Shown here: in pieces, positions 1-64,000 of the stretch
How the letters are laid out: every line of letters starts with the position of its first letter
How positions within the stretch are numbered: position 1 is the first letter of the stretch
Origin: Escherichia phage vB_Eco_F27
Strand: one strand, 5' to 3'
Sequence record: OP870146.1
Length of the DNA: 64,000 nt
Program-made: the position numbers and the translations under genes
Notes under the pieces: model-generated
Database searches by the model: none
Told to the model about the DNA's origin: nothing
Seen by the model: the letters and a program-made list of their open reading frames with translations, nothing else

Positions 1-1
1 A

Positions 2-841
2 ACTACAGATCAAATTTATGATTGTATTTCACGAGCGTTAGAACTTTATGGTGAATACCATTTTGACGGGTTGAATAAAGGTTTCCATGTATTTTTTGTT
101 GATGACGAAGAAAAATACCGTCACGGCGTATTTGATATGCGTGGTTCTAACGTATTTGCTGTAACAAGAATTATAAGAACAAACGTTGGCTCTATTACTT
201 CAATGGATGGTAATGCAACTTATCCATGGTTCACTGATTTCCTTTTAGGAATGGCTGGTGTTTCAGGTGGTATGGGTAGTAATTGTGGTAAATTCTACGG
301 CCCGAACGCTTTTGGCGCTGACCTTGGGTATTATTCTCAATTAGTATCTTATATGGGTATGCTTCAAGATATGATTGCTCCTCTTCCAGATTTTTGGTTT
401 AACTCTGCAAACGAGCAATTAAAAGTAATGGGTAACTTTAGACAGAAAGATGTCATTATCGTTGAATCGTATGTTCGCTCTTATATCGAGACCCATAAGA
501 TGGTAGGAAATACAGTAGGGTACGGTCAGGTAGGTCCTCGTGATTCATGGTCTATTTCTGAACGTTATGATAATCCAGACCATAATTTGGTCGGACGCCG
601 AGTTGGTGAAGATCCTGCAACCAAACAAGGCGCATATAACAACCGCTGGGTTAAAGATTATGCAACTGCATTAGCTAAAGAGCTTAATGGACAAATTCTT
701 GCTAAACATCAAGGTATGATGTTACCCGGTGGCGTTACTGTTGATGGTGTTCGATTAATTGAAGAAGCTCGTTTAGAGAAAGAAGCTTTACGAGAAGAGT
801 TATATTTACTGGACCCTCCTGCAGGTATTTTGGTAGGTTAA
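2..841 (+). CDS. 13: Neck protein gp13, C-terminal part (5' end lies upstream of the window)
   Basis: Reading frame is open back to position 2; sits immediately upstream of gp14 as in the T4 neck/terminase cluster; assigned by synteny and length. Confidence 0.7.
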
Positions 842-842
842 T

Positions 843-1607
843 ATGGCAACTTATGATAAAAATCTTTTCGCCAAGCTAGAAAATCGTGGTGGGTATTCTA
901 AAACCAATGAAACCGAGATTTTAAACAAATACGTGAACTTCAACAAATACGAAAATAGTCAAACCCTAGCTGATGTTCTAGTGGCAGAAAGCATACAAAT
1001 GCGCGGTATTGAATGTTTTTATGTTCCACGTGAATATGTTGCCGTGGACCTTATCTTTGGTGAGGACCTTAAAAATAAATTTACTAAAGCATGGAAATTT
1101 GCTGCATATCTGAACTCTTTTGAAGGTTATGAAGGAGCGAAATCGTTCTTCAGCAACTTCGGAATGCAAGTTCAAGACGAAGTTACATTATCTATTAACC
1201 CAGGTCTTTTCAAACACCAGGTCAACAATCAGGAGCCCAAGGAAGGTGATTTAATATACTTCCCAATGGACAACAGTTTGTTTGAGATTAACTGGGTTGA
1301 ACCATATGACCCATTCTATCAAGTAGGTAAAAATGCGATTCGTAAAATTACTGCAGGCAAGTTTATTTACTCTGGCGAAGAAATCAATCCGGTGCTTCAG
1401 AAAAATGAAGGTATCAATATACCTGAATTTAGTGACTTGGAACTTAACCCTGTTAGAAATCTTGACGGTATCCATGACATTAATATCGATGAATATTCTG
1501 AAGTTGAGCAAATCAATTCAGAGGCAAGTGAATACGTTGAACCGTATGTAGTAGTTAACAACCGTGGTAGACAAAATTCACCATTTGACGATGGGTTTAT
1601 GAATTAA
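843..1607 (+). CDS. 14: Neck protein gp14
   Basis: 254 aa (T4 gp14 ~256 aa as recalled); position between 13 and 15. Confidence 0.8.
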
Positions 1608-1656
1608 TAAATAGATAAGATAAAGCAAACACCGGTCGAAAGGCCGGTTAGGAGAA

Positions 1657-2481
1657 ATGATGTTTGGTTATTTTTACAACTCGTCGTTCAGGCGATATAT
1701 CACAATGATGGGCGATTTGTTTTCAAATATCCAAGTTAACCGTCAATTGTCTACAGGCAATAAATTAATTAGAGTTCCTATTACGTATGCATCTAAAGAG
1801 CACTTTATGATGAAACTTAATAAATGGACCTCTATAAACTCACAAGAAGATGTGGCTAAAGTCGAAACTATTCTACCACGTATAAATCTCCAAATGGTAG
1901 ATTTCGTTTATAACCCAACGTTTAAAACGAATATATTGAATAACTCTCTTTTGAGTAAATCGACTAAGGATATTGTAGACCAATACAACCCATCACCAAT
2001 TAAAATGATTTTTGAACTGAGCATCTTTACTCGTTATGAAGATGATATGTTCCAAATCGTTGAGCAAATTATTCCATATTTTCAGCCGCATTTTAATACG
2101 ACTATGATTGAGCAATATGGGCAGGATATTCCATTTGAAAGGGATATTAAAGTCGTATGGATGGCAGCAGCAATGGATGAACAAATAGACGGTGATAATT
2201 TATCTCGTCGACGTTTAGAGTGGTCATTAACATTTGAAGTAAATGGATGGATGTATCCTCCGGTAGGCGCAGCTGAAGGCCTTATTAAAACGACTTATCT
2301 TGATTTTCATGCTAACGAACGAGACCTTCAAACAGCCGCCAGTGTTTTTGAATCAGTTGATACAGAAATTAAACCGAGAGACGTTGAAGCACAAGATTGG
2401 AATGGCGAAGTTGAACAAACTTATACTCATGATATTCCAATCCCGACTCCACCAACCCCTCCTGGTCCTAGAAAACAATAA
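1657..2481 (+). CDS. 15: Tail sheath stabiliser / tail completion protein gp15
   Basis: 274 aa starting MMFGYFYNSSFRRY; T4 gp15 begins MFGYFYNSSFRRY as recalled, so the true start may be the second ATG at 1660; AGGAGA RBS at 1644-1649. Confidence 0.8.
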   Translation: MMFGYFYNSSFRRYITMMGDLFSNIQVNRQLSTGNKLIRVPITYASKEHFMMKLNKWTSINSQEDVAKVETILPRINLQMVDFVYNPTFKTNILNNSLLSKSTKDIVDQYNPSPIKMIFELSIFTRYEDDMFQIVEQIIPYFQPHFNTTMIEQYGQDIPFERDIKVVWMAAAMDEQIDGDNLSRRRLEWSLTFEVNGWMYPPVGAAEGLIKTTYLDFHANERDLQTAASVFESVDTEIKPRDVEAQDWNGEVEQTYTHDIPIPTPPTPPGPRKQ

Positions 2482-2490
2482 GAGGTAAAT

Positions 2491-4807
<2,317 letters not shown>

Positions 4808-4834
4808 AAATAAAGCAAATTAAGAGGAATTAAA

Positions 4835-6817
4835 ATGGCACTTCTCTCTCCGGGCGTTGAGCTCAAAGAAACTACCGTACAGAGTACTGTAGTTAATAAC
4901 TCCACTGGTACTGCTGCCCTGGCTGGAAAATTCCAATGGGGACCTGCATTCCAGATTAAACAAATCACTGATGAAGTTGCATTGGTTGATATGTTTGGTA
5001 CTCCTAATACAGATACAGCAGATTATTTCATGTCTGCTATGAACTTCCTTCAATATGGTAATGACCTTCGTGTTGTACGCGCAGTTGATCGTGATACTGC
5101 TAAGAACTCATCTCCTGTAGCAGGCAATATTGAATTCACAATCTCTGCTGCTGGTAGTAACTATGCAGTTGGTGATAAAATTATCGTTAAGTATTTGACC
5201 GAAACTGTTGAAGCAGATGGTTATGTCACTTCAGTTGATGTCGATGGTAAAATTCTTAACATTTATATCCCAACCGGTAAAATTATTGCTCGTGCAAAAG
5301 AAATTAATGAATATCCGGCATTGGGTTCTAACTGGACCGCCGAAGTTGCCAGTTCTTCTTCTGGACTCTCTGGCGTTATTACAATTGGTTCTATCGTAAC
5401 CGATTCAGGTATTCTGTTAACTGAAGTTGAAACTTCTGAAGAAGCTATTACTTCTCTAACTTTCCAAGAATCTATTAAAAAATATGGTGTCCCGGGCGTA
5501 GTTGCTCTTTATCCTGGTGAACTTGGCGACCAGCTCGAAATTGAAATCGTATCTAAAGCAGACTATGACAAAGGTGCTTCAGCCCAGTTAAAAATTTATC
5601 CTGATGGTGGTACTCGTGCATCTACGGCTAAAGCAATCTTTGGGTATGGCCCACAAACTGATGACCAATATGCAATTATCGTTCGTCGTAACGATGCTGT
5701 AGTTCAGAGCGTAATTCTTTCTACTAAACGCGGTGAACGCGATATTTATGGTAGTAATATCTTTATTGATGATTTCTTTGCTAAAGGCGCAAGCAATTAT
5801 ATTTTCGCTACTGCACAAGGTTGGCCAAAAGGTTTCTCTGGCGTAATCAAACTGGGTGGTGGCTTATCATCTAATGAAACGGTTGACGCTGGTGATTTAA
5901 TGGAAGCTTGGGATTTGTTTGCTGACCGCGAATCTGTTAATGCGCAGTTGTTTATTGCCGGTTCTTGTGCAGGTGAATCTTTAGAAGTTGCTTCTACAGT
6001 TCAGAAACATGTTGTAGCAATTGGTGATTCTCGCCAAGATTGCTTGGTTCTTTGCTCACCACCACGTGCAACTATAGTCGGTATTCCTGTTAATCGTGCA
6101 GTTGATAATCTGGTTGATTGGCGTACTGCGTCAGGAACTTACACTGATAATAACTTTAATGTAAGTTCTACTTACGCGGCTATTGATGGTAACTATAAAT
6201 ATCAATATGACAAATATAATGATGTGAATCGTTGGGTTCCATTAGCTGCTGATATTGCTGGTCTTTGTGCTCGCACAGACAATATTTCTCAGCCTTGGAT
6301 GTCTCCTGCCGGTTATAACCGTGGACAAATTCTTAACGTTATTAAGCTTGCAATTGAAACTCGCCAAGCGCAGCGTGATCGTTTGTACCAGGAAGCTATT
6401 AACCCTGTTACTGGTACAGGTGGTGATGGGTATGTTCTGTACGGTGATAAAACTGCCACTTCTGTTCCTTCACCATTTGACCGTATTAACGTTCGTCGTT
6501 TGTTCAATATGGTTAAAACGAACATTGGTTCAGCATCTAAATATCGTCTGTTTGAATTGAACAACGCATTTACCCGTTCTTCTTTCCGTACAGAGACTTC
6601 TCAATATCTACAGGGTATTAAAGCTCTCGGTGGTGTATATAACTTTAAAGTTGTTTGTGATACTACCAATAACACCCCAGCAGTTATCGACCGTAATGAA
6701 TTTGTAGCTACTTTCTACTTACAACCTGCCCGCTCGATAAATTATATTACGTTGAACTTTGTAGCAACAGCAACTGGTGCCGATTTCGACGAACTGATTG
6801 GTGCTGTAGGTAGTTAA
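4835..6817 (+). CDS. 18: Tail sheath protein gp18
   Basis: 660 aa (T4 659 aa); preceded by a TATAAATA late promoter. Confidence 0.9.
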   Translation: MALLSPGVELKETTVQSTVVNNSTGTAALAGKFQWGPAFQIKQITDEVALVDMFGTPNTDTADYFMSAMNFLQYGNDLRVVRAVDRDTAKNSSPVAGNIEFTISAAGSNYAVGDKIIVKYLTETVEADGYVTSVDVDGKILNIYIPTGKIIARAKEINEYPALGSNWTAEVASSSSGLSGVITIGSIVTDSGILLTEVETSEEAITSLTFQESIKKYGVPGVVALYPGELGDQLEIEIVSKADYDKGASAQLKIYPDGGTRASTAKAIFGYGPQTDDQYAIIVRRNDAVVQSVILSTKRGERDIYGSNIFIDDFFAKGASNYIFATAQGWPKGFSGVIKLGGGLSSNETVDAGDLMEAWDLFADRESVNAQLFIAGSCAGESLEVASTVQKHVVAIGDSRQDCLVLCSPPRATIVGIPVNRAVDNLVDWRTASGTYTDNNFNVSSTYAAIDGNYKYQYDKYNDVNRWVPLAADIAGLCARTDNISQPWMSPAGYNRGQILNVIKLAIETRQAQRDRLYQEAINPVTGTGGDGYVLYGDKTATSVPSPFDRINVRRLFNMVKTNIGSASKYRLFELNNAFTRSSFRTETSQYLQGIKALGGVYNFKVVCDTTNNTPAVIDRNEFVATFYLQPARSINYITLNFVATATGADFDELIGAVGS

Positions 6818-6828
6818 TAAGACGCCTG

Positions 6829-6850
6829 ATGGGCTATTTCGGTAGCCCAT
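6829..6850 (+). terminator. Stem-loop after gene 18 (possible terminator or RNA stability element)
   Basis: ATGGGCTA-TTTCGG-TAGCCCAT 8-bp stem; no clean U-run follows. Confidence 0.4.
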
Positions 6851-6857
6851 ATAAATA
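6850..6857 (+). promoter_or_regulatory. Late promoter (TATAAATA) for gene 19
   Basis: Exact TATAAATA in the 18-19 intergenic region, just after a stem-loop. Confidence 0.7.
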
Positions 6858-6929
6858 TACTATATCGTTTAAAAATTAATTCTATGGGCATCCGGTTAAT
6901 CCTAAGCCCATATTACTACAGAGGCTAAT

Positions 6930-7421
6930 ATGTTTGTAGATGACGTAACTCGCGCCTTCGAATCTGGTGATTTCGCTCGCCCTAACCTGTTCGAAGTAGA
7001 AATCTCTTATCTTGGGCAAAACTTTAGCTTCCAGTGTCGTGCTACGGCTCTTCCTGCTGCGATCGTTGAAAAGGTTCCTGTTTCTTATATGAACCGTAAA
7101 ATTAACGTGGCCGGTGATCGTACATTCGATGATTGGACTATTACAGTAATGAACGATGATGCTCATAGCATTCGTCAGAAATTTGTTGATTGGCAAGGTA
7201 TTGCAGCAGGACAAGGTAATGAAATTACCGGTGGTAAACCTGCTGAATATAAAAAGTCTGCTATCGTTCGTCAATTTGCTCGTGATGCTAAAACGGTCAC
7301 TAAAGAAGTTGAAATTGTCGGCTTGTGGCCTACTAACGTTGGCGAAGTATCTCTTGATTGGGATTCGAATAACGAGATTGAAACGTTCGAAGTAACTCTT
7401 GCTCTTGATTGGTGGGAATAA
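6930..7421 (+). CDS. 19: Tail tube protein gp19
   Basis: 163 aa (T4 163 aa); late promoter upstream. Confidence 0.9.
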   Translation: MFVDDVTRAFESGDFARPNLFEVEISYLGQNFSFQCRATALPAAIVEKVPVSYMNRKINVAGDRTFDDWTITVMNDDAHSIRQKFVDWQGIAAGQGNEITGGKPAEYKKSAIVRQFARDAKTVTKEVEIVGLWPTNVGEVSLDWDSNNEIETFEVTLALDWWE

Positions 7422-7469
7422 TCTGGTTGGGGAGAAATCCCCAGCTTCCCGTGATGACGGAGAAGTCCA

Positions 7470-7477
7470 TATAAATA
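7470..7477 (+). promoter_or_regulatory. Late promoter (TATAAATA) for gene 20
   Basis: Exact TATAAATA 29 nt upstream of the gene 20 ATG. Confidence 0.7.
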
Positions 7478-7505
7478 TAACTATAATTCCCATTCGGAGA
7501 ATACA

Positions 7506-9077
7506 ATGAAATTTAATATCTTAAGTTTGTTTGCTCCATGGGCAAAAATGGACGAACGTGATTACAAAGACCAAGAAAAAGAAAATTTAGAATCTATCAC
7601 CGCACCAAAATTAGATGACGGCGCTAAAGAATACGAAGTATCTGAAAATGAAGCACAGCAAACATATAATGCTATGTTTCAGAGAATGTTCGGTAGTCAA
7701 GAACCAGGGCTCAAATCAACCCGTGAATTAATCGATACGTATCGAAATTTGATGACGAACTATGAAGTGGATAATGCAGTCTCCGAAATAGTTTCCGATG
7801 CTATCGTATATGAAGATGATACAGAAGTCGTTTCTATAAATTTAGACAACACAAAATTTAGTCCAAATATCAAATCAATGATGTTGGATGAATTTAACGA
7901 AGTGTTAAATCATTTATCTTTCCAACGTAAAGGTTCAGATCATTTTAGACGTTGGTATGTGGATTCTCGAATTTTCTTCCATAAAATTATTGACCCTAAA
8001 CGCCCCAAAGAAGGTATTAAAGAGCTTCGTCGTTTAGACCCACGTCAAGTTCAATATGTCCGTGAAGTTATTACAACCACTGAAGCCGGTGTTAAAATAG
8101 TCAAGGGTTATAAAGAATATTTCATTTATGACACATCACACGAATCTTATGCTTGTGATGGTCGCATATATGAAGCTGGCACAAAAATAAAAATCCCTAA
8201 AGCCGCGATTGTTTATGCCCATTCTGGTTTAGTTGATTGTTGTGGTAAAAATATCATCGGTTATTTGCATCGGGCTATTAAGCCAGCGAACCAATTAAAA
8301 CTTCTTGAAGATGCTGTCGTAATTTATCGTATTACTCGTGCTCCCGATCGTCGTGTATGGTACGTTGATACAGGTAATATGCCTTCAAGAAAAGCAGCCG
8401 AACATATGCAACATGTTATGAATACGATGAAAAACCGTATTGCATATGATGCTACTACAGGCAAGATTAAAAACCAGCAGCATATTATGTCGATGACCGA
8501 AGATTATTGGTTACAACGACGTGATGGTAAAGCAGTAACAGAAGTTGACACATTACCAGGTGCAGATAATACTGGAAATATGGAAGATGTACGTTGGTTC
8601 CGTAATGCGCTTTATATGGCTTTACGTATTCCTATTACCCGTATTCCAAGTGACCAAGGTGGTATACAGTTTGATGCTGGTACTTCTATTACACGAGATG
8701 AATTGACATTTGGTAAATTTATTCGTGAGCTGCAACATAAATTTGAAGAGATATTCCTAGACCCGCTTAAAACTAATTTAATTCTTAAAGGAATTATTAC
8801 AGAAGATGAGTGGAATGATGAAATAAATAATATTAAGATAAAATTTCATCGGGATAGTTATTTCTCGGAATTAAAGGATGCTGAGATTCTGGAGCGTCGC
8901 ATTAATATGCTTCAGATGGCCGAACCATTTATTGGTAAATATATTTCTCACAGAACAGCTATGAAAGATATTCTTCAGATGTCTGACGAGGAAATTGAAC
9001 AAGAGGCTAAGCAAATTGAAGAAGAGTCGAAAGAGGCTCGTTTCCAAGACCCCGACCAAGAACAAGAGGATTTTTAA
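7506..9077 (+). CDS. 20: Portal vertex protein gp20
   Basis: 523 aa (T4 524 aa); late promoter upstream. Confidence 0.9.
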
Positions 9078-9313
9078 TGGACGATTTAATTCAAGCTATT
9101 AAATCAAACGACCTCGTTGCTACTCGAAAGTTTTTTGAAAGTGCAATGGCAGAAAAAACGGTTCGTTTGATTGAAGCACGCAAAGCAGAAATCGCTTCTC
9201 AATTTTTGATTGAAGGCGAAGAACCTGAAGAAGAAAAGAAAGCTAAAGCTTCGGAAGACGACGCTGATGAAGGCGATGACGACGAAGACGAAGATGATGA
9301 GGACGATGAATAA
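9077..9313 (+). CDS. 67: Prohead core protein gp67
   Basis: 78 aa with acidic D/E-rich C-terminus; TAATG overlap with gene 20 stop; position 20-67-68-21. Confidence 0.75.
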
Positions 9314-9738
9314 TGTATCTTATCCCTGAATCTTATGAATTGGTACTCGAAAATGTCGAAGCACTTATTCCTGAAGCACAGGGCCGAATCGATGCATTGT
9401 CTTCTGCTCTCGATATTGACGATATAAATACTATTATCGAGAACATGCTTGAAACTGAAACGGATTTAGCTGTTGCAATGGCTTCCATTATTAATGAAGA
9501 ACAGTTAAATGAGTTTATCGTTAAACATGTTTCTTCTCGTGGTGAAGTCACCCGCACTAAAGACCGTAAAACTCGTGAACGTAACGCGTTCCAAACCACT
9601 GGTCTTTCTAAAGCAAAACGTAGACAAATCGCTCGTAAGGTCGTTAAAGCTAAAAAAGCTAACCCTTCAGGCCAAGTTAAAGGCTTGCGTAAGCGTAAAA
9701 AGGCTCTTAAACGTCGTAAAGCATTAGGATTAAGCTAA
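9313..9738 (+). CDS. 68: Prohead core protein gp68
   Basis: 141 aa, same as T4 gp68; overlapping start/stop codons with neighbours. Confidence 0.75.
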
Positions 9739-10379
9739 TGAATAAACCCGAGTTACTTATTGAAACTTGGGGTCAACCCGGTGAGATTATTGATGGCGTT
9801 CCAATGTTGGAATCTCATGATGGAAAAGATTCTGGCTTAAAACCAGGGCTTTATATAGAAGGTATTTTTCTTCAGGCAGAGGTTGTTAACCGAAATAAAC
9901 GTTTATATCCTAAACGCGTTTTGGAAAAAGCAGTAAGTGACTATATTAAAGAACAAGTCGCAACCAAACAAGCCCTTGGAGAATTAAACCATCCACCTCG
10001 TGCAAATGTTGACCCTATGCAAGCCGCTATCATTATTGAAGATATGTGGTGGAAAGGAAACGATGTATATGGACGTGCTAGAATTATTGAAGGCGACCAT
10101 GGTCCCGGTGATAAATTAGCTGCTAATATACGAGCTGGTTGGATTCCAGGTGTTTCCTCTCGTGGTCTTGGTTCTTTAACCGACACCAATAAAGGGTACC
10201 GTATCGTGAACGAAGGATTTAAATTAACCGTCGGCGTAGATGCCGTATGGGGACCTTCTGCTCCAGATGCTTGGGTTACTCCTAAACAAATATCAGAATC
10301 AGAAAATTCGGTGGAAATCACCAAAAACAGTGCTGACGAAGCATTTAAAGCTCTCGCAGAGAGTTTAAAAGCATTATAA
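9738..10379 (+). CDS. 21: Prohead core protease gp21
   Basis: 213 aa (T4 212 aa); position upstream of scaffold gp22. Confidence 0.85.
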   Translation: MNKPELLIETWGQPGEIIDGVPMLESHDGKDSGLKPGLYIEGIFLQAEVVNRNKRLYPKRVLEKAVSDYIKEQVATKQALGELNHPPRANVDPMQAAIIIEDMWWKGNDVYGRARIIEGDHGPGDKLAANIRAGWIPGVSSRGLGSLTDTNKGYRIVNEGFKLTVGVDAVWGPSAPDAWVTPKQISESENSVEITKNSADEAFKALAESLKAL

Positions 10380-10382
10380 ATA
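10375..10382 (+). promoter_or_regulatory. Late promoter (TATAAATA) for gene 22
   Basis: Exact TATAAATA overlapping the gene 21 stop, 31 nt upstream of gene 22. Confidence 0.65.
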
Positions 10383-10412
10383 ATAATGTAATCTAAACCA
10401 CAGGACACTAAA

Positions 10413-11225
10413 ATGATCAAAGAACAACTTTTGAAAGAAGCTCAGAATATCGAGACTTCAGTTGCTCTTAATAGTGTTTTCGAATCAGTAGAACTGTCTC
10501 CGGACGTTAAAGCTAATTTCAGCACTGTATTCGAAGCCACCGTTAAGCAGGAAGCAGTCAAACTGGCTGAATCTCATATCAAAGCCATCGCCGAAAAGGC
10601 CGAAGAAGAAGTTGAAAAGGCTAAAGAAGATGCTGAAGAGAAAGCTGATAAAAAATTGGCTGAACAAGCTTCTAAATTCCTAGACCATCTTGCAAAAGAA
10701 TGGCTCGCAGAAAACCAAATCGCAGTTGATAAAGGCATTAAAGCTGATTTGTTCGAATCCATGCTTGGTGGTCTGAAAGAACTGTTTGTTGAACATAACG
10801 TTGTTGTTCCAGAAGAATCTGTAGATGTTGTAGCAGAAATGGAAGAAGAGCTGGCCGAACATAAAGAAGAAACCGCTCGTTTGTTCGAAGAAGTTACCAA
10901 ACGTGATGCATATATCAATTACGTTCAGCGTGAAACCGCTATTAATGAAAGCGTAAAAGACCTGACTGAATCTCAGAAAGAAAAAGTTATTGGCCTGGTT
11001 GAAGGTATGGATTATTCTGACGCATTTGGTACTAAGTTAACTGCTATTGTAGAAATGGTTAAAGGTTCTACTAAAGAAGAAGCCGCTATTACCGAAAGTA
11101 TAAATACAGTTGACAATGACGCTGCCGGTCTTAATTTTGTTGCCGAAGCAGTTGACACTACCACAACTCAGGTAGAACAGAATTCTAATGTAAGTTTATA
11201 TGCGAAAGTCGCATCTCGTTTCTAA
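10413..11225 (+). CDS. 22: Prohead core scaffold protein gp22
   Basis: 270 aa, acidic, coiled-coil-like E/K-rich composition; TATAAATA at 10375-10382 upstream. Confidence 0.85.
   Translation: MIKEQLLKEAQNIETSVALNSVFESVELSPDVKANFSTVFEATVKQEAVKLAESHIKAIAEKAEEEVEKAKEDAEEKADKKLAEQASKFLDHLAKEWLAENQIAVDKGIKADLFESMLGGLKELFVEHNVVVPEESVDVVAEMEEELAEHKEETARLFEEVTKRDAYINYVQRETAINESVKDLTESQKEKVIGLVEGMDYSDAFGTKLTAIVEMVKGSTKEEAAITESINTVDNDAAGLNFVAEAVDTTTTQVEQNSNVSLYAKVASRF
11099..11106 (+). promoter_or_regulatory. Candidate late promoter for gene 23, inside the 3' end of gene 22
   Basis: Exact TATAAATA ~135 nt upstream of the gene 23 ATG; no closer match exists. Confidence 0.45.
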
Positions 11226-11242
11226 TTTAAAGGTTAACACAA

Positions 11243-12811
11243 ATGACTACTATCAAAACTAAAGCTCAGCTCGTAGACAAATGGAAAGAACTGCTGGAAG
11301 GTGAAGGCCTGCCGGAAATCGCTAATAGCAAGCAGGCTATTATCGCTAAAATCTTCGAAAACCAGGAAAAAGATTTCGAAGTATCCCCTGAATATAAAGA
11401 CGAGAAAATCGCTCAGGCATTTGGTTCTTTCTTGACCGAAGCTGAAATTGGTGGTGACCATGGTTATAATGCTCAGAACATCGCAGCAGGTCAAACCTCT
11501 GGTGCAGTAACCCAAATTGGGCCGGCAGTTATGGGTATGGTTCGTCGTGCTATTCCTAATCTGATCGCTTTTGATATTTGTGGTGTTCAGCCTATGAACA
11601 GCCCGACCGGTCAGGTATTTGCTCTCCGTGCAGTATATGGTAAAGACCCTATCGCTGCTGGCGCTAAAGAAGCTTTCCATCCGATGTATGCTCCAGATGC
11701 GATGTTCTCTGGTCAGGGTGCTGCTAAGAAATTCCCAGCTCTGGCTGCTGACACTACTACTGTTGTAGGTGATATCTATACTCACTTCTTCCAAGAAACT
11801 GGTACTGTATATCTGCAAGCTTCTGCTGTCGTAACACTTGATTCTGGTGCAACTGACGCATCTAAATTAGATGCCGAAGTTAAGAAACAAATGGAAGCTG
11901 GTGCACTGGTAGAAATCGCTGAAGGTATGGCTACTTCTATCGCTGAACTCCAGGAAGGTTTCAACGGTTCTACCGATAACCCATGGAATGAAATGGGCTT
12001 CCGTATCGATAAACAAGTTATCGAAGCTAAATCTCGCCAGCTGAAAGCTGCTTACTCTATCGAATTAGCACAAGACCTCCGTGCAGTACACGGTATGGAT
12101 GCTGATGCTGAACTGAGCGGTATTCTGGCTACAGAAATTATGCTAGAAATCAACCGTGAAGTTGTTGATTGGATTAACTACTCTGCACAGGTTGGTAAAT
12201 CTGGTATGACCCTGACTCCGGGTTCTAAAGCTGGTGTATTTGACTTCCAGGACCCGATTGATATCCGTGGTGCTCGTTGGGCCGGTGAAAGCTTTAAATC
12301 TCTGTTGTTCCAGATTGATAAAGAAGCAGTTGAAATTGCTCGTCAAACCGGTCGTGGTGAAGGTAACTTCATTATCGCTTCCCGTAACGTAGTTAACGTA
12401 CTGGCTTCAGTTGATACTGGTATTTCTTACGCTGCACAGGGCCTGGCTTCTGGTTTTAATACCGACACTACTAAGTCTGTATTTGCCGGTGTACTTGGTG
12501 GTAAATACCGCGTATACATCGACCAGTATGCTAAACAGGATTACTTCACCGTTGGTTACAAAGGCGCTAACGAAATGGATGCAGGTATTTACTATGCTCC
12601 TTACGTTGCACTTACCCCACTGCGTGGTTCCGATCCTAAGAACTTCCAGCCGGTAATGGGCTTTAAAACTCGTTACGGTATCGGTGTTAACCCGTTTGCT
12701 GAAAGTTCCCTGCAGGCTCCAGGTGCTCGCATCCAGTCCGGTATGCCGTCTATCCTGAACAGCCTTGGTAAGAACGCTTACTTCCGCCGTGTATATGTAA
12801 AAGGCATCTAA
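11243..12811 (+). CDS. 23: Major capsid protein gp23
   Basis: 522 aa; near-identical over long stretches to T4 gp23 as recalled (MTTIKTKAQL...IAKIFENQEKDF...GVQPMNSPTGQVFALRAVYGKDP...FRRVYVKGI). Confidence 0.97.
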   Translation: MTTIKTKAQLVDKWKELLEGEGLPEIANSKQAIIAKIFENQEKDFEVSPEYKDEKIAQAFGSFLTEAEIGGDHGYNAQNIAAGQTSGAVTQIGPAVMGMVRRAIPNLIAFDICGVQPMNSPTGQVFALRAVYGKDPIAAGAKEAFHPMYAPDAMFSGQGAAKKFPALAADTTTVVGDIYTHFFQETGTVYLQASAVVTLDSGATDASKLDAEVKKQMEAGALVEIAEGMATSIAELQEGFNGSTDNPWNEMGFRIDKQVIEAKSRQLKAAYSIELAQDLRAVHGMDADAELSGILATEIMLEINREVVDWINYSAQVGKSGMTLTPGSKAGVFDFQDPIDIRGARWAGESFKSLLFQIDKEAVEIARQTGRGEGNFIIASRNVVNVLASVDTGISYAAQGLASGFNTDTTKSVFAGVLGGKYRVYIDQYAKQDYFTVGYKGANEMDAGIYYAPYVALTPLRGSDPKNFQPVMGFKTRYGIGVNPFAESSLQAPGARIQSGMPSILNSLGKNAYFRRVYVKGI

Positions 12812-12835
12812 TCTTAATTGATTAAATCTTATTTT

Positions 12836-12861
12836 GGGAGACTTCGGTCTCCCATTTTTGG
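12836..12861 (+). terminator. Intrinsic terminator after gene 23
   Basis: GGGAGACTTCGGTCTCCC (7-bp GC-rich stem, UUCG tetraloop) followed by ATTTTTGGTTTTATTT. Confidence 0.8.
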
Positions 12862-12863
12862 TT

Positions 12864-13133
12864 TTATTTCTGTGCAATTTCGATGTAAGTTTTCAAAATA
12901 TTTTGCCAATTAGGCATACCTTCTTGGACATATGCCGGAGAACCATCTTTGTTTTTGAATGATGCAAGTTTATCAGTGGCCCAATAACCTTTAGCTCGAG
13001 CTTCAGAATCAACTTTCATCCATACTTTGTTGAAGGCATTACCATTAACTTTTGCACCATATTTTTCTACTAACTTAACCGCTTCAGCTTCCAGAACTTT
13101 TAAAGTATCTCGTAAGAAACGTGCTTTAGTCAT
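12864..13133 (-). CDS. Hypothetical 89-aa protein, antisense insertion between late genes 23 and 24
   Basis: ORF with GAGGAG RBS, its own early-type promoter (GTTTAC-N16-TGtGATACT) at 13166-13193; stop codon abuts the gene 23 terminator hairpin. Confidence 0.6.
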   Translation of the reverse strand: MTKARFLRDTLKVLEAEAVKLVEKYGAKVNGNAFNKVWMKVDSEARAKGYWATDKLASFKNKDGSPAYVQEGMPNWQNILKTYIEIAQK

Positions 13134-13165
13134 TTTGTTTACTCCTCTGTAGTTGATAAGTCTAT

Positions 13166-13193
13166 AGTATCACATACCAAATACGTTGTAAAC
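13166..13193 (-). promoter_or_regulatory. Early-type promoter for the antisense ORF between genes 23 and 24
   Basis: Minus strand reads GTTTAC-N16-GATACT with TGn immediately upstream of the -10. Confidence 0.55.
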
Positions 13194-13199
13194 AATCTT

Positions 13200-13207
13200 T
13201 ATAAATA
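13200..13207 (+). promoter_or_regulatory. Late promoter (TATAAATA) for gene 24
   Basis: Exact TATAAATA 28 nt upstream of the gene 24 ATG; abuts the -35 of the antisense early promoter. Confidence 0.7.
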
Positions 13208-13234
13208 ATCTATATCACATAAGGAAAAAATGCA

Positions 13235-14518
13235 ATGAGTAAAATCCAAAAATTATTGCGTGAATCTACAACGTCTACTAGCAACTCAATCGGTCGCCCA
13301 AATCTCGTTGCTTTGACTCGCGCTACGACTAAATTAATATATTCTGACATTGTAGCAACACAAAGAACTAATCAACCTGTTGCTGCTTTTTATGGTATCA
13401 AATATCTTAACCCAGACAACGAATTAACATTTAAAACTGGTGCTACTTATGCAGGCGAAGCTGGATATGTAGACCGAGAAAAAATTACCGAACTCACAGA
13501 AGAATCAAAAGTCACATTAAATAAAGGCGATTTTTTCAAATATAATAATATCGTCTATAAAGTGTTAGAAGATGCACCATTTGCAGATATTCAAGAAAGT
13601 GATCTAGAATTAGCTCTTCAGATTGCGGTCGTTCATTTAAAGGTACGGTTATTTTCGGATGCAGCGGTAACAAGCAAATTTGAAAGCTCTGGTAGCGAAA
13701 TTTCTGATGCAAGATTCCAGATTAATAAATGGCAAACTTCAGTCAAATCTCGTAAACTTAAAACCGGCCTCACGGTTGAATTAGCGCAAGATTTGGAAGC
13801 AAATGGATTTGATGCCCCTAACTTCTTAGAAGATTTGCTTGCTACTGAAATGGCTGATGAAATTAATAAAGATATTCTTCAGTCTTTAATTACTGTATCG
13901 AAACGTTATAAAGTTACTGGAATTACTGACACTGGATTTATTGACTTGAGCTATGCGTCTGCTCCAGAAGCAGGCCGTTCGTTATACCGAATGGTATGTG
14001 AAATGGTTTCGCATATCCAAAAAGAGTCAACTTATACTGCAACGTTTTGCGTAGCTTCAGCTCGTGCAGCTGCTATTCTTGCTGCTTCTGGTTGGTTAAA
14101 ACATAAGCCAGAAGATGACAAGTATCTTTCACAAAATGCTTATGGATTCTTGGCAAATGGATTACCTCTTTACTGCGATACCAACAGTCCGTTAGATTAT
14201 GTTATTGTGGGTGTTGTAGAAAATATCGGTGAAAAAGAAATTGTAGGGTCCATCTTTTATGCTCCATACACTGAAGGAGTAGATTTAGATGACCCGGAAC
14301 ATGTTGGTGCTTTTAAAGTTGTAGTTGATCCAGAAAGCTTGCAACCGTCTATCGGATTATTGGTTAGATATGCTTTATCAGCAAATCCTTACACAGTAGC
14401 AAAAGACGAAAAAGAAGCGAGAATAATTGATGGCGGGGACATGGATAAAATGGCAGGACGTTCAGACTTGTCTGTTTTACTCGGTGTTAAATTGCCTAAA
14501 ATTATTATAGATGAATAA
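13235..14518 (+). CDS. 24: Capsid vertex protein gp24
   Basis: 427 aa (T4 427 aa); late promoter TATAAATA at 13200-13207. Confidence 0.9.
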   Translation: MSKIQKLLRESTTSTSNSIGRPNLVALTRATTKLIYSDIVATQRTNQPVAAFYGIKYLNPDNELTFKTGATYAGEAGYVDREKITELTEESKVTLNKGDFFKYNNIVYKVLEDAPFADIQESDLELALQIAVVHLKVRLFSDAAVTSKFESSGSEISDARFQINKWQTSVKSRKLKTGLTVELAQDLEANGFDAPNFLEDLLATEMADEINKDILQSLITVSKRYKVTGITDTGFIDLSYASAPEAGRSLYRMVCEMVSHIQKESTYTATFCVASARAAAILAASGWLKHKPEDDKYLSQNAYGFLANGLPLYCDTNSPLDYVIVGVVENIGEKEIVGSIFYAPYTEGVDLDDPEHVGAFKVVVDPESLQPSIGLLVRYALSANPYTVAKDEKEARIIDGGDMDKMAGRSDLSVLLGVKLPKIIIDE

Positions 14519-14526
14519 ACGAAAAA

Positions 14527-14552
14527 GGGACCGTAAGGTCCCTTTTTTTTTG
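14527..14552. terminator. Bidirectional terminator between convergent genes 24 and rnlB
   Basis: GGGACCGTAAGGTCCC followed by T9 on the plus strand; T-rich on the minus side too. Confidence 0.8.
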
Positions 14553-15551
14553 TTATGATACTAATTCAATCCATGCAGGACGCAGAACATCTTGCACCAT
14601 TCGGACTAATTCTTTCTTAACAAGATTCGGATTATCGGATGATGTTAATACAATACCTTCACGAGAAGTTTCTTCCAGAATATCTTGAACAGTCAATCCC
14701 ATCACTTTGCCAAAATCTTTTGGCGTTACAGTCCCAATCTTAGAAATCACATTATTAACACGATTTAATGTAACATAACAAGCTAGAACATCAAGCAAGT
14801 TTTTGTCAATTTCGGTTAATGGAAGCTGAGTTTTAATAGGCTTATCAGACTTTTTCTTTTCACTGAATTTAGAGTTCTTGCACTTAATAGCTACACGAGT
14901 ACCGTTTGGCAGCCATTTAGGGAAACAAGGCTTCAGAACATAACCTTCTGCTGTATTATCGCCAATAACATTAGCATCAAATACACAATTATTTGCTTCT
15001 ACAAGGTCTTCTGACGCAGTAGCATTATAAGCGGCTAAAACGGAATCAAGGTCATTTGGAATCGCGATAAGAGCATCGAATGTTCCACGTCCGAGCATTG
15101 GTGCCATTTTAAAACCGAATTCATTACAGAAATCTTGCATTTCGTAATCGGTCAAATACGTATTATCACCACTTTCTGTATTGATAAGGATATCGAACAC
15201 ATAAAAATCTTTTTCACCATAGTCAACACCTTTCTGTATTCCACCACCAGCGAATTCACCGAATACTTGATATGATACGGCTCGAGCTGTGTACATGAAT
15301 TCCTGAACGGCTTTAATAGCTTTATCATACTTCTTAAGTACGATTTCATAACCATAAAAATCTTCTGCTGGAAGAATAGGGCCTGTGCGCTTGGCGCATG
15401 TGACGTTGTCACGTTCAATTATTAACGAGAAGTTGGTCCCGTGGATTTTCTCACGTGCTACCCAAACACCAGTAGTCAAACCATTAGTGTAGAGTTTTTC
15501 AATAAACTTGTTGTTGTAGTGGTTTTCAAGACTGCTGTATTTCTTAAACAT
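14553..15551 (-). CDS. rnlB: RNA ligase 2 (Rnl2)
   Basis: 332 aa; nucleotidyltransferase lysine motif KIHGTN near the N-terminus; position next to gene 24 as in T4. Confidence 0.9.
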
Positions 15552-15643
15552 AAATCACCATTATAAATAATAATATCAAAATAATTAGCAGAGACTCTGT
15601 CTCCGACCGGATGTTTAATTTGAATGGATAGAACCTAGATTCA

Positions 15644-15668
15644 TTATACCATCAAAAAATGTAAAGCA
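15644..15668 (-). promoter_or_regulatory. MotA-dependent middle promoter for rnlB
   Basis: Minus strand reads TGCTTTA (MotA box), 12 nt, TATAAT; matches the T4 middle promoter layout. Confidence 0.55.
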
Positions 15669-15670
15669 TA

Positions 15671-15922
15671 TTAGAACTTGATTTCTATCCAATGTCCGTC
15701 ACGTTGGTCATGATTAATTTTATACTGAAAGCCGTTATCACGAAGCCATTGACCGACTTGTTCAGTTATAGTTAAATCGTTCTTTGACGGGTAGTATGTA
15801 AATTGTGTCTGGCCTTTGTCAGCGGCTTTCTCTGCCATCGCAGAGAAGTTAGTAATAAAATCACTCAACAAATTGGCTTTAGTGGCCAGAGCCCTTTCTC
15901 TTAATTCCTGTGCAAAACTCAT
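15671..15922 (-). CDS. Hypothetical protein (T4 24.2 position)
   Basis: 83-aa ORF between rnlB and hoc; no recognisable motif. Confidence 0.5.
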   Translation of the reverse strand: MSFAQELRERALATKANLLSDFITNFSAMAEKAADKGQTQFTYYPSKNDLTITEQVGQWLRDNGFQYKINHDQRDGHWIEIKF

Positions 15923-16119
15923 TTCTTCACCTTTTTATTAATCAGACGTTTACGGTATACAACTTTTTCTTTTGCTTTAAACTTTGACCGAGCTGTCTCG
16001 GCTTTAGTCCATAGTAATCCAACTTCTTTAGGTTGTAAACCGATTTTTTGAGCAATTTCTACGAATGAAAATCCCGCCTCATGTAATGTATAAACTTCAA
16101 CTTCAGCTCTCATAATCAA
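15919..16119 (-). CDS. Hypothetical small basic protein (T4 24.3 position), possible helix-turn-helix
   Basis: 66 aa; segment FSFVEIAQKIGLQPKEVGLLW resembles an HTH; 4-nt overlap with downstream ORF. Confidence 0.5.
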   Translation of the reverse strand: MIMRAEVEVYTLHEAGFSFVEIAQKIGLQPKEVGLLWTKAETARSKFKAKEKVVYRKRLINKKVKK

Positions 16120-16179
16120 TCCCGTATTATTTGGTTTGTGCCATTATACACATCAATCTCAAGTTGTGTTTTGTATGCT

Positions 16180-16208
16180 TTAAAAACGAAGAAAGGGGCC
16201 GAAGCCCC
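16180..16208 (-). terminator. Intrinsic terminator after hoc
   Basis: Minus strand GGGGCTTCGGCCCC followed by TTTCTTCGTTTTT. Confidence 0.65.
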
Positions 16209-16214
16209 TTACGA

Positions 16215-17345
16215 TTACGGATATGTATAGATGATACCAGTTTCCAAAGCAGTTTTATGGATGATGTATCCATTACGTGATTCTTGAACATCAACTTCCG
16301 GATAGTCTTTCATCATCTTCTGAAGAGTGTAACGATGCAGGTAGTATTTACTATCTGGATCTTCAGTTTTCCAATCTTTACCTTCTTCAGTCATTTTTTG
16401 GATTTCATCCATAACCCACCAACCGCACCAGATGTAAGCTGAAGTACGATGTGGAAGAGGATGAACATAAGGTAGTTCACCTTCTGGTTCTGGAGCAACT
16501 TTATCAGTCACTTGAACTTGGCCTTCTGCTGTAATAGTTTTGCTATCATAGTCATCTGCAGTAACGACGGCAGTCACTTCAATAGTTTGACTTCCAACAG
16601 ATGAAGTATCAACAGTATATACATTAGTTGACCCTTCTACAGGAGAAGAATCTTTCTTCCATGAATAAGTAATTTGTGCCGGTTCTGGTGCACCAGTGAC
16701 ATTAGCGGTAAATGTAGCTGAAGCATCTTGCTGAACGTTAATAGAAGGAGGAGTCAATGTAACCTGTGGATTCATTGTCTTTTTATTAACAGTCAGTGAC
16801 ACTTCATTAGAAGTAACGCTTAGTGCGTCATAATCTGTTGCGGTTACTTGGGCTACACATTTAATTCTTTTTACCCCGCTTTCAGCAGGAGTGTAATTGA
16901 ATGTAGCGTTAGTTGCTTCGCCAACAGGAGAATCATCTACATACCATTGATAAGTAGCAGACGCTCCAACCGGTTGAGAAGCTAAGGCCGCAGTAAATTG
17001 AACTGGGGTTCCAATTACTCCAGCTGAAGGGCTATTAGGAGTTACAGCTAAGGTAGTCGTTTGTGTCTTATTTTTAACCGTGATAGTCGTAGTAATTTCT
17101 GCTGTTTCAGCATCAGTATCAGGAATAGTATTTGTTGCAACAACTTTAATTGTTTTTGTTCCAGCGGGTCCTTTTAACACATAATCAAAAGTTTCTGCCG
17201 ATCCTACTTGAGGAGCATCGTCTACACTCCATGCATAGGTAATAGTTCCACCTCCAGTTTCACCACTGGGAGTAGCAGTAAACTGCTTAGTCTCATCTAT
17301 AACCCCAGTAGGTGTTTTAGGAGTTATATCAACTGTAAAAGCCAT
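16215..17345 (-). CDS. hoc: Hoc, highly immunogenic outer capsid protein (Ig-like domains)
   Basis: 376 aa (T4 Hoc 376 aa); repeated beta-rich T/S/V-rich modules; followed by terminator hairpin. Confidence 0.85.
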   Translation of the reverse strand: MAFTVDITPKTPTGVIDETKQFTATPSGETGGGTITYAWSVDDAPQVGSAETFDYVLKGPAGTKTIKVVATNTIPDTDAETAEITTTITVKNKTQTTTLAVTPNSPSAGVIGTPVQFTAALASQPVGASATYQWYVDDSPVGEATNATFNYTPAESGVKRIKCVAQVTATDYDALSVTSNEVSLTVNKKTMNPQVTLTPPSINVQQDASATFTANVTGAPEPAQITYSWKKDSSPVEGSTNVYTVDTSSVGSQTIEVTAVVTADDYDSKTITAEGQVQVTDKVAPEPEGELPYVHPLPHRTSAYIWCGWWVMDEIQKMTEEGKDWKTEDPDSKYYLHRYTLQKMMKDYPEVDVQESRNGYIIHKTALETGIIYTYP

Positions 17346-17354
17346 AAGTTATCC

Positions 17355-18023
17355 TTATTTTAATGTTACGAAAGAAGAATTACGAGTTTCACGAATTAGA
17401 ACTGATCCATCGCGATTAATATAATAAATTAAGCTAAATAATGTTTGGTGAGCAGAAGCGTGCACAAAACTGGTTGGACGAGATTTCCAATCTGGAGTTT
17501 CGGCTATCCATTGATAAATCCACCAAGGAACAGTAACATACCCTGGGCCTTTGCCTAATTTAATGAGTGTAGGACTAAAATTTTCAGGCAGAACAAATTT
17601 TACTTCTTTATTTACCTCTGACTCGGGCTCTTTTTCGGATTCAACAACCTGAGTAATTGCTTCTTCGAATTTATCGTGGTCGAATTCTTTTTCTTGTTCG
17701 ACAACTTCTAATACTTCAACTTGTTCTGTTGGAGAATCAAACAACAGAATAGCTTCTTCTTTAACTTCTTCGTTGGTGAAATTAACACCGTCTACATCAT
17801 CTGCGGCAGTAATTAAATCGGTGATAGATAATCCATCAGTTTCAGGTAATGGTTCATCAGCCAGTGCGTTAAGAGCTTCTTCGATATCAATAACAATATT
17901 ATCGAATGATTTTGTTTTCTTAACACTAATACCAAATTGTGCCGCGTATTCAAACAGTTTAGCTTTGGCTTCCTTTTTATCAGAAAGAGCACGTAACTCT
18001 TCAATATAGTCTTTATCGATCAT
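17355..18023 (-). CDS. inh: Inh-like protein (inhibitor of prohead protease), acidic
   Basis: 222 aa (T4 Inh ~226 aa); position directly upstream of hoc on the same strand. Confidence 0.7.
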   Translation of the reverse strand: MIDKDYIEELRALSDKKEAKAKLFEYAAQFGISVKKTKSFDNIVIDIEEALNALADEPLPETDGLSITDLITAADDVDGVNFTNEEVKEEAILLFDSPTEQVEVLEVVEQEKEFDHDKFEEAITQVVESEKEPESEVNKEVKFVLPENFSPTLIKLGKGPGYVTVPWWIYQWIAETPDWKSRPTSFVHASAHQTLFSLIYYINRDGSVLIRETRNSSFVTLK

Positions 18024-18036
18024 GTTATTTCCTCAT

Positions 18037-18044
18037 TATAAATA
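18037..18044 (+). promoter_or_regulatory. Late promoter (TATAAATA) for uvsW
   Basis: Exact TATAAATA 30 nt upstream of the uvsW ATG in the 50-bp inh-uvsW divergent spacer. Confidence 0.65.
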
Positions 18045-18073
18045 TAACTATATTTATTACATGGTAATTTGAC

Positions 18074-19588
18074 ATGACTGACATTAAAGTACATTTTCAT
18101 GATTTTAGTCACGTGCGCATTGAATGCGACGAAAGTACGTTTTACGAACTTCGTGACTTTTTTAGCTTTGAAGCCGATGGGTACAAATTCAACCCGCGTT
18201 ACAAATATGGGAACTGGGATGGTAGAATTCGACTTTTAGATTACAATCGTTTGTTACCATATGGACTTGTAGGACAAATAAAAAAGTTCTGTAACAATAT
18301 GAGTTATTCTGTATGGATTGACCCTAAAATCTTTGAGACCGAAGACCTTACCAGGGAAGATTTTGACGCATGGCTTTCTAAACAAGAAATTTATTCCGGC
18401 AATGCCAAAATCGAACCACATTGGTATCAAAAAGATGCAGTATATGAAGGACTAGTTAATCGTCGTAGAATTTTAAACCTTCCGACATCAGCAGGTAAAT
18501 CACTAATCCAAGCACTTTTAGCTCGATATTATCTAGAGAACTATGAAGGTAAAATTCTCATTATTGTCCCTACAACAGCATTGACAACCCAGATGGCTAA
18601 TGATTTTGTTGATTATCGCTTGTTTAGTCATTCGATGATTAAGAAAATTGGCGGTGGCGCTGATAAAGCGGACAAATCTAAAAACGACGCTCCAATTATT
18701 GTTGGCACATGGCAAACGGTAGTTAAGCAGCCTAAAGAATGGTTCTCGCAGTTCGGTATGATGATGAATGATGAATGCCACTTAGCAACAGGCAAAAGTA
18801 TTTCTTCAATCATCTCAGGATTAAATAATTGCATGTTTAAATTCGGTTTATCCGGCTCATTAAGAGACGGAAAAGCCAATGTAATGCAGTACGTAGGTAT
18901 GTTCGGCGAAATCTTCCGTCCTGTTAGCACGTCTAAATTAATGGAAGACGGTCAGGTAACTGAGCTTAAGATTAATAGTATTTTCCTTCGTTATCCAGAC
19001 GAATTCACTGTTAAATTAAAAGGTAAAACATACCAAGAAGAAGTTAAAATTATTACCGGACTAAAACGACGTACAAAGTGGATTGCTCAACTTTCAGTCA
19101 AATTGGCTAAGAAAGACGAGAACGCCTTTGTAATGTTTAAACACGTTACACACGGTAAAGAAATATTTGAAGCTATTAAAGAGCTTGGATACGAAAAAGT
19201 TTATTACGTATCAGGTGAAGTTGATACTGAAACACGTAACGCGCTTAAAGTCATGGCAGAAAATGGTAAAGGCGTTATTATTGTCGCATCATATGGAGTA
19301 TTCTCTACTGGTATTTCAGTAAAGAATCTTCATCATGTTATTTTTGCCCATGGTGTTAAATCAAAAATTATCGTACTTCAAACCGTAGGTCGCGTGCTTC
19401 GTAAGCATGGTTCTAAAGCTGTTGCTACAGTTTGGGATCTCATCGATGACGCAGGTGTAAAACCTAAATCATTAAATACTAAAAAGAAGTATACTCATCT
19501 TAATTACTTGTTAAAACACGGTATTGATCGTATCCAACGTTACGCTGATGAGAAATTTAACTATGTAATGAAAACAATTAATTTATAA
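18074..19588 (+). CDS. uvsW: UvsW SF2 DNA/RNA helicase
   Basis: 504 aa; helicase motif I LPTSAGKS and motif II DECH; late promoter TATAAATA at 18037-18044. Confidence 0.9.
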   Translation: MTDIKVHFHDFSHVRIECDESTFYELRDFFSFEADGYKFNPRYKYGNWDGRIRLLDYNRLLPYGLVGQIKKFCNNMSYSVWIDPKIFETEDLTREDFDAWLSKQEIYSGNAKIEPHWYQKDAVYEGLVNRRRILNLPTSAGKSLIQALLARYYLENYEGKILIIVPTTALTTQMANDFVDYRLFSHSMIKKIGGGADKADKSKNDAPIIVGTWQTVVKQPKEWFSQFGMMMNDECHLATGKSISSIISGLNNCMFKFGLSGSLRDGKANVMQYVGMFGEIFRPVSTSKLMEDGQVTELKINSIFLRYPDEFTVKLKGKTYQEEVKIITGLKRRTKWIAQLSVKLAKKDENAFVMFKHVTHGKEIFEAIKELGYEKVYYVSGEVDTETRNALKVMAENGKGVIIVASYGVFSTGISVKNLHHVIFAHGVKSKIIVLQTVGRVLRKHGSKAVATVWDLIDDAGVKPKSLNTKKKYTHLNYLLKHGIDRIQRYADEKFNYVMKTINL

Positions 19589-19600
19589 GGGCTTCGGCCC
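19589..19600 (+). promoter_or_regulatory. GC hairpin with UUCG loop between the uvsW stop and the uvsW.1 RBS
   Basis: GGGCTTCGGCCC starts directly after the uvsW stop codon; then AGGAGA RBS. Confidence 0.4.
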
Positions 19601-19613
19601 TTAGGAGATAAAA

Positions 19614-19844
19614 ATGGTACTTGAATTTAAACAATTTTTATACGAAGCATCTATTGACGAATTCATGGGTAAAATTGCTAGTTGCCATACCCTAGAAGGG
19701 CTTGAAGAATTGGAAGCTTATTATAAGAAACGTATAAAAGAAACGGAATTAAAAGATACAGATGATATTTCTGTCAGGGATGCCTTAGCAGGTAAGCGTG
19801 CCGAACTTGAAGGCGATGATGAGGATGCGGAAGAAGACTTCTAA
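19614..19844 (+). CDS. uvsW.1: UvsW.1 small acidic protein
   Basis: 76 aa directly downstream of uvsW, RBS AGGAGA; same arrangement as T4. Confidence 0.7.
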   Translation: MVLEFKQFLYEASIDEFMGKIASCHTLEGLEELEAYYKKRIKETELKDTDDISVRDALAGKRAELEGDDEDAEEDF

Positions 19845-19847
19845 TTA

Positions 19848-19880
19848 AAAAAAGGCCCGACCTTTTTGGAAGGGCCAAAA
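19848..19880. terminator. Candidate bidirectional terminator between convergent uvsW.1 and the uvsY.-2-position ORF
   Basis: AAAAAGG-CCCGA-CCTTTTT and TTTTTGG-AAGGG-CCAAAAA adjacent hairpins; A/T-rich stems, so weak. Confidence 0.4.
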
Positions 19881-19902
19881 ACCATAGGCAAAAAAGGTAA
19901 CA

Positions 19903-20070
19903 CTATAGTAAAAGTTGGGTTTCGTTCAATTGCTCTTCTGAACTTTCTGAAACCGGCAATTGTTGGACATAGTTATAACAAGGACCAGGATGTGCTGGGC
20001 CTTTGTCTGTTTCAACAACCAATGCAGAATCGATTGGAGTTTTACAGACAACACAAATCTTATCTGACAT
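19903..20070 (-). CDS. Small Cys-containing protein (T4 uvsY.-2 position), 55 aa
   Basis: Hand-translated: MSDKICVVCKTPIDSALVVETDKGPAHPGPCYNYVQQLPVSESSEEQLNETQLLL; RBS GGAGG 7 nt upstream; not in the >=60 aa ORF track. Confidence 0.5.
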   Translation of the reverse strand: MSDKICVVCKTPIDSALVVETDKGPAHPGPCYNYVQQLPVSESSEEQLNETQLLL

Positions 20071-20102
20071 GATTGCCTCCTAAGTTGAAATTACATATCT
20101 AT

Positions 20103-20327
20103 TTATACAACTCTCATATGCATATCAATGCCCATATCTTTAGAATAAAAATATTCATCAAGATATCCGGCAAATTTTCCTTTAATATAAAGGACGTCTT
20201 CACCACACGGGTGGTCTGCCAGGATACGAATATCCTGACGACGTAGACGATACTTTTCCATTAAGAATTTAATTTCAGTTTCAAATTCTTCGTCATTATT
20301 AAAGGCATCTTCAATTGAATAACGCAT
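20103..20327 (-). CDS. Hypothetical protein (T4 uvsY.-1 position)
   Basis: 74-aa ORF immediately downstream of uvsY; start overlaps the uvsY stop. Confidence 0.5.
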   Translation of the reverse strand: MRYSIEDAFNNDEEFETEIKFLMEKYRLRRQDIRILADHPCGEDVLYIKGKFAGYLDEYFYSKDMGIDMHMRVV

Positions 20328-20740
20328 TATTGCCCCGCTTCAAATTCTCGCATATCCTGGATATGTTTAAGTGCAAAACTACGAGACTTAACTGCGTCAA
20401 GTGCACCACTACAGAACTCAAGTAAAATTCCCCAGTATTGTAAAGTAGTCTCTATTTTAAGCACATCTTTATCTGCAGCCAGGACAGTTTTCATTTCAGA
20501 TTTCTCGTATCGGTCCATACTGAATTCATCACCGTCACCTCGTCCCGAGTAGTAGTCTAATCTTGCTTTTAGAGCAGTTTTCTTCTGAGTCTCTATACGC
20601 AACATTTCTTTACGAATAAATGAGTGCTTACGTAGCCATTTGCTGTATAACTTAACATTATTCGCTGTCTCATATTGCAACTTTGTTGTATCAATAGCTA
20701 AGTCTGCGTCTAACTCTTCCTGTAAATCTTCCAGCTTCAT
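20327..20740 (-). CDS. uvsY: UvsY recombination mediator protein
   Basis: 137 aa from the internal ATG (MKLEDLQEEL...), closely matching T4 UvsY as recalled; the 27-codon upstream extension in the ORF track covers the promoter and is not coding. Confidence 0.88.
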   Translation of the reverse strand: MKLEDLQEELDADLAIDTTKLQYETANNVKLYSKWLRKHSFIRKEMLRIETQKKTALKARLDYYSGRGDGDEFSMDRYEKSEMKTVLAADKDVLKIETTLQYWGILLEFCSGALDAVKSRSFALKHIQDMREFEAGQ

Positions 20741-20795
20741 AATATTCTCTCTTTTAACTAATAATCTCCCGGCTGTATCGGAAGGACCTAAAACC

Positions 20796-20821
20796 ATTAT
20801 ACATAGGTTGCCTTGAAGCAT
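20796..20821 (-). promoter_or_regulatory. MotA-dependent middle promoter for uvsY, inside the 3' end of gene 25
   Basis: Minus strand reads aaTGCTTCA, 12 nt, TATAAT, ~55 nt upstream of the uvsY ATG. Confidence 0.55.
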
Positions 20822-21219
20822 TACACTCTATTGCTTGACGCTAACTGAAGTTTAATTTGTTCAATATCGTCAGGGTTGTCTACGACCGAAAATCTAATCT
20901 CTACTATAACCGTATAGTCATCATATACTGGCGTTACACTTACAGAAAGTTTGTCGATGCGTGGCTCATAGTTACGGACAGCTGCCTGGATATTACGCTC
21001 AATCGTATCGGCTGTAAGTGGTGTCATGTTCTCGAAAAGTTCGTCGACCAAATCACATCCAAATTCAGGGTCGAAGGGGCGTGAGCCTTTTCTAGTTGTC
21101 ACTATGCCAAGAAGACTATTTTTAATAGAACGAAGTCCTACAGAACGAGCAACGTCCTTGTTCCAATCCATACGCATTTCTGGGTCGATATCTGAATAAA
21201 GTTTATTGATATTAGACAT
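20821..21219 (-). CDS. 25: Baseplate wedge protein gp25
   Basis: 132 aa (T4 gp25 132 aa); position upstream of uvsY. Confidence 0.85.
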   Translation of the reverse strand: MSNINKLYSDIDPEMRMDWNKDVARSVGLRSIKNSLLGIVTTRKGSRPFDPEFGCDLVDELFENMTPLTADTIERNIQAAVRNYEPRIDKLSVSVTPVYDDYTVIVEIRFSVVDNPDDIEQIKLQLASSNRV

Positions 21220-21845
21220 TATAGTAACTCAAAGAATTCTTTGAGGCCTCGTATTGTGTGAACGTGTGACGCCCCACATTTGGGACATTTAATAGGGGTT
21301 GCCAGATAAATCGATGGCGATACCAAAAGATTTTTAATATTGATCATGTCATCTTCTGTTATAAGGCCGTAAAGGTCGTTTATTTCTGCTTCAGTTAAAT
21401 CTTCAACAGGGATGGACTCTCCATTGACAAAAACGGCCTCAATACATGAAGCAATCATTAATGCGATATTTTTATCGTCAAATAATTTAGGTTGACGGAA
21501 CTTAATTTTAATACCACTAAACGAATACCAGGGATCGGCCTGTTCATCTAATTGAGTGTGCAATAAATTCATATAGACTTGAAATGAATGCCCACAGGAA
21601 CAATTCCAGGTGTGTTCTTGATTCACTTCACCTAATGAGTGTGCCCAAAGATTTACCAACAATAACTCGGCTTCTTGTTTAGTCAAGTTTTTAGCGTTAG
21701 AACAATTAGTGATAATATTGTTCACTGCGGATTCAATAGTACCGGTAGCCCGCGCACCTATGAGTCCTAAATATTCTTTTAAAGTAAAGGCTCTACAATT
21801 CACTTCTTTATCGCCTAAACGTACTGTAAACGTATATTTGTACAT
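21219..21845 (-). CDS. 26: Baseplate hub protein gp26
   Basis: 208 aa (T4 208 aa); divergent from gene 51 across a palindromic late promoter. Confidence 0.8.
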   Translation of the reverse strand: MYKYTFTVRLGDKEVNCRAFTLKEYLGLIGARATGTIESAVNNIITNCSNAKNLTKQEAELLLVNLWAHSLGEVNQEHTWNCSCGHSFQVYMNLLHTQLDEQADPWYSFSGIKIKFRQPKLFDDKNIALMIASCIEAVFVNGESIPVEDLTEAEINDLYGLITEDDMINIKNLLVSPSIYLATPIKCPKCGASHVHTIRGLKEFFELL

Positions 21846-21863
21846 GTTAACTCCTTTATTGTG

Positions 21864-21874
21864 TATTTATAAAT
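21864..21874. promoter_or_regulatory. Palindromic divergent late promoter pair for gene 26 (minus) and gene 51 (plus)
   Basis: TATTTATAAATA reads TATAAATA on both strands within the 47-bp spacer. Confidence 0.6.
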
Positions 21875-21892
21875 AATAGAAAAGGAGTAATT

Positions 21893-22645
21893 ATGGCTAA
21901 TATAATTCGTTGTAAATTACCGGATGGTGTTCATCGTTTTAAGCCGTTCACTGTGGCGGATTATAGAGACTTTTTACTAGTTAGAAATGATATCGAACAT
22001 CGTTCGCCGCAAGAACAAAAAGAAATAATTGCCGATCTGATTGATGATTATTTTGGCGAGTACCCTAAAACATGGCAACCATTTATATTCCTGCAAGTTT
22101 TTGCAGGCTCTATAGGCAAAACAAAAGTTCCCGTTATTTTCACTTGCCCTAAATGCTCTAAAGAAAAAACTGCACCATTTGAGATATATCAAAAAGAACT
22201 AGTCGAACCTGAACTTGATGTTGCTGGTATAAAAATACGTTTTTCTTTCCCTGAAAAATTTTATGACAACAAGGCATTAATGATAAGTGAAAACATAAAA
22301 GAAATATATTATAATAACGAATGGTACCCATGGAATGATTTGACTGAAGAGAACCAAATCCAAGTAATAGAAGCAATAGACATTGACTCGCTCGAGAAGG
22401 TTATTGCTTCTATGAACCCTATTAATTTGACCCTTAGATTAGGTTGTTGTGAACGTCATGTTAAAACATATACTGATATCTTAGAGGTTTTTAAATTGTT
22501 AGTTAACCCTGATGAGATTTTTACATTCTATCAGATAAACCATTCACTAGTAAAGAGTCAATACACATTGGATTCTATTATGCAAATGATTCCTGTTGAA
22601 CGTGGTATTGCTTTAACATTAGTAGAAAAGGACCATAAAAAATGA
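21893..22645 (+). CDS. 51: Baseplate hub assembly protein gp51
   Basis: 250 aa (T4 249 aa); two CxxC pairs; synteny. Confidence 0.8.
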
Positions 22646-23814
22646 CAGTATTCCAACGTCCAGGATATCCTAACTTAAGCGTTAAATTATACCAAGATTA
22701 TTCGGCTTGGCACGAAAATAGATACGTTGAACTCGCAGCAACAATAACAACTTTAACCATGCGAGATTCACTATATGGAAGAAATGAAGGGATTCTTCAA
22801 TTTTATGACACTAAAAACATCCACACTAAAATGGATGGTAGACAGATAGTCCAAATCTCTGTTTCAAATTCAAACACACCTCTCCAAGTTAGAACTCGAA
22901 TTTACGGATGTAGACATTATTCTGTGTCTGTGGACTCAAAAGGTGACAATATTATTGCAATTGAGCTTGGAACAATACATTCTATAGAGAACCTTAAATT
23001 TGGGCGACCATTCTTCCCAGACGCAGGAGAATCTATACGTGAAATGTTAGGTGTCATATATAAAGACCGTACGTTAATTACTCCGCCAATAAACACTATT
23101 AATGCTTATGTTCCTGATATTCCTTGGACAAGCACATTTGATGATTATTTGGCATATGTCAGAGAATTAGGACTTGCTACAGCGAGTGATAAGTTCGTAT
23201 TCGTATGGCAAGATATTTTAGGCGTAAACATGATTGACTACGATACTCTTATTGGTCAGGAAGGCATTAAGATGGTTGTAGGCGAGCCAAATACCGTAGG
23301 TCAGTATATTCAAGAGCTTGAGTATCCATTAGTATGGGATTTCACCTGGATGACTAAAGCTAACCAATTTACAAGAGACCCTATTAAAAACGCCACGATA
23401 TTCGCCCATTCATTTTTAGATACATCTATTCCGGTTATTGTTACAGGCGATGGTGATAATGCTATTGTTGTGTCAAGATCCGGTGGATATTCCGAAATGA
23501 CCTATCGTAATGGATTTGAAGAAGCAAGTCGTCTTCAGACAATGGCTCAATATGACGGATATGCTAAATGCACTACTACCGGTAATTTTAACATAACGCC
23601 TGCTACTAAAATTATATTTGTTGACCAAAAGAACCAATTCAAATCCGAATTTTACGTCGATGAAGTTATTCATGAGTTATCAAATAACAACTCACAAACT
23701 CATCTGTACATGTTTACCAACTCAATGGTGTTAGAACCTGTTAACCCAGTTAAGGTTAAAAATGAACTTAAATCTGATTCTACCTCTAAAGAAAATAATT
23801 CTACCACAGTCTAA
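22642..23814 (+). CDS. 27: Baseplate hub protein gp27
   Basis: 390 aa (T4 391 aa); synteny 51-27-28-29. Confidence 0.85.
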
Positions 23815-24295
23815 TAAAAAGGTAATGATTCCCAAATTAGGGCTCAAACATTATAATCTTTTAAAGGACGTTAAAGGCCCTGATGAAAACATGAAAATCT
23901 TAGCTGATTCTATTTGTAAAAATATGAGTCCCGCAGATTTTGATTTTGCATGTCTACACATATTGGAATTTAATAACAAACTTAAGTCTGAAGTTGAAAA
24001 AGACGGATTCACTTATAAACTAGACGACGTCTATGTATGCCAACGAACAGAATTCCAATTCCAAGGCAATACTTTTTATTTTAGACCCCCAGGCAAATTT
24101 GAACAATTCGCTACAATCAGTGAAATGCTATCAAATTGCTTAATAAAAGTTAATGACGAAGAGAAAGAAATTTCTTTCCTTGAGATGCCTGCTTTTGTAA
24201 TCAAATGGGCAGAAGACCTTTCGACAACTATTGCTATTACAGGCCCTAATGGTCCTATTAAGGGTATAGCAGAAATTATTGGATTGCTTGAATGA
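23762..24295 (+). CDS. 28: Baseplate hub distal subunit gp28
   Basis: 177 aa as in T4; overlaps the gp27 3' end by 53 nt, so the true start could be the internal ATG at 23825. Confidence 0.7.
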
Positions 24296-26064
24296 AACCT
24301 GAAGAAATGAAATCCATGCGTAGAAATAAGGTCATTGCCGATAATAAACCACAAAAAGTAGCTGCTGTTGCAGCTACCGATTCATTAGAAGCATTGAATA
24401 ACATTTCATCAAAACTAGACGATGTCCAAGCCGCGTCTGAACTCACATCACAAAGTGTAGAAGATAAAGGCAATGGAATCATTGAATCAATTGGAGACTT
24501 AAAGAATTCGACAGATAATACTGCTGAAGGCACAGAGCTTATCGCAGAAGTTATTGAAAAACAAACTGAAGTCACTAAAAGTATAAACGAAGTTTCTAGT
24601 GCAATAAGCTCTAAGTTAGACCGATTAGCTACATTATTAGAGCAAAAATTACAAACATCTACCGCTATTCAAAATACAGGAGGCACCTCTCTTGAAGTAA
24701 TTGAGAACGCAATACCTGTTAAAGTGGTTGAGAATGAAACTTCTGATGAGTTGTTTAAAGCATTCCCTACACCTGAAAAGATTGATAATAAGCCAGACGA
24801 AGATTTCTTCCCAGCGCCGGTTCAAGAAAGTGCTAATTCTACTTCCGATTCTAAAGGCGGAATTAGCTTTAAATTGAGCGATAAAATTGCAATGCTCACC
24901 AAAACAGTTCAAACCGGGTTTAATAAATCAATATCAATTTCAGACAGAATTGCTGGAATGCTTTTCAAATACACTATAACGGCTGCTATTGAAGCAGCAA
25001 AAATGGCCGCACTTATTCTTGGTATTGTTATCGGTATTGATTTATTGATAGTCCATTTCAAATATTGGACAGACAAGTTCACTTCTGCCTGGGATTTATT
25101 TGATGAAAACTTTACTAAATTCTCCGATGAAGCTAAAGAGTGGGGTAAATTCTTAAGTGATATATTCACTTCTATTGACTCGATAAAACAAATGTGGGAA
25201 GCTGGAGACTGGGGTGGTTTAACCGTTGCTATTGTCAAAGGTGTAGGAACAGCATTAATGAACTTAGGTGAACTAATTCAATTAGGAATGGCTAAACTCT
25301 CTGCGTCTATATTGCGTGCTATAGGTTTTGGCGATACCGCAGACGAAATAGAAGGACGTGCTTTAGAAGGATTCCAAGAAACTACTGGGAACAAATTAAA
25401 GAAAGAAGACCAAGAGAAAGTCGCTAAATATCAAATGAAGCGTGACGATGGGGAATTAGGAACCGTTTCTAAAGGTCTTGATATGTTACAACGTGGCAAA
25501 ACATTCGTTACTAACTGGGTTCGTGGTAATGACAATAAAGAAGAGTTTAGTACAAGCGATGAGCGTGCTGCGGAATCGGCAAAATTAAAAGAGTTACCTG
25601 AAGAGGAGCGTAAAGAGGCGTATATAAAAGCTAATGAAACTCGTGCGGCACTGGTTAGATTTGAGGATTATATCGATAAAATCGATATGACTAATCCGGA
25701 AAATGCTAAAAACGTCGAGAAGTCTTATGCTGATTTAAGTAAACTTATTAAAGACCCTGAACTTAATAAAACTCCTGTTGTTAAAAAGGAATTAGATGCT
25801 AGATTTGAAAAGCTAAATAATAAAATGGCTGAAGCCAAAAAGGCTCAGACAACAGTTAAGCCTGAATCTTCGTCTAAATCTCCGGAAGCAAAACAAGTTC
25901 AGTCAATAGAGAAAGGACGTGCTTCTGAATCTAAACAACAGCAACCGGTAGCGGCGATTAGTAACACAAATAATGTCGTCAAAAAGAATACCGTAGTCCA
26001 GAATATGACCCCTGTAACAAGTACAACGGCTCCTGGAATTTTCCATGCCACCGGTGTTAATTAA
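24292..26064 (+). CDS. 29: Baseplate hub / tail length determining protein gp29
   Basis: 590 aa (T4 590 aa); synteny. Confidence 0.8.
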   Translation: MKPEEMKSMRRNKVIADNKPQKVAAVAATDSLEALNNISSKLDDVQAASELTSQSVEDKGNGIIESIGDLKNSTDNTAEGTELIAEVIEKQTEVTKSINEVSSAISSKLDRLATLLEQKLQTSTAIQNTGGTSLEVIENAIPVKVVENETSDELFKAFPTPEKIDNKPDEDFFPAPVQESANSTSDSKGGISFKLSDKIAMLTKTVQTGFNKSISISDRIAGMLFKYTITAAIEAAKMAALILGIVIGIDLLIVHFKYWTDKFTSAWDLFDENFTKFSDEAKEWGKFLSDIFTSIDSIKQMWEAGDWGGLTVAIVKGVGTALMNLGELIQLGMAKLSASILRAIGFGDTADEIEGRALEGFQETTGNKLKKEDQEKVAKYQMKRDDGELGTVSKGLDMLQRGKTFVTNWVRGNDNKEEFSTSDERAAESAKLKELPEEERKEAYIKANETRAALVRFEDYIDKIDMTNPENAKNVEKSYADLSKLIKDPELNKTPVVKKELDARFEKLNNKMAEAKKAQTTVKPESSSKSPEAKQVQSIEKGRASESKQQQPVAAISNTNNVVKKNTVVQNMTPVTSTTAPGIFHATGVN

Positions 26065-26072
26065 GGATTATT

Positions 26073-27182
26073 ATGATTAGTGTAAAAGAAATAGTAGTAG
26101 ATGCAAAGGATTTAAATAAAGCAATCCCAGTCTCAGAAAGTGCCGGGCAAAGCACTAAAACCGAAACAACTACTAAAACTTATGTTGCTCAATTTCCTAC
26201 AGGAAGAGCAGCCGGAAATGACTCCACAGGAGACTTCCAGGTAACAGACCTTTATAAGAATGGATTATTATTTACCGCGTACAATATGTCTGCACGCGAT
26301 TCAGGATCCCTCAGGAATTTACGTCCGGCGTATGCCGGTACTTCATCTAATGGTATCATATCAGATTTAACTGATAATGTGAAAGATGCAGTGACTAAAT
26401 TCTCAAACGGATTGCTTCCTGCCGGAGCTAATAAGTCTACTATAAATAAAACTCCTGTTGCCAATATCCTTTTGCCACGTTCCAAATCTGACGTTGATAC
26501 AACTTCACATCGTTTTAATGATGTCGGTGATAGCCTTATTACTAAAGGTGGAGGTACTGCTACAGGTGTTTTAAGTAACATTGCTTCTACTGCAGTTTTT
26601 GGTGCATTAGATTCTATTACTCAAGGGCTTATGGCCGATAATAACGAACAGATTTATACGACTTCTCGTAGTATGTATGGCGGTGCTGAGAACCGTACTA
26701 AAGTCTTTACATGGGATTTAACTCCGCGTTCAACTGAAGACCTTATGGCTATTATAAACATTTACCAGTATTTTAACTATTTCTCTTATGGTGAAACTGG
26801 TAAATCACAGTATGCCCAAGAGATTAAAAGTTATTTAGACGAATGGTACCGTTCAACGTTTATTGAGCCTATGACACCAGACGATGCAGTAAAAAATAAG
26901 ACATTGTTTGAAAAGATTACTGCGTCATTAACAAACGTATTAGTTGTAAGCAACCCTACAATTTGGATGGTTAAAAACTTTGGTTATACATCTAAATTTG
27001 ATGGATTAACTGACGTATTTGGCCCGTGTCAAATTCAAAGCGTACGTTTTGATAAAACTCCAAATGGACAATTTAATGGTCTCGCTGTTGCTCCTAACTT
27101 ACCATCAACATTTACGTTAGAGATAACAATGCGAGAAATTATTACATTAAACCGTTCTTCACTTTATGCGGGGACTTTCTAA
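26073..27182 (+). CDS. 48: Baseplate-tail tube junction protein gp48
   Basis: 369 aa (T4 364 aa); synteny. Confidence 0.8.
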   Translation: MISVKEIVVDAKDLNKAIPVSESAGQSTKTETTTKTYVAQFPTGRAAGNDSTGDFQVTDLYKNGLLFTAYNMSARDSGSLRNLRPAYAGTSSNGIISDLTDNVKDAVTKFSNGLLPAGANKSTINKTPVANILLPRSKSDVDTTSHRFNDVGDSLITKGGGTATGVLSNIASTAVFGALDSITQGLMADNNEQIYTTSRSMYGGAENRTKVFTWDLTPRSTEDLMAIINIYQYFNYFSYGETGKSQYAQEIKSYLDEWYRSTFIEPMTPDDAVKNKTLFEKITASLTNVLVVSNPTIWMVKNFGYTSKFDGLTDVFGPCQIQSVRFDKTPNGQFNGLAVAPNLPSTFTLEITMREIITLNRSSLYAGTF

Positions 27183-28144
27183 TGTACTCTTTAGAAGAAT
27201 TTAATAACCAAGCTATAAATGCAGATTTCCAACGAAACAATATGTTTAGTTGTGTATTTGCTACTACCCCATCGACCAAATCATCTTCACTAATTTCGTC
27301 AATTGGTAGTTTTGCTTATAATAACTTAGGGTTGGATTCTGATTGGCTAGGATTGTCTCAAGGTGATATCAATCAGGGCGTAACAACCCTGATTACAGCA
27401 GGAACACAGAAATTAATTCGAAAATCGGGTATAAGTAAATATCTGATTGGAGCAATGAGCCAACGTACGGTACAAAGCTTGTTAGGTGAGTTCACAGTAG
27501 GAGCTTATCTGATAGACTTCTTCAATATGGCATATAATAATACAGGTTTAATGATTTATTCTGTAAAAATGCCTGAGAACCGATTATCTTATGAAACGGA
27601 TTTCAACTATAACTCACCGAACATCCGAATTACCGGTCGTGAAATGGACCCGTTAGTAATAAGCTTTAGAATGGATTCTGAAGCATCTAACTTTAGAGCA
27701 ATGCAAGACTGGGTAAACTCAGTCCAAGACCCTGTAACAGGTCTTCGTGCTTTACCACAAGACGTCGAAGCAGATATTCAGGTTAATTTACATGCACGAA
27801 ATGGTTTACCACATACCGCTGTCATGTTCACTGGATGTATTCCTGTTAGTGTCTCTTCTCCTGAGTTAACGTATGATGGTGATAATCAGATAACAGTTTT
27901 TGATGTAACATTTGCTTATCGCGTTATGCAATCAGGTGCTGTAAATAGACAGGCTGCTTTAGAATGGCTGGAATCAGGACTTATTAGTAGTGTTTCAGGA
28001 ATGTTTGGAAATAATCAGAATGATTCTGGACTAGGAAGTGCAGTATCAAGACTTTCTAGATTAGGTGGGACTGCTGGTGGTGTGTCTAATATAAACACAT
28101 TGACAGGTGTGGTGAATTCTGCGTCAAGAGTTTTAGGACTATAA
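27182..28144 (+). CDS. 54: Baseplate-tail tube initiator gp54
   Basis: 320 aa (T4 320 aa); TAATG overlap with gene 48. Confidence 0.8.
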   Translation: MYSLEEFNNQAINADFQRNNMFSCVFATTPSTKSSSLISSIGSFAYNNLGLDSDWLGLSQGDINQGVTTLITAGTQKLIRKSGISKYLIGAMSQRTVQSLLGEFTVGAYLIDFFNMAYNNTGLMIYSVKMPENRLSYETDFNYNSPNIRITGREMDPLVISFRMDSEASNFRAMQDWVNSVQDPVTGLRALPQDVEADIQVNLHARNGLPHTAVMFTGCIPVSVSSPELTYDGDNQITVFDVTFAYRVMQSGAVNRQAALEWLESGLISSVSGMFGNNQNDSGLGSAVSRLSRLGGTAGGVSNINTLTGVVNSASRVLGL

Positions 28145-28150
28145 GAAAAA

Positions 28151-28170
28151 GGGAGACAACGTCTCCCTTT
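28151..28170. terminator. Bidirectional terminator between convergent gene 54 and ORF 28177-28469
   Basis: GGGAGACAACGTCTCCC; minus-strand reading is followed by TTTTTCTT. Confidence 0.7.
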
Positions 28171-28176
28171 AGGGGT

Positions 28177-28469
28177 TTATTTACGGAATGAAAGGAATGC
28201 TGGTGCTCGGAATGGAGTATCATCTTTAGAGTATTTAACTAATACGACCATTGGTACCTCTGTTTCTAAATGACCTGTCACCACACCGATAAAAATTTGA
28301 TCAGTGTGCTCAGGGTCACGAAAGTTTTTAAGAGGTTCCATAGCAATATGGAATGCACCTGGGAATACTCGATTCAATTCGTCAATCACAGCTTCGTTAA
28401 AAGCATCATCCGCCGGGATAGCATCTTCAACTACTAGTTCTTGACCGTTAAAGCGAAGCATAGATTTCA
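28177..28469 (-). CDS. Hypothetical 97-aa early protein
   Basis: Start reassigned to the internal ATG (MKSMLRF...) preceded by GAGGAAAA RBS and an early promoter at 28501-28528; terminator hairpin downstream. Confidence 0.5.
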
Positions 28470-28500
28470 TAACGTTTTCCTCATGTTGTTGATGGGATGA

Positions 28501-28528
28501 TAGTATCACACATCCATGTGTTTGTAAA
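28501..28528 (-). promoter_or_regulatory. Early promoter for ORF 28177-28469
   Basis: GTTTAC-N16-TGtGATACT, then conserved leader CATCAACAACATGAGGAAAA before the ATG. Confidence 0.55.
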
Positions 28529-30616
28529 CTATCCTTGGACAAATTTAAACGGAACTGATTCTAAATCCATTAAAGATGCTAACAATTTCAAACCTTTAGG
28601 TGCACTAGTTTTTTCTACAAATGAGGAGAACGATACCGGCTCAACTGATTCGATTTCACCCGTCATAGCAACCACCTCGCCTGTTTCCATGAGAACATCA
28701 CCATCGTAAATGACAGCTTCATCTAACTGGTCTGAGGACATGACTTCAGCTTGAATAAATTTAAGGTTGGATTCTAAACCTGCACCAGTGTCAGATGACG
28801 CATCTGTAATTTTATTTATCTGCAAGAGAATGCCTCTAGGCAAAATAATTTCTTGCTCATTAGGGTGATTACTCAACTGTCCCGGATAAATCACGTTAAC
28901 TTTATGGGCGCCATCAATAGCCCATCCAACGTTAACACGGATTTGTTCTGGTGCATGCATAGCTGTTCTTACTTGACTAGGAGAAATAGTAACACCTTCG
29001 TCATTATTGTCAATGTTAAGCTCTTTGCGAACTTCTTCAGGAGCAAGTCCAAGGGCAACGTTCTCTTTAAACCCACCGAAAATAATAGGAGCTAGTGAAG
29101 TGGAAACATAGTTTCTGAAATAGAATACCTTATTTTTAACCATTGCTTCGTAAATAGGCATTCTGATAGACTGAGCTCTATATAACGTTAGTCCTTCAGG
29201 TAAACGGTCTCCATTTAAAAACGCCGAATCAAGACCATCAATAGCGCGTTTAACTTCATCTTCATCTGCAACATCGTAAAAATCTGGTTTATAACGACCT
29301 AACAACATATTATTGATATCGGTATACGCAGAAGAGGCATATTCACGAATAGCTCGTTTTTCAGCAACAGAGTATTGTTTAGGGTCCCGATTCATTGTTA
29401 TATTAAAGGTGCCTCTAGCCGATTCTCGTGCATAAGTATACATCACATTAGACAAGAACGCTGATTTACGTTGTTTCCAAGTTTTTTCAGATACTTCAGC
29501 TAAAACATCGTCGGCCAGTTGGAAATTATCACGTCTAAAATCTTCAAACCATTCGTCTTTAATAGAGTCTGCAATTTCATTTGCAGCTTCAACAAAAGCA
29601 GCTAATGCTTTAACAGATGTTGTTTTTTCAGTTTTAATTTTCTTAGCAAACTTTTCTAAAGTTGGCTTAATAACACTACCATAAGAAACTTCATCAGCAA
29701 ATCTAAAGGATTCATCAATACGATTATAAATCTTATTTTCGATATCAGCAACTAAAGTGCCTTTTGCTGTGGATGATGCTTGGGCCAGTACGATTTCATA
29801 TGCTTCAGGAAGTAATTCGGCTGTAGCTGGGCCGCTAACTTCTTTAGCAGAATTTTCGTATTTCTGGAATAACTCACCTTCTTGGCGGTCAGCTTCTAAA
29901 GATTGACTTGCTGCAATAGCACGACGAGAAATTTTAGTACGAGCAATAACAGGCTTATCTTTACGTTTTTCTTCTACAGCAGCAATAGAACCAGCGATAG
30001 CCGTTTCTTTGGTGACCTTTTCGCCGGTCTTTTTACTCACATAAACTTCGCCAACATCAGAATCTACTTTCGCGTACAACTCTGTGTTAATGTTAGGGAT
30101 GCCTTTAATATCTTCAATGTTGGCATTTTTACGAACCATCATCACATAGGTGTGTTTACCTGTGAATTGATACATTGCCGACAATACTTTAAAACGACCA
30201 CTGGTTTTAGTAGAAACTAAACGAGCAAGAAGAGTTTGAAGCTGCTGTCCGCGTCCTTTCAATTTCTTGGTAGGGAATCGGAACAGAACCGCATCCATAC
30301 GAAGAGCTTTAACCTGTTCATACACTGTATTGAAAATGGTGTTGATTGCATCAATAGGAGCAGGACCAAGGCCATTTTTCAATTCAGCTAGATTACCCTT
30401 TTCAGACAGACTCATAATAACAACATGAGCGTATTTGTCGCCAAGTTTAACTTGTTTTACAGCGTCGCCTTCGGAAAGGTAAGAGAATAAACGAACTACA
30501 ATATTTGTATCGATATCACCAATTTTCCAGACTTGTGGAACTTTAGCTTTAGGGTTCAAATTGACGACAGGAAGACTGCCTTCAGATTCAAACACTTCAT
30601 TTAATTGTTCAGACAT
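28529..30616 (-). CDS. alt: Alt-like ADP-ribosyltransferase (virion-packaged)
   Basis: 695 aa (T4 Alt 682 aa); position between gene 54 and DNA ligase as in T4; assigned by synteny and size. Confidence 0.7.
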   Translation of the reverse strand: MSEQLNEVFESEGSLPVVNLNPKAKVPQVWKIGDIDTNIVVRLFSYLSEGDAVKQVKLGDKYAHVVIMSLSEKGNLAELKNGLGPAPIDAINTIFNTVYEQVKALRMDAVLFRFPTKKLKGRGQQLQTLLARLVSTKTSGRFKVLSAMYQFTGKHTYVMMVRKNANIEDIKGIPNINTELYAKVDSDVGEVYVSKKTGEKVTKETAIAGSIAAVEEKRKDKPVIARTKISRRAIAASQSLEADRQEGELFQKYENSAKEVSGPATAELLPEAYEIVLAQASSTAKGTLVADIENKIYNRIDESFRFADEVSYGSVIKPTLEKFAKKIKTEKTTSVKALAAFVEAANEIADSIKDEWFEDFRRDNFQLADDVLAEVSEKTWKQRKSAFLSNVMYTYARESARGTFNITMNRDPKQYSVAEKRAIREYASSAYTDINNMLLGRYKPDFYDVADEDEVKRAIDGLDSAFLNGDRLPEGLTLYRAQSIRMPIYEAMVKNKVFYFRNYVSTSLAPIIFGGFKENVALGLAPEEVRKELNIDNNDEGVTISPSQVRTAMHAPEQIRVNVGWAIDGAHKVNVIYPGQLSNHPNEQEIILPRGILLQINKITDASSDTGAGLESNLKFIQAEVMSSDQLDEAVIYDGDVLMETGEVVAMTGEIESVEPVSFSSFVEKTSAPKGLKLLASLMDLESVPFKFVQG

Positions 30617-30650
30617 AGTGTTTTCCTTTTAGTAATAATTTATATTTATG

Positions 30651-30672
30651 CCAAAAAGAGCCCGAAGGCTCT
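30651..30672 (-). terminator. Hairpin / possible terminator between the small ORF and alt
   Basis: Minus strand AGAGCCTTCGGGCTCT followed by TTTTTGG. Confidence 0.5.
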
Positions 30673-30860
30673 TAATCCACAATCGGAAGCAAAGTACGAT
30701 AAACTTCAAAATTAGAGCCTTTTTCGTACTTATCGAAATTGTCCATAAAAATATGATAGGAATCGTTATTAGGAAAATCTAATATAATCTGAGAGCAAGA
30801 GGTGGAAACATCTCCACCATCCTTCTTAGCTACAATAACTGTTTCTAAATAAGCTTTCAT
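30672..30860 (-). CDS. Hypothetical small protein
   Basis: 62 aa from the ATG that forms a TAATG overlap with the gene 30 stop (translational coupling); stop lies within a hairpin. Confidence 0.45.
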   Translation of the reverse strand: MKAYLETVIVAKKDGGDVSTSCSQIILDFPNNDSYHIFMDNFDKYEKGSNFEVYRTLLPIVD

Positions 30861-32353
30861 TATAAACCTGTCTGGGACCACGGTCCAAATACGTCTTCAA
30901 ACGAATCCGCTTCTGTTTTATCAAAACGGAACCCTTTAATAATTGGGAGGAAAATACCTACAGTGCCTTCACGTCCTTTAGAATGAACCCAACCATTGCA
31001 TTCACAATCAGCAATACGTCCAATCAATTTACCTTCACGAGCTTCGGTCATTAATCGTTCACGGTCCAAATCATGTCGCTCATCTAAAGGAATAAGAACC
31101 TTTACACCATCAACTGTTTTATGAGTTGTATCTTTAAACCCTGAACCACAATCGGTTGTAATACGACGACAACGTGATACGAGTTCGACACCACCTAATT
31201 TGTTAGGGTCTTTAGAGTGTTCATAGTATCCTACAACTTCTAAAGCGATATCAATAACTTCTTTAAATTTAATTAGGTTCTTAGAACGTTTGTTTTCCCA
31301 ATATGAATCACGGTTTTTAAGGATAATACCTTCAAGACCTTGGTCAACATATTTTTTATAAACCACTTTAGCTTCGTCAAGATTACGAACTAACTGATTT
31401 TCAATTGGCTCAATTCGTTTAAAGCCTTCAGCCATATTTTCAAGAGCAGCAAAACGAACATCGTATTTCTGACCTTTAATTTTGCCATCAGAATAGACTT
31501 CATCTAAAGGAACATAGTCCCAGGCTTGAAGAACCATACCTTCAGCTTCTTTAGGAGAAATAGTCCCTTGAAGAGATTTATTTGCTAAACCGTTTGAAGT
31601 GCTACGGTCTGCAACTTGTACTTCTTCGGATTCTTCATTATCACCAAATAAGAACGACAGGTCATTTCCTGAGCTCACAGCCTTTTTAATATCGAATGAA
31701 TGATAAACTAATTCACCGTCGATTAAAACCCCATTAGGGTGTCTTTCACGAGCTTCTTTAGTCATTTCCATTAGTTCATCCGCTAATAGGGTAAGACCAT
31801 GGTATTCATTACCAGCACGAGAAAAGAATTGAACACCATCATCGCGAACTTCAGCGAAACAACGAGCACCATCTGCTTTTAATTGAGCAAATGCAGGCCA
31901 TTTAATATTTTTAGTAATCAATTTCTCATCATATGCAGATGCTAACATCTGTGGTTGCAATTGAATAAGTCCAGGCCACACCTTATTCGCGATAGACACT
32001 GAAGCACCTACTTCAAGGTCGCGCATCATTACACGACGAAGGACTTCTACATCATCGGGTTTACCATCAGCGATATAACCCATGAGCTCTTTAATTGCAG
32101 CATTACCAGTGAGTTTACGAGTAGCTAATGTGAACTCAATAAAATCCAACATGTCATCTAATTCAAGAAGTCCATACGCTTGAGACCTTTCACCTGGTCC
32201 TGGCCATTTCTTAATATAATACTGGATACCACGTGCATATGTTAAACGATACACACGTTCAAGTAATTTGTTGTCCTTATTTTTCTTAAGGATTTCTTGT
32301 TTTGTTTTAGTAGAACCGATCGCAGCTATTTGGTTTAAAATATCTAAAATCAT
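30860..32353 (-). CDS. 30: ATP-dependent DNA ligase gp30
   Basis: 497 aa; adenylation motif KADGARC; T4 gp30 is 487 aa. Confidence 0.9.
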   Translation of the reverse strand: MILDILNQIAAIGSTKTKQEILKKNKDNKLLERVYRLTYARGIQYYIKKWPGPGERSQAYGLLELDDMLDFIEFTLATRKLTGNAAIKELMGYIADGKPDDVEVLRRVMMRDLEVGASVSIANKVWPGLIQLQPQMLASAYDEKLITKNIKWPAFAQLKADGARCFAEVRDDGVQFFSRAGNEYHGLTLLADELMEMTKEARERHPNGVLIDGELVYHSFDIKKAVSSGNDLSFLFGDNEESEEVQVADRSTSNGLANKSLQGTISPKEAEGMVLQAWDYVPLDEVYSDGKIKGQKYDVRFAALENMAEGFKRIEPIENQLVRNLDEAKVVYKKYVDQGLEGIILKNRDSYWENKRSKNLIKFKEVIDIALEVVGYYEHSKDPNKLGGVELVSRCRRITTDCGSGFKDTTHKTVDGVKVLIPLDERHDLDRERLMTEAREGKLIGRIADCECNGWVHSKGREGTVGIFLPIIKGFRFDKTEADSFEDVFGPWSQTGL

Positions 32354-32619
32354 TTGATGTCCTCGATTTTGGTTACGGTTCTATTATAAGCCACTTCATC
32401 TAGAAGCGATTTCAGCGTTTTCTGATAAGTGGTAATCCATTTACCGAGACCTTCAACATAATATTCTGAAATGTAGATGAACCCTTGTTCAACACACTCT
32501 TTAAATATTTCTGCGTCTTTTACTGAACGAAACAATGGCCAATCTCGAAAGAACATGTTAACGTGACCGTAGTCACGCGTTGTGTTTTTGCCATCTGTAA
32601 TATCATGAACTACAAACAT
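32350..32619 (-). CDS. Hypothetical protein (T4 30.1 position)
   Basis: 89-aa ORF; 4-nt overlap with gene 30. Confidence 0.5.
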   Translation of the reverse strand: MFVVHDITDGKNTTRDYGHVNMFFRDWPLFRSVKDAEIFKECVEQGFIYISEYYVEGLGKWITTYQKTLKSLLDEVAYNRTVTKIEDIK

Positions 32620-32628
32620 AATTAACCC

Positions 32629-33444
32629 TTAACAATTTATAGACCAAGTCCATTTAGACGAATCTAAAGGAAAGTTTTGAATCGTCCACCATGGCTGCAT
32701 ATCGGTTGGTCCTGGAGTTCGCCAGGTATACGGATTCGACGGAGCGCCGATTTGATTAGGCCATGCGCCTGGACTTGTTGTACCAGATTCTTTAAGCAAA
32801 TCCGCCAATCGTTTTAAAAGGTCTTCACGATCTGAATCTGAATTATGCTCTGGTGGAACCAAACGAGATTCAATATCATCCCACGTGTGTACACGTTGTG
32901 CAGTACGAGGAATGGCATCACGTTCACCACGAGCCAACCAATAAATCGGTACATTAAGAATTTCTGCTGCATGGTCACAGTGATGAGCTAAATCGTCAAC
33001 GTAACAAATCACGTTATATTTTGTTTTAGCTAGTTCGAATAATTGTTCCTTTGAAGAATCATGACCACACATCATTACTTCAGAGAAAGCGCCTGGGAAC
33101 AAAGCATTCAAATTAAATTGTCTATTCAATCGAGCATCAATTGAATCACCTAGCGCCGTCACAGCTACAAAATTATAGTCTTCTTTTAGTTTATTGATAA
33201 CTCGAAGAGCATCCGAATAAGGCGCTAAGTAACGAATAAAATCAGAGCGATTATATTTTTCTATTAATTGTTTACCGAGATTATCGTCGGTATTGAATAG
33301 TTTACCAGGAGAAATAAATTTTTCGTCCTGAATCATTTTTAAAATATGTTCTAATGGAAGATTATATTTTTGGGCAAAATAAGGAAGTCCAGATTGCCAG
33401 CTTAAACATACACCATCAATATCAGTCAAAATAGTAGGCTTCAT
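32629..33444 (-). CDS. HAD-superfamily phosphatase-like protein (T4 30.2 position)
   Basis: 271 aa; N-terminal DIDGV, matching the HAD motif I DxDG(T/V). Confidence 0.6.
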   Translation of the reverse strand: MKPTILTDIDGVCLSWQSGLPYFAQKYNLPLEHILKMIQDEKFISPGKLFNTDDNLGKQLIEKYNRSDFIRYLAPYSDALRVINKLKEDYNFVAVTALGDSIDARLNRQFNLNALFPGAFSEVMMCGHDSSKEQLFELAKTKYNVICYVDDLAHHCDHAAEILNVPIYWLARGERDAIPRTAQRVHTWDDIESRLVPPEHNSDSDREDLLKRLADLLKESGTTSPGAWPNQIGAPSNPYTWRTPGPTDMQPWWTIQNFPLDSSKWTWSINC

Positions 33445-33908
33445 AAAGAGTCTCTTAATAGGTTTAACACATCAACAAATTCAGCTTCGGTTAGTATTGT
33501 ATCATCTTTTGTTAGACCACTAGCCATGCTGTGCTTCAAAATTTTTCCTTTAGAGGCTTGTAAGGCATCACGAAACCCCTTGTTTTGGATCGCGGCTTCA
33601 AAATATGCATTTGTGTATAATTCTTTCCACGCTTCGGAGTATCTTGAAAATGGAACTCCTAACCAGAAGAGAGTCCCACGGTCCTGAGCTCTTGCATAAG
33701 ACCTTCCAGCTTGCTGTGCAGCCAATCCAGACAACCTAAATATACGTCTTTGTTGTTCAATATTTTTCACCTTACATCCTTGGAGAAATCCTTCAAGACC
33801 TCCGAATTGAATACCATCCATAACAAAAGGCCATTGAGCAAAGTTACTTAATGCACATGACGGCCATTTGAAATTACTTCTTATTTCTAATTCAGACATC
33901 TTTAACAC
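33441..33908 (-). CDS. NADAR / YbiA-like domain protein (T4 30.3 position)
   Basis: 155 aa; ALSNFAQWPFVMDGIQF resembles the YbiA/NADAR core (SNFaaWP...DG) as recalled from E. coli YbiA; ATGA overlap with the HAD-like gene. Confidence 0.6.
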   Translation of the reverse strand: MLKMSELEIRSNFKWPSCALSNFAQWPFVMDGIQFGGLEGFLQGCKVKNIEQQRRIFRLSGLAAQQAGRSYARAQDRGTLFWLGVPFSRYSEAWKELYTNAYFEAAIQNKGFRDALQASKGKILKHSMASGLTKDDTILTEAEFVDVLNLLRDSL

Positions 33909-34110
33909 TTATAATTTCAACATCAGCCCAATGTCCGTATCCAGGTATACGGTCTTCGATAGATAAATTTCTGTCATTTTTAGGCATTTTAATTGACGTA
34001 ACGTATGGTTCTAAACGGTTTTCCGCGTAATATGGAAAAACGTCGGTTACACGATAAGTAACTTCAATCATTTCCGTACCAAACAATTTCTGGATTAATT
34101 TATTCAACAT
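33892..34110 (-). CDS. Hypothetical protein
   Basis: 72-aa ORF in the 30.x early cluster, overlapping neighbours. Confidence 0.45.
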   Translation of the reverse strand: MLNKLIQKLFGTEMIEVTYRVTDVFPYYAENRLEPYVTSIKMPKNDRNLSIEDRIPGYGHWADVEIISVKDV

Positions 34111-34297
34111 GTTTCAACCCTTTAATAGGAGATAACTCTTTACCCATACGTATGTCAGAAGTCCCATCAACCCATTGAACAGCATACGCTTCATTGATAA
34201 TTCCAGCGGCAGTTTTAAATTCGTTGAGAACTTTAAAAATCATCCCAGGGATTCCAACACCTTTTAATTGGACTGTTTGTGCTATTAAAAATTTCAT
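34100..34297 (-). CDS. Hypothetical protein
   Basis: 65-aa ORF; promoter-like GTGTAC...TATAAT upstream at 34300-34345. Confidence 0.45.
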   Translation of the reverse strand: MKFLIAQTVQLKGVGIPGMIFKVLNEFKTAAGIINEAYAVQWVDGTSDIRMGKELSPIKGLKHVE

Positions 34298-34351
34298 ATT
34301 TTTCCACTTACTAAAGAAATCATTATACTCTAATCCGTCCTTGGATGTACA

Positions 34352-34966
34352 CTACTTAATGAAATTAATTTCTACCGGATGAACAACAGGTTGAGCAGTG
34401 ATATATTGAGTAATTGCTTTCATGACTAGAGCTTCAGAGCCAGGATTTTTCTCAACGAATTCACGTGCTTGGTTATGAGCTTCAAGTTCACTTAGTAAAC
34501 CACTTCGTTGACATCCACGGTCTTGAGTACCCTGTTCAGATAAAAAGGCGACGATGTATTTTTCATCGTCATACGGTTTAGACGGTTGAGCAAATGTTCC
34601 TTTACTTCCAAAAGGAGAGTTATGACGCCACATCACGCCGTTAGGAGTTTCAACCTTCGTATATTCGTGCGGGCCATTTTTCTTAGTTTCTTGATGTGGA
34701 ACTTCATGGACCTTAGGGTTAGGACATTCAATAAAATGCTCATCTAAATCAGTCGAGAATATTAAAGTAAAACAATTACTAAATTTACCAACACCTGCCT
34801 GATAAATTTTACCTTCAGACGTTCTAATTTCACAAACCGAGCCAGCATCAGTAACTTCTAAAACTTCAAAAGGCTCGATAAGATCATATGAGAACATGTT
34901 TTTAAGGCGTGGAGTAATATCCCCATTTTTAAAATTCATTTTATAAAAAGTATTAACTTTAAACAT
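34352..34966 (-). CDS. Hypothetical 204-aa protein
   Basis: Start reassigned to MFKVNTF..., preceded by GAGGAAA RBS and a GGGAGCUUCGGCUCCC leader hairpin. Confidence 0.55.
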   Translation of the reverse strand: MFKVNTFYKMNFKNGDITPRLKNMFSYDLIEPFEVLEVTDAGSVCEIRTSEGKIYQAGVGKFSNCFTLIFSTDLDEHFIECPNPKVHEVPHQETKKNGPHEYTKVETPNGVMWRHNSPFGSKGTFAQPSKPYDDEKYIVAFLSEQGTQDRGCQRSGLLSELEAHNQAREFVEKNPGSEALVMKAITQYITAQPVVHPVEINFIK

Positions 34967-35001
34967 AATTTCCTCAGTGGGAGCCGAAGCTCCCAATTAA
35001 T

Positions 35002-35367
35002 TTAGATATCAAATTCGTTAAGAACTACATCAAAGATTGCTTCGAGATGTTCAGGTTTAGCTCGGTTACTCAGGATATGACGAATCCAAGTTTTAACCAG
35101 AAGTTTACGATTAACACCATTCCAGCAAGGATGAGTACCTAAATCACGCTGACGGAAATCATCATCTAATGCAATTTTAAAATTTGAACCTTCCATCGTG
35201 ATTGAAACCGTGATACCATTTTCAAATCGCATATAAACGTAATTAGGAGTCATGCACTGTTCGATTTCACAAACTGTACCGTTTTCGTGTTTCCATAAGC
35301 AAATAACTTCAGAAGAACCAGCAATACCGTTAGAAACATATTTACGTTCGAAGTTGGTGTAGTTCAT
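35002..35367 (-). CDS. Hypothetical 121-aa protein
   Basis: ORF with its own early promoter embedded in a 9-bp inverted repeat at 35398-35438. Confidence 0.5.
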   Translation of the reverse strand: MNYTNFERKYVSNGIAGSSEVICLWKHENGTVCEIEQCMTPNYVYMRFENGITVSITMEGSNFKIALDDDFRQRDLGTHPCWNGVNRKLLVKTWIRHILSNRAKPEHLEAIFDVVLNEFDI

Positions 35368-35397
35368 TTTATTCTCCAGATGTTTAAGTTGTTTGTT

Positions 35398-35438
35398 GGT
35401 ACAGGTCTATAATAACATAACCTGTACCAAAGTAAACT
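35398..35438 (-). promoter_or_regulatory. Early promoter embedded in a stem-loop (PeSL-like), upstream of ORF 35002-35367
   Basis: GTTTAC-N17-TATTAT; perfect 9-bp inverted repeat GGTACAGGT...ACCTGTACC brackets the spacer and -10. Confidence 0.6.
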
Positions 35439-35441
35439 GGT

Positions 35442-35810
35442 TTATGCAACTTTAATCCAATTGTCTAAATTTAAAACACCTTTGGCTTTCATTTTTTCTA
35501 TCAGGTTATCTGCTGTAATGCGTCCATTTTGATACCATGTAACATCTTCAGAGTAACCAGTTTCTTCGTCAACATATGTTTCTGAACGAATTTTACCGGT
35601 AATAATAGTTTTTAATTCGTATGTGTCACCTGTGAAAAAGTTTGCTAACACAATTTTCCAAGAGAAATCATCAGAAGGACCTTCAGGGGTCATACAACCT
35701 ACGAACTCAAATTGCTCTTTGTATAACATCCACTGGAATTCTTTAATTTCGATAGCTTTATAACCATCGTGGTCTTTACATTTGATGTATGAGTTCAGAT
35801 TGATTTTCAT
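35442..35810 (-). CDS. Hypothetical 122-aa protein
   Basis: ORF with its own early promoter at 35853-35882. Confidence 0.5.
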   Translation of the reverse strand: MKINLNSYIKCKDHDGYKAIEIKEFQWMLYKEQFEFVGCMTPEGPSDDFSWKIVLANFFTGDTYELKTIITGKIRSETYVDEETGYSEDVTWYQNGRITADNLIEKMKAKGVLNLDNWIKVA

Positions 35811-35852
35811 TTTGTTCTCCAGGTTGTTTTATTGATTAGATGGTACAAGTCT

Positions 35853-35882
35853 ATAGTAACACATCCTACAGGAGAGTAAACA
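35853..35882 (-). promoter_or_regulatory. Early promoter upstream of ORF 35442-35810
   Basis: GTTTAC-N17-TACTAT on the minus strand. Confidence 0.55.
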
Positions 35883-35905
35883 TCTTTTTAAACTTTTTCT
35901 GCCCT

Positions 35906-35935
35906 AAACGCACAAAAGGGAGACCGAAGTCTCCC
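35906..35935 (-). terminator. Intrinsic terminator after the 59-aa basic ORF
   Basis: Minus strand GGGAGACTTCGGTCTCCC followed by TTTTGTGCGTTT. Confidence 0.75.
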
Positions 35936-35940
35936 TAAAA

Positions 35941-36120
35941 TTATGCAACAACCTTTCCAAAACGAGAAGCATCATCTCGAAGAACTGCACGTGCTCTGCG
36001 CATGATCTTCTCAACTGTTTGATTAATACGAGAGTTCGACCCACGCTTGTATCCAGCGCGTTTAGAGGTACCATCAACTTTCTTTTCAACTGCTTTCTTT
36101 GCTTTAGCTTGTTTTGCCAT
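35941..36120 (-). CDS. Small lysine/arginine-rich basic protein, 59 aa (not in ORF track)
   Basis: Hand-translated: MAKQAKAKKAVEKKVDGTSKRAGYKRGSNSRINQTVEKIMRRARAVLRDDASRFGKVVA; followed by a GGGAGACUUCGGUCUCCC-U-run terminator. Confidence 0.45.
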   Translation of the reverse strand: MAKQAKAKKAVEKKVDGTSKRAGYKRGSNSRINQTVEKIMRRARAVLRDDASRFGKVVA

Positions 36121-36414
36121 TATAAATTCTCTTTAAATGAAAATGCAGGACTTATTGACATTGCCTGCGCAAGCCCTCAATGGGAACATAGGTTTTGGAT
36201 ATTTAACGACAGGATAACCATAAACCCGTCATCATACCAACCACGACTTAGACAGATAACCTTTTTCTGACGCGTGATAGTACAAAATACATTCAAGAGG
36301 TACACCGTAAAACTGTCGGGGTCTTAAAACTATAATGATTCGCAAATCATTAATCAGACAGTTCGACGGCTCCTCGATTTTCTAGCCGCACTAAGGTAGC
36401 GAATCACCTAAAAC

Positions 36415-36663
36415 TTATTTAAGGGTAATAACAAAATGACGTACTGCTTTACGAGCGGCTGAAGCCAGAGGCTTAGCATATTTCAGTTCATCTTTTGCTT
36501 CCAGTTCAGAGGCCAAAGCTGCCTGTACCGGGTTCAGATGTTTGAAATATCGCAGGATTTCCAGTGCTTCGGCTTCAACATCAATCGACGCGCCGTAGTT
36601 TTCGTGACCGTTATTCCATGCGTTGCGTTGCAGTTCAAGAGCGTGTTGTAATTGTTTAATCAT
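36415..36663 (-). CDS. rIII: rIII lysis inhibition accessory protein
   Basis: 82 aa, same as T4 rIII; adjacent to gene 31; late promoter upstream. Confidence 0.8.
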   Translation of the reverse strand: MIKQLQHALELQRNAWNNGHENYGASIDVEAEALEILRYFKHLNPVQAALASELEAKDELKYAKPLASAARKAVRHFVITLK

Positions 36664-36779
36664 TTTAAATTCTCAATTCGAGATAATATTTAGTAGCCAC
36701 GTTCGTCTGAATTTCACCTTCTTTCGACAAGTCTCTCAGTTGTAGGCTACCGCTTAGAAGAGTGTTCTCTTCATATAGT

Positions 36780-36787
36780 TATTTATA
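36780..36787 (-). promoter_or_regulatory. Late promoter (TATAAATA on minus strand) upstream of rIII
   Basis: Reverse complement of TATTTATA immediately after the gene 31 stop. Confidence 0.5.
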
Positions 36788-37120
36788 TCACTTATAAAGA
36801 CACGGAATAGCTTTATAGTGGCATGTTACGAATTTCTGTTTAATTTCTTTAGGTTGTTTAAGTCCTAAAGCCACAAATGGATGTGGAACATTTCGAATTT
36901 GACCAACTGGTAGTGGAGTCAAATCACCGACTTCAGCAAAACCTTCAGGAACATCAGGACCTACAGAATGAACTACACATAGTTCAGGAACTTCACCTTG
37001 AACACGTTTACCAATCACAAGTCCTGATTCGGTAACTTCTTCATCACCTGCTTGAGCGGGTTCAGAAACCAGAATGACATATTCACCAACAGCACGAATT
37101 GGGAGTTGTACTTCAGACAT
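36788..37120 (-). CDS. 31: Co-chaperonin gp31 (GroES analogue)
   Basis: 110 aa; near-identical to T4 gp31 as recalled ([29 protein letters not shown]...[15 protein letters not shown]). Confidence 0.9.
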
Positions 37121-37177
37121 CTTATTTCCTTGTTGTTTGACGATAGATTAATAATACCATACTATTCGTAAAGCATA

Positions 37178-37486
37178 TTACATAAGAAGCAAACGTTCTA
37201 CAGGAGTACCATCAACCGAAATTACTTTATCAAGGCGGAAAGAACGCCACTGACCTAACTCGGTATCGAATGCTCGAACTGATTCACGAGGTTCAGAACG
37301 AACTTCTGTTGATGGGTTACTATTTTCATATTTGACTTCAAGTTCATCGCGGGAGGCAAACATCGTACGAACATCACCGTTAGCCTTTTCAAATACAACA
37401 CAATGAACGCCTACAGACAGAATAGTTTTAATACGTTCACGAAGAACCATAGTTTCTTGTTCAGTTAAAATCATATTATTCACCAC
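37178..37486 (-). CDS. Hypothetical protein (T4 31.1 position)
   Basis: 102-aa ORF between cd and gene 31. Confidence 0.5.
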   Translation of the reverse strand: MVNNMILTEQETMVLRERIKTILSVGVHCVVFEKANGDVRTMFASRDELEVKYENSNPSTEVRSEPRESVRAFDTELGQWRSFRLDKVISVDGTPVERLLLM

Positions 37487-38057
37487 AAAAGTTTCGGATT
37501 TGTTCCCAATTCAGAGAACGAAGATTATTACGAGAGTACTGAATTACTTCAATACCGGCTTGTTTTAGAATGTCTGCCCAATTTTCAGGAGATCTGTCAT
37601 ATAATTCTGCGTATACAACCTTTTTAATACCTGACTGCGTAATAGCTTTAGTGCAATCAGGACATGGAGAAAGTGTCGTATACAACGTAGCACCTTCAAT
37701 AGAATTACCTTTACGAGCTGCAAACAAAATTGCATTCAATTCCGCATGGATTTCGTTATTAGCAGACCATGCACTATGAGCAGCCCGATGTTCTTTAGCC
37801 AAAACAAAATTATCCACCCGTCCAAATGCTGTAGTGCCTTCTTTAGGCCCAGCAACGATGACCGGGCTTGGTTTATTCTTCAACCAACCGTTTTCGGATG
37901 CATGTTCGCAACAGTTTGTACCACCTGAAGGAGAGCCATTATAACCTGTAGAAATAATGCGTCCATCTTTTTCAATGACGGCACCAACTTTCCATGAACA
38001 ACATTTTGATTCTTGAGAAATCAAATAAGCAATTTGAAGATATGTGCTAGCTTTCAT
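37476..38057 (-). CDS. cd: dCMP deaminase
   Basis: 193 aa (T4 Cd 193 aa); zinc-binding deaminase motifs HAE and PCxxC. Confidence 0.9.
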   Translation of the reverse strand: MKASTYLQIAYLISQESKCCSWKVGAVIEKDGRIISTGYNGSPSGGTNCCEHASENGWLKNKPSPVIVAGPKEGTTAFGRVDNFVLAKEHRAAHSAWSANNEIHAELNAILFAARKGNSIEGATLYTTLSPCPDCTKAITQSGIKKVVYAELYDRSPENWADILKQAGIEVIQYSRNNLRSLNWEQIRNFCGE

Positions 38058-39049
38058 TATTGAACCTTATTAATATAAGTTAACAGCTCTTTAGTTTGTT
38101 CCCAACTGATGCACGCATCGGTAACGGAAACGCCATAGGACATATTATCAGAAATTTTTTGATTTCCTTCATGTAGGAATGATTCTATCATAATTCCTTT
38201 GACCAAATCATTAGCTGCTAAATTTTTACCAATACCAATTTGATTGCTATAATGCCCAGCAGCGTTTGCATGGCTACAGTCAACCATTACATAATGATTC
38301 AGACCTACTGCACTTGCTTTGTTAGAAGCTTCTTGAATATCAGAAGAATGATAGTTCGGGCCGTTAGTCCCGCCACGCAATACGATATGCGTATTCTGAT
38401 TACCTTCAGCTTCAACAATGCCTACAGTACCATCGACGTCCATACCCATATACCGATGAGGCCAGGCGGCACTATACATCGCGTCTGTAGCTACTTTAAT
38501 AGAACCATTGGTTGCGTTCTTGAAGCCTACGCACATCGGTAGACCTGAAGCAATTTCACGATGTGTCTGACTTTCAGTCGTACGGGCGCCAATAGCAACC
38601 CATGAGAAAATACCAGAAAGATACTTAATCGTGAATGGGTCTAATACTTCAGTTGCTAATGGAAGTCCCATACGTAGAAGTTTACGACACAATGTTCGTG
38701 CAACTATAAGACCGTGGTTCATATCAAAACTTCCATCAAGATATGGATCATTTACAAGACCTTTCCAACCTACGGTAGTTCGAGGCTTTTCAAAATAAAC
38801 GCGCATCACTAACAGAACATTAGGAAGACGAGTTTGAAGTTCAGCCAGACGTTTGCCGTATTCAACAGCAGCAATAGGGTCATGAATTGAACAAGGACCT
38901 ACAACAATAAGTTTGCGTGGGTCTTCACCGTTCATAATCGAATTAACTTGTTCGCGATGAGAAGCCACTTGTGATGCGTAAGCTTCCGACAAAGGAATAA
39001 TCTCAGCCAGTTCTTTTGGAGAAATAAGTTTTCCGACGACAGGTAACAT
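38057..39049 (-). CDS. 3-deoxy-7-phosphoheptulonate (DAHP) synthase, class I AroG/F/H-like
   Basis: 330 aa; roughly half the residues match E. coli AroG as recalled, including GPCSIHD, VMRVYFEKPRTTVGWKG, IGARTTESQ(T/V)HRE, GFKN, ESxLxEGNQ, ITDACI; 1-nt overlap with the cd start. Confidence 0.85.
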   Translation of the reverse strand: MLPVVGKLISPKELAEIIPLSEAYASQVASHREQVNSIMNGEDPRKLIVVGPCSIHDPIAAVEYGKRLAELQTRLPNVLLVMRVYFEKPRTTVGWKGLVNDPYLDGSFDMNHGLIVARTLCRKLLRMGLPLATEVLDPFTIKYLSGIFSWVAIGARTTESQTHREIASGLPMCVGFKNATNGSIKVATDAMYSAAWPHRYMGMDVDGTVGIVEAEGNQNTHIVLRGGTNGPNYHSSDIQEASNKASAVGLNHYVMVDCSHANAAGHYSNQIGIGKNLAANDLVKGIMIESFLHEGNQKISDNMSYGVSVTDACISWEQTKELLTYINKVQ

Positions 39050-39169
39050 AACAATCCTTAGGAGATATAAACAGATTCTGATTCAACAATACCTTTAACC
39101 GGATTAGACAGGCTAAGTTGGTAGTGCTCAGATTTATGACCATTCTCGATAGTAATGAGATAGCTCTCA

Positions 39170-39406
39170 TTATAGTGTTCCATATACTCGAGTTGCTTCA
39201 ACTAAACCGTCACTGCCTAATTTAAGGCTAGTAATCTGGTCACCATCTTTAGGATTAACAATTATGAGAAAAGAACGTGGAGATTCTTGAATAACTCGTA
39301 ATGTTGCATCCTGGAAACGTTCAGACACTTTATTGATGAGTGCTTGAGCAAATTCTTTTACTTTAATCTGAAATTCGTGTACTGTAATTGGGTTTTCACT
39401 TAGCAT
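39170..39406 (-). CDS. Hypothetical protein
   Basis: 78-aa ORF with early promoter and conserved leader at 39407-39464. Confidence 0.45.
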   Translation of the reverse strand: MLSENPITVHEFQIKVKEFAQALINKVSERFQDATLRVIQESPRSFLIIVNPKDGDQITSLKLGSDGLVEATRVYGTL

Positions 39407-39436
39407 TTCTATTTCCTCATTTGTTGGTAGAGTTAT

Positions 39437-39464
39437 AGTATCACAACTCCACCATGTTGTAAAC
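39437..39464 (-). promoter_or_regulatory. Early promoter upstream of ORF 39170-39406
   Basis: GTTTAC-N16-GATACT, then leader CTACCAACAAATGAGGAAATAGAA before the ATG. Confidence 0.55.
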
Positions 39465-39466
39465 CA

Positions 39467-39742
39467 TTAAATTGCTTTGCATTCAATTTTTTGTGTACCG
39501 AAATTGATATCACATTGGATAACTAAATCGCCGTCAAGATCAAATACCACTATGACGTGCGCAGACCCAGGAAGAAGAGTAATAGCAATAGAATCTACTT
39601 GGTCTGGGAGCAAAGCATTGAGTACATGAGTTACTTGAGCATGAACTCTGAGTTCGGCTGCATTATCAAGCACTTCAAACATATTATTAGCAATAATCTG
39701 ACTGAAGACTACCTTTACAATTTCAGAATAAGTTGGGAACAT
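39467..39742 (-). CDS. Hypothetical protein
   Basis: 91-aa ORF in the cd-pseT cluster. Confidence 0.45.
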   Translation of the reverse strand: MFPTYSEIVKVVFSQIIANNMFEVLDNAAELRVHAQVTHVLNALLPDQVDSIAITLLPGSAHVIVVFDLDGDLVIQCDINFGTQKIECKAI

Positions 39743-39749
39743 AATTACC

Positions 39750-39974
39750 TCAATGCACAGTATTTACTTTAACTCGAACAACAAATCGCTCGGTTGGTTC
39801 ACCTACAGGAACAAACTCTACATGATATTCACCTTTGTAACGAGTATTCAGATCATTACGAATTCCTGCGAGTTTGTTGATTAATGTAGGACTCATATTA
39901 AGTCCCACTAGTTTACGAAGCATTTTGTATGCTTCGTCTTCGATTTCATGATGTTTATCGTACATAGTTTTCAT
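39750..39974 (-). CDS. Hypothetical protein
   Basis: 74-aa ORF in the cd-pseT cluster. Confidence 0.45.
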   Translation of the reverse strand: MKTMYDKHHEIEDEAYKMLRKLVGLNMSPTLINKLAGIRNDLNTRYKGEYHVEFVPVGEPTERFVVRVKVNTVH

Positions 39975-40145
39975 TTAACCATTCAATTGCCCGGTCGACG
40001 TTATCAAATATACCGCCGTCCAAACGTTCTTCATGCTCATAGTCCAGCACATCAATACCGAACTGTCCATTTACTAAAGGCCAGGCTACAAACAAATATT
40101 CTTTATGCTGTTCGATGGCCTCAATCACTTCATATAATCGTTTCA

Positions 40146-40146
<1 letters not shown>
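39955..40146 (-). CDS. Hypothetical protein
   Basis: 63-aa ORF overlapping its neighbours on both sides. Confidence 0.4.
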
Positions 40147-41232
<1,086 letters not shown>

Positions 41233-41233
<1 letters not shown>

Positions 41234-41532
41234 TATTTTATTCCTAAGAAAGTTTCAAGAATACGAATGTTATGCTCGCGCCGGTCTTTATTAATTTCAG
41301 CAACGTTTTTATTAATTGACGTACTTCTAACGTTTGAAGAAATAAATTTAATCATATGACTTTTGAGTTGTTGCAAATCCAACCCTTTTTCTTTAGCAGC
41401 TTTACGAAGAGCTTTACCTGCTTCATCTAGTGCCTTTGCTGCATCTTTGTCATAATTGACAAGTGACATTCCACGGCAGATATCAATATACTCATCAGAC
41501 CGTTTGATGTAATTCTCTAGTAATGTTTTCAT
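41233..41532 (-). CDS. Hypothetical protein
   Basis: 99-aa ORF. Confidence 0.45.
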
Positions 41533-41589
41533 TTAGATTTCCTCAATTATCCATAGGAGCATTATACTCTGCTCCCGAGAGTTTGTAAA

Positions 41590-41814
41590 CTATTTTACTA
41601 AAGATTCAATATACTCATGAAGAGCTTTAGTCGCTACTGCCCACTTATTCTGATATTCATTTTTCAGATTAGCACGAGACTGAACTAACAAGCGGTCATT
41701 AGTCGGAGGCAAAGATTCTAATCGTTGAATCTGGCGTCCATAAATCATAGCCGCCATTTCAGATTCATAGATAAGCCCTTTAATGTATTCGTGCTGTTCT
41801 TTAGTCATTGGCAT
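41590..41814 (-). CDS. Hypothetical protein
   Basis: 74-aa ORF. Confidence 0.45.
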   Translation of the reverse strand: MPMTKEQHEYIKGLIYESEMAAMIYGRQIQRLESLPPTNDRLLVQSRANLKNEYQNKWAVATKALHEYIESLVK

Positions 41815-42095
41815 TTTTCCTCTTTTAAACTACTACGATAATAACATAACATAGTCTTCTGGTCATGTACATATCTTTTTACGTCGTTTAACCAGATACG
41901 AAATTCTTGAGAGTCTTCAAATGGCATTCCAACCCACGGATTACCATCAATAACCTTTACTTGCCATTTCTGGTTATATTCAACAATAGATTCAGGCCAT
42001 GGTGGATGTAAAGTTTCTTTAGGGCTTAAGAGCACATCCTGGGCACATCCAGCCAAAATGCCAATAGATAATACAACTGCGGTTAATTTAATCAT
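41805..42095 (-). CDS. Outer-membrane lipoprotein, probable o-spanin
   Basis: 96 aa; N-terminal signal with lipobox LAGC (MIKLTAVVLSIGILAGCAQ); immediately downstream of and overlapping the i-spanin-like gene (T4 pseT.2 position). Confidence 0.6.
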   Translation of the reverse strand: MIKLTAVVLSIGILAGCAQDVLLSPKETLHPPWPESIVEYNQKWQVKVIDGNPWVGMPFEDSQEFRIWLNDVKRYVHDQKTMLCYYRSSLKEEKCQ

Positions 42096-42448
42096 TCTGA
42101 GAGCTTCCTGAGGTCTTCTGCAAAGGAATCGAAGGACCTGTTGATTTGTTTTTCGACCAATCCTGGTTTACTTGCCACCACGTTCTTCTTCTTCGAATCC
42201 TTACGGAGCTTTTCATTTTCGGCCTTAAGTTGGTCAACTAAAACACGGTTCTTATAAGTCATTTCTTCGATTGACTGATATTGAACCTTGAAGTCGTCTA
42301 ATACTTTAGCATTGTTTTTAGCGGTCTCTTTGACAGAAGCTAATTCAGTATTCAACGAATCAACTTTGTTGTTTAAGACAACTATTGTTACCGTAGAAAC
42401 TAGAGCAAAAGCTGCTACTATAGCATAAATCGGATTTACTTTAAGCAT
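42092..42448 (-). CDS. Probable i-spanin (N-terminal TM helix plus coiled coil)
   Basis: 118 aa; hydrophobic IYAIVAAFALVSTVTIVVL then a charged coiled-coil-like region (T4 pseT.3 position). Confidence 0.6.
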   Translation of the reverse strand: MLKVNPIYAIVAAFALVSTVTIVVLNNKVDSLNTELASVKETAKNNAKVLDDFKVQYQSIEEMTYKNRVLVDQLKAENEKLRKDSKKKNVVASKPGLVEKQINRSFDSFAEDLRKLSE

Positions 42449-42936
42449 GTTTTAATAATCTCAATGATTTCATCTCGGGATAATCCGTTGATAAGAACGG
42501 TTTTCAAACCATCACACTGGATTTTGTACGATTCAAACAATACACACAACTCTTCTGCTGTATGATACGGACTTGAAATTCCGAGGCGGTTGAATTTGTC
42601 GGTAAGAGGGTCGCAAATAATGTAGAATTTTATACCAGCGATATGTACGTTTGGTTGACTAATATTAATGAACACATTAGCGTCATATTTAGTCAAATTG
42701 TTTTGAAGAAATTCTACCATGGCATTAACTGCTTCCGGCATCGCTTCGCGTTTCTCTTCAGCGTATCGGGTGGAATACTCTTTTTGTTTTACTTTCTTTT
42801 TAAGATTTTTGGCCAGTGTAACACGTAGGTCAGTAAGATAACCAACTGGACGTCCTTTCTTAAAGACCCGGATTCCGTCAGTTGTGTCTCCAAAAGCGGT
42901 TACGACCATATCGTTAGTAATCAATTGCATATTCAT
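42436..42936 (-). CDS. alc: Alc-like protein (host transcription unfolding/termination), by position
   Basis: 166 aa from the ATG preceded by GAGGAG RBS and an early promoter; T4 Alc ~167 aa and sits between rnlA and the spanins. Confidence 0.55.
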   Translation of the reverse strand: MNMQLITNDMVVTAFGDTTDGIRVFKKGRPVGYLTDLRVTLAKNLKKKVKQKEYSTRYAEEKREAMPEAVNAMVEFLQNNLTKYDANVFINISQPNVHIAGIKFYIICDPLTDKFNRLGISSPYHTAEELCVLFESYKIQCDGLKTVLINGLSRDEIIEIIKTCLK

Positions 42937-42966
42937 AATTTTCTCCTCGTGTTGTTGATAAAAGCC

Positions 42967-42996
42967 ATAGTAACACCTTCCTTGGTGTTTGTAAAC
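42967..42996 (-). promoter_or_regulatory. Early promoter for the alc-like gene
   Basis: GTTTAC-N18-TACTAT just after the rnlA stop; leader TATCAACAACACGAGGAGAAAA before the ATG. Confidence 0.55.
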
Positions 42997-42998
42997 CA

Positions 42999-44132
<1,134 letters not shown>

Positions 44133-44148
44133 TCAGTTAGTTTTTTTA

Positions 44149-44179
44149 AATTGTACCACAATCCTTGTGGTATGTAAAC
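44149..44179 (-). promoter_or_regulatory. Early promoter for rnlA
   Basis: GTTTAC-N18-TACAAT with internal inverted repeat CCACAAGGATTGTGG; -35 overlaps the denA stop. Confidence 0.55.
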
Positions 44180-44589
44180 TACTTTTTCTTATGTTGGATA
44201 TTCCAAGGCGGGTTGAACTTTTTGATAAAAAGTGGTTCTTCAAGATCCATTGTTGCGATGGTCATTGAACCGAGTTCATTGGTGACTGAAAGGTCAAAAC
44301 ATTGGCGGGCCCAGAATTCAACCTTTTTGCCTTGCATTAAGGCATCCAAAATCATAAGTGATTTTCTTGAATCTGAAGTCTGGTCTTTTCGATTTATGGC
44401 TGTTCGATAATAGTTAATGCGTTTCTTTAAATTCTTGGTTTTACCAATATACACAAGTTCGTCATCTATAGCAATAGCGTATATGACATTTTTCTTATTA
44501 GGGACATCAACTGTTTTAATTGTTGCATCTTCTAATAGCTCCAATTCTGTATATTTAATAAAGGAATATTCGGCGGCAATATCTTTCAT
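44179..44589 (-). CDS. denA: Endonuclease II (GIY-YIG family)
   Basis: 136 aa, same as T4 EndoII; GIY-YIG motif VIYAIAIDDELVYIGKTKNLKKRINYYR. Confidence 0.85.
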   Translation of the reverse strand: MKDIAAEYSFIKYTELELLEDATIKTVDVPNKKNVIYAIAIDDELVYIGKTKNLKKRINYYRTAINRKDQTSDSRKSLMILDALMQGKKVEFWARQCFDLSVTNELGSMTIATMDLEEPLFIKKFNPPWNIQHKKK

Positions 44590-44615
44590 AATAAAGTGGG
44601 ACCGAAGTCCCGTCC
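44590..44615 (-). promoter_or_regulatory. Structured translation initiation region of denA (hairpin between an SD-like AAGGA and the AUG)
   Basis: Minus strand UAAGGAC-GGGACUUCGGUCCC-ACUUUAUU-AUG. Confidence 0.45.
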
Positions 44616-45794
44616 TTAGAAATATTTTTTGTATGAATTGATTACATTTTGGTCTACATCATTATCAATTTGTGCGACAAGATAAGAGCTGATTTCAACT
44701 TCCTGAGGAGCTGCTTGAACTAAATCGGAGTTCAGATATTCACGAATCCAAGGATACGGATGCTTGGTCGGAGCATCAGTGATTGGGCATGGCAAACCAC
44801 ACTGTTTCATACGAGACACAGTCAAGTAATCAACAAAAGCACACATACTCTGTGTATTGATACCTGGGCATGTACCGTCTTTAAAGAGGTGTGCAGCCCA
44901 TTCCTTCTCTTGACTATTTACTTCCATAAAAATGTCAACTGCTTCTTGTTCACATTCTTTAGCAATTTGAACCCACTCATCGCCATCAGTACCAGATTGA
45001 AGTTGACGGATAATGTACTGAGTACCCTTGAGGTGGAGTTGTTCGTCACGAGCAATGAACTTCATAATCTTTGCATTACCTTCCATAATTTCCATATTTT
45101 TATGGAAGTTGAAAGTACATGCAAATGATACGTAAAAACGAATAGCTTCTAAGGCGTTGATAACATGCAAACAGAGGTAAAGAGATTTCATTAGCTCACG
45201 CTTCCAATATGTCTCATGCTCAATAGCATCTTCAATAACGTCTTCGTCTGCATTAATTTCTTTTTGGTATTCGATATCAGCTTTGGCATTTTCCCAATAA
45301 CGAGCTTTAACCAGAACATCATCATAATATCGTCCGATAGATTCGGCACGCTTCATAATAGCTTCATCTAATACAATCTCATCAAACACCTTCGATGGAT
45401 CTGTATAAAGATTTCGCATAATATGAGTATATGAACGAGAGTGAATAGTTTCACTGAAAGTCCATGTAGCAACCCATGTATCTAATGAAGGGTCTGAAAG
45501 CAATGACATAAGTACCGCAGATGGTGCTCTACCTTGGATAGAATCTAATAATGATTGATACTTAAGGTTGTTGGTAAAGATGTCCTGTTGGAACTGTGGA
45601 AGCTTATTAAACTGGGCCGAATCCAACATCAAGTTTACTTCCTCGGGACGCCAAAAGAACGAGAGCTGCTTTTCGATAAGCTCTTCAAAAACTTTATGAC
45701 GCTGAATATCATAACGTGCGAGGCCAAGACCAGAACCAAAGAACATCGGTTCATTCAAAACATCGACTTGTTGTGTGTTAAAAACTGTACTCAT
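44616..45794 (-). CDS. nrdB: Ribonucleotide reductase small subunit (class Ia)
   Basis: 392 aa, uninterrupted reading frame (no intron); position downstream of nrdA. Confidence 0.9.
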   Translation of the reverse strand: MSTVFNTQQVDVLNEPMFFGSGLGLARYDIQRHKVFEELIEKQLSFFWRPEEVNLMLDSAQFNKLPQFQQDIFTNNLKYQSLLDSIQGRAPSAVLMSLLSDPSLDTWVATWTFSETIHSRSYTHIMRNLYTDPSKVFDEIVLDEAIMKRAESIGRYYDDVLVKARYWENAKADIEYQKEINADEDVIEDAIEHETYWKRELMKSLYLCLHVINALEAIRFYVSFACTFNFHKNMEIMEGNAKIMKFIARDEQLHLKGTQYIIRQLQSGTDGDEWVQIAKECEQEAVDIFMEVNSQEKEWAAHLFKDGTCPGINTQSMCAFVDYLTVSRMKQCGLPCPITDAPTKHPYPWIREYLNSDLVQAAPQEVEISSYLVAQIDNDVDQNVINSYKKYF

Positions 45795-45849
45795 TATATT
45801 TTCTCACTTAGTTATTAACTCATCCATGAGTAAATTATAATCAAAAGTC

Positions 45850-48105
45850 TTAAAGCTTACAAGCAGAACAATCTTCAGCTTTAGGTGTTTCTAATTCATA
45901 GTCATCTGTACCTGACCCATCACGAGTGTTATGATAGTAGAGGTTTTTTCCGCCAAAGTACCAGAAGTAAAGCAGATCGTCAAGCATTACTGACATTGGC
46001 ACTTTACCTTTCTCAAATACTGCAGGGTCATAGTAAGTATTAGCAGAAGCAGATTGGCACACCCATTTCAACATGATAGCAACTTGGGTCAAATAAGGTT
46101 TATTACCTTTCTTAGCAAGTTTCCACGCATAGTCGTAAAGACTCATGTTATGTTCGATATTAGGAACAACCTGACGGAAGTTGCCTTCTTTAGATTCTTT
46201 AATACTTACTGGACCGCGTGGGGGCTCAATCCCGTTTGTAGAGTTTGATACTTGACTGCTTGACTCACAAGGCATAAGTGCAGACAACGTTGAGTTACGA
46301 ATTCCATGTTCTTTGAGTTCAGCTCGAAGTTCTTCCCAGTCACAGACGTAGTTCGGGGCTGCGATTTGGTCAATCTTTTTATTGTACCAGTCGATAGGTA
46401 ATTCGCCTCTAGACCATTTAGTGTCTGAATAATACTCGCAATATCCTTTTTCTTTGGCGAGTTTGATTGAAGCTTTGATAAGGCCATATTGCAATCTCTC
46501 AAACAATTCATGAGTCAAATCGTTAGCGTCTTCGTATGAAGCAAAGTTAGAAGCTAACCATGCAGCATAGTTCGTAACACCAACACCAAGATTACGACGC
46601 TTTTTAGCTTTTAAAGCTTCTGGAACCGGATAATCTTGATAGTCTAACAGGTTATCAAGTGCACGTACTTGTACTTCAGCAAGTTCATTAATTTTATCTT
46701 GGTCTTGCCAATCAAATTTATCTAATACAAAAGCAGATAATGTGCATAAACCAATTTCAGCATCAGGACCATTCACATCATTAGTTGGAATAGCGATTTC
46801 ACAACATAAGTTACTCTGACGAATTGGAGCTTTTTCACGAATAAATGGAGTGTAGTTATTCGTGTTATCAACAAACTGTGGATAAATTCGAGCAGTGCCA
46901 GAACGTTCAGTCATGAACAATTCAAAGAGTTCTAGTGCTTTGATTCTTTTCTTTCTGATTGTTGGGTCTTTTTCAGCTTTCTCATAAAGCTCACGGAATT
47001 TATCTTGATCTTCAAAGAACGAGTAGTATAGTTCGCCTGACATTTCATGAGGGCTAAATAAAGTAATATAATCATTTTTACCAAGGCGTTCCATCATAAG
47101 GTCATTAATCTGAATTCCGTAGTCCATATGTCGAATACGGTTTTCATCCACGCCTTTGTTATTTTTCAGAACTAATAGGTTCTCTACTTCTAAGTGCCAC
47201 ATCGGATAATACGCTGTAGCAGCACCACCACGAATACCACCTTGAGAACAAGATTTTACTGCAGTTTGGAAATGTTTCCAGAATGGAATAACACCCGTAT
47301 GTCGAACTTCACCCATACCGATCTTAGAACCTTCTGCACGAAGCATACCAACGTTGATACCAATACCAGCCCGTTTAGAAATATATTCAATAATTGATGC
47401 TGAAGTTTTGTTAATAGATTTTAACGAATCACCGGCTTCAATAACTACACAACTAGAGAACTGGCGAGTTGGAGTACGAGCACCTGCCATAATTGGGGTT
47501 GGCAATGAAACTTGATGAGTAGAAACGGCATCATAAAAACGAATAATATGTTTCAAACGGTCATGAGTTTCGTCTTGATGTAAGGCCATACCAATAGCCA
47601 TGATAGCAAACTGTGGAGTTTCATAAATCTTCCCAGTTGTTTTATCTTTAACTAGATATTTTTCTTTAAGCTGCATAGCACCAGCATAAGTCAGGTCAAA
47701 GTCTCGTTCATGTTTAATCTGTGAATCGAGATAAATGATTTCTTCTGCTGAATATTGAGACAACAGCTCAGGGTCATATTTGCCTTCATTAACACAATAA
47801 GAAATATGGTCGATAAAAGCAGGCGGTTCAAACTGCCCATATACATCTTTACGAAGTGCAAACATTAGCCCTTTGGCGGCGACATACTGATAATCAGGTT
47901 CTTCGACAGAAATCGAGTTAGCTGCAACTTTAATACAAATCTTCTGAATATCTTTGGTGCTCATCCCATCGACAAGATGAGTCTTAATTTCTTCGTACAA
48001 TTCATATGGGTCAATTTGTGTTCCTTCACATTGCCAAGTTAAGACTTGAATAATTTTCTGTGCATCAAAATTTTGGGATACACCACTGCTCTTAGTTACT
48101 TGCAT
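45850..48105 (-). CDS. nrdA: Ribonucleotide reductase large subunit (class Ia)
   Basis: 751 aa; C-terminal CSACKL redox tail; structured leader with extended -10. Confidence 0.92.
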   Translation of the reverse strand: MQVTKSSGVSQNFDAQKIIQVLTWQCEGTQIDPYELYEEIKTHLVDGMSTKDIQKICIKVAANSISVEEPDYQYVAAKGLMFALRKDVYGQFEPPAFIDHISYCVNEGKYDPELLSQYSAEEIIYLDSQIKHERDFDLTYAGAMQLKEKYLVKDKTTGKIYETPQFAIMAIGMALHQDETHDRLKHIIRFYDAVSTHQVSLPTPIMAGARTPTRQFSSCVVIEAGDSLKSINKTSASIIEYISKRAGIGINVGMLRAEGSKIGMGEVRHTGVIPFWKHFQTAVKSCSQGGIRGGAATAYYPMWHLEVENLLVLKNNKGVDENRIRHMDYGIQINDLMMERLGKNDYITLFSPHEMSGELYYSFFEDQDKFRELYEKAEKDPTIRKKRIKALELFELFMTERSGTARIYPQFVDNTNNYTPFIREKAPIRQSNLCCEIAIPTNDVNGPDAEIGLCTLSAFVLDKFDWQDQDKINELAEVQVRALDNLLDYQDYPVPEALKAKKRRNLGVGVTNYAAWLASNFASYEDANDLTHELFERLQYGLIKASIKLAKEKGYCEYYSDTKWSRGELPIDWYNKKIDQIAAPNYVCDWEELRAELKEHGIRNSTLSALMPCESSSQVSNSTNGIEPPRGPVSIKESKEGNFRQVVPNIEHNMSLYDYAWKLAKKGNKPYLTQVAIMLKWVCQSASANTYYDPAVFEKGKVPMSVMLDDLLYFWYFGGKNLYYHNTRDGSGTDDYELETPKAEDCSACKL

Positions 48106-48192
48106 ATATTCCTCAGTATAGGTTGATAGACATTACTCCAAACGGGATAGTATTTATCCCGTTAATTTATTATACACTTTTAAACTGAAGCG

Positions 48193-48447
48193 TTAATTAT
48201 CCTCAGCAATAATTTCTTCATATTCTTTAGGTGTCAAGACTGTGATATTGAAATAAACCAACGGTTCTTTTTCTATACCGAATCCACCACAGAATTCACG
48301 ATATTCATAAATTCGTTCATGTGAATAACAAATGAATCGTTCACCTTTAACTGTGATTTCACTATTCGGTGAAGGGATATCTAGTTCGGTAGGATTTTTC
48401 ATTTCAAAAATTGTGGTGCCATATGAATTAATAAAACGTAAAATCAT
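48193..48447 (-). CDS. Hypothetical protein (T4 nrdA.1 position)
   Basis: 84-aa ORF between td exon 2 and nrdA. Confidence 0.45.
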   Translation of the reverse strand: MILRFINSYGTTIFEMKNPTELDIPSPNSEITVKGERFICYSHERIYEYREFCGGFGIEKEPLVYFNITVLTPKEYEEIIAEDN

Positions 48448-48448
48448 T

Positions 48449-48760
48449 TTATACCGCCATTTTAGCTTTGATAGCTGGATGTGATTCGTAATTTTTAAGA
48501 ACGAAATCAGAATGTGTCATCGTTCCAGTAACCCAGTCCATTTGGATTTTTGTAGGCCAATTCTCAAAATTACTAGGCCAATTAATTTCAAGAGAACATA
48601 ACTCTTTAGGTTCACGACGAAGAACTTCTTTGCATTGTTCTACATGATTGCTGTAGATATGCGTGTTGCCGCCTGAGAACACTAAATCACCTGGGATAAG
48701 GTTACACATCTTCGCTACAATATGCGTCAAGGCAGCGTACGAGGCAATGTTGAACGGCAG
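48449..48760 (-). CDS. td: Thymidylate synthase, exon 2 (codons 184-286 plus stop)
   Basis: Encodes LPFNIASYAALTHIVAKMCNLIPGDL...KMAV, the C-terminal part of thymidylate synthase; the apparent ATG at 48761-48763 belongs to the intron 3' end. Confidence 0.9.
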   Translation of the reverse strand: MPFNIASYAALTHIVAKMCNLIPGDLVFSGGNTHIYSNHVEQCKEVLRREPKELCSLEINWPSNFENWPTKIQMDWVTGTMTHSDFVLKNYESHPAIKAKMAV

Positions 48761-49776
48761 CATTATGTTCAGATAAGGTCGTTAATCTTATCCCGGAATT
48801 ATATCCAGCTGCATGTCACCATGCAGAGCAGACTATATCTCCAACTTGTTAAAGCAAGTTGTCTATCGTTTCGAGTCACTTGACCCTACTCCCTAAAGGG
48901 ATAGTCGTTAGGCATTTATGTAGAACCAATTCCACTTATCAGATTTTACACGGTAAGTAACTAATCCTGATGAAATTTCAAAATGTCTAGCCGCATCGGC
49001 TGCACATTCAAAAATAATCCCATCGCATGAAATCTTTTTGATGTTAGCTGGCTTTTTGCCTTTCATCTTTTCAGATAGTTTAGTTTTAGTTTTTTCTGAA
49101 TGTTTGTGATTAAAGAACGGGTTATTTTCACCTGAACGTTTTCGGCACTTTCCACAAGTATCGGCCGAAGATGGTATGCGAACACCGCATTTACAAAACT
49201 TGTGGTTTTCTGGATTCCATCGGCCATTTTTACTTCCGTGTTTACCATAAAGAGCTTTCCGACCATCAGGACCAAGCTTAAGCATCTTAGCTTTAACAGT
49301 TTCAGCTCGTTTCTTAGCAATTTCTTCTTTTAATGGATGATTTGAAAGCACATCGCCAAAAGACGCATCAGCAATATTATATCCATTAATTTTAGAATTT
49401 AGCTCTTTAATCCAAAAATTTTCTCGTTCAATAATCAAATCTTTCTCATATGGAATTTCTTCCAGTACAGAGCATTCAAAAACATTACCATGTTTATTAA
49501 AAGACCTTTGAAATTTTATAGAAGAGTGAACACCGTTTTCAAGGTCTTTAAAATGCCTCTTCCATCTTTTCTCAAAATCTTTAGCACTTCCAACATACAC
49601 TTTACCGTTTAAAGTGTTTTTAATCTGATAAATTCCGCTTTTCATAAACACCTCTTTTTATATAGAAGTATTTATTAAAGGGTAGTCCTACAATTTAGCA
49701 CGGGATTGTCTACTAGAGAGGTCCCCCGTTTAGATAGATTACAAGTATAAGTCACCTTATACCTAGGCCTAAATTA
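48761..49776 (-). mobile_element. Group I self-splicing intron in td (1016 nt) carrying the I-TevI homing endonuclease gene
   Basis: 5' end reads UAAUUUAGGCCUAGGUAUAAGGUGACUUAUACUUGUAAUCUAUCUAAACGGGG..., 3' end ...AUAAGAUUAACGACCUUAUCUGAACAUAAUG; matches the T4 td intron as recalled; exon 1 ends GGU and exon 2 resumes in frame. Confidence 0.88.
48908..49645 (-). CDS. I-TevI GIY-YIG homing endonuclease (intron ORF)
   Basis: 245 aa from MKSGIYQIKNTLNGKVYVGSAKDFEKRWKRH; GIY-YIG motif and C-terminal DNA-binding region very close to T4 I-TevI as recalled. Confidence 0.9.
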   Translation of the reverse strand: MKSGIYQIKNTLNGKVYVGSAKDFEKRWKRHFKDLENGVHSSIKFQRSFNKHGNVFECSVLEEIPYEKDLIIERENFWIKELNSKINGYNIADASFGDVLSNHPLKEEIAKKRAETVKAKMLKLGPDGRKALYGKHGSKNGRWNPENHKFCKCGVRIPSSADTCGKCRKRSGENNPFFNHKHSEKTKTKLSEKMKGKKPANIKKISCDGIIFECAADAARHFEISSGLVTYRVKSDKWNWFYINA

Positions 49777-50325
49777 ACCTAAGAAAACATCGACACTGCG
49801 TTGGTACCATTGTAAATCAAGATGTCCATTACGCACATTGAACTGATAGAACATATGGCAAGGAGGAAGAGCCATTTGGTCAATTTCGGCCGGGTTCCAT
49901 GCAGAAACTATTTGACGTCGATCATTAGGAAGAGCTTTAATACGGTCGATAGTTTTGACCAATTGGTCCACACCACCGAAATCACGCCATTGCTTACCAT
50001 AAATAGGACCAAGTTCGCCGCTATGATATCCAAGGTCTTTTGCCTGATTTTCATAGTTGTCGTCCCAAATAGTTTTACCTTGAATAAGACTACCATGAGT
50101 ACGAATACGCAAATCATTAACATTGGTAGAACCAGACATGAACCACAGTAACTCGGCAATACAAGCTTTCCATGCTAATTTCTTAGTTGTTACTGCAGGA
50201 AATCCTTTAGTAAGGTCCCATCGCAATTTAGTTCCGAATAGAGCAATTGTTCCGGTACCTGTACGGTCGTCTGTTTCATAGCCATTTTCTAAGATATCTT
50301 TAATCAAATCTTGATATTGTTTCAT
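49777..50325 (-). CDS. td: Thymidylate synthase, exon 1 (codons 1-183)
   Basis: MKQYQDLIKDILENGYE...active-site region ALPPCH...QRSVDVFLG; in-frame stop immediately follows inside the intron. Confidence 0.9.
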
Positions 50326-50909
50326 TTATATACGCTCTCAGTAATTTCGGTGAGTTCATCGATTCTGTAGTAATGAGATTCTACCATAGAACGTTGAAGC
50401 ATAATATCCTGGACGAAATCTTTATCAAGTTGAACATCTGAATTAACACGACATTTCTTAATGATTTTAGTCATCACAATTTCATCAGCATAAGGCAATG
50501 CTTGTTTCAATAAAGCAGGGCCACCAATAACAGATACATCAACATGTTCAGTAGAAAGTTTAAACGGTACGTCAGTTGCAGGGCTAAACAGGTTAATTTC
50601 AGCACCAGTCACCAGGGTAATAAATTCAGATTGGGTGATATAGAAACGCGCAAGTTCGTTGGTTTTGGTCCTAGGCAGTTCTCTGGTCATATCAGTGACA
50701 ACCACATGAGTACGATCTGGTAGTAGACGAGGTAATGATGCAAAAGTCTTAGCACCCATAACCATTACAGTGTTTTTAGTGCGAGCAACAAAGTTACTCA
50801 TATCTTGTTTGATATGCTTCCATGGAAGTCCATCACCTAATCCAAAAGCATATTCCAGTTTATCATCAACTGTTTTAGTCGGAGCACATGCGAATACTAA
50901 TTTAAGCAT
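50322..50909 (-). CDS. frd: Dihydrofolate reductase
   Basis: 195 aa; matches T4 Frd as recalled (AFGLGDGLPW...VIGGPALL...ALPYADE...ESVYK); 4-nt overlap with the td start. Confidence 0.88.
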   Translation of the reverse strand: MLKLVFACAPTKTVDDKLEYAFGLGDGLPWKHIKQDMSNFVARTKNTVMVMGAKTFASLPRLLPDRTHVVVTDMTRELPRTKTNELARFYITQSEFITLVTGAEINLFSPATDVPFKLSTEHVDVSVIGGPALLKQALPYADEIVMTKIIKKCRVNSDVQLDKDFVQDIMLQRSMVESHYYRIDELTEITESVYK

Positions 50910-50911
50910 TT

Positions 50912-51160
50912 TTATTTCCTCAGATTTTTCTTAACAACTTTCCAATCAGCTTTAAACGATTCAACATCAGAGTGGTGAATCCAGAATCCTGCACTTTCAC
51001 CATCTTCGTAGAGTGGACATCCATCACATTCTTCGTTCCAACCCATTTCACGTAAAGCTTCTTCAGCTTGTTCAAGGAGTTCAGCGTCTTTACCAACGAT
51101 GTTGAAGTACCATTTACCTCTAACTTCAGAATCTTTGATGCTCTGGCGTTGCAATCTCAT
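50912..51160 (-). CDS. Hypothetical 82-aa protein (T4 frd.1 position)
   Basis: Start reassigned to MRLQRQ... preceded by AAGGAG RBS; the longer ORF-track version would cover its own promoter. Confidence 0.45.
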   Translation of the reverse strand: MRLQRQSIKDSEVRGKWYFNIVGKDAELLEQAEEALREMGWNEECDGCPLYEDGESAGFWIHHSDVESFKADWKVVKKNLRK

Positions 51161-51222
51161 TTTATTCTCCTTCACTTTTGATTTGATAGGGCTACTATAA
51201 CATAACCCTATCTGATTGTACA

Positions 51223-51615
51223 CTACTTTTTAAAAGTGTTTTGTAAAAGTTTGATGATTTCGTCGACGTTGGTTTCATCTACGATACAATGGATTTTTGT
51301 TACACCTAAAGCTATACCTTCGTTAGTAGGTTGAGGCTTTACTAAATCTACCTCAGTAAAGTATTTGAACTCGTCAGGATAAATCTCAAAATAAGTTTCA
51401 ATTTCACCACCGGCAGAACATACAGTACCATCTTCCATAGTTACACTTACTACGTTTGACGTATCGCTATCATAATCAGGTTCCATTCCGTTTACAACAA
51501 AACTAGGCCCGTGGAGTTCAATCAATTTTAACATCTTAGCGTTATTATGTGGTGCTTCTTGAACAAAGTCATCTTTAAATAAAGGGTTAATGATATAAGA
51601 TTTTCCGATTTCCAT
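51223..51615 (-). CDS. Hypothetical 130-aa protein (T4 frd.2 position)
   Basis: ORF with early promoter and conserved leader at 51616-51673. Confidence 0.5.
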   Translation of the reverse strand: MEIGKSYIINPLFKDDFVQEAPHNNAKMLKLIELHGPSFVVNGMEPDYDSDTSNVVSVTMEDGTVCSAGGEIETYFEIYPDEFKYFTEVDLVKPQPTNEGIALGVTKIHCIVDETNVDEIIKLLQNTFKK

Positions 51616-51644
51616 TTTGATTTCCTCATGTTGTTGATAGGTCT

Positions 51645-51673
51645 ATAGTAACACATCTAGGGAAGAAGTAAAC
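51645..51673 (-). promoter_or_regulatory. Early promoter for ORF 51223-51615
   Basis: GTTTAC-N17-TACTAT, then leader CTATCAACAACATGAGGAAATCAAA before the ATG. Confidence 0.55.
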
Positions 51674-51692
51674 AACTTTTTCAGTAAGTTAT

Positions 51693-51722
51693 AGATACTC
51701 AAAAGGGAGACCGAAGTCTCCC
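51693..51722 (-). terminator. Intrinsic terminator after gene 32
   Basis: Minus strand GGGAGACTTCGGTCTCCC followed by TTTTGAGTATCTAT. Confidence 0.75.
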
Positions 51723-51728
51723 AATTTA

Positions 51729-52631
51729 TTATAGACCAGCTAACAGGTCATCGAGGTCGCCATCATCAGAGGATGAGGTAGAGCTCATGAAGTCATCTTC
51801 AGTTTTTGCAGAACTAAAGGCTTCCATGTCTTTATCAAAATCGTCAAGGTCAGAAGCAACTTTATCTGCAACAGAAGCTGCGGCAGCAGCTGCACCACCC
51901 AGAGCGGCAGTACCAAGAACCTTAGCGAAAGATTCATTTAATTTTTCAAAAGATTTGAACTGATCTTTAGCCGTCAAAGTAGTAAGGTCTACCATCTGGT
52001 CATATAGTTCTTTCTGGAATGCTTCGTCATTAATACGAGGAATTTCAGATTGACCCAAGAATTTAGATTCGTCATAGTTGCTAAAACCTGAAACCTGCTT
52101 AGCTTTCAGAACGAAGTTGGCACCTTCAAACGGACAAGTAACATCAACTGGAGTTTCACCCATTTCGGTATCAACAGCAATCATTGCATTGATTTTGTCC
52201 CAAATCTTTTTACCGAAACGATATTTAAATACTTTACCTTCGTTATCTGGAGCTTGAGGGTCTTTAACAACCAGAATATTAGCCCAATAAGAAGTTTTAC
52301 GTTTCAGTTGAGAATATTCATTTTTGTTGGTATTGTACAGGTCATTTTTACTAATGTACTGACATACAGGACAAGAGTCATAATCACCATGTGTAGAAGA
52401 GCAATTTTCAATATACCATTTACCATTTTTCTTGAAACCGTGGTTAACAAGAATTGCAAATGGTAGTGCATCATCAGTTTTTGCTGGCAAGAAACGAATT
52501 ACCGCTTGACCATTACCTGATGCATCTAGCTTCAGCTTCCATTCGCCTTTATCTTCTGAAGAGAAACCTTTGTTACCGTTCAGTTTAGCCATTTGAGCAG
52601 CGAGGTCAGCAGTAGATTTACGTTTAAACAT
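51729..52631 (-). CDS. 32: Single-stranded DNA-binding protein gp32
   Basis: 300 aa; close match to T4 gp32 as recalled ([36 protein letters not shown]...), acidic C-terminus; terminator hairpin downstream. Confidence 0.95.
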
Positions 52632-52747
52632 TATATTTACCTTTATTTAGATTATTTAATTTATTTACAGTTGGTTGCTACGACACTTATACCTCGTAGC
52701 TGGTATGATTTATTTATAAAGTAATTTTAACACACAAGAAATAAAGC

Positions 52748-53401
52748 TTAATACTTACATGATTTGATTGTTTCTATGAACAATTTCTTAGCAGCATTTC
52801 CATCGATTTGAAGTATTTTTCGATATGCCTTTAATTTGGTAGAATAATTTTGCCAGACTAAGTTATCGGTGAGTTCGTCGTGCTTATCTATAATATTCAA
52901 AAACGAGTCCAACAATAAGAAAGTTTCAAATGAAATTATATTGCTTTGTAGCAATTTAAATATGTAGCTCGACTGAACGTTGTTATTATAATCAAATATC
53001 TCTTGAAGCGCACTAACTTCAACTTTCTTACTGAAATAGTAGATGTTACGTACGTCTTCAGCAAACGACTCTTTAGCTTGTTTGAGACGTCCAATATATT
53101 CCCTATAGAAAACTAATGCATCAGCGTCCGATATCTCACCAATCCATGCGTCTTGGTTAGCAACTAAGTTGCTTATGAATATCAAGGTGAGTTCCTTCAA
53201 TTTATATTTCTCTGCTAGTTTTTCAAAGAAATATTTATCTCGGCGTTTTTGATACGCATTATCCGAAACACGCATGCACCAGTTATATTTGATTACGTCA
53301 TACCGACCACCAAAATGGTTTTTGCACATCAAATATAGTTTATATACCGATTTTCCGTTAATATAACGTTCTCCATCAGGAGGCATGCGTATTTTAATCA
53401 T
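52748..53401 (-). CDS. 59: Helicase loader gp59
   Basis: 217 aa; close match to T4 gp59 as recalled. Confidence 0.92.
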   Translation of the reverse strand: MIKIRMPPDGERYINGKSVYKLYLMCKNHFGGRYDVIKYNWCMRVSDNAYQKRRDKYFFEKLAEKYKLKELTLIFISNLVANQDAWIGEISDADALVFYREYIGRLKQAKESFAEDVRNIYYFSKKVEVSALQEIFDYNNNVQSSYIFKLLQSNIISFETFLLLDSFLNIIDKHDELTDNLVWQNYSTKLKAYRKILQIDGNAAKKLFIETIKSCKY

Positions 53402-53736
53402 AATAAGAAATCTAACGTATTAGTTTTTTCACCACGAGCAACTGATGGGCGAAGCATGTTTTCGTCAATTGCTTCGCTTGTAATTTTTTCAACAATTCCT
53501 GTAGGAATAAATTTAGCAAATTGTGTTTCCGGAATAGAATTTTCTTCCAAGAAAGCAGTTGTTGCTTCTAAATAAGACATACCAAATTGTTCAACCATGG
53601 ATTCGATAATGAATCCGTTTTCTTGTCGGTCAAGCAATTTAGCGATATCATCTTTATCGTGTTTTACTGCTAATTCTTGTTCAGATAAACCGGCCTCATC
53701 AACCGGTTTAATATCACTTAGTGAAAACTGTGTCAT
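53398..53736 (-). CDS. 33: Late transcription co-activator gp33
   Basis: 112 aa (T4 gp33 112 aa); position between 59 and dsbA. Confidence 0.75.
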   Translation of the reverse strand: MTQFSLSDIKPVDEAGLSEQELAVKHDKDDIAKLLDRQENGFIIESMVEQFGMSYLEATTAFLEENSIPETQFAKFIPTGIVEKITSEAIDENMLRPSVARGEKTNTLDFLL

Positions 53737-53983
53737 AAAGCTCGACTACCTCTTCGTTTTCAGCTTCAAATTGGTCACGAGCGTCTTTATGATAAAGAGC
53801 TAACAAACGATTAAACATTTTTCCATCGACACCAAGCTCTTCTTTAGCACGAGTACGAATGTCTTTAATCAGTTCATTATAACCAGAAATTTTAAGTTTG
53901 TTATCGGAAGCTTCCTTGACTAGTTTAGCCAGTTCTTCACCATGCACATCTTGATTAAATTCAACTGCTTCTTTCTTAGCCAT
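53714..53983 (-). CDS. dsbA: Double-stranded DNA-binding protein DsbA
   Basis: 89 aa from the second in-frame ATG (T4 DsbA 89 aa); position between rnh and 33. Confidence 0.65.
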   Translation of the reverse strand: MAKKEAVEFNQDVHGEELAKLVKEASDNKLKISGYNELIKDIRTRAKEELGVDGKMFNRLLALYHKDARDQFEAENEEVVELYDTVFTK

Positions 53984-53990
53984 GTTTACC

Positions 53991-54908
53991 TCAGAATTCA
54001 TTAATTACACTTGTTAATTTAGAAAGACCAGATTTTACAAAATATGAATAAATCTTGCCTTTAGGTTGTTGTTTATATGAGTTATAATACTCTATAATGG
54101 TTGAAGCAATATTATCAGGGATATAATCAAAATCAATGAGAACCAAATTTTCTTGATACCGTTTATATTCTTCTGCACTTAATAATACTTCAGCTTGAGA
54201 ACGGTCGTTAGCAATTGCTTCAATAATTGATGTTTTCATGCTTGGAGTTCGTTCACCATCAACTCTGGTAAACCAGAAGTCGCCACGAACTCGAACAGAT
54301 GCAACACCATCCTTACGGTCACCTTTAAGAATTTTAGTCATGCAATCAATTTCAGCAGAACCGTTCTTAATTTTAACCCATTTTTTCTGTGGTGGCGACC
54401 ACTGTTTAACGTTAGGATATTTGTGTAATTGTGTAAAGTCACCATCTGATGCAACAATACATACCTTATGACCAGCTAATGACAAATATTTAGTTAATAC
54501 ACCGATATGGTCATCCGCTTCATACTTGTCAATATCCATTACAACGTATGGCATGTATTTCTTAATCTCATCAACAACTTGATGGAGTGCAGTAAAATAT
54601 CCTTCCCAATCCCACTTTGAAGCTTCACGATCAGTTTTACGATTTTTCTTGTAATAGTAAGCAAAGTCACGACGCCAATAACCTGAAGTAGCATTATCCA
54701 TACACAATACAAATTTTGTATAACCTTGCTTACGGAACATCACTACGTTTTTACGAATTGAATTCAAGATTACATGGCGAACCATCGGAACAGTAATTTT
54801 ATCGCCGTCTTCAAAGTTGTTTAATGCGGCTGCCAATGCAATGTTACTAAAGTCGGCAAGTGCAATACCTTCTTTGTAATCTTCATCCAACATCATTTCT
54901 AAATCCAT
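53991..54908 (-). CDS. rnh: RNase H (5'-3' exonuclease / flap endonuclease)
   Basis: 305 aa (T4 RNase H 305 aa); early promoter at 54941-54970; synteny. Confidence 0.88.
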   Translation of the reverse strand: MDLEMMLDEDYKEGIALADFSNIALAAALNNFEDGDKITVPMVRHVILNSIRKNVVMFRKQGYTKFVLCMDNATSGYWRRDFAYYYKKNRKTDREASKWDWEGYFTALHQVVDEIKKYMPYVVMDIDKYEADDHIGVLTKYLSLAGHKVCIVASDGDFTQLHKYPNVKQWSPPQKKWVKIKNGSAEIDCMTKILKGDRKDGVASVRVRGDFWFTRVDGERTPSMKTSIIEAIANDRSQAEVLLSAEEYKRYQENLVLIDFDYIPDNIASTIIEYYNSYKQQPKGKIYSYFVKSGLSKLTSVINEF

Positions 54909-54940
54909 ATGAACCTCTTGTTCAGTTAGTCAACTTGTCT

Positions 54941-54970
54941 ATAGTAACACACTCATTTGAAAGCGTAAAC
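54941..54970 (-). promoter_or_regulatory. Early promoter for rnh
   Basis: GTTTAC-N18-TACTAT on the minus strand, 33 nt upstream of the rnh ATG. Confidence 0.55.
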
Positions 54971-54973
54971 TGG

Positions 54974-54981
54974 TATAAATA
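54974..54981 (+). promoter_or_regulatory. Late promoter (TATAAATA) for gene 34
   Basis: Exact TATAAATA 31 nt upstream of the gene 34 ATG; adjacent to the -35 of the divergent rnh early promoter. Confidence 0.7.
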
Positions 54982-55011
54982 AGTATTATTGAAACAATAA
55001 AGGAAAAACGA

Positions 55012-58000
55012 ATGGCCGACATCAAACGTAAGTTCAGAGCCGAAGACGGTCTGGACGCCGGTGGCGACAAGATTGTTAACGTAGCATTAGCCGACCGTAC
55101 AGTAGGTACTGATGGCGTAAACGTTGACTTCCTGGTACAAGAAAACACCGTTCAAGTATATGATTCTACGCGTGGATATAACAGAGGATTTGTTGTTCTT
55201 TATGACAATCGTTTATATCAAGCAATAAATGATATCGTGTCTCCTTCCGGGGCATTTAACCTTTTACAATGGCGTGCAGTTCGTACCGATGCACAATGGA
55301 TAACTGTCGCTTCTGGGACTTATCAACTTTCTTCAGGTGAATCGATTTCGGTTAACACTGGTGCCGGCAATGATATGGTTTTCACATTGCCAAATACACC
55401 GGTTGATGGTGATACTGTTGTTTTGGCTGATATTGGCGGAAGAACCGGGACAGTTAAAGTACAGATTAACGCGTCTGTGCAGAGTATTTTAAACTTTAGA
55501 GGTGAACAAGTTCGTACAGTTTTAATGACGCGCCCACGTTCACAACTATTGTTTGTGTTTAGTAATCGTTTGTGGCAGATGTATATTACCGATTATGGTA
55601 AAGAATCAATCACTGTTACACCTGCGACACCATATCAAGCACAAGCAAATGATTTTATCGTTCGTCGTTTTACTAGTGCAGCACCAATCAACATTACACT
55701 TCCACGTAATGCTAACAATGGTGATATAATCAGCCTAGTCGATTTAGATAGATTAAACCCACTGTATCATACAATTGTTAAAACATTTGATGATACAACG
55801 TCTATTGGTGAAGTCGGGACTCATATTGCCGAAGGCAGAAATGACTCTGACGCGTTTTTTGTTTTTGATGCTGCAAATAGTTTATGGCGTATATGGGAAG
55901 GCGACCAGAAATCGCGTCTTCGTATTATCCGTGCGGATTCAAATATTCGTCCAAATGAAGAAGTTCTTATTTTTGGCACAAATAACGCTACAGCCGGAAC
56001 TATTAATCTTACGCTGCCTACCGGAATTTTGAGTGGTGACACTGTTAAAATTTCAATGAACTACATGCGTAAAGGCCAAACAGTAAAAATTAAAGCTGCC
56101 GAAGGTGATATAATTGCTTCTTCTGTTGCATTGCTTCAGTTCCCTAAACGTTCTGAATATCCACCTGATGCTCAATGGGTCTCTGTTACTGAACTAGAAT
56201 TCAATGGCACTACTTCATATGTTCCTGTATTAGAATTAGCGTATATCGAAGACACCGTTGCTGGTACAAGTTATTGGGTTGTTCAACAAAACGTCCCAAC
56301 TGTAGAACGTGTCGATGCTGGAACTGATACAACTAGAGCTCGTGTAGGTGTTATTGCTCTTGCAACTCAGGCACAGGCAAATGTTGATTTTGAAAATTCT
56401 CCGGCTAAAGAAGTTGCTATTACTCCTGAAACGTTGGCAAATCGTACAGCAACTGAAGCTCGACGTGGTATCGCTAAAATTGCTACAACAGCACAAGTTA
56501 ACCAGAATTCCACAGCAGCATTTGTGGACGATACTATTGTTACGCCTAAAAAACTAAATGAGCGTACAGCAACTGAAACTCGTCGCGGACTTGCTGAAAT
56601 TGCTACTCAGGTTGAAACCGATGCTGGTCTTGATGACACAACGATTATTACACCTAAGAAATTGCAGGCACGTCAGGGTTCTGAAACACTGTCCGGTATA
56701 GTTAAATATGTATCAACTACTTCTGCTACTCCGGCTGCATCTCGTGGAACTGCAGGTACTAATGTTTATAATAAAGACACAACCACGTTAACTATTTCTC
56801 CTAAAGCCCTTGACCAATATAAAGCAACTTATGCTCAACAAGGTGCAGTAATTTTAGCTGTTGATAGTGAAGTAATTGCTGGTCAATCACAAGCAGGTTA
56901 TTCTCACGCTGTAGTAACTCCTGAAACACTACATAAGAAAACTTCTACTGATGGACGTATTGGTTTAATTGAAATTGCTACGCAAGCAGAAACTAATGCT
57001 GGGACTGATTATACACGTGCAGTAACGCCTAAGACGTTAAATGATAGGAAAGCTACGGAAGGATTATCCGGCATAGCCGAAATTGCTACGCAAGTTGAAT
57101 TTGATACTGGAACTGATGATACTCGTATCTCGACTCCACTGAAAATTAAAACTCATTTTGATTCTTCTGACCGTACCAGTGTTAATTCTGATTCCGGACT
57201 TATTGAAGAAGGAACCTTGTGGAACCATTATACTCTTGATATTTCTAAAGCAAATGAAACACAACGTGGTACACTTCGAGTAGCGACTCAGACAGAATCT
57301 AATGCAGGAACTTTAGATGATGTTCTTATTACTCCTAAAAAGCTTTTAGGGACTAAGTCCACTGAAACGTCTGAAGGCGTAATTAAGGTTGCTACTCAGG
57401 TTGAAACTGTAACAGGAACTTCTGCTAATACTGCTGTATCTCCTAAGAATTTAAAATGGATTGTCCAGTCTGAACCAACATGGGCTGCTACTACGGCGCT
57501 TCGTGGATTCGTTAAAACTTCATCTGGTTCTATTACATTCGTTGGTAATGATACAGTTGGTTCAACACAACCTTTAGAATCATATGAAAAAAATAGCTAT
57601 GCTATATCTCCATATGAATTAAACCGTGTACTTGCTAACTATTTGCCATTAAAAGCAAAAGCTGCTGACGCAAATTTATTAGATGGCCTAGATTCATCTC
57701 AGTTCATTCGTAGGGACATTGCACAGACGGTTAATGGTTCACTAACCTTAACCCAACAAACGAATCTGAGTGCCCCTCTTGTATCATCTAGTACTGCTAC
57801 GTTTGGTGGTTCAGTTTCGGCAAATAGTACATTAACTATTTCTAACTCTGGAACAGCTACTCGTCTGATTTTTGAAAAAGGACCTCAAACTGGAACTAAC
57901 CCAGCACAGACGATGACTATCAGAGTTTGGGGAAATGAATTTGGTGGTGGTTCAGATAAAACACGTTCTACTGTATTTGAAGTTGGCGATGAAACATCTA

Positions 58001-58887
58001 ATCACTTTTATTCTCAACGTAATAAAGCTGGGAATATAACGTTTAGTATCAATGGTACTGTGATGCCAATAAATGTTAACGCTTCAGGCACGTTAAATGC
58101 GAATGGCGTTGCAACATTTGGTCGTTCAGTTACAGCCAATGGTGAATTCATTAGCAAGTCTGCAAATGCTTTCAGAGCAATTAGTGGTGATTACGGATTC
58201 TTTATTCGCAATGATGGAGGCAGCACATATTTTATGCTTACTGCATCAGGTGATCAGACTGGTGGATTTAATGGATTACGTCCATTATCAATTAATAACC
58301 AATCCGGTCAAGTTACGATTGGTGAAAGCTTAATCATTGCCAAAGGTGCTACTATAAATTCAGATGGTTTGACTGTTAACTCGAGAATTCGTTCTCAGGG
58401 TACTAAAACATCTGACTTATATACTCGTGCGCCAACATCTGATACTGTAGGATTCTGGTCAATTGATATTAATGATTCAGCCACTTATAACCAGTTCCCT
58501 GGTTATTTTAAAATGGTTGAAAAAACTAATGAAGTGTCTGGACTTCCATACTTAGAACGTGGCGAAGAAGTTAAATCTCCTGGTACATTGACTCAGTTTG
58601 GTAATACACTTGATTCACTTTACCAAGATTGGATTACTTATCCAACAACTCCAGACGCACGTACCACTCGCTGGACACGTACATGGCAGAAAACTAAAAA
58701 TTCTTGGTCAAGTTTTGTTCAAGTATTTGATGGTGGAAACCCTCCTCAACCTTCTGATATTGGTGCTTTACCTTCTGATAATGCAACAATCGGAAACTTG
58801 ACAATAAGGGATTTCTTAAGGATTGGTAACGTCCGCATTATTCCAGACCCTGTGAATAAATCTGTTAAATTCGAGTGGATTGAATAA
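55012..58887 (+). CDS. 34: Long tail fibre proximal subunit gp34
   Basis: 1291 aa (T4 1289 aa); internal ~25-aa repeats; late promoter at 54974-54981. Confidence 0.9.
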   Translation: MADIKRKFRAEDGLDAGGDKIVNVALADRTVGTDGVNVDFLVQENTVQVYDSTRGYNRGFVVLYDNRLYQAINDIVSPSGAFNLLQWRAVRTDAQWITVASGTYQLSSGESISVNTGAGNDMVFTLPNTPVDGDTVVLADIGGRTGTVKVQINASVQSILNFRGEQVRTVLMTRPRSQLLFVFSNRLWQMYITDYGKESITVTPATPYQAQANDFIVRRFTSAAPINITLPRNANNGDIISLVDLDRLNPLYHTIVKTFDDTTSIGEVGTHIAEGRNDSDAFFVFDAANSLWRIWEGDQKSRLRIIRADSNIRPNEEVLIFGTNNATAGTINLTLPTGILSGDTVKISMNYMRKGQTVKIKAAEGDIIASSVALLQFPKRSEYPPDAQWVSVTELEFNGTTSYVPVLELAYIEDTVAGTSYWVVQQNVPTVERVDAGTDTTRARVGVIALATQAQANVDFENSPAKEVAITPETLANRTATEARRGIAKIATTAQVNQNSTAAFVDDTIVTPKKLNERTATETRRGLAEIATQVETDAGLDDTTIITPKKLQARQGSETLSGIVKYVSTTSATPAASRGTAGTNVYNKDTTTLTISPKALDQYKATYAQQGAVILAVDSEVIAGQSQAGYSHAVVTPETLHKKTSTDGRIGLIEIATQAETNAGTDYTRAVTPKTLNDRKATEGLSGIAEIATQVEFDTGTDDTRISTPLKIKTHFDSSDRTSVNSDSGLIEEGTLWNHYTLDISKANETQRGTLRVATQTESNAGTLDDVLITPKKLLGTKSTETSEGVIKVATQVETVTGTSANTAVSPKNLKWIVQSEPTWAATTALRGFVKTSSGSITFVGNDTVGSTQPLESYEKNSYAISPYELNRVLANYLPLKAKAADANLLDGLDSSQFIRRDIAQTVNGSLTLTQQTNLSAPLVSSSTATFGGSVSANSTLTISNSGTATRLIFEKGPQTGTNPAQTMTIRVWGNEFGGGSDKTRSTVFEVGDETSNHFYSQRNKAGNITFSINGTVMPINVNASGTLNANGVATFGRSVTANGEFISKSANAFRAISGDYGFFIRNDGGSTYFMLTASGDQTGGFNGLRPLSINNQSGQVTIGESLIIAKGATINSDGLTVNSRIRSQGTKTSDLYTRAPTSDTVGFWSIDINDSATYNQFPGYFKMVEKTNEVSGLPYLERGEEVKSPGTLTQFGNTLDSLYQDWITYPTTPDARTTRWTRTWQKTKNSWSSFVQVFDGGNPPQPSDIGALPSDNATIGNLTIRDFLRIGNVRIIPDPVNKSVKFEWIE
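56330..57420 (+). repeat. Tandem ~25-aa coding repeats within gp34
   Basis: At least six copies of the motif (I/V)TP(E/K)(T/K)L..R(T/K)ATE..RG(I/L)A(E/K)IAT(Q)(A/V)E. Confidence 0.7.
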
Positions 58888-58895
58888 GAGGTATT

Positions 58896-60023
58896 ATGGA
58901 AAAATTTATGGCTAAGTTTGGACAAGGATACGTCCAAACGCCATTTTTATCGGAAAGCAATTCAGTACGATTTAAATTAAGCATAGCGGGCTCTTGCCCG
59001 CTATCAACATCTCCTGCTTATATTAAGTTCCATGATAATCCACTTGGGTCCCAGGTTTTTTCCGTTGGATTAAATGTTCGTGTAATAAATCCTACAACAG
59101 GTGCAGTAGTTGAATCTAAGTCATATAATTTCTCTACTGAAAACGACGCCACGTCAAGTGCATTTGTTACTTTCATGGACACACATGCTTCAAATTTTAT
59201 ATTTGCTCTTGTTACTAACGCTAAAACAAACTTTCCACCCGAAGTTCTTGCATGGTTTACTAAAGCTGGGAGTTCTGCTATTCCATTAGCTCAACAAGTT
59301 TTAAATATAGTGGACATTTCTTATTCTGCATTTTATATTTCTGGTAAGAATGCTATAGCACTAGAACATATTAAGTATAGTAATAAGAAAACTTCAACCG
59401 ACTATAGTACACCACTTGATGTTGTGTACGACACGATCGATGATATTGGTGCTACCGGCTTCCCTAGTCGTACGTACGAATCGACAGACACATTTTTATC
59501 TGCTGTTGGAGGTACTAATAATGAAATTAAAAGGATGCCTACAACATCCCTTATTACACCTCTCACTGGGTATAAATTGAAGCCTGGAGATTTCCTTTAT
59601 ATGAAATTCCAACTAATGGCCGATGCTGATTTGTTAGCACAAGGGACGACACGACTTTCTATTCGTTTCTTTAAATCTCCTTCTACTTCACCTATTTCAT
59701 TTAAGGATATAAACTTTGATGGGGACGCAGGTGAATGGAAAATATATGAAGACTACATAGAAATTCCTGCTGGTGCTGACGGGTTCACGATTTATTGTTA
59801 TCGTACAGCTCCAGTCGGGCAAGGTGGATTAAGAAACGTTATATTCACTGAAGTATCATGTAACGGAAGCGTTTCAAAACCTGCTGAGTTTGGTATAAAT
59901 GGTATTCGTGTAAATTATGTTTCAGAATCTTTAAGTGCCCCGGACATAATGACATTACCTACTCAATCTTCAACTGATACTGGTAAGGTATTTGGACAAG
60001 AATTTAAAGAAGCATCAGAATAA
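58896..60023 (+). CDS. 35: Long tail fibre hinge connector gp35
   Basis: 375 aa (T4 372 aa); followed by terminator hairpin. Confidence 0.8.
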   Translation: MEKFMAKFGQGYVQTPFLSESNSVRFKLSIAGSCPLSTSPAYIKFHDNPLGSQVFSVGLNVRVINPTTGAVVESKSYNFSTENDATSSAFVTFMDTHASNFIFALVTNAKTNFPPEVLAWFTKAGSSAIPLAQQVLNIVDISYSAFYISGKNAIALEHIKYSNKKTSTDYSTPLDVVYDTIDDIGATGFPSRTYESTDTFLSAVGGTNNEIKRMPTTSLITPLTGYKLKPGDFLYMKFQLMADADLLAQGTTRLSIRFFKSPSTSPISFKDINFDGDAGEWKIYEDYIEIPAGADGFTIYCYRTAPVGQGGLRNVIFTEVSCNGSVSKPAEFGINGIRVNYVSESLSAPDIMTLPTQSSTDTGKVFGQEFKEASE

Positions 60024-60028
60024 ATTTA

Positions 60029-60053
60029 GGGAGACTTCGGTCTCCCATTTTTG
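60029..60053 (+). terminator. Intrinsic terminator after gene 35
   Basis: GGGAGACTTCGGTCTCCC followed by ATTTTTGT. Confidence 0.8.
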
Positions 60054-60061
60054 TATAAATA
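60054..60061 (+). promoter_or_regulatory. Late promoter (TATAAATA) for gene 36
   Basis: Exact TATAAATA just after the gene 35 terminator, 25 nt upstream of the gene 36 ATG. Confidence 0.7.
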
Positions 60062-60085
60062 TGGTATACATATAAGGAGACAACT

Positions 60086-60751
60086 ATGGCCGATTTAAAA
60101 GCTGGTAGTACAACTGGCGGTGCCGTTATATGGCATCAAGGTAATTTCCCTTTAATGCCAGCAGGTGATGACGTCCTGTATAAAACGTTTAAACTCTATT
60201 CAGAATATAATAAACCACAAGCTGCTGATAACGATTTCGTTTCTAAAGCTAATGGTGGTACTTACGCTTCAAAGGTAACATTTAACAGTGGCGTGCAAAT
60301 ACCATATGCTATAAACAATACAAACCAAAGCGGTATTTTTCCTGGTAACGGTGATGCAGCTACTTTTGTTACAGCAAATATTGATATTGTTTCATGCTAT
60401 GGTATTGGTTTTAAATCATCACAAGGAACAGCGGGTAGAACTGTAGTAATCAATACACGTAATGGTGATATTAATACAAAAGGCGTTGTGTCTGCTTCAG
60501 GACAAGTAAGAAGCGATATGACTGCTCCTATAGCAGCAAATGATCTCACAAGAAAAGATTATGTTGATGGACGAATAAATATTGTTACGGATAACGCAAA
60601 TTCCCGTGTATTGCGTTCTGGCGATACCATGGCTGGTACTTTAACAGCACCAAACTTTTTCTCACAGAATCCGGCGTCTGAGGCTAATCATGTTCCTCGT
60701 TTCGACCAGATTGTAATTAAAGATTCTGTTCAAGATTTCGGCTATTATTAA
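60086..60751 (+). CDS. 36: Long tail fibre distal connector gp36
   Basis: 221 aa (T4 221 aa); late promoter at 60054-60061. Confidence 0.8.
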
Positions 60752-60759
60752 GAGGACTT

Positions 60760-63700
60760 ATGGCTACATTAAAACAGATACAATTTAAAAGAAGCAAAGT
60801 AGCAGGAGTTAATCCTACTGCAGCACAATTAGCCGAAGGCGAATTAGCGATAAACTTAAAAGATCGAACTCTTTTTACCAAAGATGACCTCGGTAATATT
60901 ATTAGCCTAGGCTTTGCTAAGGGCGGGGATATTAACGGTAATGTAACTCATGTAGGTAACTATACTCAGACAGGTACATTTAATTTAATAGGCTCACAAA
61001 ATGTTGCATCTGGTGGATATATCGAATTTGCTTATAAGGCCACCGGAGTTGGTTCTTGGGCCGGTCAACACACGGCAAAAGCCCCTATTTTCATGGATAT
61101 TTCCGCATCAACCGCTACTTCAGAATATAACCCGTTAATTAAGCAACGTTATAAAGATGGTACTTTCTCATTAGGGACCTTAGTTAATGAAGGCTCAATG
61201 AAGATGCATTATATTGATGAAACAGGCACTTCGAAATATTGGACCTTTAACCGTAATGGTAATTTTCAAGTTGATTCCGGAAATTTATTAGTAGCTAATG
61301 GATATTTAGTTACTCAAAGTAATATTGAAACTAAAGCTGGTTCTTTAATTGGTCCTAAAGTTATTACCAAAAATATCAATGTGAGCACTAAATCTTGGGA
61401 CACTAATATTGATACTGCATATGATTTAGTTTCATTACCGACTTGGCAGTATACTCCAACCGAAACGGATTTGGATACTAATGGTATAAACTACCTTCGT
61501 AAATTCCGCGGACATGTTTCTTCTGCTATTTTCCATGAAATTGCCGATGCTCGTTCAGGTAAACCACAGAATATTTCATATTGGACTGGACGCAATGCTG
61601 AAGTTTATCAATGGTCTTATACCACCGACGGGCGTATGTCTGTTGCTAATTCGATAGGTGTAGGTCTTGCCGATGTCGGCTCCCAAGGGCGTTATCCTTT
61701 GGCAACATTTGGTAAAGGTATTGCAATTGGTGATAATGACACTGGTGTTAAATGGGTTCGTGACGGTGTTATTGATTTGGTTGCTAATGGCATTTCGGCG
61801 GGTACAATAAACAGCAATGGTATTAACAGTACTAAAAAATTGATGGTTGGTTATAGCCGTGATTCCGGAACTACATGGGATTACCCAAATAACAACCAAG
61901 CAATGTTTACTGCGCGTACCGATGTTGATGGTAATAATAATGGTGATGGTCAAACTCATATCGGTTATAGCAGTAATTCTAAAATGTATCACTATTTCCG
62001 TGGCACGGGTCGTATGTCCATTAGTATGGGTGATGGGCTTCTTGTTGAGCCTGGCATTTTAGATATTAAAACCGGTTCAAATTCGTTAAATTTGCGTGCT
62101 GATGGTACCATCGCTTCTGTTCAAACATTAAAACTTAATAATGGATTATATTTTAATGGTGATGGAACTAATGCTTCTCTAGTTTTTAAAGCAGCTTCAG
62201 GTATTGATGGCACTAAGCAAATTTTGTGGGAAGGCGGTACTCGTGCTGGTCAGAATAAAAGCTATGTAACTGTTAAAGCATGGGGTAATTCATTTAACGC
62301 ATCTGGCGATCGTAATCGTGAAACGGTTTTTGAAGTATCAGATGGGCAAGGATATTATTTTTATTCACAGCGTGTGGCTCCAAGTGGCTCTGAAACTACT
62401 GGGCCTGTTGTAACGCAGTTCAATGGACAAGTTAATGCTAGAGGAAGTATTATTACTGACGGAAGTTTTAAAGTTAATGGATTAAGCACTTTAAATGGTG
62501 CAGTTACCATGAGCAATGGACTTAATTTAACAGGCGGTTCTTCTATCACAGGTCAAGTTAAAATTGGTGGAACAGCAGATGCATTAAGAATTTGGGATGC
62601 TGAATATGGTGCTATTTTCCGTCGTTCTGAAGATAAATTTTATATAATTCCGACCCCAAAGGACGCTGGCGGAACTGGTGGTATTTCCAACCTTCGTCCA
62701 TTTACCATGACTCTTAGTACTGGTAAAATGGAATTTAAACATGATGTTGGACTTGGTGATAACGGCTCCGGCGGAAGCATATTATTTGTAGATAACACTA
62801 ACAAAGCCACTACTAATAATGGTCGTTTATACGTTAATATGTCAAGTGATGCTATAGTGCTTAATGCTCCTACACAAGAAACATCTAACTTTATCCAAGG
62901 ACGCAAAGCTAACGTCACTAAATGGTATGTTGGTATTGGCGACAGCGGTGATTCTGTTCGTATGCATAGTTATGCATATTCCCACGGCTTGGTATTAAGT
63001 GCTAACTCCGTTGATATTACTAAACCTCTTAAAGTCGGAAATGCTCAATTCGGTACTGATGGTAATATCACCGGTGGTTCTGGTAATTTTGCTAACTTGA
63101 ATACCACAATAAATAACCTTAAGACGGATATTGTCTCAAGTTATCCTATTGGTGCTCCGATTCCTTGGCCTACTGATACACCTCCTGAAGGTTATGCCAT
63201 AATGGAAGGTCAAACATTTGATGCTGGCTTGTATCCTAAGTTAGCTGCGGTGTATCCTTCCGGCGCTCTGCCTGATATGCGTGGTCAAACTATCAAGGGT
63301 AAACCATCTGGGCGTGCTGTATTGAGTACAGAAGCAGACGGTGTTAAGTCACATAGCCATAGTGCAAGTGCATCAAGCACAGATTTGGGTACTAAGACCA
63401 CTTCTAGTTTTGATTACGGTAGCAAAACGACTTCAAGCTTTGATTATGGTACTAAGACCAGTAATACCACTGGCAACCATAACCATACAGTGAGTGGTAA
63501 TACTAGCGCAGCAGGTAACCACCAGCACTCACAGACCGGTCCAAGGGGTCCTAATAACCAACCGACCGGGATATTTCCTAATGGGGCTACTCTAATTAGT
63601 GGAACCCAGGTTGTTGGTTTTGGCCTAAGCAACGGTGTCGTGCCTGGTTCAAGCCAATATATTGCAAAGTCATCGACAGAAGGTAACCATACCCACTCTT

Positions 63701-63900
63701 GGTCAGGAACTACTAGCGCTACGGGTAACCATGCCCACACCGTTGGTATTGGTGCCCATACACATACTGTAGGTATTGGTGCCCACTCTCATTCGGTAGC
63801 GATTGGTTCCCATGGACATACAATAACTGTAAATGCCACAGGAAATACAGAAAACACAGTTAAAAACGTTGCTTTTAACTATATCGTTCGTTTAGCATAA
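60760..63900 (+). CDS. 37: Long tail fibre distal subunit gp37 (receptor-binding tip)
   Basis: 1046 aa; C-terminal His-rich GNHxH / GAHxH repeats typical of the T4-type gp37 needle domain. Confidence 0.9.
63391..63832 (+). repeat. His-rich coding repeats in the gp37 tip (GNHxH / GAHxH boxes) plus the tandem KTTSSFDYG duplication
   Basis: [61 protein letters not shown]; [23 protein letters not shown]. Confidence 0.8.
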
Positions 63901-63933
63901 GGAGAAGGGACTTCTGTCCCTTTTTATAATATG
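63901..63933 (+). promoter_or_regulatory. Structured (split) translation initiation region of gene 38: SD, hairpin, AUG
   Basis: GGAG at 63901-63904, hairpin GGGACTTCTGTCCC at 63907-63920, ATG at 63931; resembles the T4 gene 38 hairpin-bridged RBS. Confidence 0.55.
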
Positions 63934-63999
63934 AAACTCTATCACTATTATTTTGACACTAAAGAATTTTACAAAGAAGAAAATTATAAACCATTAAAA
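63931..63999 (+). CDS. 38: gp38 tail fibre assembly chaperone, N-terminal 23 codons (continues past window end)
   Basis: Translation MKLYHYYFDTKEFYKEENYKPLK closely matches the T4 gp38 N-terminus as recalled; SD-hairpin-AUG initiation region upstream. Confidence 0.7.
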   Translation, partial: MKLYHYYFDTKEFYKEENYKPLK

Positions 64000-64000
64000 G

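Follow-up and report, generated by a model that had tools for sequence, protein, structure and literature searches.

Genomic Context and Predicted Expression

The DNA analyzed here, referred to as the window, is a 64,000-nucleotide stretch of the genome of the Mosigvirus-type phage vB_Eco_F27. On its minus strand, the ORF listing contains a reading frame of 330 amino acids that begins with ATG and spans positions 38057 to 39049, and profiles, alignment, and an AF2 model identify it as the coding sequence of a type I-alpha DAHP synthase. Its downstream neighbor on the same strand is cd (37476 to 38057), encoding dCMP deaminase, which was recognized by its profile matches (Pfam PF00383, 1.8e-26; PHROG 174, 8e-75) and shares 71% identity with T4 cd. 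The final A of the DAHP synthase stop codon TAA (38059 to 38057) is also the first base of the cd ATG, and the junction reads ...GTTCAATAATGAAAGCT. Upstream, and transcribed in the same direction, is a cd.2 homolog (DUF7320; 39170 to 39406, minus strand) assigned by profile and by comparison with T4. This is followed by a cd.3 homolog (DUF7355), two more small ORFs, and then pseT (40146 to 41045). The initial annotation had placed the 330-residue ORF between cd and the pseT side, with its stop overlapping the cd start by 1 nt; the ORF listing and the neighbor profiles confirm the placement, and the overlap is visible in the sequence as TAATG.

The boundaries of the gene are firm because an in-frame stop precedes the ATG by 11 codons and the interval contains no alternative start. 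A Shine-Dalgarno-like AAGGA (39055 to 39059, minus strand) is located 5 nt before the ATG, in the same place as the RBS annotated in Escherichia phage 55, giving the gene a ribosome-binding site of its own. The upstream stop also speaks against a mis-called start as the cause of the short N-terminus discussed below, as does the equally short N-terminus found in all genera.

Phage RB69 lacks the gene as part of a 1.1-kb cassette. In the window, an imperfect 19-nt direct repeat of the cd start stands on either side of this cassette. The upstream copy (ATAATGAGAGCTATCTCAT; 39155 to 39173, minus strand) is a degenerate duplicate of the junction between the cd.2 stop and the cd start, while the downstream copy (ATAATGAAAGCTAGCACAT; 38042 to 38060, minus strand) includes, by alignment, the stop codon of the synthase and the true start of cd. 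The two copies match at 16 of 19 positions, and both align to the one cd.2/cd junction that RB69 has. Also within the cassette is the 120-nt spacer that separates cd.2 from the synthase gene (39050 to 39169, minus strand). An RNA element in this spacer was considered and rejected, with no Rfam match at E <= 1 and a fold z-score of -0.88. A doubtful 47-residue ORF in the spacer (39058 to 39201, minus strand) is annotated as hypothetical in one relative; no similarity was found that would make it a remnant of T4 cd.1, and true cd.1 homologs sit between the synthase and cd in phages EcS1, X20, and PM2.

A site resembling T4 early promoters (GTTTACA, 17 nt, TG-n-TACTAT) is present in the cd.3/cd.2 intergenic gap at 39435 to 39463 on the minus strand. 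It is a consensus match only, and we use it as evidence solely because it agrees in position with the T4 early promoter Pe133295, which lies between cd.2 and cd.3. Sigma-70-like matches in the region are not above shuffled sequence (11 vs 14.0 +/- 3.9). A scan of the minus strand between the promoter-like site and cd returned no terminator-like site. With this early-type promoter upstream of cd.2, early co-expression of the synthase with cd is plausible; the two genes also share a strand and have overlapping codons.

Family, Fold, and Catalytic Residues

The encoded protein is a class I-alpha DAHP synthase of the AroF/AroG/AroH type, as the initial annotation had proposed. Its match to the Pfam family DAHP_synth_1 (PF00793; 7.4e-75, 251.8 bits against a cutoff of 25.5) and to two NCBIfam models (TIGR00034, 4e-128, 427 bits against a curated cutoff of 173.2; NF009395, 1.5e-136, 454.8 bits against 343) is far beyond chance. 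AroF is the closest of the E. coli isozymes at 51% identity, followed by AroG (47%) and AroH (44%). The isozyme-specific models for AroG (364 vs 568) and AroH (385 vs 463) score below their cutoffs, so the phage protein cannot be equated with any one of the three E. coli isozymes. The AF2 model (pLDDT 93.5, pTM 0.92) is a (beta/alpha)8 barrel that Foldseek superposes on 4HSO, 1GG1, 5CKS, and 1KFL with TM scores of 0.95-0.97 and rmsd of 1.3-1.5 A; for NmeDAH7PS and AroG the TM score is 0.96 and the rmsd 1.3-1.4 A.

The residues required for catalysis are all in place. The metal is expected to be held by C53, H260, E289, and D311, which correspond to AroG C61, H268, E302, and D326, and this Cys, His, Glu, and Asp are kept in 32/32 members of the phage clade. 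The ligands of PEP and erythrose-4-phosphate (E4P) are R83, K88, P89, R90, T91, A155, R156, K177, and R225; among these, R83, K88, R90, T91, R156, K177, and R225 are equivalent to AroG R92, K97, R99, T100, R165, K186, and R234. The KPRTTVGWKG loop is identical to that of AroF and AroG. Alignment thus gives no sign of the loss of metal- or PEP-binding residues that might have spoken against the assignment: all 11 tabulated catalytic positions are the same in every phage homolog and bacterial relative, apart from T100, which is Ser in two bacterial sequences. That exchange is a normal variant of the KPR(T/S) motif. The description of the enzyme as full-length holds for the catalytic barrel, which is complete, but the E. 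coli isozymes are 18-26 residues longer, and their N-terminal regulatory arm has no counterpart in the phage protein.

Distribution, Age, and Selection

The gene is not new, and belongs to a common, already-annotated family in T4-like phages. Homologs are encoded in 212 phage records, 139 of them at >= 95% amino acid identity, and many GenBank records already carry the label aroF or DAHP synthase, bearing out the earlier suspicion that relatives would have annotated copies. The protein in the window is 100% identical to that of phage p000y. It matches PHROG 5045 at 9.4e-182, with residues 1-330 aligned to positions 8-337 of the 341-position profile; this is the phage DAHP synthase family, in the 'moron/AMG' category. 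In addition to about 139 Mosigvirus-type records, the gene is kept in several other genera. It adjoins cd in at least six genera, and the same slot is occupied in Kanagawa-, Kagamiyama-, Marfa-, Winkler-, and Bragavirus and in an uncultured T4-like contig. T4 has only cd.1 to cd.5 between cd and pseT, as the initial annotation had stated, with cd.1 in the slot of the synthase gene. The gene is absent from T4 and RB69, in line with its description as an insertion relative to T4, but it is better taken as a long-standing occupant of this position in many T4-like genera than as a recent insertion.

Across relatives, the identity of the synthase to the window gene tracks the identity of cd. Phage clade members are 57-77% identical overall between genera, with a dN/dS of about 0.15-0.22, and the gene is under purifying selection. 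Its GC3 of 0.29 is like that of the flanking phage genes, in contrast to 0.51-0.57 for E. coli aroF, aroG, and aroH. In a neighbor-joining (NJ) tree, the phage proteins form a monophyletic clade to which no particular group is sister, and none of them exceeds 55% identity to a bacterial protein among 5.8 billion compared. The best bacterial matches, at 50-55% identity, come from unrelated phyla as well as from enterobacterial AroF, and with no sister group in the tree, no bacterial donor can be named. By these comparisons, the enzyme belongs to an old lineage specific to phages.

The Inhibitor Site

The phage enzymes depart from their bacterial relatives at the site where aromatic amino acids bind. 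The number of residues ahead of the catalytic Cys is 48-52 in 32/32 phage clade members compared with 58-95 in 99 bacterial relatives; relative to every one of the latter, the N-terminal arm is short by 6-11 residues. In terms of AroF, the truncation removes residues 2-10 and ends at Ile11. Four further positions are replaced across the clade. In AroG numbering, P150 has become Ile in 31/32 members (Pro is kept in 89/99 bacterial relatives), Q151 has become Lys or Arg in 32/32 (Gln in 96/99), S180 has become Pro in 32/32 (Ser in 95/99), and F209 has become Tyr in 31/32 (Phe in 95/99); the protein in the window has I, K, P, and Y at these positions. The effect of such changes is known from bacterial enzymes. 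In AroG, the P150L and S180F exchanges confer feedback resistance, and the main chain of the inhibitor is contacted by Q151/Q152 and S180/S181 (PMC9529685). AroF becomes insensitive to Tyr after replacement of Pro148 or Gln152 or after deletion of Ile11 (PMC5791370). D146 and L179, where mutation also gives resistance, are unchanged in the phage enzyme. The independent, non-T4-like enzyme of Aeromonas phage HJ05 has A, H, P, and V at the same four inhibitor-contact positions.

Because the N-terminal arm is missing and the residues that contact the inhibitor main chain are replaced, the phage enzyme is predicted to stay active in the presence of Tyr, Phe, or Trp. Bypass of feedback inhibition was among the roles first suggested for the gene, and the clade-wide loss of inhibitor-contact residues lends it genuine support. 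We found no literature description of this combination of a missing arm with fixed inhibitor-contact substitutions, nor of the clade's monophyly and distance from bacterial proteins, its position beside cd in at least six genera, or its dN/dS of about 0.15-0.2. Full bacterial regulatory decorations would comprise both an N-terminal extension and the hairpin of the aromatic amino-acid site, and the phage protein has the hairpin only, with strands beta6a and beta6b at residues 198-203 and 209-214 of the AF2 model. Altered decorations of this kind bear on regulation and not on membership of the catalytic family.

Within the clade, 11/15 inhibitor-site residues are invariant compared with 99/302 elsewhere in the protein (p = 0.0035). 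Since the altered site is more conserved than the rest of the protein and the hairpin is kept, the site looks remodelled under constraint rather than decayed, and it could bind a different effector. This raises an alternative in which the DAHP synthase is active and still under allosteric control, with a ligand other than an aromatic amino acid, such as an anionic pathway intermediate or a phage-relevant metabolite, sensed by a retuned site made up of Lys142, Tyr200, Pro171, Ile141, and Phe139. The substituted residues are invariant across genera that are otherwise only 57-77% identical, and Q151 to Lys and F209 to Tyr add charge and a hydroxyl instead of merely filling the pocket. However, no member has the N-terminal arm with which the partner subunit closes the pocket, the gene neighborhood offers no candidate ligand, and the conservation could equally reflect packing of the dimer interface once the arm was gone. 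On balance, we regard control by another ligand as rather unlikely.

Proposed Role During Infection

The observed family, fold, catalytic residues, synteny, purifying selection, and altered regulatory site form the basis of our preferred reading, which we hold to be reasonably probable: a catalytically competent, early-expressed, feedback-insensitive DAHP synthase that would feed the host shikimate pathway. The gene would probably be transcribed early, from the promoter upstream of cd.2 and on the same message as cd. Its product would carry out the metal-dependent conversion of PEP and E4P to DAHP and Pi, and the missing arm and fixed replacements would allow it to stay on despite Tyr, Phe, or Trp. 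During infection, DAHP would then be taken on by surviving host enzymes, from AroB onward, to give chorismate, aromatic amino acids, and cofactors derived from chorismate. The later steps are assigned to the host because no other shikimate-pathway gene is annotated in the close relative JK45, over 1-98 kb and 138-171 kb of its genome. We infer activity, early expression, feedback insensitivity, and a physiological benefit from features of the gene, and our literature search found no enzyme assay, expression data, or mutant phenotype for any clade member. Nor did it find experimental work on a phage DAHP synthase, as mentions are at the level of the domain (PMC11845039, PMC8022965), including that of the KLB31 enzyme as an AMG (PMC11845039). 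A point against the preferred reading is that host AroG, AroF, and AroH proteins should persist after infection, and what the phage would gain from one more enzyme is not evident. Since RB69 lacks the gene and still grows well, the gene must be dispensable, at least in the laboratory.

Other readings change what the enzyme is for, or whether it is an enzyme of this kind at all. An unregulated synthase might serve the phage mainly as an irreversible sink for E4P and PEP rather than as a source of aromatics. Removal of E4P would pull on fructose-6-P and glyceraldehyde-3-P via transketolase, yielding pentose phosphates for nucleotides and also for the arabinose on hydroxymethylcytosine. This would suit a gene that lies within a block of nucleotide-metabolism genes and overlaps cd, and JK45 has no annotated downstream shikimate genes over 1-98 kb and 138-171 kb. 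Most carrier genera also have the arabinose-5-phosphate isomerase of the arabinosyl-hmC pathway, and JK45 carries the arabinosyl-hmC gene cluster; this pathway has been proposed to draw on ribulose-5-P (PMC13326640). The co-occurrence is not strict, however, and may reflect no more than common descent. The isomerase is present in RB69, which certainly lacks the synthase, and in 57 Acinetobacter phage records, while about 25 Klebsiella phage records with the synthase are mostly absent among isomerase carriers. An obligatory link between the two was rejected, given isomerase without synthase in RB69 and many Acinetobacter phages and the apparent reverse in Klebsiella Marfavirus-type phages. The argument is also purely inferential, and because the non-oxidative route to pentoses itself runs through E4P, draining it wastes carbon. 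We consider such a sink improbable. A broader version seems unlikely to us as well. In it, T4-like phages of enterobacteria keep a natural, multiply substituted synthase with rewired allostery, either blind to aromatic amino acids or tuned to another effector, whose value would be to re-route central carbon instead of just adding to the aromatic supply; the gain would be an E4P/PEP sink drawing pentose phosphates toward nucleotides and arabinosyl-hmC, or chorismate-derived folate precursors for the thymidylate and hydroxymethylase enzymes of the phage.

A change of substrate, with arabinose-5-P or another phosphosugar used instead of E4P as in KDO8P synthase, might give a phage-specific sugar acid. 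DAHP and KDO8P synthases are both in PF00793, and these phages generate arabinose-5-P. Against this, the protein matches DAHP synthase models only (364-455 bits) and none of the KdsA profiles, its KPRTTVGWKG loop and every tabulated E4P/PEP ligand are the same as in AroG and AroF, and the neighborhood contains no partner enzymes, making the idea very improbable. Even less credible is that the protein is an inactive relic or moonlights without a catalytic role; we rate this lowest of all. RB69 and T4 lack the gene with no obvious handicap, but catalytic residues are intact in 32/32 members, dN/dS is roughly 0.15-0.2, the AF2 model is native-like and of high confidence, and about 139 Mosigvirus-type records as well as several other genera retain the gene.

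The gene itself is ordinary for its group, annotated in many public genomes and with a PHROG family of its own. About 200 sequenced enterobacterial T4-like phages carry it, and several of these have been used or proposed for therapy and biocontrol. What the sequence evidence points to is a naturally evolved, stable DAHP synthase with predicted feedback insensitivity. Metabolic engineers obtain such insensitivity by mutagenesis and often pay for it in activity or stability, so the phage enzyme would offer a test case that is already made and perhaps a useful component. RB69, in which the gene is naturally absent, and the near-isogenic relatives of that phage make a simple setting in which to ask how a lytic phage profits from a lone pathway-entry enzyme.

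Comparison with Known Systems

The window gene is a member of the family formed by PHROG 5045 and the GenBank genes labelled phospho-2-dehydro-3-deoxyheptonate aldolase or aroF of T4-like phages such as HX01, JK45, APCEc01, PEi20, EcS1, X20, and PM2; nothing sets it apart from them, and their records name the domain only. KDO8P synthase (KdsA) represents the sister family in PF00793. KDO8P and DAHP synthases belong to the TIM-barrel aldolase superfamily and share their PEP chemistry, and the phage protein keeps the DAHP-specific KPRT loop and the regulatory hairpin.

The closest solved structure by sequence is Tyr-sensitive E. coli AroF (PDB 6AGL/6AGM; 1.5e-104, 51% identity). The two enzymes have in common the metal ligands, the PEP/E4P ligands, the KPRT loop, and a Gly at the position of AroG S211, which goes with Tyr-type enzymes. 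The phage protein is, however, 26 residues shorter, without residues 2-10, with internal deletions of 5 and 3 residues, and with a shorter C-terminus. It has I, K, and P in place of AroF P151, Q152, and S181, and its gene has a GC3 of 0.29 compared with 0.51 in aroF.

Engineered or selected feedback-resistant enzymes provide a further parallel. These include AroG variants at P150 (P150L), S180 (S180F), and Q151, and AroF variants at P148 and Q152 or with Ile11 deleted. The phage enzyme is changed at P150, where it has a bulky aliphatic residue, at Q151, and at S180, where the hydroxyl is lost. Its N-terminal truncation has its edge at AroF Ile11, while AroF Pro148 is retained as P138. Whereas the laboratory variants are single mutations that often cost activity or stability, the phage enzymes display several changes at once, clade-wide and under purifying selection.

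The enzyme and its reading frame

The 330-aa minus-strand ORF at 38057..39049 encodes a type I-alpha DAHP synthase. It is matched by the Pfam model DAHP_synth_1 at 7.4e-75 and passes the cutoffs of both NCBIfam NF009395 (455 bits, cutoff 343) and TIGR00034 aroFGH (427 bits, cutoff 173), while falling below those of the isozyme-specific NCBIfam models for AroG and AroH. By sequence, the closest solved relative is E. coli AroF (6AGL/6AGM, 1.5e-104), with 51% identity compared with 47% for AroG and 44% for AroH. The catalytic residues all map exactly onto known positions, giving C53, H260, E289, and D311 as metal ligands and R83, K88, P89, R90, T91, A155, R156, K177, and R225 as PEP/E4P ligands. 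An AlphaFold2 model made from a 65-sequence alignment has a mean pLDDT of 93.5 and resembles solved DAHP synthases with TM scores of 0.95-0.97 and rmsd of 1.3-1.5 Å. Every catalytic-family and PHROG 5045 feature tested is present in the protein, and the only feature lacking is the regulatory site, which concerns control of the protein and not its identity. The initial annotation, which had described a full-length AroG/F/H-like DAHP synthase, is thus confirmed in its observation and supported in its interpretation, but "full-length" needs qualification.

The ORF starts with ATG, preceded by AAGGA 5 nt upstream, and the nearest in-frame stop lies 11 codons 5' of this ATG with no alternative start codon in between. 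Read directly, the end of the ORF is GTTCAATAATGAAAGCT, so that one base is common to its TAA stop and the ATG of cd, the dCMP deaminase gene (37476..38057, minus strand; Pfam PF00383, 1.8e-26; PHROG 174, 8e-75; 71% identity to T4 cd). The ORF and its 1-nt overlap, both proposed earlier, are therefore real. Upstream of the synthase are homologs of T4 cd.2 (DUF7320) and cd.3 (DUF7355), two further small ORFs, and then the polynucleotide kinase gene pseT (40146..41045).

An altered regulatory site

The regulatory site was compared between 32 members of the phage clade and 99 bacterial relatives, using AroG numbering. The phage enzymes have 48-52 residues before the catalytic Cys and the bacterial enzymes 58-95, which means that the phage proteins lack the N-terminal arm. 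In the AroG-Phe structure, Asp6/Asp7 at the N-terminus of the partner subunit help to close the inhibitor site. Position 150 is Ile in 31 of 32 phage sequences and Pro in 89 of 99 bacterial ones; position 151 is always Lys or Arg in the phages and mostly Gln in bacteria (96/99); position 180 is Pro in all 32 as opposed to Ser in 95/99; and position 209 is Tyr (31/32) as opposed to Phe (95/99). Whether Tyr or Phe is preferred depends on a switch between Gly and Ser at the S211 position, where the phage synthase has Gly, as do Tyr-type enzymes. The beta6a/beta6b hairpin is kept in the AlphaFold2 model.

In a set of 16 non-redundant members of the clade, invariance is commoner at inhibitor-site positions (11 of 15) than at the other non-catalytic positions (99 of 302; Fisher p = 0.0035). 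The site, though substituted, is not drifting, and this pattern fits a remodelled site under constraint, which might come from subunit packing without the arm or from a new effector. At positions 150/151/180/209, an independent enzyme that is 38% identical, from the non-T4-like Aeromonas phage HJ05, likewise departs from the canonical residues, with A/H/P/V. In this 79-kb phage (OQ594355; L012, 2899-4062) the synthase as annotated begins within the upstream gene, with a 65-nt overlap; a Met further in (residue 25 or 31) looks the likelier start and would again result in a short N-terminus.

Because the catalytic machinery is intact and the regulatory site is changed at positions tied to inhibition in published work, the most likely mechanism, judged from sequence, is a constitutively active DAHP synthase that would not respond to aromatic amino-acid feedback. 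Its DAHP would be handled by host enzymes, as the annotation of the close relative JK45, over 1-98 kb and 138-171 kb, contains no further gene of the shikimate pathway. Between cd.3 and cd.2, at the place of Pe133295 in T4, is a T4-early-type promoter-like site (GTTTACA-17-TACTAT, 39463..39435), and a scan found no terminator-like site from there to cd, making early co-transcription of the synthase with cd no more than plausible.

Distribution and age of the gene

By tblastn, a homolog is found in 212 phage records, 139 of them at least 95% identical to the synthase of the window, followed by Kanagawavirus (about 77%), Kagamiyama-, Winkler-, and Marfavirus-type phages (about 67-69%), and Proteus Bragavirus (about 58%). 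Over 2.8 kb, the region matches about 130 Mosigvirus-type phages of Escherichia and Shigella at 98-99% identity; phage p000y comes closest, sharing 98.9% of nucleotides and an identical synthase. At 95% identity or above, the synthase is present in about 139 Mosigvirus-type records and the Mosigvirus arabinose-5-phosphate isomerase in about 151, so approximately nine-tenths of these relatives have the gene. Shigella phage JK45 (NC_054940.1; L013, L016-L018) is filed as Tequatrovirus, yet is 98.6% identical to the window over the synthase region and carries the Mosigvirus arabinose cluster; its taxonomy looks inconsistent. The JK45 nrdB homolog (L017, 4312-6581) is split by an intron-like endonuclease gene, and the corresponding 392-aa ORF of the window at 44616-45794 is uninterrupted. 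If that ORF is nrdB, an identity assumed from gene order, the two near-identical phages would be polymorphic for a homing element.

As initially stated, T4 has only small ORFs between cd and pseT, with cd.1 occupying the synthase slot. In RB69, the type Mosigvirus, cd.2 abuts cd and window bases ~38061-39154 are missing. On either side of this 1.1-kb cassette is a copy of an imperfect 19-nt direct repeat that corresponds to the cd start region, one at 39173..39155 (ATAATGAGAGCTATCTCAT) and the other at 38060..38042 (ATAATGAAAGCTAGCACAT), both on the minus strand and matching at 16 of 19 positions. The single cd.2/cd junction of RB69 aligns to both copies, so presence or absence of the cassette is consistent with recombination at this short repeat, by either gain or loss. 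The upstream copy also creates a pseudo-start (ATG at 39170, "MRAIS..." compared with "MKAST..." for cd) heading a 55-aa out-of-frame ORF (39003..39170, minus strand) that is probably no gene. RB69 cd (L005, 6743-7252) is just 90% identical to cd of the window (37476-38057), while flanking genes are 94-99% identical, and is annotated 24 aa shorter (169 compared with 193 aa); beside the cassette junction, this may mark where recombination ended or may come from differing annotation.

Several observations favour long residence in this slot over recent insertion. The slot is the same in five other genera and an uncultured T4-like contig, and between genera the synthase diverges in step with cd (77 and 78-79%, 68 and 69%, 67 and 68%, 58 and 62% identity for synthase and cd, respectively). 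The GC3 of 0.29 is like that of neighbouring phage genes (E. coli aroF/G/H, 0.51-0.57), no bacterial protein among 5.8 billion searched exceeds about 55% identity, and an NJ tree groups the phage sequences as a single clade. The dN/dS between genera is 0.15-0.22. In EcS1 (L008, 3983-4318), X20 (L010, 3998-4339), and PM2 (L011, 3957-4232), a genuine homolog of T4 cd.1 sits between synthase and cd (blastp 1.5e-12, 1e-9, and 8e-6), so that cd.2, DAHP synthase, cd.1, cd was the ancestral order and cd.1 has been lost in Mosigvirus and Kanagawavirus. The "insertion relative to T4" originally proposed holds as an absence from T4; an old phage gene, missing from T4 and RB69, is the better description. 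The most divergent clade member (P0022, 59% identical; ENA metagenome contig L020, 2517-3515) retains Pro150, yet already has Lys151 and Pro180; its gene lies on a T4-like contig away from cd, and it may represent an intermediate or a form that has moved.

Possible roles

The synthase could possibly supply aromatic amino acids or cofactors made from chorismate, for example folate in its pABA part. With low probability, it acts as an E4P/PEP sink favouring pentose-phosphate supply, an idea arising from the overlapping distributions of synthase and arabinose-5-phosphate isomerase: most genera with the synthase also have this arabinosyl-hmC pathway enzyme, and the pathway is proposed to be supplied from ribulose-5-P. 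However, the isomerase, present in 261 phage records, overlaps the synthase by genus largely and not strictly, as RB69 and Acinetobacter phages have only the isomerase and Klebsiella Marfavirus-type phages apparently only the synthase. In JK45 (L016, 27257-30145) and RB69 (L015, 5709-8599), the sugar-activation cluster of this pathway comprises the isomerase, a GlmU-like bifunctional enzyme, and a phosphoheptose-isomerase-like protein.

Comparison with known enzymes

As a gene of these phages it is not new and already carries annotation. PHROG 5045 covers it end to end (9.4e-182), and many records carry the names phospho-2-dehydro-3-deoxyheptonate aldolase, aroF, or DAHP synthetase. The literature searched contained only passing mentions, as an auxiliary metabolic gene of Klebsiella phage KLB31 (PMC11845039) and, for phage phiC120, as a note on the domain (PMC8022965), and no experimental work on a phage DAHP synthase. 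The gene itself would be no surprise to a specialist. What is added is the clade-wide, selected loss of aromatic amino-acid binding determinants and the resulting prediction, specific and cheap to test, that this DAHP synthase is naturally insensitive to feedback; together with RB69 as a natural knockout, this regulatory twist makes a tidy experimental question.

Published work bears out the importance of the positions altered in the phage clade. The inhibitor main chain is bound by Q151/Q152 and S180/S181, P150L and S180F are feedback-resistant AroG variants, and in a related enzyme the Q159A and S188F equivalents lose inhibition by 50 uM Tyr (PMC9529685). AroF loses Tyr sensitivity when Pro148 or Gln152 is substituted or Ile11 is deleted (PMC5791370); compared with AroF, the phage truncation takes out residues 2-10, ending at Ile11.

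Follow-up and report, generated by a model that had tools for sequence, protein, structure and literature searches.

The gene for thymidylate synthase (td) in Escherichia phage vB_Eco_F27 is split by a group I intron of the IA type that carries the gene for the homing endonuclease I-TevI. The element was analysed in a window of 64,000 nucleotides (sequence record OP870146.1), where it occupies positions 48761..49776 on the minus strand, 1016 nt in all. It is almost certainly the T-even td intron with its I-TevI gene, residing in the td gene of an RB69-like (Mosigvirus-type) phage and sharing the splicing and homing scheme of that family. Mobile introns of bacterial viruses have their founding example in the td intron with I-TevI. 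The anatomy of the element, its reading frames and protein domains, its covarying base pairs, its identity to a deposited intron and the empty sites in its relatives are observations, while splicing, cleavage, homing and regulation of the F27 copy are expected from the work on T4. The intron is 100.0% identical over its 1016 nt, I-TevI reading frame included, to the td intron of phage TuIa (AY262157.1), so its presence here is not due to chance. Its identity to the td intron of Mosigvirus G2469 is 99.7% and to that of T4 90.2%.

Exon 1 lies at 49777..50325 on the minus strand, as do all features of the locus described below, and comprises 549 nt or 183 codons. It ends in ...CAACGCAGTGTCGATGTTTTCTTAGGT (…QRSVDVFLG), directly followed by an in-frame TAA at 49776..49774 with which the intron starts, and the open reading frame containing the exon runs over 49774..50325, with the C-terminus ...YQRSVDVFLG before that TAA. 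The last six nucleotides of the exon, TTAGGT (49782..49777), form the 5' strand of P1, and the last T among them contributes the U of the splice-site U.G pair. Exon 2 (48449..48760; 312 nt with the stop, or 103 codons plus stop) begins with CTGCCGTTCAAC (LPFN; in shorter form CTGCCGTTC, LPF...), in frame with exon 1. The predicted spliced junction joins 49777 to 48760 and would read ...GTTTTCTTAGGT followed by CTGCCGTTCAAC, or, more briefly, ...TTCTTAGGT followed by CTGCCGTTC.

When the two exons are joined, they translate without interruption into 286 amino acids plus a stop. The product matches the thymidylate synthase profile PF00303 at 328.8 bits over profile positions 1-266 of 266, contains the sequence ALPPCHMFYQF with the catalytic cysteine in its PPCH motif, and is collinear and gap-free with the uninterrupted td of phages RB69 and JK42. 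A preliminary description, made from the sequence alone, had proposed a td gene split by a 1016-nt intron at these coordinates, an exon 1 ending in ...SVDVFLG before an in-frame stop, and an exon 2 that resumes in frame to give a 286-aa thymidylate synthase, and all of these positions, lengths and frames proved correct. Its further statement that both intron ends match those of T4 held for the 3' end, ...AACATAATG (short form CATAATG, with the terminal G at 48761), which is identical. It did not hold for the 5' end, TAATTTAGGCC (short form TAATTTAGG), where three of the first 15 nucleotides differ, in the internal guide sequence. The alignment to the T4 td intron that it had suggested as a check places both introns at the same insertion site.

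Mechanical calling of reading frames gives exon 2 as an ORF at 48449..48763, starting at an ATG. This ATG was rejected as a separate start for exon 2, since it is formed by the terminal bases of the intron. The same ATG could be taken to mean that no RNA splicing occurs and that td is either disrupted by a homing-endonuclease gene or expressed as two separate polypeptides, and many GenBank records do annotate two thymidylate synthase coding sequences in line with this, with entries such as “thymidylate synthase (x2)” or the remark “unable to determine exon/intron boundaries”. However, the ATG at 48763 consists of nothing other than the last three nucleotides of the intron, the break falls inside the conserved motif FLG/LPFNIASYA, and 278 non-coding nucleotides make up a full group I core with covariation and similarity to the Rfam model RF00028. 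The homologous T4 element, moreover, is the classic self-splicing td intron (PMC2988022). An unspliced td is thus exceedingly improbable.

The 278 nt that flank the I-TevI reading frame form the complete group I core, divided into two segments. The 5' ribozyme segment (49686..49768) extends from the internal guide sequence GCCTAG (49768..49763) through the P2 hairpin (49762..49745), the 5' strand of P3 (49738..49733) and P4-P5-P4' (49729..49700) to the 5' strands of P6 and P6a (49699..49686). The 3' segment (48761..48925) runs from the 3' strands of P6a and P6 to the terminal ...AACATAATG and contains the 5' strand of P7 (48906..48901), the 3' strand of P3 (48867..48862), P8 (48861..48842), J8/7 with the 3' strand of P7 (48841..48831), P9 (48826..48809) and P9.2 (48792..48772), in addition to P7.1, P7.2 and P9.1. 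The 3' strands of P6a and P6 (48925..48912) are supplied by the terminal codons of I-TevI (WFYINA and the stop), and in T4 the 3' end of the I-TevI reading frame likewise builds P6a/P6 (PMC2988022). P1 consists of six base pairs between UUAGGU of the exon and the guide GCCUAG.

The pairings were examined in a structure alignment of 11 td introns, those of the window, T4, a Proteus phage, a Klebsiella phage, G28, HP3.2, CE1, SEA1 and three IMG/VR contigs, each reduced to the ORF-deleted core plus 10 nt from exon 1 and 8 nt from exon 2. The td intron of Erwinia phage Joad (L022) was left out, as only its 3' core is common to the others and its 5' boundary is unalignable. Fourteen helices were drawn: P1, P2, P3, P4, P5, P6, P6a, P7 (which forms a pseudoknot with P3), P7.1, P7.2, P8, P9, P9.1 and P9.2. 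Across their 76 pairs, 98.6% of 829 cells are paired in the 11 introns, vs 30-43% after displacement of the 3' partners by 1-3 columns. Changes on both sides of a pair, that is, compensatory changes, occur at nine pairs, located in P6a, P7.2, P8 and P9.2, and the covariation observed in the 11 introns was reached by none of 500 shuffles. P2, P3, P4, P5, P6, P7, P7.1 and P9, among them the catalytic helices P3, P4, P6 and P7, are invariant in this set, where covariation speaks neither for nor against them. All 11 introns have the splice-site U.G pair, and the variable positions of P1 are still paired. The differences between the guide and that of T4 were considered as strict compensation, a reading that was rejected: they are one-sided shifts between wobble and Watson-Crick pairs that keep all six pairs.

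Folding the ORF-deleted core to minimum energy gave -82.1 kcal/mol (z = -2.8), and none of 200 shuffles was as stable. Unaided, this fold recovers P1-P9.2 with the exception of the P7 pseudoknot. The assignment to group I in the preliminary description is thus borne out by helices P1-P9.2 with the P3/P7 pseudoknot and by compensatory changes, and the P1-P9 pairings, the disruption of which had been named as a ground for doubt, are intact.

A search with the Rfam group I intron model had also been proposed as a check, and its outcome was mixed. At gathering thresholds, no Rfam family at all matches in the 64-kb window, RF00028 with its gathering score of 50 bits included. In a permissive search, the model matches 48809..49039 with 36.1 bits (E=2.9e-7 for the local region and 1.4e-5 for the whole window). 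The alignment is good at P7, P3', P8, J8/7 and P9, with AGAUAUAGUCU falling on the J8/7-P7 consensus, while the model's 5' half lands wrongly in the I-TevI reading frame. The score of the window falls below the gathering score because the model cannot bridge the ORF insertion of about 0.76 kb in L6a. The ORF-less td introns of CE1 and HP3.2 exceed the gathering score, with 73.8 and 70.3 bits, and their cores are identical to that of the window at 272 of 281 and 273 of 281 positions, respectively (about 97%). Taking the absence of a hit at the gathering threshold as evidence against an intron was rejected, given the E-value of the 36-bit match, the convincing P7-P9 region and the ORF-less relatives that pass. 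The score of the window itself nonetheless counts as a point against the assignment, the single check that failed.

In the 64-kb window, RF00028 matches nothing but the td intron, and a search of the same window for other introns or I-TevI-like genes found none. At the place of the T4 nrdA and nrdB genes, named here by position and size only, a 751-aa ORF (45850..48105, minus strand) in nrdA position is followed 55 nt downstream by an uninterrupted 392-aa ORF (44616..45794, minus strand) in nrdB position. Because the 392-aa ORF is uninterrupted and begins 55 nt from its neighbour, the phage has neither an nrdB intron nor mobE at this locus, both of which T4 carries there. The gap between td and nrdA holds a single small ORF of 84 aa (48193..48447, minus strand) in the position of nrdA.2, as in RB69, and T4 and JK42 additionally have nrdA.1 between td and nrdA. 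Two further signals in the window were noted. A weak match to MicX, a Vibrio small RNA, at 14445..14559 on the minus strand (28.9 bits and E=0.019, the gathering score being 75) is located where a structural-gene region ends and is most likely due to chance. A 203-aa ORF with an ATG start at 6882..7493 on the minus strand is fully antisense to a 163-aa ORF at 6930..7421 on the plus strand, which by position takes the place of the tail-tube gene 19, and the 203-aa ORF is probably a spurious antisense frame.

In the proposed splicing scheme, the RNA of the td transcript would fold into the group I core, and P1 would arise from the pairing of UUAGGU at the end of exon 1 with the guide GCCUAG, the U.G pair lying at the splice site. 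Attack on the 5' splice site would come from an external guanosine that P7 binds; the terminal G of the intron would then enter the same P7 pocket, and the exons would be ligated to give the mRNA for the 286-aa enzyme.

The I-TevI gene occupies 48908..49645, with its ATG at 49645 and its stop at 48908, and encodes 245 amino acids. An alternative GTG start at 49651, which would give 247 amino acids, was rejected, as it lies within the Shine-Dalgarno sequence GAGGTG and the ATG at 49645 is the equivalent of the T4 start. The protein has the architecture of I-TevI, that is, a GIY-YIG nuclease, a linker with a Cys4 zinc finger, NUMOD3 and a helix-turn-helix DNA-binding domain. Four Pfam domains were matched: GIY-YIG (PF01541, residues 3-90, 61 bits), the I-TevI zinc finger (PF22635, residues 149-179, 63.4 bits), NUMOD3 (PF07460, residues 171-191, 24.7 bits) and the I-TevI DNA-binding domain (PF20987, residues 192-242, 108.2 bits). 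Residues 130-245 correspond to the structures 1i3j/1t2t and residues 1-97 to 1mk0 and 1ln0. These domains and structures confirm the 245-aa GIY-YIG homing endonuclease of the preliminary description. A scan of IMG/VR with I-TevI yielded three close loci (L003-L005), and the other seven, distant GIY-YIG proteins with 27-48% identity, were left out.

The protein aligns to T4 I-TevI without gaps, with 217 of 245 residues identical (89%). Only five of the 28 substitutions fall in residues 1-92, which make up the nuclease, and the linker, zinc finger and DNA-binding region are more densely substituted. GIY at 4-6, YVG at 17-19, R27, E75 and N90 are all kept, as are the zinc-finger cysteines C151, C153, C164 and C167. 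The dN/dS ratio of I-TevI relative to T4 is 0.13, from which the protein appears to be under purifying selection.

The sites at which the T4 enzyme acts, and through which it is controlled, are also present. A CAACG motif (5'-CNNNG-3') at 49799..49803 lies in exon 1, at -27..-23 from the insertion site, within the Gln-Arg codons of the QRS motif, and is found at the same distance in T4 and in the intron-less alleles of RB69 and JK42. I-TevI follows a motif and distance rule, by which it recognizes CNNNG and cuts 23/25 nt upstream of the insertion site (PMC2988022, PMC5009752). Inside the intron, an operator-like site of 20 bp, TTGTAGGACTACCCTTTAAT (49674..49693), matches the phage’s own homing site at 13 of 20 positions, and no CNNNG was found at the equivalent cleavage distance from it. 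A late-promoter-like octamer, AATAAATA (49676..49669), overlaps the operator-like site. The Shine-Dalgarno sequence of I-TevI, AAGAGGTG (49656..49649), is sequestered in a predicted hairpin at 49643..49676, with a 12-bp stem and an energy of -12.8 kcal/mol, that is the counterpart of the T4 hairpin (-12.7 kcal/mol). The operator-like site, the octamer, the hairpin and the CAACG motif are thus all kept as described for T4, in which I-TevI represses itself at the operator and the delay of its translation protects splicing (PMC2988022).

By analogy with T4, these sites would serve the same regulation and the same cleavage 23/25 nt upstream in the F27 copy. I-TevI, encoded in the P6a loop, would probably be made late, from the internal late promoter, and in longer early transcripts its ribosome-binding site would be locked in the hairpin. 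The enzyme would bind a stretch of about 20 bp with the insertion site of an intron-less td at its centre and cut at CAACG, 23/25 nt upstream; repair off an intron-bearing genome would then copy the intron together with a little flanking exon. I-TevI would probably also repress its own promoter through the operator-like site.

Empty sites are common among the relatives of this phage. Its nearest deposited genomes, compared over 24 kb, belong to RB69-like phages with about 95-97% identity. A search with a 500-nt query across the spliced junction gave matches that, among the 60 listed, were all unbroken and in a single piece, with 94.6-97.8% identity, including RB69, JK42, mar005P1, APCEc01 and MM02. 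RB69 and JK42, which were aligned directly, have a single td coding sequence of 861 nt that is gap-free at the junction. MM02 lacks the intron, yet over 24 kb it is as close to the window as the intron-bearing AV110 and a20.

The intron is also more uniform than the gene around it. In comparison with TuIa, there are no mismatches in the 1016 nt of the intron vs 10 in 501 nt of exons (Fisher p=1.5e-5), and in comparison with G2469 there are 3 in 1016 vs 25 in 861 (p=2.4e-6). The nucleotide identity to T4 is 78.3% in exon 1 and 68.6% in exon 2, and within the intron it amounts to 93.1% for the 5' core, 87.9% for the ORF and 98.6% for the 3' core. Because dS relative to T4 is 0.50 for I-TevI vs 1.8-1.95 for the td exons, the intron lineages appear to be much younger than their host td genes. 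This pattern fits horizontal spread of the intron with an endonuclease under selection; an inconsistent distribution and recent exchange of introns among T-even phages have long been described (references in PMC2988022).

A further trace may lie at the edge of exon 1. Within 12 nt of the insertion, Mosigvirus alleles with and without the intron differ only at -4 (A vs G) and -1 (T vs C), and exon 1 ends in TTCTTAGGT in the intron-bearing alleles and in TTCTTGGGC in the intron-less ones (RB69 and JK42), two alleles of each kind being compared. The T at -1 provides the U.G pair of the splice site. With two alleles on each side, the differences are consistent with a very short footprint of co-conversion of the exon edge during homing.

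The preliminary description had moved from the intact endonuclease gene directly to an active mobile element, a step that overstated the case. Activity is instead suggested by several features taken together: the intact reading frame, the retention of R27, E75, N90 and the four zinc-finger cysteines, the dN/dS of 0.13, the CAACG motif, and the polymorphism of presence and absence. A ribozyme that splices within an immobile element, with an I-TevI that acts on Mosigvirus td poorly or not at all and an intron passed on vertically, would have a parallel in the nrdB intron of T4 with its defunct I-TevIII. It would also accord with the ORF-less and ORF-remnant td introns of other T-even phages, by which endonuclease loss does happen, and with the 28 residues that differ from T4 I-TevI, including C39V, T95S and Q158P, whose positions influence cleavage behaviour (PMC5009752). 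Against this stand the full-length reading frame with all catalytic and zinc-binding residues, the low dN/dS, an intron that is 99.7-100% identical between phages whose exons are 2-3% apart, its scattered presence among close relatives (AV110 and a20 with it, MM02 without), and the CAACG motif, which is kept with its spacing in intron-less alleles. An immobile intron is thus very unlikely, and a td intron that homes by means of I-TevI remains the preferred reading. Full activity of the enzyme on the Mosigvirus target is assumed in that reading, with 28 residues and several positions of the homing site differing from T4.

The same three substitutions may be viewed in another way. Where T4 I-TevI has C39, T95 and Q158, the protein of the window has V39, S95 and P158; substitutions at residues 39, 95 and 158 altered I-TevI's cleavage preference in directed evolution, and T95S is present in natural I-TevI homologs from related phages (PMC5009752). 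The homing sites of Mosigvirus-type td differ at several positions and have C, not T, at -1. Since the three changes fall at preference-changing positions, the TuIa-type I-TevI might be a natural enzyme with a broadened or shifted target preference, a speculative proposal that is more likely wrong than right by a wide measure. If it were true, the shifted preference could have let the intron cross from a Tequatrovirus-type to a Mosigvirus-type td.

As a discovery, the element carries little weight, and its practical value lies in annotation. Two “thymidylate synthase” ORFs become one spliced td coding sequence, and a “homing endonuclease” becomes an intron with the I-TevI gene; many deposited Mosigvirus genomes annotate two td coding sequences that are not joined. 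The element is also a further data point for the known horizontal spread of introns, with a near-invariant intron, flanks that are several percent apart and many close relatives without it.

The experimentally characterised prototype is the td intron of T4 with its I-TevI (NC_000866, M12742), which shares the gene, the insertion site and the helices. It also has the ORF in L6a, the late-promoter-like octamer, the hairpin over the ribosome-binding site, the operator-like site and CAACG at -27..-23. In T4, however, the guide is GCCUGA and pairs with the exon UUGGGU, whereas the window has GCCUAG with UUAGGU. The length of the T4 intron differs between records, with 1017 nt in NC_000866.4 (143547..144563) vs 1016 nt in M12742.1 (764..1779); the extra T of the RefSeq intron falls within the operator-like site, in loop L6a (GGACTTGCCC).

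Further stages of the same element are found in other phages. The td introns of CE1 (262 nt; L020, 801..1062), SEA1 (250 nt; L021, 801..1050), HP3.2 (320 nt; L019, 801..1120) and G28 (445 nt; L018, 801..1245) have the same core and insertion site but have lost all or most of I-TevI, whereas the window keeps the full reading frame. They appear to represent different stages of endonuclease loss at one site. In SEA1, a short GAAA hairpin stands in place of P6a.

Much closer are the intron-bearing td genes of the Mosigvirus-type phages G2469, AV110, a20, NRG-P0074 and others, which are 98-98.6% identical over the 2-kb td region and show only point differences, concentrated in the exons. G2469 has the exon 1 end TTAGGT, as in the window. 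The closest of all is TuIa (AY262157.1), for which variants of the I-TevI hairpin appear in a figure of PMC2988022. The insertion site and all 1016 nt are the same, while 10 of 501 positions in the exons on either side are different, and the window is thus not the TuIa record itself. Through this public deposit the element was already known to the nucleotide, and its identification here is correct but ordinary.

Follow-up and report, generated by a model that had tools for sequence, protein, structure and literature searches.

The window analysed here, a stretch of 64,000 nucleotides from Escherichia phage vB_Eco_F27 (OP870146.1), is from a Mosigvirus (RB69-like) genome: it has ~96-98% identity to JS09, APCEc01, AV110 and ~150 other records, against only ~80% to the T4-type Tequatrovirus, and its gene order agrees with that of RB69. 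Strict GTTTAC-N15-19-TANNAT sites number 11 where 1.5 are expected, and every one is on the early (minus) strand. At four places on that strand the whole intergenic region, from stop codon to start codon, is occupied by a single unit of ~60 bp consisting of GTTTAC, a gap of 17-18 nt, TACTAT (in the form GTG(A/T)TACTAT), 6-7 variable nucleotides, the leader (A)TCAACAA(C)A(T/C)GAGGA(A/G)A, 5 nt and an ATG. The genes that follow are a frd.2 homologue, an alt.-3 homologue, cd.2 and alc. A first-pass annotation of this DNA had described four minus-strand copies of a promoter/leader unit ahead of unrelated genes, and both statements are borne out: -35, spacer, -10, leader and ATG are present in each copy, and the downstream genes fall into four different PHROG families (622, 1739, 1504 and 1253). 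Its coordinates were exact for 51616-51673, 39407-39464 and 42937-42996, whereas the copy it placed at 28470-28528 really lies one base further on, at 28471-28529.

The first cassette (51616-51673, -) follows the gp32 terminator and precedes the frd.2 homologue (130 aa, 51223-51615). Its -35 is at 51668-51673, the -10 TACTAT at 51645-51650, the discriminator agacct at 51639-51644, the leader ATCAACAACATGAGGAAA at 51621-51638, the spacer at 51616-51620 and the ATG at 51613-51615. The intrinsic terminator hairpin of gene 32 (51701-51722, -; GGGAGAC-TTCG-GTCTCCC, then TTTT) stands 27 nt upstream of the -35; it is the same in RB69, AV110 and the IMG/VR contig L005, and is listed as the TransTerm terminator “RB69ORF245c<--32” in the supplement of Nolan et al. 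(2006, PMC1524935). The second cassette (28471-28529, -) separates the alt stop from the alt.-3 homologue (97 aa, 28177-28470; PHROG 1739), with its -35 at 28524-28529, -10 at 28500-28505, leader at 28476-28493 and ATG at 28468-28470; here the G of the alt stop TAG is the first base of GTTTAC. Between cd.3 and cd.2 (78 aa, 39170-39406) is the third (39407-39464, -), with its -35 at 39459-39464, -10 at 39435-39440, ATG at 39404-39406 and a leader ACCAACAAATGAGGAAA at 39412-39428 that can be read as ACCAACAA-ATGAGGAAA. The fourth (42937-42996, -) runs from the rnlA stop to alc (166 aa, 42436-42936; PHROG 1253) and has its -35 at 42991-42996, -10 at 42967-42972, leader ATCAACAACACGAGGAGA at 42942-42959 and ATG at 42934-42936. 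In three of the copies the upstream stop codon touches or overlaps the -35 (TAGTTTAC, TAAtgGTTTAC). Upstream of the -35 the 51616 copy has gaaaaagtt, whereas the other three directly follow the 3′ end of the preceding coding sequence, in a genome of ~62% A+T.

The first-pass annotation had called the leader conserved, and on aligning the four copies we found that it is, with an identity of 14-18/18, while the other segments are near random: 6-11/18 for the spacer between -35 and -10, 1-3/6 for the discriminator and 1-3/5 for the spacer from Shine-Dalgarno sequence (SD) to ATG. The 18-mer ATCAACAACATGAGGAAA occurs exactly at 28476-28493 and 51621-51638 and with two mismatches at 42942-42959; with up to three mismatches allowed, these three are what the window contains, against 0.08 expected by chance from shuffles, the cd.2 copy (39412-39428) escaping this mismatch search through a 1-nt deletion. 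Further copies, which the annotation had proposed to look for, amount in this window to two partial ones. One, at 13134-13193 (-; ATCAACTACAGAGGAG), is an early promoter with an ATCAAC start box (ATCAACTAC) and the leader ATCAACTACAGAGGAGTAAACAAA, and it faces an 89-aa ORF (12864-13133) on the early strand, with late gene 23 (major capsid) on one side and late gene 24 on the other. The other, ahead of the 30.7 homologue (35409-35437, within 35394-35437, -), has the start region ACCAACAAACAAC and a longer leader. With these two partial copies, the set is graded and not a discrete group of four.

The four cassettes are orthologous to the RB69 early promoters Pe:125323, Pe:134561, Pe:138093 and Pe:146013, as predicted by Nolan et al. 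(2006, PMC1524935). The cassette before frd.2 corresponds to Pe:146013, that before alt.-3 to Pe:125323, and that before cd.2 to Pe:134561 as well as to T4 Pe133295 (annotated in the T4 record) and the JS10 hyp0210 promoter. Like T4 and RB69 early promoters, they combine a -35 GTTTAC, a TGn, a -10 and “additional regions of consensus” (Nolan et al., 2006, PMC1524935; Hinton, 2010, PMC2988021), and the C-rich -3 to -1 region noted for RB69 early promoters is found in them too (PMC1524935; PMC2988021). The published RB69 promoter model, however, has 51 nt and ends near the start site, without an ATCAA(C) box that runs on into the leader and SD.

How much of the conserved leader, then, is particular to these four copies? 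For comparison we assembled 78 early promoters with a start codon close downstream, drawn from four loci of T4, four of RB69 and part of JS10. After the -10, they read a-n-w-C-C-T | A-T-C-A-A, the last eight of these bases (positions 4-11) being present in 60-82% of promoters each, so that a start-site box CCT|ATCAA is common to most of them. From the inferred start (+1) to the SD, only 7.9% of the bases are G; 5′ UTRs have a median length of 23 nt, and the SD is of the GGAG type in 42 promoters, of the GAGGA type in 25 and of other types in 11. Older early-promoter compilations reportedly exist, by Liebig and Rüger (in 1989) and by Wilkens and Rüger. In T4 the commonest version of the start and leader is ATCAACTAC, and a long cassette, ...ttttttcacaaaacGTTTAC...TACTATacaactATCAACTACTGATACGGATTTGGAGAATAAAATG, recurs near-verbatim at at least five loci. 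The leader of the four cassettes is thus a start-site box, a nearly G-less stretch and a UGAGGA Shine-Dalgarno sequence, and much of it is generic: its first six bases are the family start-site box and its GAGGA(A)A is one of the two standard SD types, the U of UGAGGA being able, as we read it, to extend pairing to the 3′ end of 16S rRNA (UGAGGA vs 3′-AUUCCU). All that sets the four-copy subset apart is AACA in the middle and how exactly the copies match. The two exact 18-mers nevertheless exceed what independent draws from the family consensus would give, and selection alone is insufficient to account for them.

Comparison of flanking genes between relatives, another check that had been suggested, did reveal ORFs gained, lost or replaced next to three of the cassettes. 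At 51616 the evidence is the most extensive. Downstream of gene 32, RB69 and AV110 have the terminator, the promoter, ATCAACAAATGAGAGGAAAATAAAATG, ORF245c, ATCAACAAATGAGGAAATCAAAATG and frd.2, i.e., an ORF of 75-83 aa bracketed by two leader repeats, and in the second of these (...cacATCAACAAATGAggaaatcaaaATG, before frd.2) the TGA within ATGAGGA is the ORF245c stop. The window and contig L005 have a single leader without ORF245c. This uninterrupted form is found in at least 125 records and ORF245c in ~9 Mosigvirus genomes, among them AV110, which is one of the window’s closest relatives in the frd.2 region, so that presence and absence alternate among genomes that are >95% identical. When the haplotype of the promoter spacer (A or B) is set against ORF245c, all four combinations exist: AV110 (A, present), RB69 (B, present), the window (A, absent) and L005 (B, absent). 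This implies recombination, or recurrent indels, within the intervening ~25 bp. In addition, the window leader CAACAACATGAGG is one base off both RB69/AV110 repeats (CAACAAATGAG), which means that the window is not a simple deletion product of the sampled alleles that carry ORF245c. T4 has an unrelated gene, frd.3, with a different leader at the position downstream of gene 32, and frd.3 itself occupies a different locus, behind a different cassette, in each of T4, RB69 and JS10. By these genome comparisons, at least the 51616 copy can be demonstrated to be a junction for indels and recombination.

The other loci present a more varied picture. At 39407, the cassette after cd.3 drives an extra ORF of 184 aa in JS10, ahead of cd.2, and at the 28471 locus T4 has alt.-1 and alt.-2 upstream; no indel was seen at the alc cassette in any genome examined. 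Within-genome comparison of the alt.-3 and alc cassettes in the RB69, T4 and JS10 records showed that those of T4 (NC_000866 123033-123100 and 136276-136345) are identical at 53/55 positions from -35 to SD, spacer and discriminator included, and that RB69 and the window have different cassettes at these loci. This likeness suggests recent conversion or copying in the T4 lineage. The JS10 alt.-3 leader (ACACAAACATGAGGAGAACATT) is also the alc leader of an IMG/VR contig (L014), and the alc and alt.-3 loci look as if they had undergone gene conversion or cassette exchange.

The first-pass annotation likened the units to the mobile PeSL (promoter-early stem-loop) cassettes. These were described in RB49 and phi1 by Arbiol et al. 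(2010, PMC2839356), who mapped crossovers between the -10 and the ATG, and the concept was extended to PST/T4 and nt-1/KVP40 by Comeau et al. (2014, PMC4122927), with TTTACW-N17-TAYWAT as the PST/T4 promoter (PMC4122927). A PeSL comprises an early promoter, to which some copies add a stem-loop (between -35 and -10, overlapping the -10 or a short way upstream of the promoter), and at its 3′ end the SD and start codon of the next gene (PMC2839356; PMC4122927); an AT-rich tract before the -35 is a further feature. A promoter of this kind, GTTTAC(A/T), 17-18 nt and TACTAT, is present in all four cassettes, as is a GAGGA followed by the ATG of a PHROG-supported ORF. The two are 7 nt apart (6 nt at alc), leaving 5 nt between the 18-nt block of the leader and the ATG. 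Adjoining ORFs have been inserted, deleted or replaced between relatives. The cassettes show a PeSL-like arrangement: a compact intergenic unit, repeated before unrelated small ORFs, at indel or replacement junctions between close relatives, with the ORF245c junction falling in the same place as the published crossovers. The layout, the unrelated genes and the indel junction at 51616 thus uphold the comparison; recent mobility does not stand, promoters being present at the same loci elsewhere. The cassettes differ from PeSLs in that their four sites are positionally conserved across genera and not variable in themselves, and only one copy has a clear stem-loop, those of the other three being weak or missing. 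The literature that we searched contained no description of PeSLs in Mosigvirus.

The clear stem-loop is that of the 39407 copy, in which a 10-bp inverted repeat (GGTGGAGTT / AACTCTACC) encloses the -10 (DNA fold -6.4 kcal/mol, z = -1.7). The 42937 copy has a 6-bp hairpin (ACACC/GGTGT) in its spacer (z = -0.7) and the 28471 copy a 5-bp stem that is no better than shuffles; the fold test detected no stem-loop inside the promoter of the 51616 copy, which has the gene 32 terminator hairpin 27 nt upstream instead. Stronger examples are found at other early promoters of the window (35394-35439, 41545-41592 and 44135-44181, all -), where inverted repeats enclose the -10 or fill the spacer (z = -4.7, -2.8 and -2.4, respectively), that at 35394 forming an 11-bp hairpin around the -10. 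Hairpin arms vary between promoters and orthologues with compensating changes (GGGAGC/GCTCC here vs GGGACC/GGTCCC in T4). Among the 78 promoters, folding is better with a promoter’s own downstream 12 nt, at -7.29 kcal/mol, against -4.57 kcal/mol with those of another promoter (Wilcoxon p = 3e-4, an optimistic value given that the set includes paralogues and orthologues). The hairpin across the early-promoter family is real.

We consider it likely that the four cassettes are members of the T-even early-promoter family in its RB69/Mosigvirus form, of the PeSL kind, and that their boxes are both under selection and serve as patches for recombination. Early transcription would be by the unmodified host RNA polymerase, as suggested by the match to the consensus and the orthology to predicted or annotated early promoters: its sigma-70 form would recognise GTTTAC and the TGn-extended -10 GTGnTACTAT, by analogy with the experimentally established early promoters of T4. 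Positional conservation across the family places the probable start, in this phage as in the others, at the A of CCT|ATCAAC, 7 nt past the -10. The resulting 5′ UTR of ~25 nt would be nearly G-free and unstructured and would lead straight into a UGAGGA SD, 5 nt and the AUG, and such a leader may well give immediate and efficient translation, behind what we predict to be a strong promoter. The three leaders that lack GGAG would, furthermore, escape cleavage by RegB, unlike the neighbouring GGAGAAYAAAA leaders.

Under this reading the resemblance between the cassettes has two reasons. The first is that the same functional boxes would be under selection in each copy, and the second is that the boxes would offer short patches of homology to the very active homologous recombination of the phage, which may homogenise the cassettes and may create deletions, insertions and swaps of the small ORFs that adjoin them. 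Comparative genomics indicates such a role for recombination at the frd.2 cassette and in the T4 alc/alt.-3 pair. Recombination between copies is probably what keeps the cassettes of this phage similar, and gene conversion could have produced the two exact 18-mers.

The A/C-rich AAC repeats might be able to bind S1 or Hfq, and a different explanation of the conserved leader is that it is an operator at which an RNA-binding factor (RegA, RegB/S1, Hfq or an sRNA) co-regulates the four mRNAs. The conservation of the 18-nt leader, which far exceeds that of the spacer and discriminator beside it, and the two exact copies, which go beyond the prediction of the family consensus, would both be expected of an operator. 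However, the conserved block is a start box plus an SD, common to dozens of early promoters with unrelated genes, and RegB and RegA do not fit it. For strong RegB cleavage the consensus is GG*AGRAYARAA (Uzan and Miller, 2010, PMC3014915), and three of the four copies have GAGGAAA without GGAG and so are not RegB sites, alc (GGAGAAAAUUA) being a partial fit. The cassettes do share a short 5′ UTR, a purine-rich SD and a subsequent A-rich tract with RegB-sensitive early leaders (PMC3014915), but those three copies look like a RegB-insensitive alternative class. Leaders that do fit the RegB consensus (GGAGAAYAAAATG) belong to the promoters of the 30.7 and 30.8 homologues (35409-35437 and 35853-35881, -); these leaders are longer, ending at ~35367 and ~35810, and their ends, GGAGAATAAAATG and GGAGAACAAAATG, match the strong consensus exactly, unlike the GAGGAAA leaders. 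RegA operators are AU-rich and unstructured, overlap the AUG or lie just 5′ of it, and have a 5′ poly(A) tract (PMC3014915), whereas conservation in the cassettes is lowest in the 5 nt preceding the AUG (1-3/5) and the conserved block is C/A-rich and upstream of the SD. Structure in the first 70 nt of each predicted mRNA was not above that of shuffles (z from -0.07 to +2.79), the frd.2 leader being less structured than all of its 200 shuffles; no Rfam family matched anywhere in the window, and no antisense copy of the leader was found in it with up to three mismatches. The shared translational control site that the first-pass annotation had suggested, a dedicated translational operator, is therefore unsupported, and we regard such an operator as unlikely. 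The functional proposal that survives is that leaders of the GAGGAAA type should be insensitive to RegB.

Similarly improbable in our estimation is that the G-free AUCAAC(A/U)AC box at the 5′ end acts as an additional signal at the RNA level and that the GAGGAAA leaders form a separately regulated early sub-regulon. This box starts most T-even early mRNAs and is best preserved in the four leaders. It could then recruit ribosomes via S1, control stability in a manner dependent on the 5′ end, or mark the GGAG-less early messages that outlast RegB.

Still less probable is that a single mobile promoter cassette was recently copied or transposed into new intergenic sites in this lineage. A leader that is identical at 18/18 positions at two loci 23 kb apart is what such an event would leave, and the near-identity of the T4 alc and alt.-3 cassettes over their whole length shows that copying or conversion does occur. 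Against it stands the alignment: the four copies in the window are identical only in their functional blocks, the spacers, discriminators and SD-to-ATG spacers being near random, and hence are not recent copies. The sites themselves are occupied elsewhere, with T4, RB69 and JS10 all having promoters at the alt.-3, cd.3-downstream and gene 32-downstream junctions and at the alc position. For alc, the promoter is kept in 14 of 14 loci from IMG/VR whose proteins range from 99% down to 50% identity, in the form TAGTTTAC...GTGnTAnnAT, 6 nt, a C/A-rich start (ACCAACAA, ACACAAAC and others) and (A/C)TGAGGA. For each cassette, an early promoter is present at the same locus in T4, in JS10 or in relatives further removed, and to judge from these genomes the sites are positionally old. 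Nor does the exact leader turn up before other T4-like genes. Scans for the exact 18-mer, which by design return identical leaders and are uninformative on leader variability, gave seven matches in IMG/VR, the two T4-like ones both at alt.-3/frd.2 loci, and 74 in 241 million metagenome records, of which five were in promoter context, all at Mosigvirus alt.-3 or frd.2, and the remainder were chance matches in unrelated DNA; no T4-like promoter-borne copy beyond alt.-3/frd.2 was found in either collection. Finally, a chance resemblance confined to the generic promoter hexamers, which are common to all sigma-70 promoters, has next to no probability and is ruled out by the conservation of the leader, with three 18-mer matches against 0.08 expected.

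We conclude that the cassettes are ordinary T-even early promoter/ribosome-binding-site units of the PeSL kind. In RB69 these promoters had been listed before, and the concept of the cassette is in the literature; our additions are a clean example from Mosigvirus and an account of the start-site and leader consensus, and the current understanding of T4 biology is unchanged. What Mosigvirus illustrates is how T4-type phages gain and lose small early genes, since both ORF245c alleles circulate among near-identical phages. It also illustrates that the T-even early “promoter” consensus continues through the start site into the ribosome-binding leader, and this extended consensus can help to annotate early transcription units, to recognise true start codons and to design expression cassettes that are strong and compact.

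Several minor observations were made in the course of this work. Between cd.2 and cd the window encodes a DAHP synthase (phospho-2-dehydro-3-deoxyheptonate aldolase; 330 aa, 38057-39049, -; PHROG 5045, E = 9e-182), and RB69, T4 and JS10 have no gene at this position. We considered its insertion as a cassette-mediated event and rejected this, the junctions being tightly packed and without a promoter/leader module. The AUG within AUGAGGA was likewise rejected as the start of a small upstream ORF, which would differ in frame and length from copy to copy, has ACG at alc and lacks an SD of its own. In RB69 (NC_004928 134503-134547; L033 ~15504-15548) the usual cd.2 ATG is AGG, and an extra G in the SD (GAGGG) brings the leader’s upstream AUG into frame. 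It is this AUG, ~9 nt from the presumed 5′ end and with no SD, that the record gives as the start; this is either a sequencing/annotation quirk or a near-leaderless start. The exact 18-mer is also found in an unrelated 39-kb viral contig (L007/L061; IMGVR_UViG_3300027496_000004, Ga0208987_1000023), 1 nt after the TATAAT of ...tgtgataacattataata and 2 nt before an ATG, which resembles a promoter with its leader, in surroundings that are not T4-like. Lastly, RB69 frd.3 and ndd.1 (72055-72340 and 165011-165269; L036 and L037) share the cassette tail TATAGTagtcctATCAAAACACGAGGAATACAAAATGGCTAA(A/G) and form a near-identical leader pair in which the similarity reaches into the first codons.

What the first reader, a model, noticed from the sequence alone, without database searches (positions are those of the whole stretch)
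63391..63832. gp37 tip with T4-type His-box repeats, a local tandem duplication, and a gp38 chaperone gene
The C-terminal ~150 residues carry repeated GNHxH / GAHxH boxes of the kind that coordinate metal ions in the T4 gp37 needle domain. There is also a perfect tandem duplication (S/T)KTTSSFDYG x2. At 1046 aa the protein is longer than T4 gp37 (1026 aa as recalled). The gene is followed by a gp38 with a T4-type N-terminus, which indicates the chaperone type rather than the T2-type adhesin. Differences in this tip relative to T4 are the most likely determinants of receptor and host range.
Basis: partly seen in the sequence, partly recalled or inferred. Interest (0 to 1): 0.4.

Follow-up and report, generated by a model that had tools for sequence, protein, structure and literature searches.

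The report
T4-type tail-fibre tip, eight His boxes
This is the ordinary receptor-binding tip of a T4-like (Mosigvirus) phage long tail fibre, already deposited and annotated; it differs from T4 by one extra matched pair of stem repeats, which predicts an eighth metal site, and by a different head, and it most likely still binds OmpC.

Summary
The ORF at 60760-63900 encodes a 1046-aa gp37. All 16 histidines of its last 186 residues sit in 8 HxH motifs. The (S/T)KTTSSFDYG x2 repeat lies at exactly 63391-63450. A gene starting at 63931 matches T4 chaperone gp38 in 21 of 23 residues.

Nothing here is new in kind. The exact protein is GenBank WBF80286.1 (Escherichia phage vB_Eco_F27). The tip matches the T4 gp37 tip structure 2XGF at E=2.6e-87.

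- A second duplication (VGIGAHxHx, 63742-63822) sits on the returning strand.
- In 131 of 132 distinct homologous needles the number of 10-aa ascending units equals the number of 9-aa descending His units. The duplication is therefore half of a conserved paired module. It predicts 8 metal sites against T4's 7.
- The gene is a mosaic. The body resembles phage NBG1 and the head resembles HY126/SSE1. The switch points lie at His boxes.

Phage JK42 has a tip 95% identical, with 4 of 53 head residues different, and it uses OmpC. The receptor class is therefore probably the same as T4's. Interest is low.

The parts
60760..63900 (+). gene 37, long tail fibre distal subunit, 1046 aa
   Evidence: ORF. 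PHROG 1699 'long tail fiber protein distal subunit', E=4.6e-236. Exact match to WBF80286.1 of Escherichia phage vB_Eco_F27. 98.8% DNA identity to phage NBG1 outside the head. 46% aa identity to T4 gp37.
63151..63294 (+). collar (knob) domain, aa 798-845
   Evidence: Pfam PF07484 Collar, E=3.6e-11. Aligned to 2XGF.
63352..63360 (+). HxH site 1 (KSHSH), base of the ascending strand; lies outside the finding's start
   Evidence: Invariant H86/H88 in the 68-sequence alignment.
63361..63450 (+). three 10-aa ascending stem units: [10 protein letters not shown] (degenerate), [20 protein letters not shown].
   Evidence: T4 has two units (one FDYG unit).
63478..63528 (+). HxH sites 2 and 3 (GNHNH, GNHQH), 14 residues apart on the ascending strand
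63529..63687 (+). head (tip) insert, aa 924-976, 53 residues; presumed receptor-contacting part
   Evidence: Variable region between His boxes. 96-97% identical to G2469, SSE1 and HY126, 92% to JK42, and unlike NBG1. Only ~50% to T4-type heads.
63688..63738 (+). HxH sites 4 and 5 (GNHTH, GNHAH), 14 residues apart on the descending strand
63742..63822 (+). three 9-aa descending units VGIGAHTHT / VGIGAHSHS / VAIGSHGHT carrying HxH sites 6-8. T4 has two.
   Evidence: TRF period 27, 2.9 copies..
63823..63897 (+). conserved C-terminal segment [25 protein letters not shown], returning to the collar
   Evidence: The last HxH is 29 residues from the C-terminus in nearly all homologues. Invariant columns.
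63901..63925 (+). GGAG plus a stable hairpin between gene 37 and gene 38
   Evidence: RNA fold -15.9 kcal/mol, z=-3.97. An equivalent hairpin with different stem bases is present in T4.
63931..64000 (+). 5' end of gene 38 (T4-type tail-fibre assembly chaperone), cut by the window end
   Evidence: 23 aa: 21/23 identical to T4 gp38 and 23/23 to the 183-aa gp38 of NBG1 and HY126.

Best explanation
[quoted passage not shown] It has the T4 collar-needle-head design. Each chain of the trimer runs up the needle, forms the head, and runs back down. Each HxH motif, from three chains, supplies six histidines for one metal ion on the axis. The needle is a ladder of matched modules. The ascending strand is H1, k 10-aa units, 9 aa, H2, then m repeats of (14 aa + H). 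The head follows. The descending strand is H, m repeats of (14 aa + H), k repeats of (9 aa + H), then a 29-aa C-terminus. T4 has k=2 and m=1, giving 7 sites. This protein has k=3 and m=1, giving 8 predicted sites and a stem about 10 residues (roughly 3 nm) longer per strand. The 53-residue head is the specificity module. It was acquired by recombination at His boxes and most likely binds OmpC, possibly together with LPS. gp38, translated from the next gene, is the chaperone that folds the trimer and is not part of the fibre. Shown here: the sequence anatomy, the homology to 2XGF, the module coupling across homologues, the mosaic structure, and the gp38 type. Inferred: metal occupancy, the physical pairing of the two extra units, the extra length, and the receptor.
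For: Homology: 2XGF E=2.6e-87 across both needle arms; Collar and gp37_trimer Pfam domains; PHROG 1699. Metal sites: 8 HxH motifs hold all 16 tip histidines, far above shuffles. The formula 3+2m+k gives 7 for T4, matching the seven Fe ions reported for the T4 needle (PMC11705849; PMC12609058). Coupling: 131 of 132 distinct needles obey both rules (asc14 = desc14; the H1-H2 distance of 22+10n goes with n+1 nine-residue spacings). The one outlier has only lost H2. Classes seen run from (22, m=2, one 9-spacing) through (32, two), (42, three), (52, four) and (62, five) to (73, six). The duplication is old: 23/30 nt identity with 6 synonymous differences. Mosaic: informative sites switch between NBG1-like and HY126-like in intervals 63474-63505, 63720-63738 and 63801-63810, each at a His box. 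Receptor: JK42 has a 95% identical tip with 4/53 head differences and uses OmpC in K-12 and O157:H7 by RB-TnSeq. Seventeen of 17 T4-type gp37 Straboviridae were OmpC-specific, and Mosigvirus AV117 and AV118 use OmpC. gp38.
Against: No structure of this protein exists, and the only model available here (an AF2 monomer) was poor (pLDDT 52.7, pTM 0.23). The physical pairing of the 10-aa and 9-aa units and occupancy of the eighth site are therefore not shown. The coupling counts come from related sequences, so the number of independent events is much smaller than 132, roughly the 8 architecture classes. The 10-versus-9 residue mismatch per rung needs a bulge or twist that I cannot verify. The receptor is inferred from a relative, and 4 head substitutions could matter. 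Single substitutions change specificity in T4 gp37 and in gp38 adhesins (PMC9603124). Only 23 codons of gp38 are in the window.
Confidence: 0.8

Rival explanations
1. The (S/T)KTTSSFDYG x2 repeat is a recent local slippage duplication, or a host-range mutation of the kind selected in T4 in the laboratory, specific to this phage and itself changing host range.
For: Tandem, in frame, 9/10 residues identical. From memory, duplications near the His boxes of T4 gp37 are reported to expand host range (Tetart et al. 1996); I could not check that paper here.
Against: The two DNA copies differ at 7 of 30 positions, 6 of them synonymous, and TRF does not see a DNA repeat. The same two units occur in NBG1, HY126, SSE1, JK42 and many prophage fibres. 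72 of the 132 distinct needles have the 41/42-residue H1-H2 spacing. The repeat lies in the stem next to the collar, far from the head.
Confidence: 0.04
2. The different head redirects the fibre to a receptor other than OmpC (another porin, or the LPS core alone), which is how the first reader's 'determinant of receptor' could be read.
For: The head is 53 residues against 34 in T4 and does not align convincingly with it. The nearest whole-gene relative, NBG1, carries yet another head. One T4-type Mosigvirus (AV116) was suggested to depend on LPS (PMC10844046). Prophage and lambda-type relatives of this family include an LPS binder (PhiNP, PMC9659904).
Against: JK42 has 49/53 identical head residues and uses OmpC in five host backgrounds. 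All 17 tested T4-type gp37 phages were OmpC-specific despite 'extensive allelic variation' of the tip.
Confidence: 0.2
3. The matched repeat numbers reflect only shared ancestry or co-transfer of linked DNA, not a structural requirement, and the extra units do not lengthen the needle.
For: The sequences are related and many belong to a few clades. The two repeat regions are only ~300 nt apart and could travel together.
Against: Eight different (k, m) combinations occur, with k from 1 to 6 and m from 0 to 2, and no mismatched intermediate appears among 132 distinct needles. The intervening head is swapped freely by recombination at the His boxes, and the same head type occurs on k=2 and k=3 needles. 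Linkage alone should therefore leave mismatches. Needle length is reported to vary with HxH number in solved or modelled fibres (PMC12609058).
Confidence: 0.1

Closest known systems
Bacteriophage T4 gp37 receptor-binding tip (PDB 2XGF; collar, six-stranded needle with seven Fe sites, head)
   Same: Same domain order, the same HxH and GxHxH boxes, the same C-terminal 29 residues, and the same downstream gp38 chaperone. E=2.6e-87 over aa 768-1046.
   Different: One extra 10-aa ascending unit and one extra 9-aa descending His unit, giving 8 HxH motifs against 7. The head is 53 residues against 34 and is of a different sequence type. The rest of the protein is only distantly similar (46% overall).
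gp37 of Mosigvirus phages vB_EcoM_NBG1, JK42, HY126, SSE1 and G2469
   Same: NBG1 shares 98.8% DNA identity over the shaft and stem. JK42, HY126, SSE1 and G2469 share the head at 92-97%. All have k=3, m=1 and 8 HxH motifs.
   Different: No single listed phage matches throughout. NBG1 has another head, and HY126 and SSE1 have a more divergent shaft (85-87% DNA). The window is a mosaic of the two.
Side tail fibres (Stf) of lambdoid and P2-like E. coli and Shigella prophages; the 'T4- and lambda-based RBP family' of Magaziner & Salmond 2022 (PMC9659904)
   Same: The same ~215-aa collar-needle-head tip followed by a gp38/Tfa-type assembly gene. Some carry the same head type (P0007, 65% identity).
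   Different: Short N-terminal parts (230-470 aa) on non-T4 virions. Most have k=2 m=1 or k=3 m=0 needles.
T2/T6/S16-type fibres with a gp38 adhesin
   Same: Same locus position (the gene after 37) and the same role of the locus in host range.
   Different: In those phages gp38 (~260 aa, with glycine-rich motifs) is the adhesin on the fibre end. Here the gp38 N-terminus is the T4 chaperone type, and gp37 carries its own needle and head.

Membership tests
T4-type gp37 receptor-binding tip (2XGF fold) | Significant sequence similarity to the solved tip across both arms of the needle and the collar | tested here: met
   phmmer against PDB: 2xgf_A E=2.6e-87, query aa 768-1046 aligned to chain residues 2-242.
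T4-type gp37 receptor-binding tip (2XGF fold) | Phage tail collar domain preceding the needle | tested here: met
   PF07484, 43.3 bits (cutoff 24), aa 798-845.
T4-type gp37 receptor-binding tip (2XGF fold) | Series of HxH (GxHxH 'His box') motifs on both the ascending and descending strands | tested here: met
   Eight HxH motifs, 3 ascending and 5 descending. They hold all 16 tip histidines and exceed every one of 10,000 shuffles.
T4-type gp37 receptor-binding tip (2XGF fold) | Metal ions (Fe in T4) octahedrally bound by six His per site; interwoven trimer | not testable with these tools
   Only a monomer AF2 model was possible and it was poor (pLDDT 52.7). The T4 facts are taken from the literature.
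T4-type gp37 receptor-binding tip (2XGF fold) | Variable head insert between the innermost His boxes; conserved C-terminal ...[17 protein letters not shown] | tested here: met
T4-type gp38 tail-fibre assembly chaperone | Gene directly downstream of gene 37 encoding a ~183-aa protein homologous to T4 gp38 | tested here: inconclusive
   Position met. Only 23 residues are in the window: 21/23 match T4 gp38 and 23/23 match the 183-aa proteins of NBG1 and HY126. The fragment is too short for Pfam or PHROG hits. The full length was not seen.
T2/T6/S16-type gp38 adhesin system | gp38 with an adhesin-type N-terminal attachment domain and glycine-rich motifs; gp37 without its own needle and head | tested here: not met
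   The gp38 N-terminus is the chaperone type, and gp37 carries a complete needle and head.
OmpC-binding T4-type fibres | Infection or adsorption depends on OmpC | not testable with these tools
   Inferred from JK42 (95% identical tip; OmpC by RB-TnSeq) and from 17/17 T4-type phages.

The most novel reading that the evidence does not exclude
The needle of T4-type fibre tips is a quantised ladder. Its length and metal content (3+2m+k sites) are set by strictly matched numbers of ascending 10-aa and descending 9-aa units (k = 1-6) and of 14-aa His units on both strands (m = 0-2). Needle length evolves independently of the head and may be tuned to the depth of the surface glycan layer the fibre has to reach through. 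The window would be an eight-site, one-rung-longer version of T4. I found only a general remark that HxH number may scale with needle length (PMC12609058), not this rule, but I could not read Bartual et al. 2010 or Tetart et al. 1996/1998.
Probability: 0.3. Interest if true: 0.4.

Novelty: already known. Interest (0 to 1): 0.15.

Why it matters
For this window it matters little. The gene is a correctly annotated, publicly deposited long-tail-fibre gene of a well-understood type, and its likely receptor (OmpC) is that of a nearly identical characterised tip. The practical value is for host-range prediction and fibre engineering. The head (63529-63687) is the part to swap, and the His boxes are the natural recombination joints. 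Any engineered change in stem length should add or remove an ascending and a descending unit together. The matched-module rule, if it proves to be unreported, is a small family-level design principle. It also gives a way to predict metal content per fibre from sequence.

Tried and rejected
- AlphaFold2 of the tip (aa 780-1046) with a 68-sequence alignment gave mean pLDDT 52.7 and pTM 0.23 with almost no secondary structure. The tool models a single chain and the real fold is an interwoven trimer. I did not use the model and ran no fold search.
- Tandem Repeats Finder did not detect the 30-nt repeat at DNA level. This is explained by 23/30 identity.
- My first crude regex counts of FDYG and IGxHxH motifs looked uncorrelated. 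Spacing-based parsing resolved this.
- Bartual et al. 2010 (by DOI and a guessed PMC id) and literature on 'His boxes' are not held in the library. Facts on the T4 structure are taken second-hand from PMC9603124, PMC11705849 and PMC12609058. The Tetart papers are cited from memory only.
- No paper on vB_Eco_F27 was found.
- The 23-aa gp38 fragment gave no Pfam or PHROG hit because it is too short.
- The search for homologous proteins returned mainly prophage fibres and not the full-length phage gp37s. Phage relatives came from the phage BLAST searches instead.
- Considered and rejected: recent slippage, a sequencing or assembly artefact, and a T2-type adhesin arrangement.

Full report
**What is there**

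The window ends with the long-tail-fibre gene cluster of a T-even phage. It holds gp34 (55012-58887), gp35 (58896-60023), gp36 (60086-60751), gp37 (60760-63900, 1046 aa) and the first 23 codons of gp38 from 63931. The exact gp37 protein is in GenBank as WBF80286.1, 'long tail fiber, distal subunit', of Escherichia phage vB_Eco_F27. The closest record in the phage collection is the Mosigvirus vB_EcoM_NBG1, with 98.8% DNA identity over 94% of the gene.

**Check of the observation**

The finding's coordinates 63391-63832 are aa 878-1025.
- Seven GxHxH boxes lie inside those coordinates. An eighth HxH (KSHSH, aa 865-867) lies 31 nt upstream of the stated start.
- All 16 histidines of the last 186 residues are in HxH motifs, and the first 860 residues have none.
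- Shuffles give 0.6 to 1.3 HxH on average and never more than 6 in 10,000, against 8 observed.
- The repeat [10 protein letters not shown]|[10 protein letters not shown] is at exactly 63391-63450. The two copies share 9/10 residues but only 23/30 nucleotides, and six of the seven differences are synonymous. This is an old duplication kept by selection, not a recent slip. Tandem Repeats Finder does not report it.
- T4 gp37 is 1026 aa and has a single copy.
- The gp38 start matches T4 gp38 at 21/23 residues and the 183-aa gp38 of NBG1 and HY126 at 23/23. It is therefore the chaperone type.

TRF finds a 27-nt repeat with 2.9 copies at 63745-63821. It encodes VGIGAHTHT|VGIGAHSHS|VAIGSHGHT (aa 995-1021). 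T4 has one unit fewer here.

Relative to T4, the tip therefore gains 10 aa on the outgoing strand, 9 aa on the returning strand and 19 aa in the head. The rest of the protein is about 18 aa shorter and only distantly similar (46% identity overall).

**Identity of the domain**

- The C-terminal 279 residues match the solved T4 gp37 tip (2XGF) at E=2.6e-87.
- Pfam finds gp37_trimer (aa 698-772) and the Collar domain (aa 798-845).
- According to the literature read here, the T4 tip is an interwoven trimer. Each chain runs from the knob to the tip and back, forming a six-stranded needle. Seven HxH motifs coordinate seven Fe ions, and the small head (T4 residues ~932-959) contacts OmpC and LPS (PMC9603124; PMC11705849; PMC12609058).
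- The wider family of T4- and lambda-type tips with a downstream gp38/Tfa-type gene was described by Magaziner & Salmond (PMC9659904).

**The duplication is half of a paired module**

I parsed HxH spacings in 120 homologues from the large protein database, 148 cluster representatives and five phage sequences. All complete needles fit one scheme. The ascending strand is H1, k 10-aa units ending in (F/D)(D/Y)(Y/L)G, 9 aa, H2, then m repeats of (14 aa + H). The head follows. The descending strand is H, m repeats of (14 aa + H), k repeats of (9 aa + H), then 29 aa.

- Of 132 distinct needles, 131 obey both equalities. The single outlier has merely lost H2.
- The classes seen span k=1 to 6 and m=0 to 2. 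In the notation (H1-H2 distance, m, number of 9-spacings) they are (22, 2, 1), (32, 0, 2), (32, 1, 2) = T4, (42, 0, 3), (42, 1, 3) = this window, (52, 0, 4), (62, 1, 5) and (73, 0, 6).
- No mismatched combination was seen.
- The site count 3+2m+k gives 7 for T4, which agrees with the crystal structure as reported, and 8 here.

I infer that the extra FDYG unit and the extra GIGAHxH unit lie side by side. Together they would add one rung, about 10 residues or roughly 3 nm, and one metal site. This is inference. The only model I could make, an AF2 monomer, was unusable (pLDDT 52.7). The count of independent evolutionary events is closer to the number of classes than to 132.

**Mosaic origin of the head**

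I used sites where NBG1 differs from HY126 and SSE1. At those sites the window reads as follows:
- NBG1-like at 63372-63387
- HY126-like at 63422-63430
- NBG1-like at 63456-63474
- HY126-like over 93 of 95 sites at 63505-63720
- NBG1-like at 63738-63801
- HY126-like from 63810

The three main switch intervals contain or abut the GNHNH, GNHAH and GSHGH boxes. From memory, this fits the classical picture of Tetart et al. 1998, in which recombination between conserved His-box motifs swaps adhesin specificity.

The same head type also occurs on shorter (k=2) needles of E. coli prophage fibres (P0007, 65% identity). Head and stem length therefore vary independently.

**Receptor**

- The head is 96-97% identical to those of G2469, SSE1 and HY126 and 92% identical to that of JK42. 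JK42 differs at 4 of 53 head residues.
- JK42 was mapped to OmpC by RB-TnSeq in K-12 and in four O157:H7 strains (bioRxiv 10.64898/2026.07.23.740414).
- A screen of 255 coliphages found 17 OmpC-specific Straboviridae. All carry T4-type gp37 tips with extensive variation in the head (bioRxiv 10.64898/2026.04.02.716166).
- Mosigvirus AV117 and AV118 also use OmpC (PMC10844046).

The most likely receptor is therefore OmpC, perhaps with LPS, as in T4. The head differences more probably set which OmpC alleles or surface contexts are accepted. This is inferred and was not tested.

**Comparison and verdict**

The feature meets every defining feature of the T4-type gp37 tip that can be tested from sequence. 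Metal binding and trimer topology cannot be tested here. It does not fit the T2/T6 gp38-adhesin arrangement.

It is a known, deposited and correctly annotated gene of a structurally characterised family, so the novelty rating is 'already known' and the interest is low (0.15). The only modestly new item is the matched-repeat rule for needle length. That rule is a property of the family and not of this window. I could not establish whether it has been published; a 2025 paper notes only that HxH number may scale with needle length.

Noticed in passing
window 63901-63930: The 30-nt spacer between the gene 37 stop and the gene 38 ATG holds GGAG (63901-63904) and a stable hairpin (63902-63911 pairs with 63916-63925; core GGGAC/GUCCC; -15.9 kcal/mol, z=-3.97). 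T4 has the equivalent hairpin with different stem bases. The NBG1 record annotates it as a terminator. From memory, T4 gene 38 is a classic case in which such a hairpin brings a distant Shine-Dalgarno sequence next to the start codon.
   Followed up: partly
window 60029-60046: A terminator-like GC-rich hairpin (GGGAGAC-TTCG-GTCTCCC followed by a T run) lies between gp35 and gp36. It is annotated as a terminator at the same place in NBG1.
   Followed up: no
window 62206-62748 (gp37 aa 483-663): An internal stretch of gp37 resembles the C-terminal region of the proximal fibre protein gp34 (PDB 4uxe, 5nxf, 9x3r at E~1e-9; Pfam Gp34_trimer). This is the known shared shaft motif between gp34 and gp37.
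   Followed up: no
window 63372-63930: Fine-scale mosaic of NBG1-like and HY126/SSE1-like DNA with at least five switches. The three main ones are at His boxes.
   Followed up: yes
P0001, P0002: The best database hits to the tip are 450-455-aa 'tail fiber protein [Shigella sonnei / flexneri]' entries on contigs of 113 kb and 166 kb. These look like T4-like phage genomes within bacterial assemblies, with truncated gp37 gene calls.
   Followed up: no
P0126, P0221, P0241: Extreme needle variants occur among homologues: 10 HxH motifs with four FDYG units (P0126), six 9-aa spacings with a 73-residue H1-H2 gap (P0221), and a two-fold 14-aa unit on both strands with a single 9-aa spacing (P0241).
   Followed up: partly
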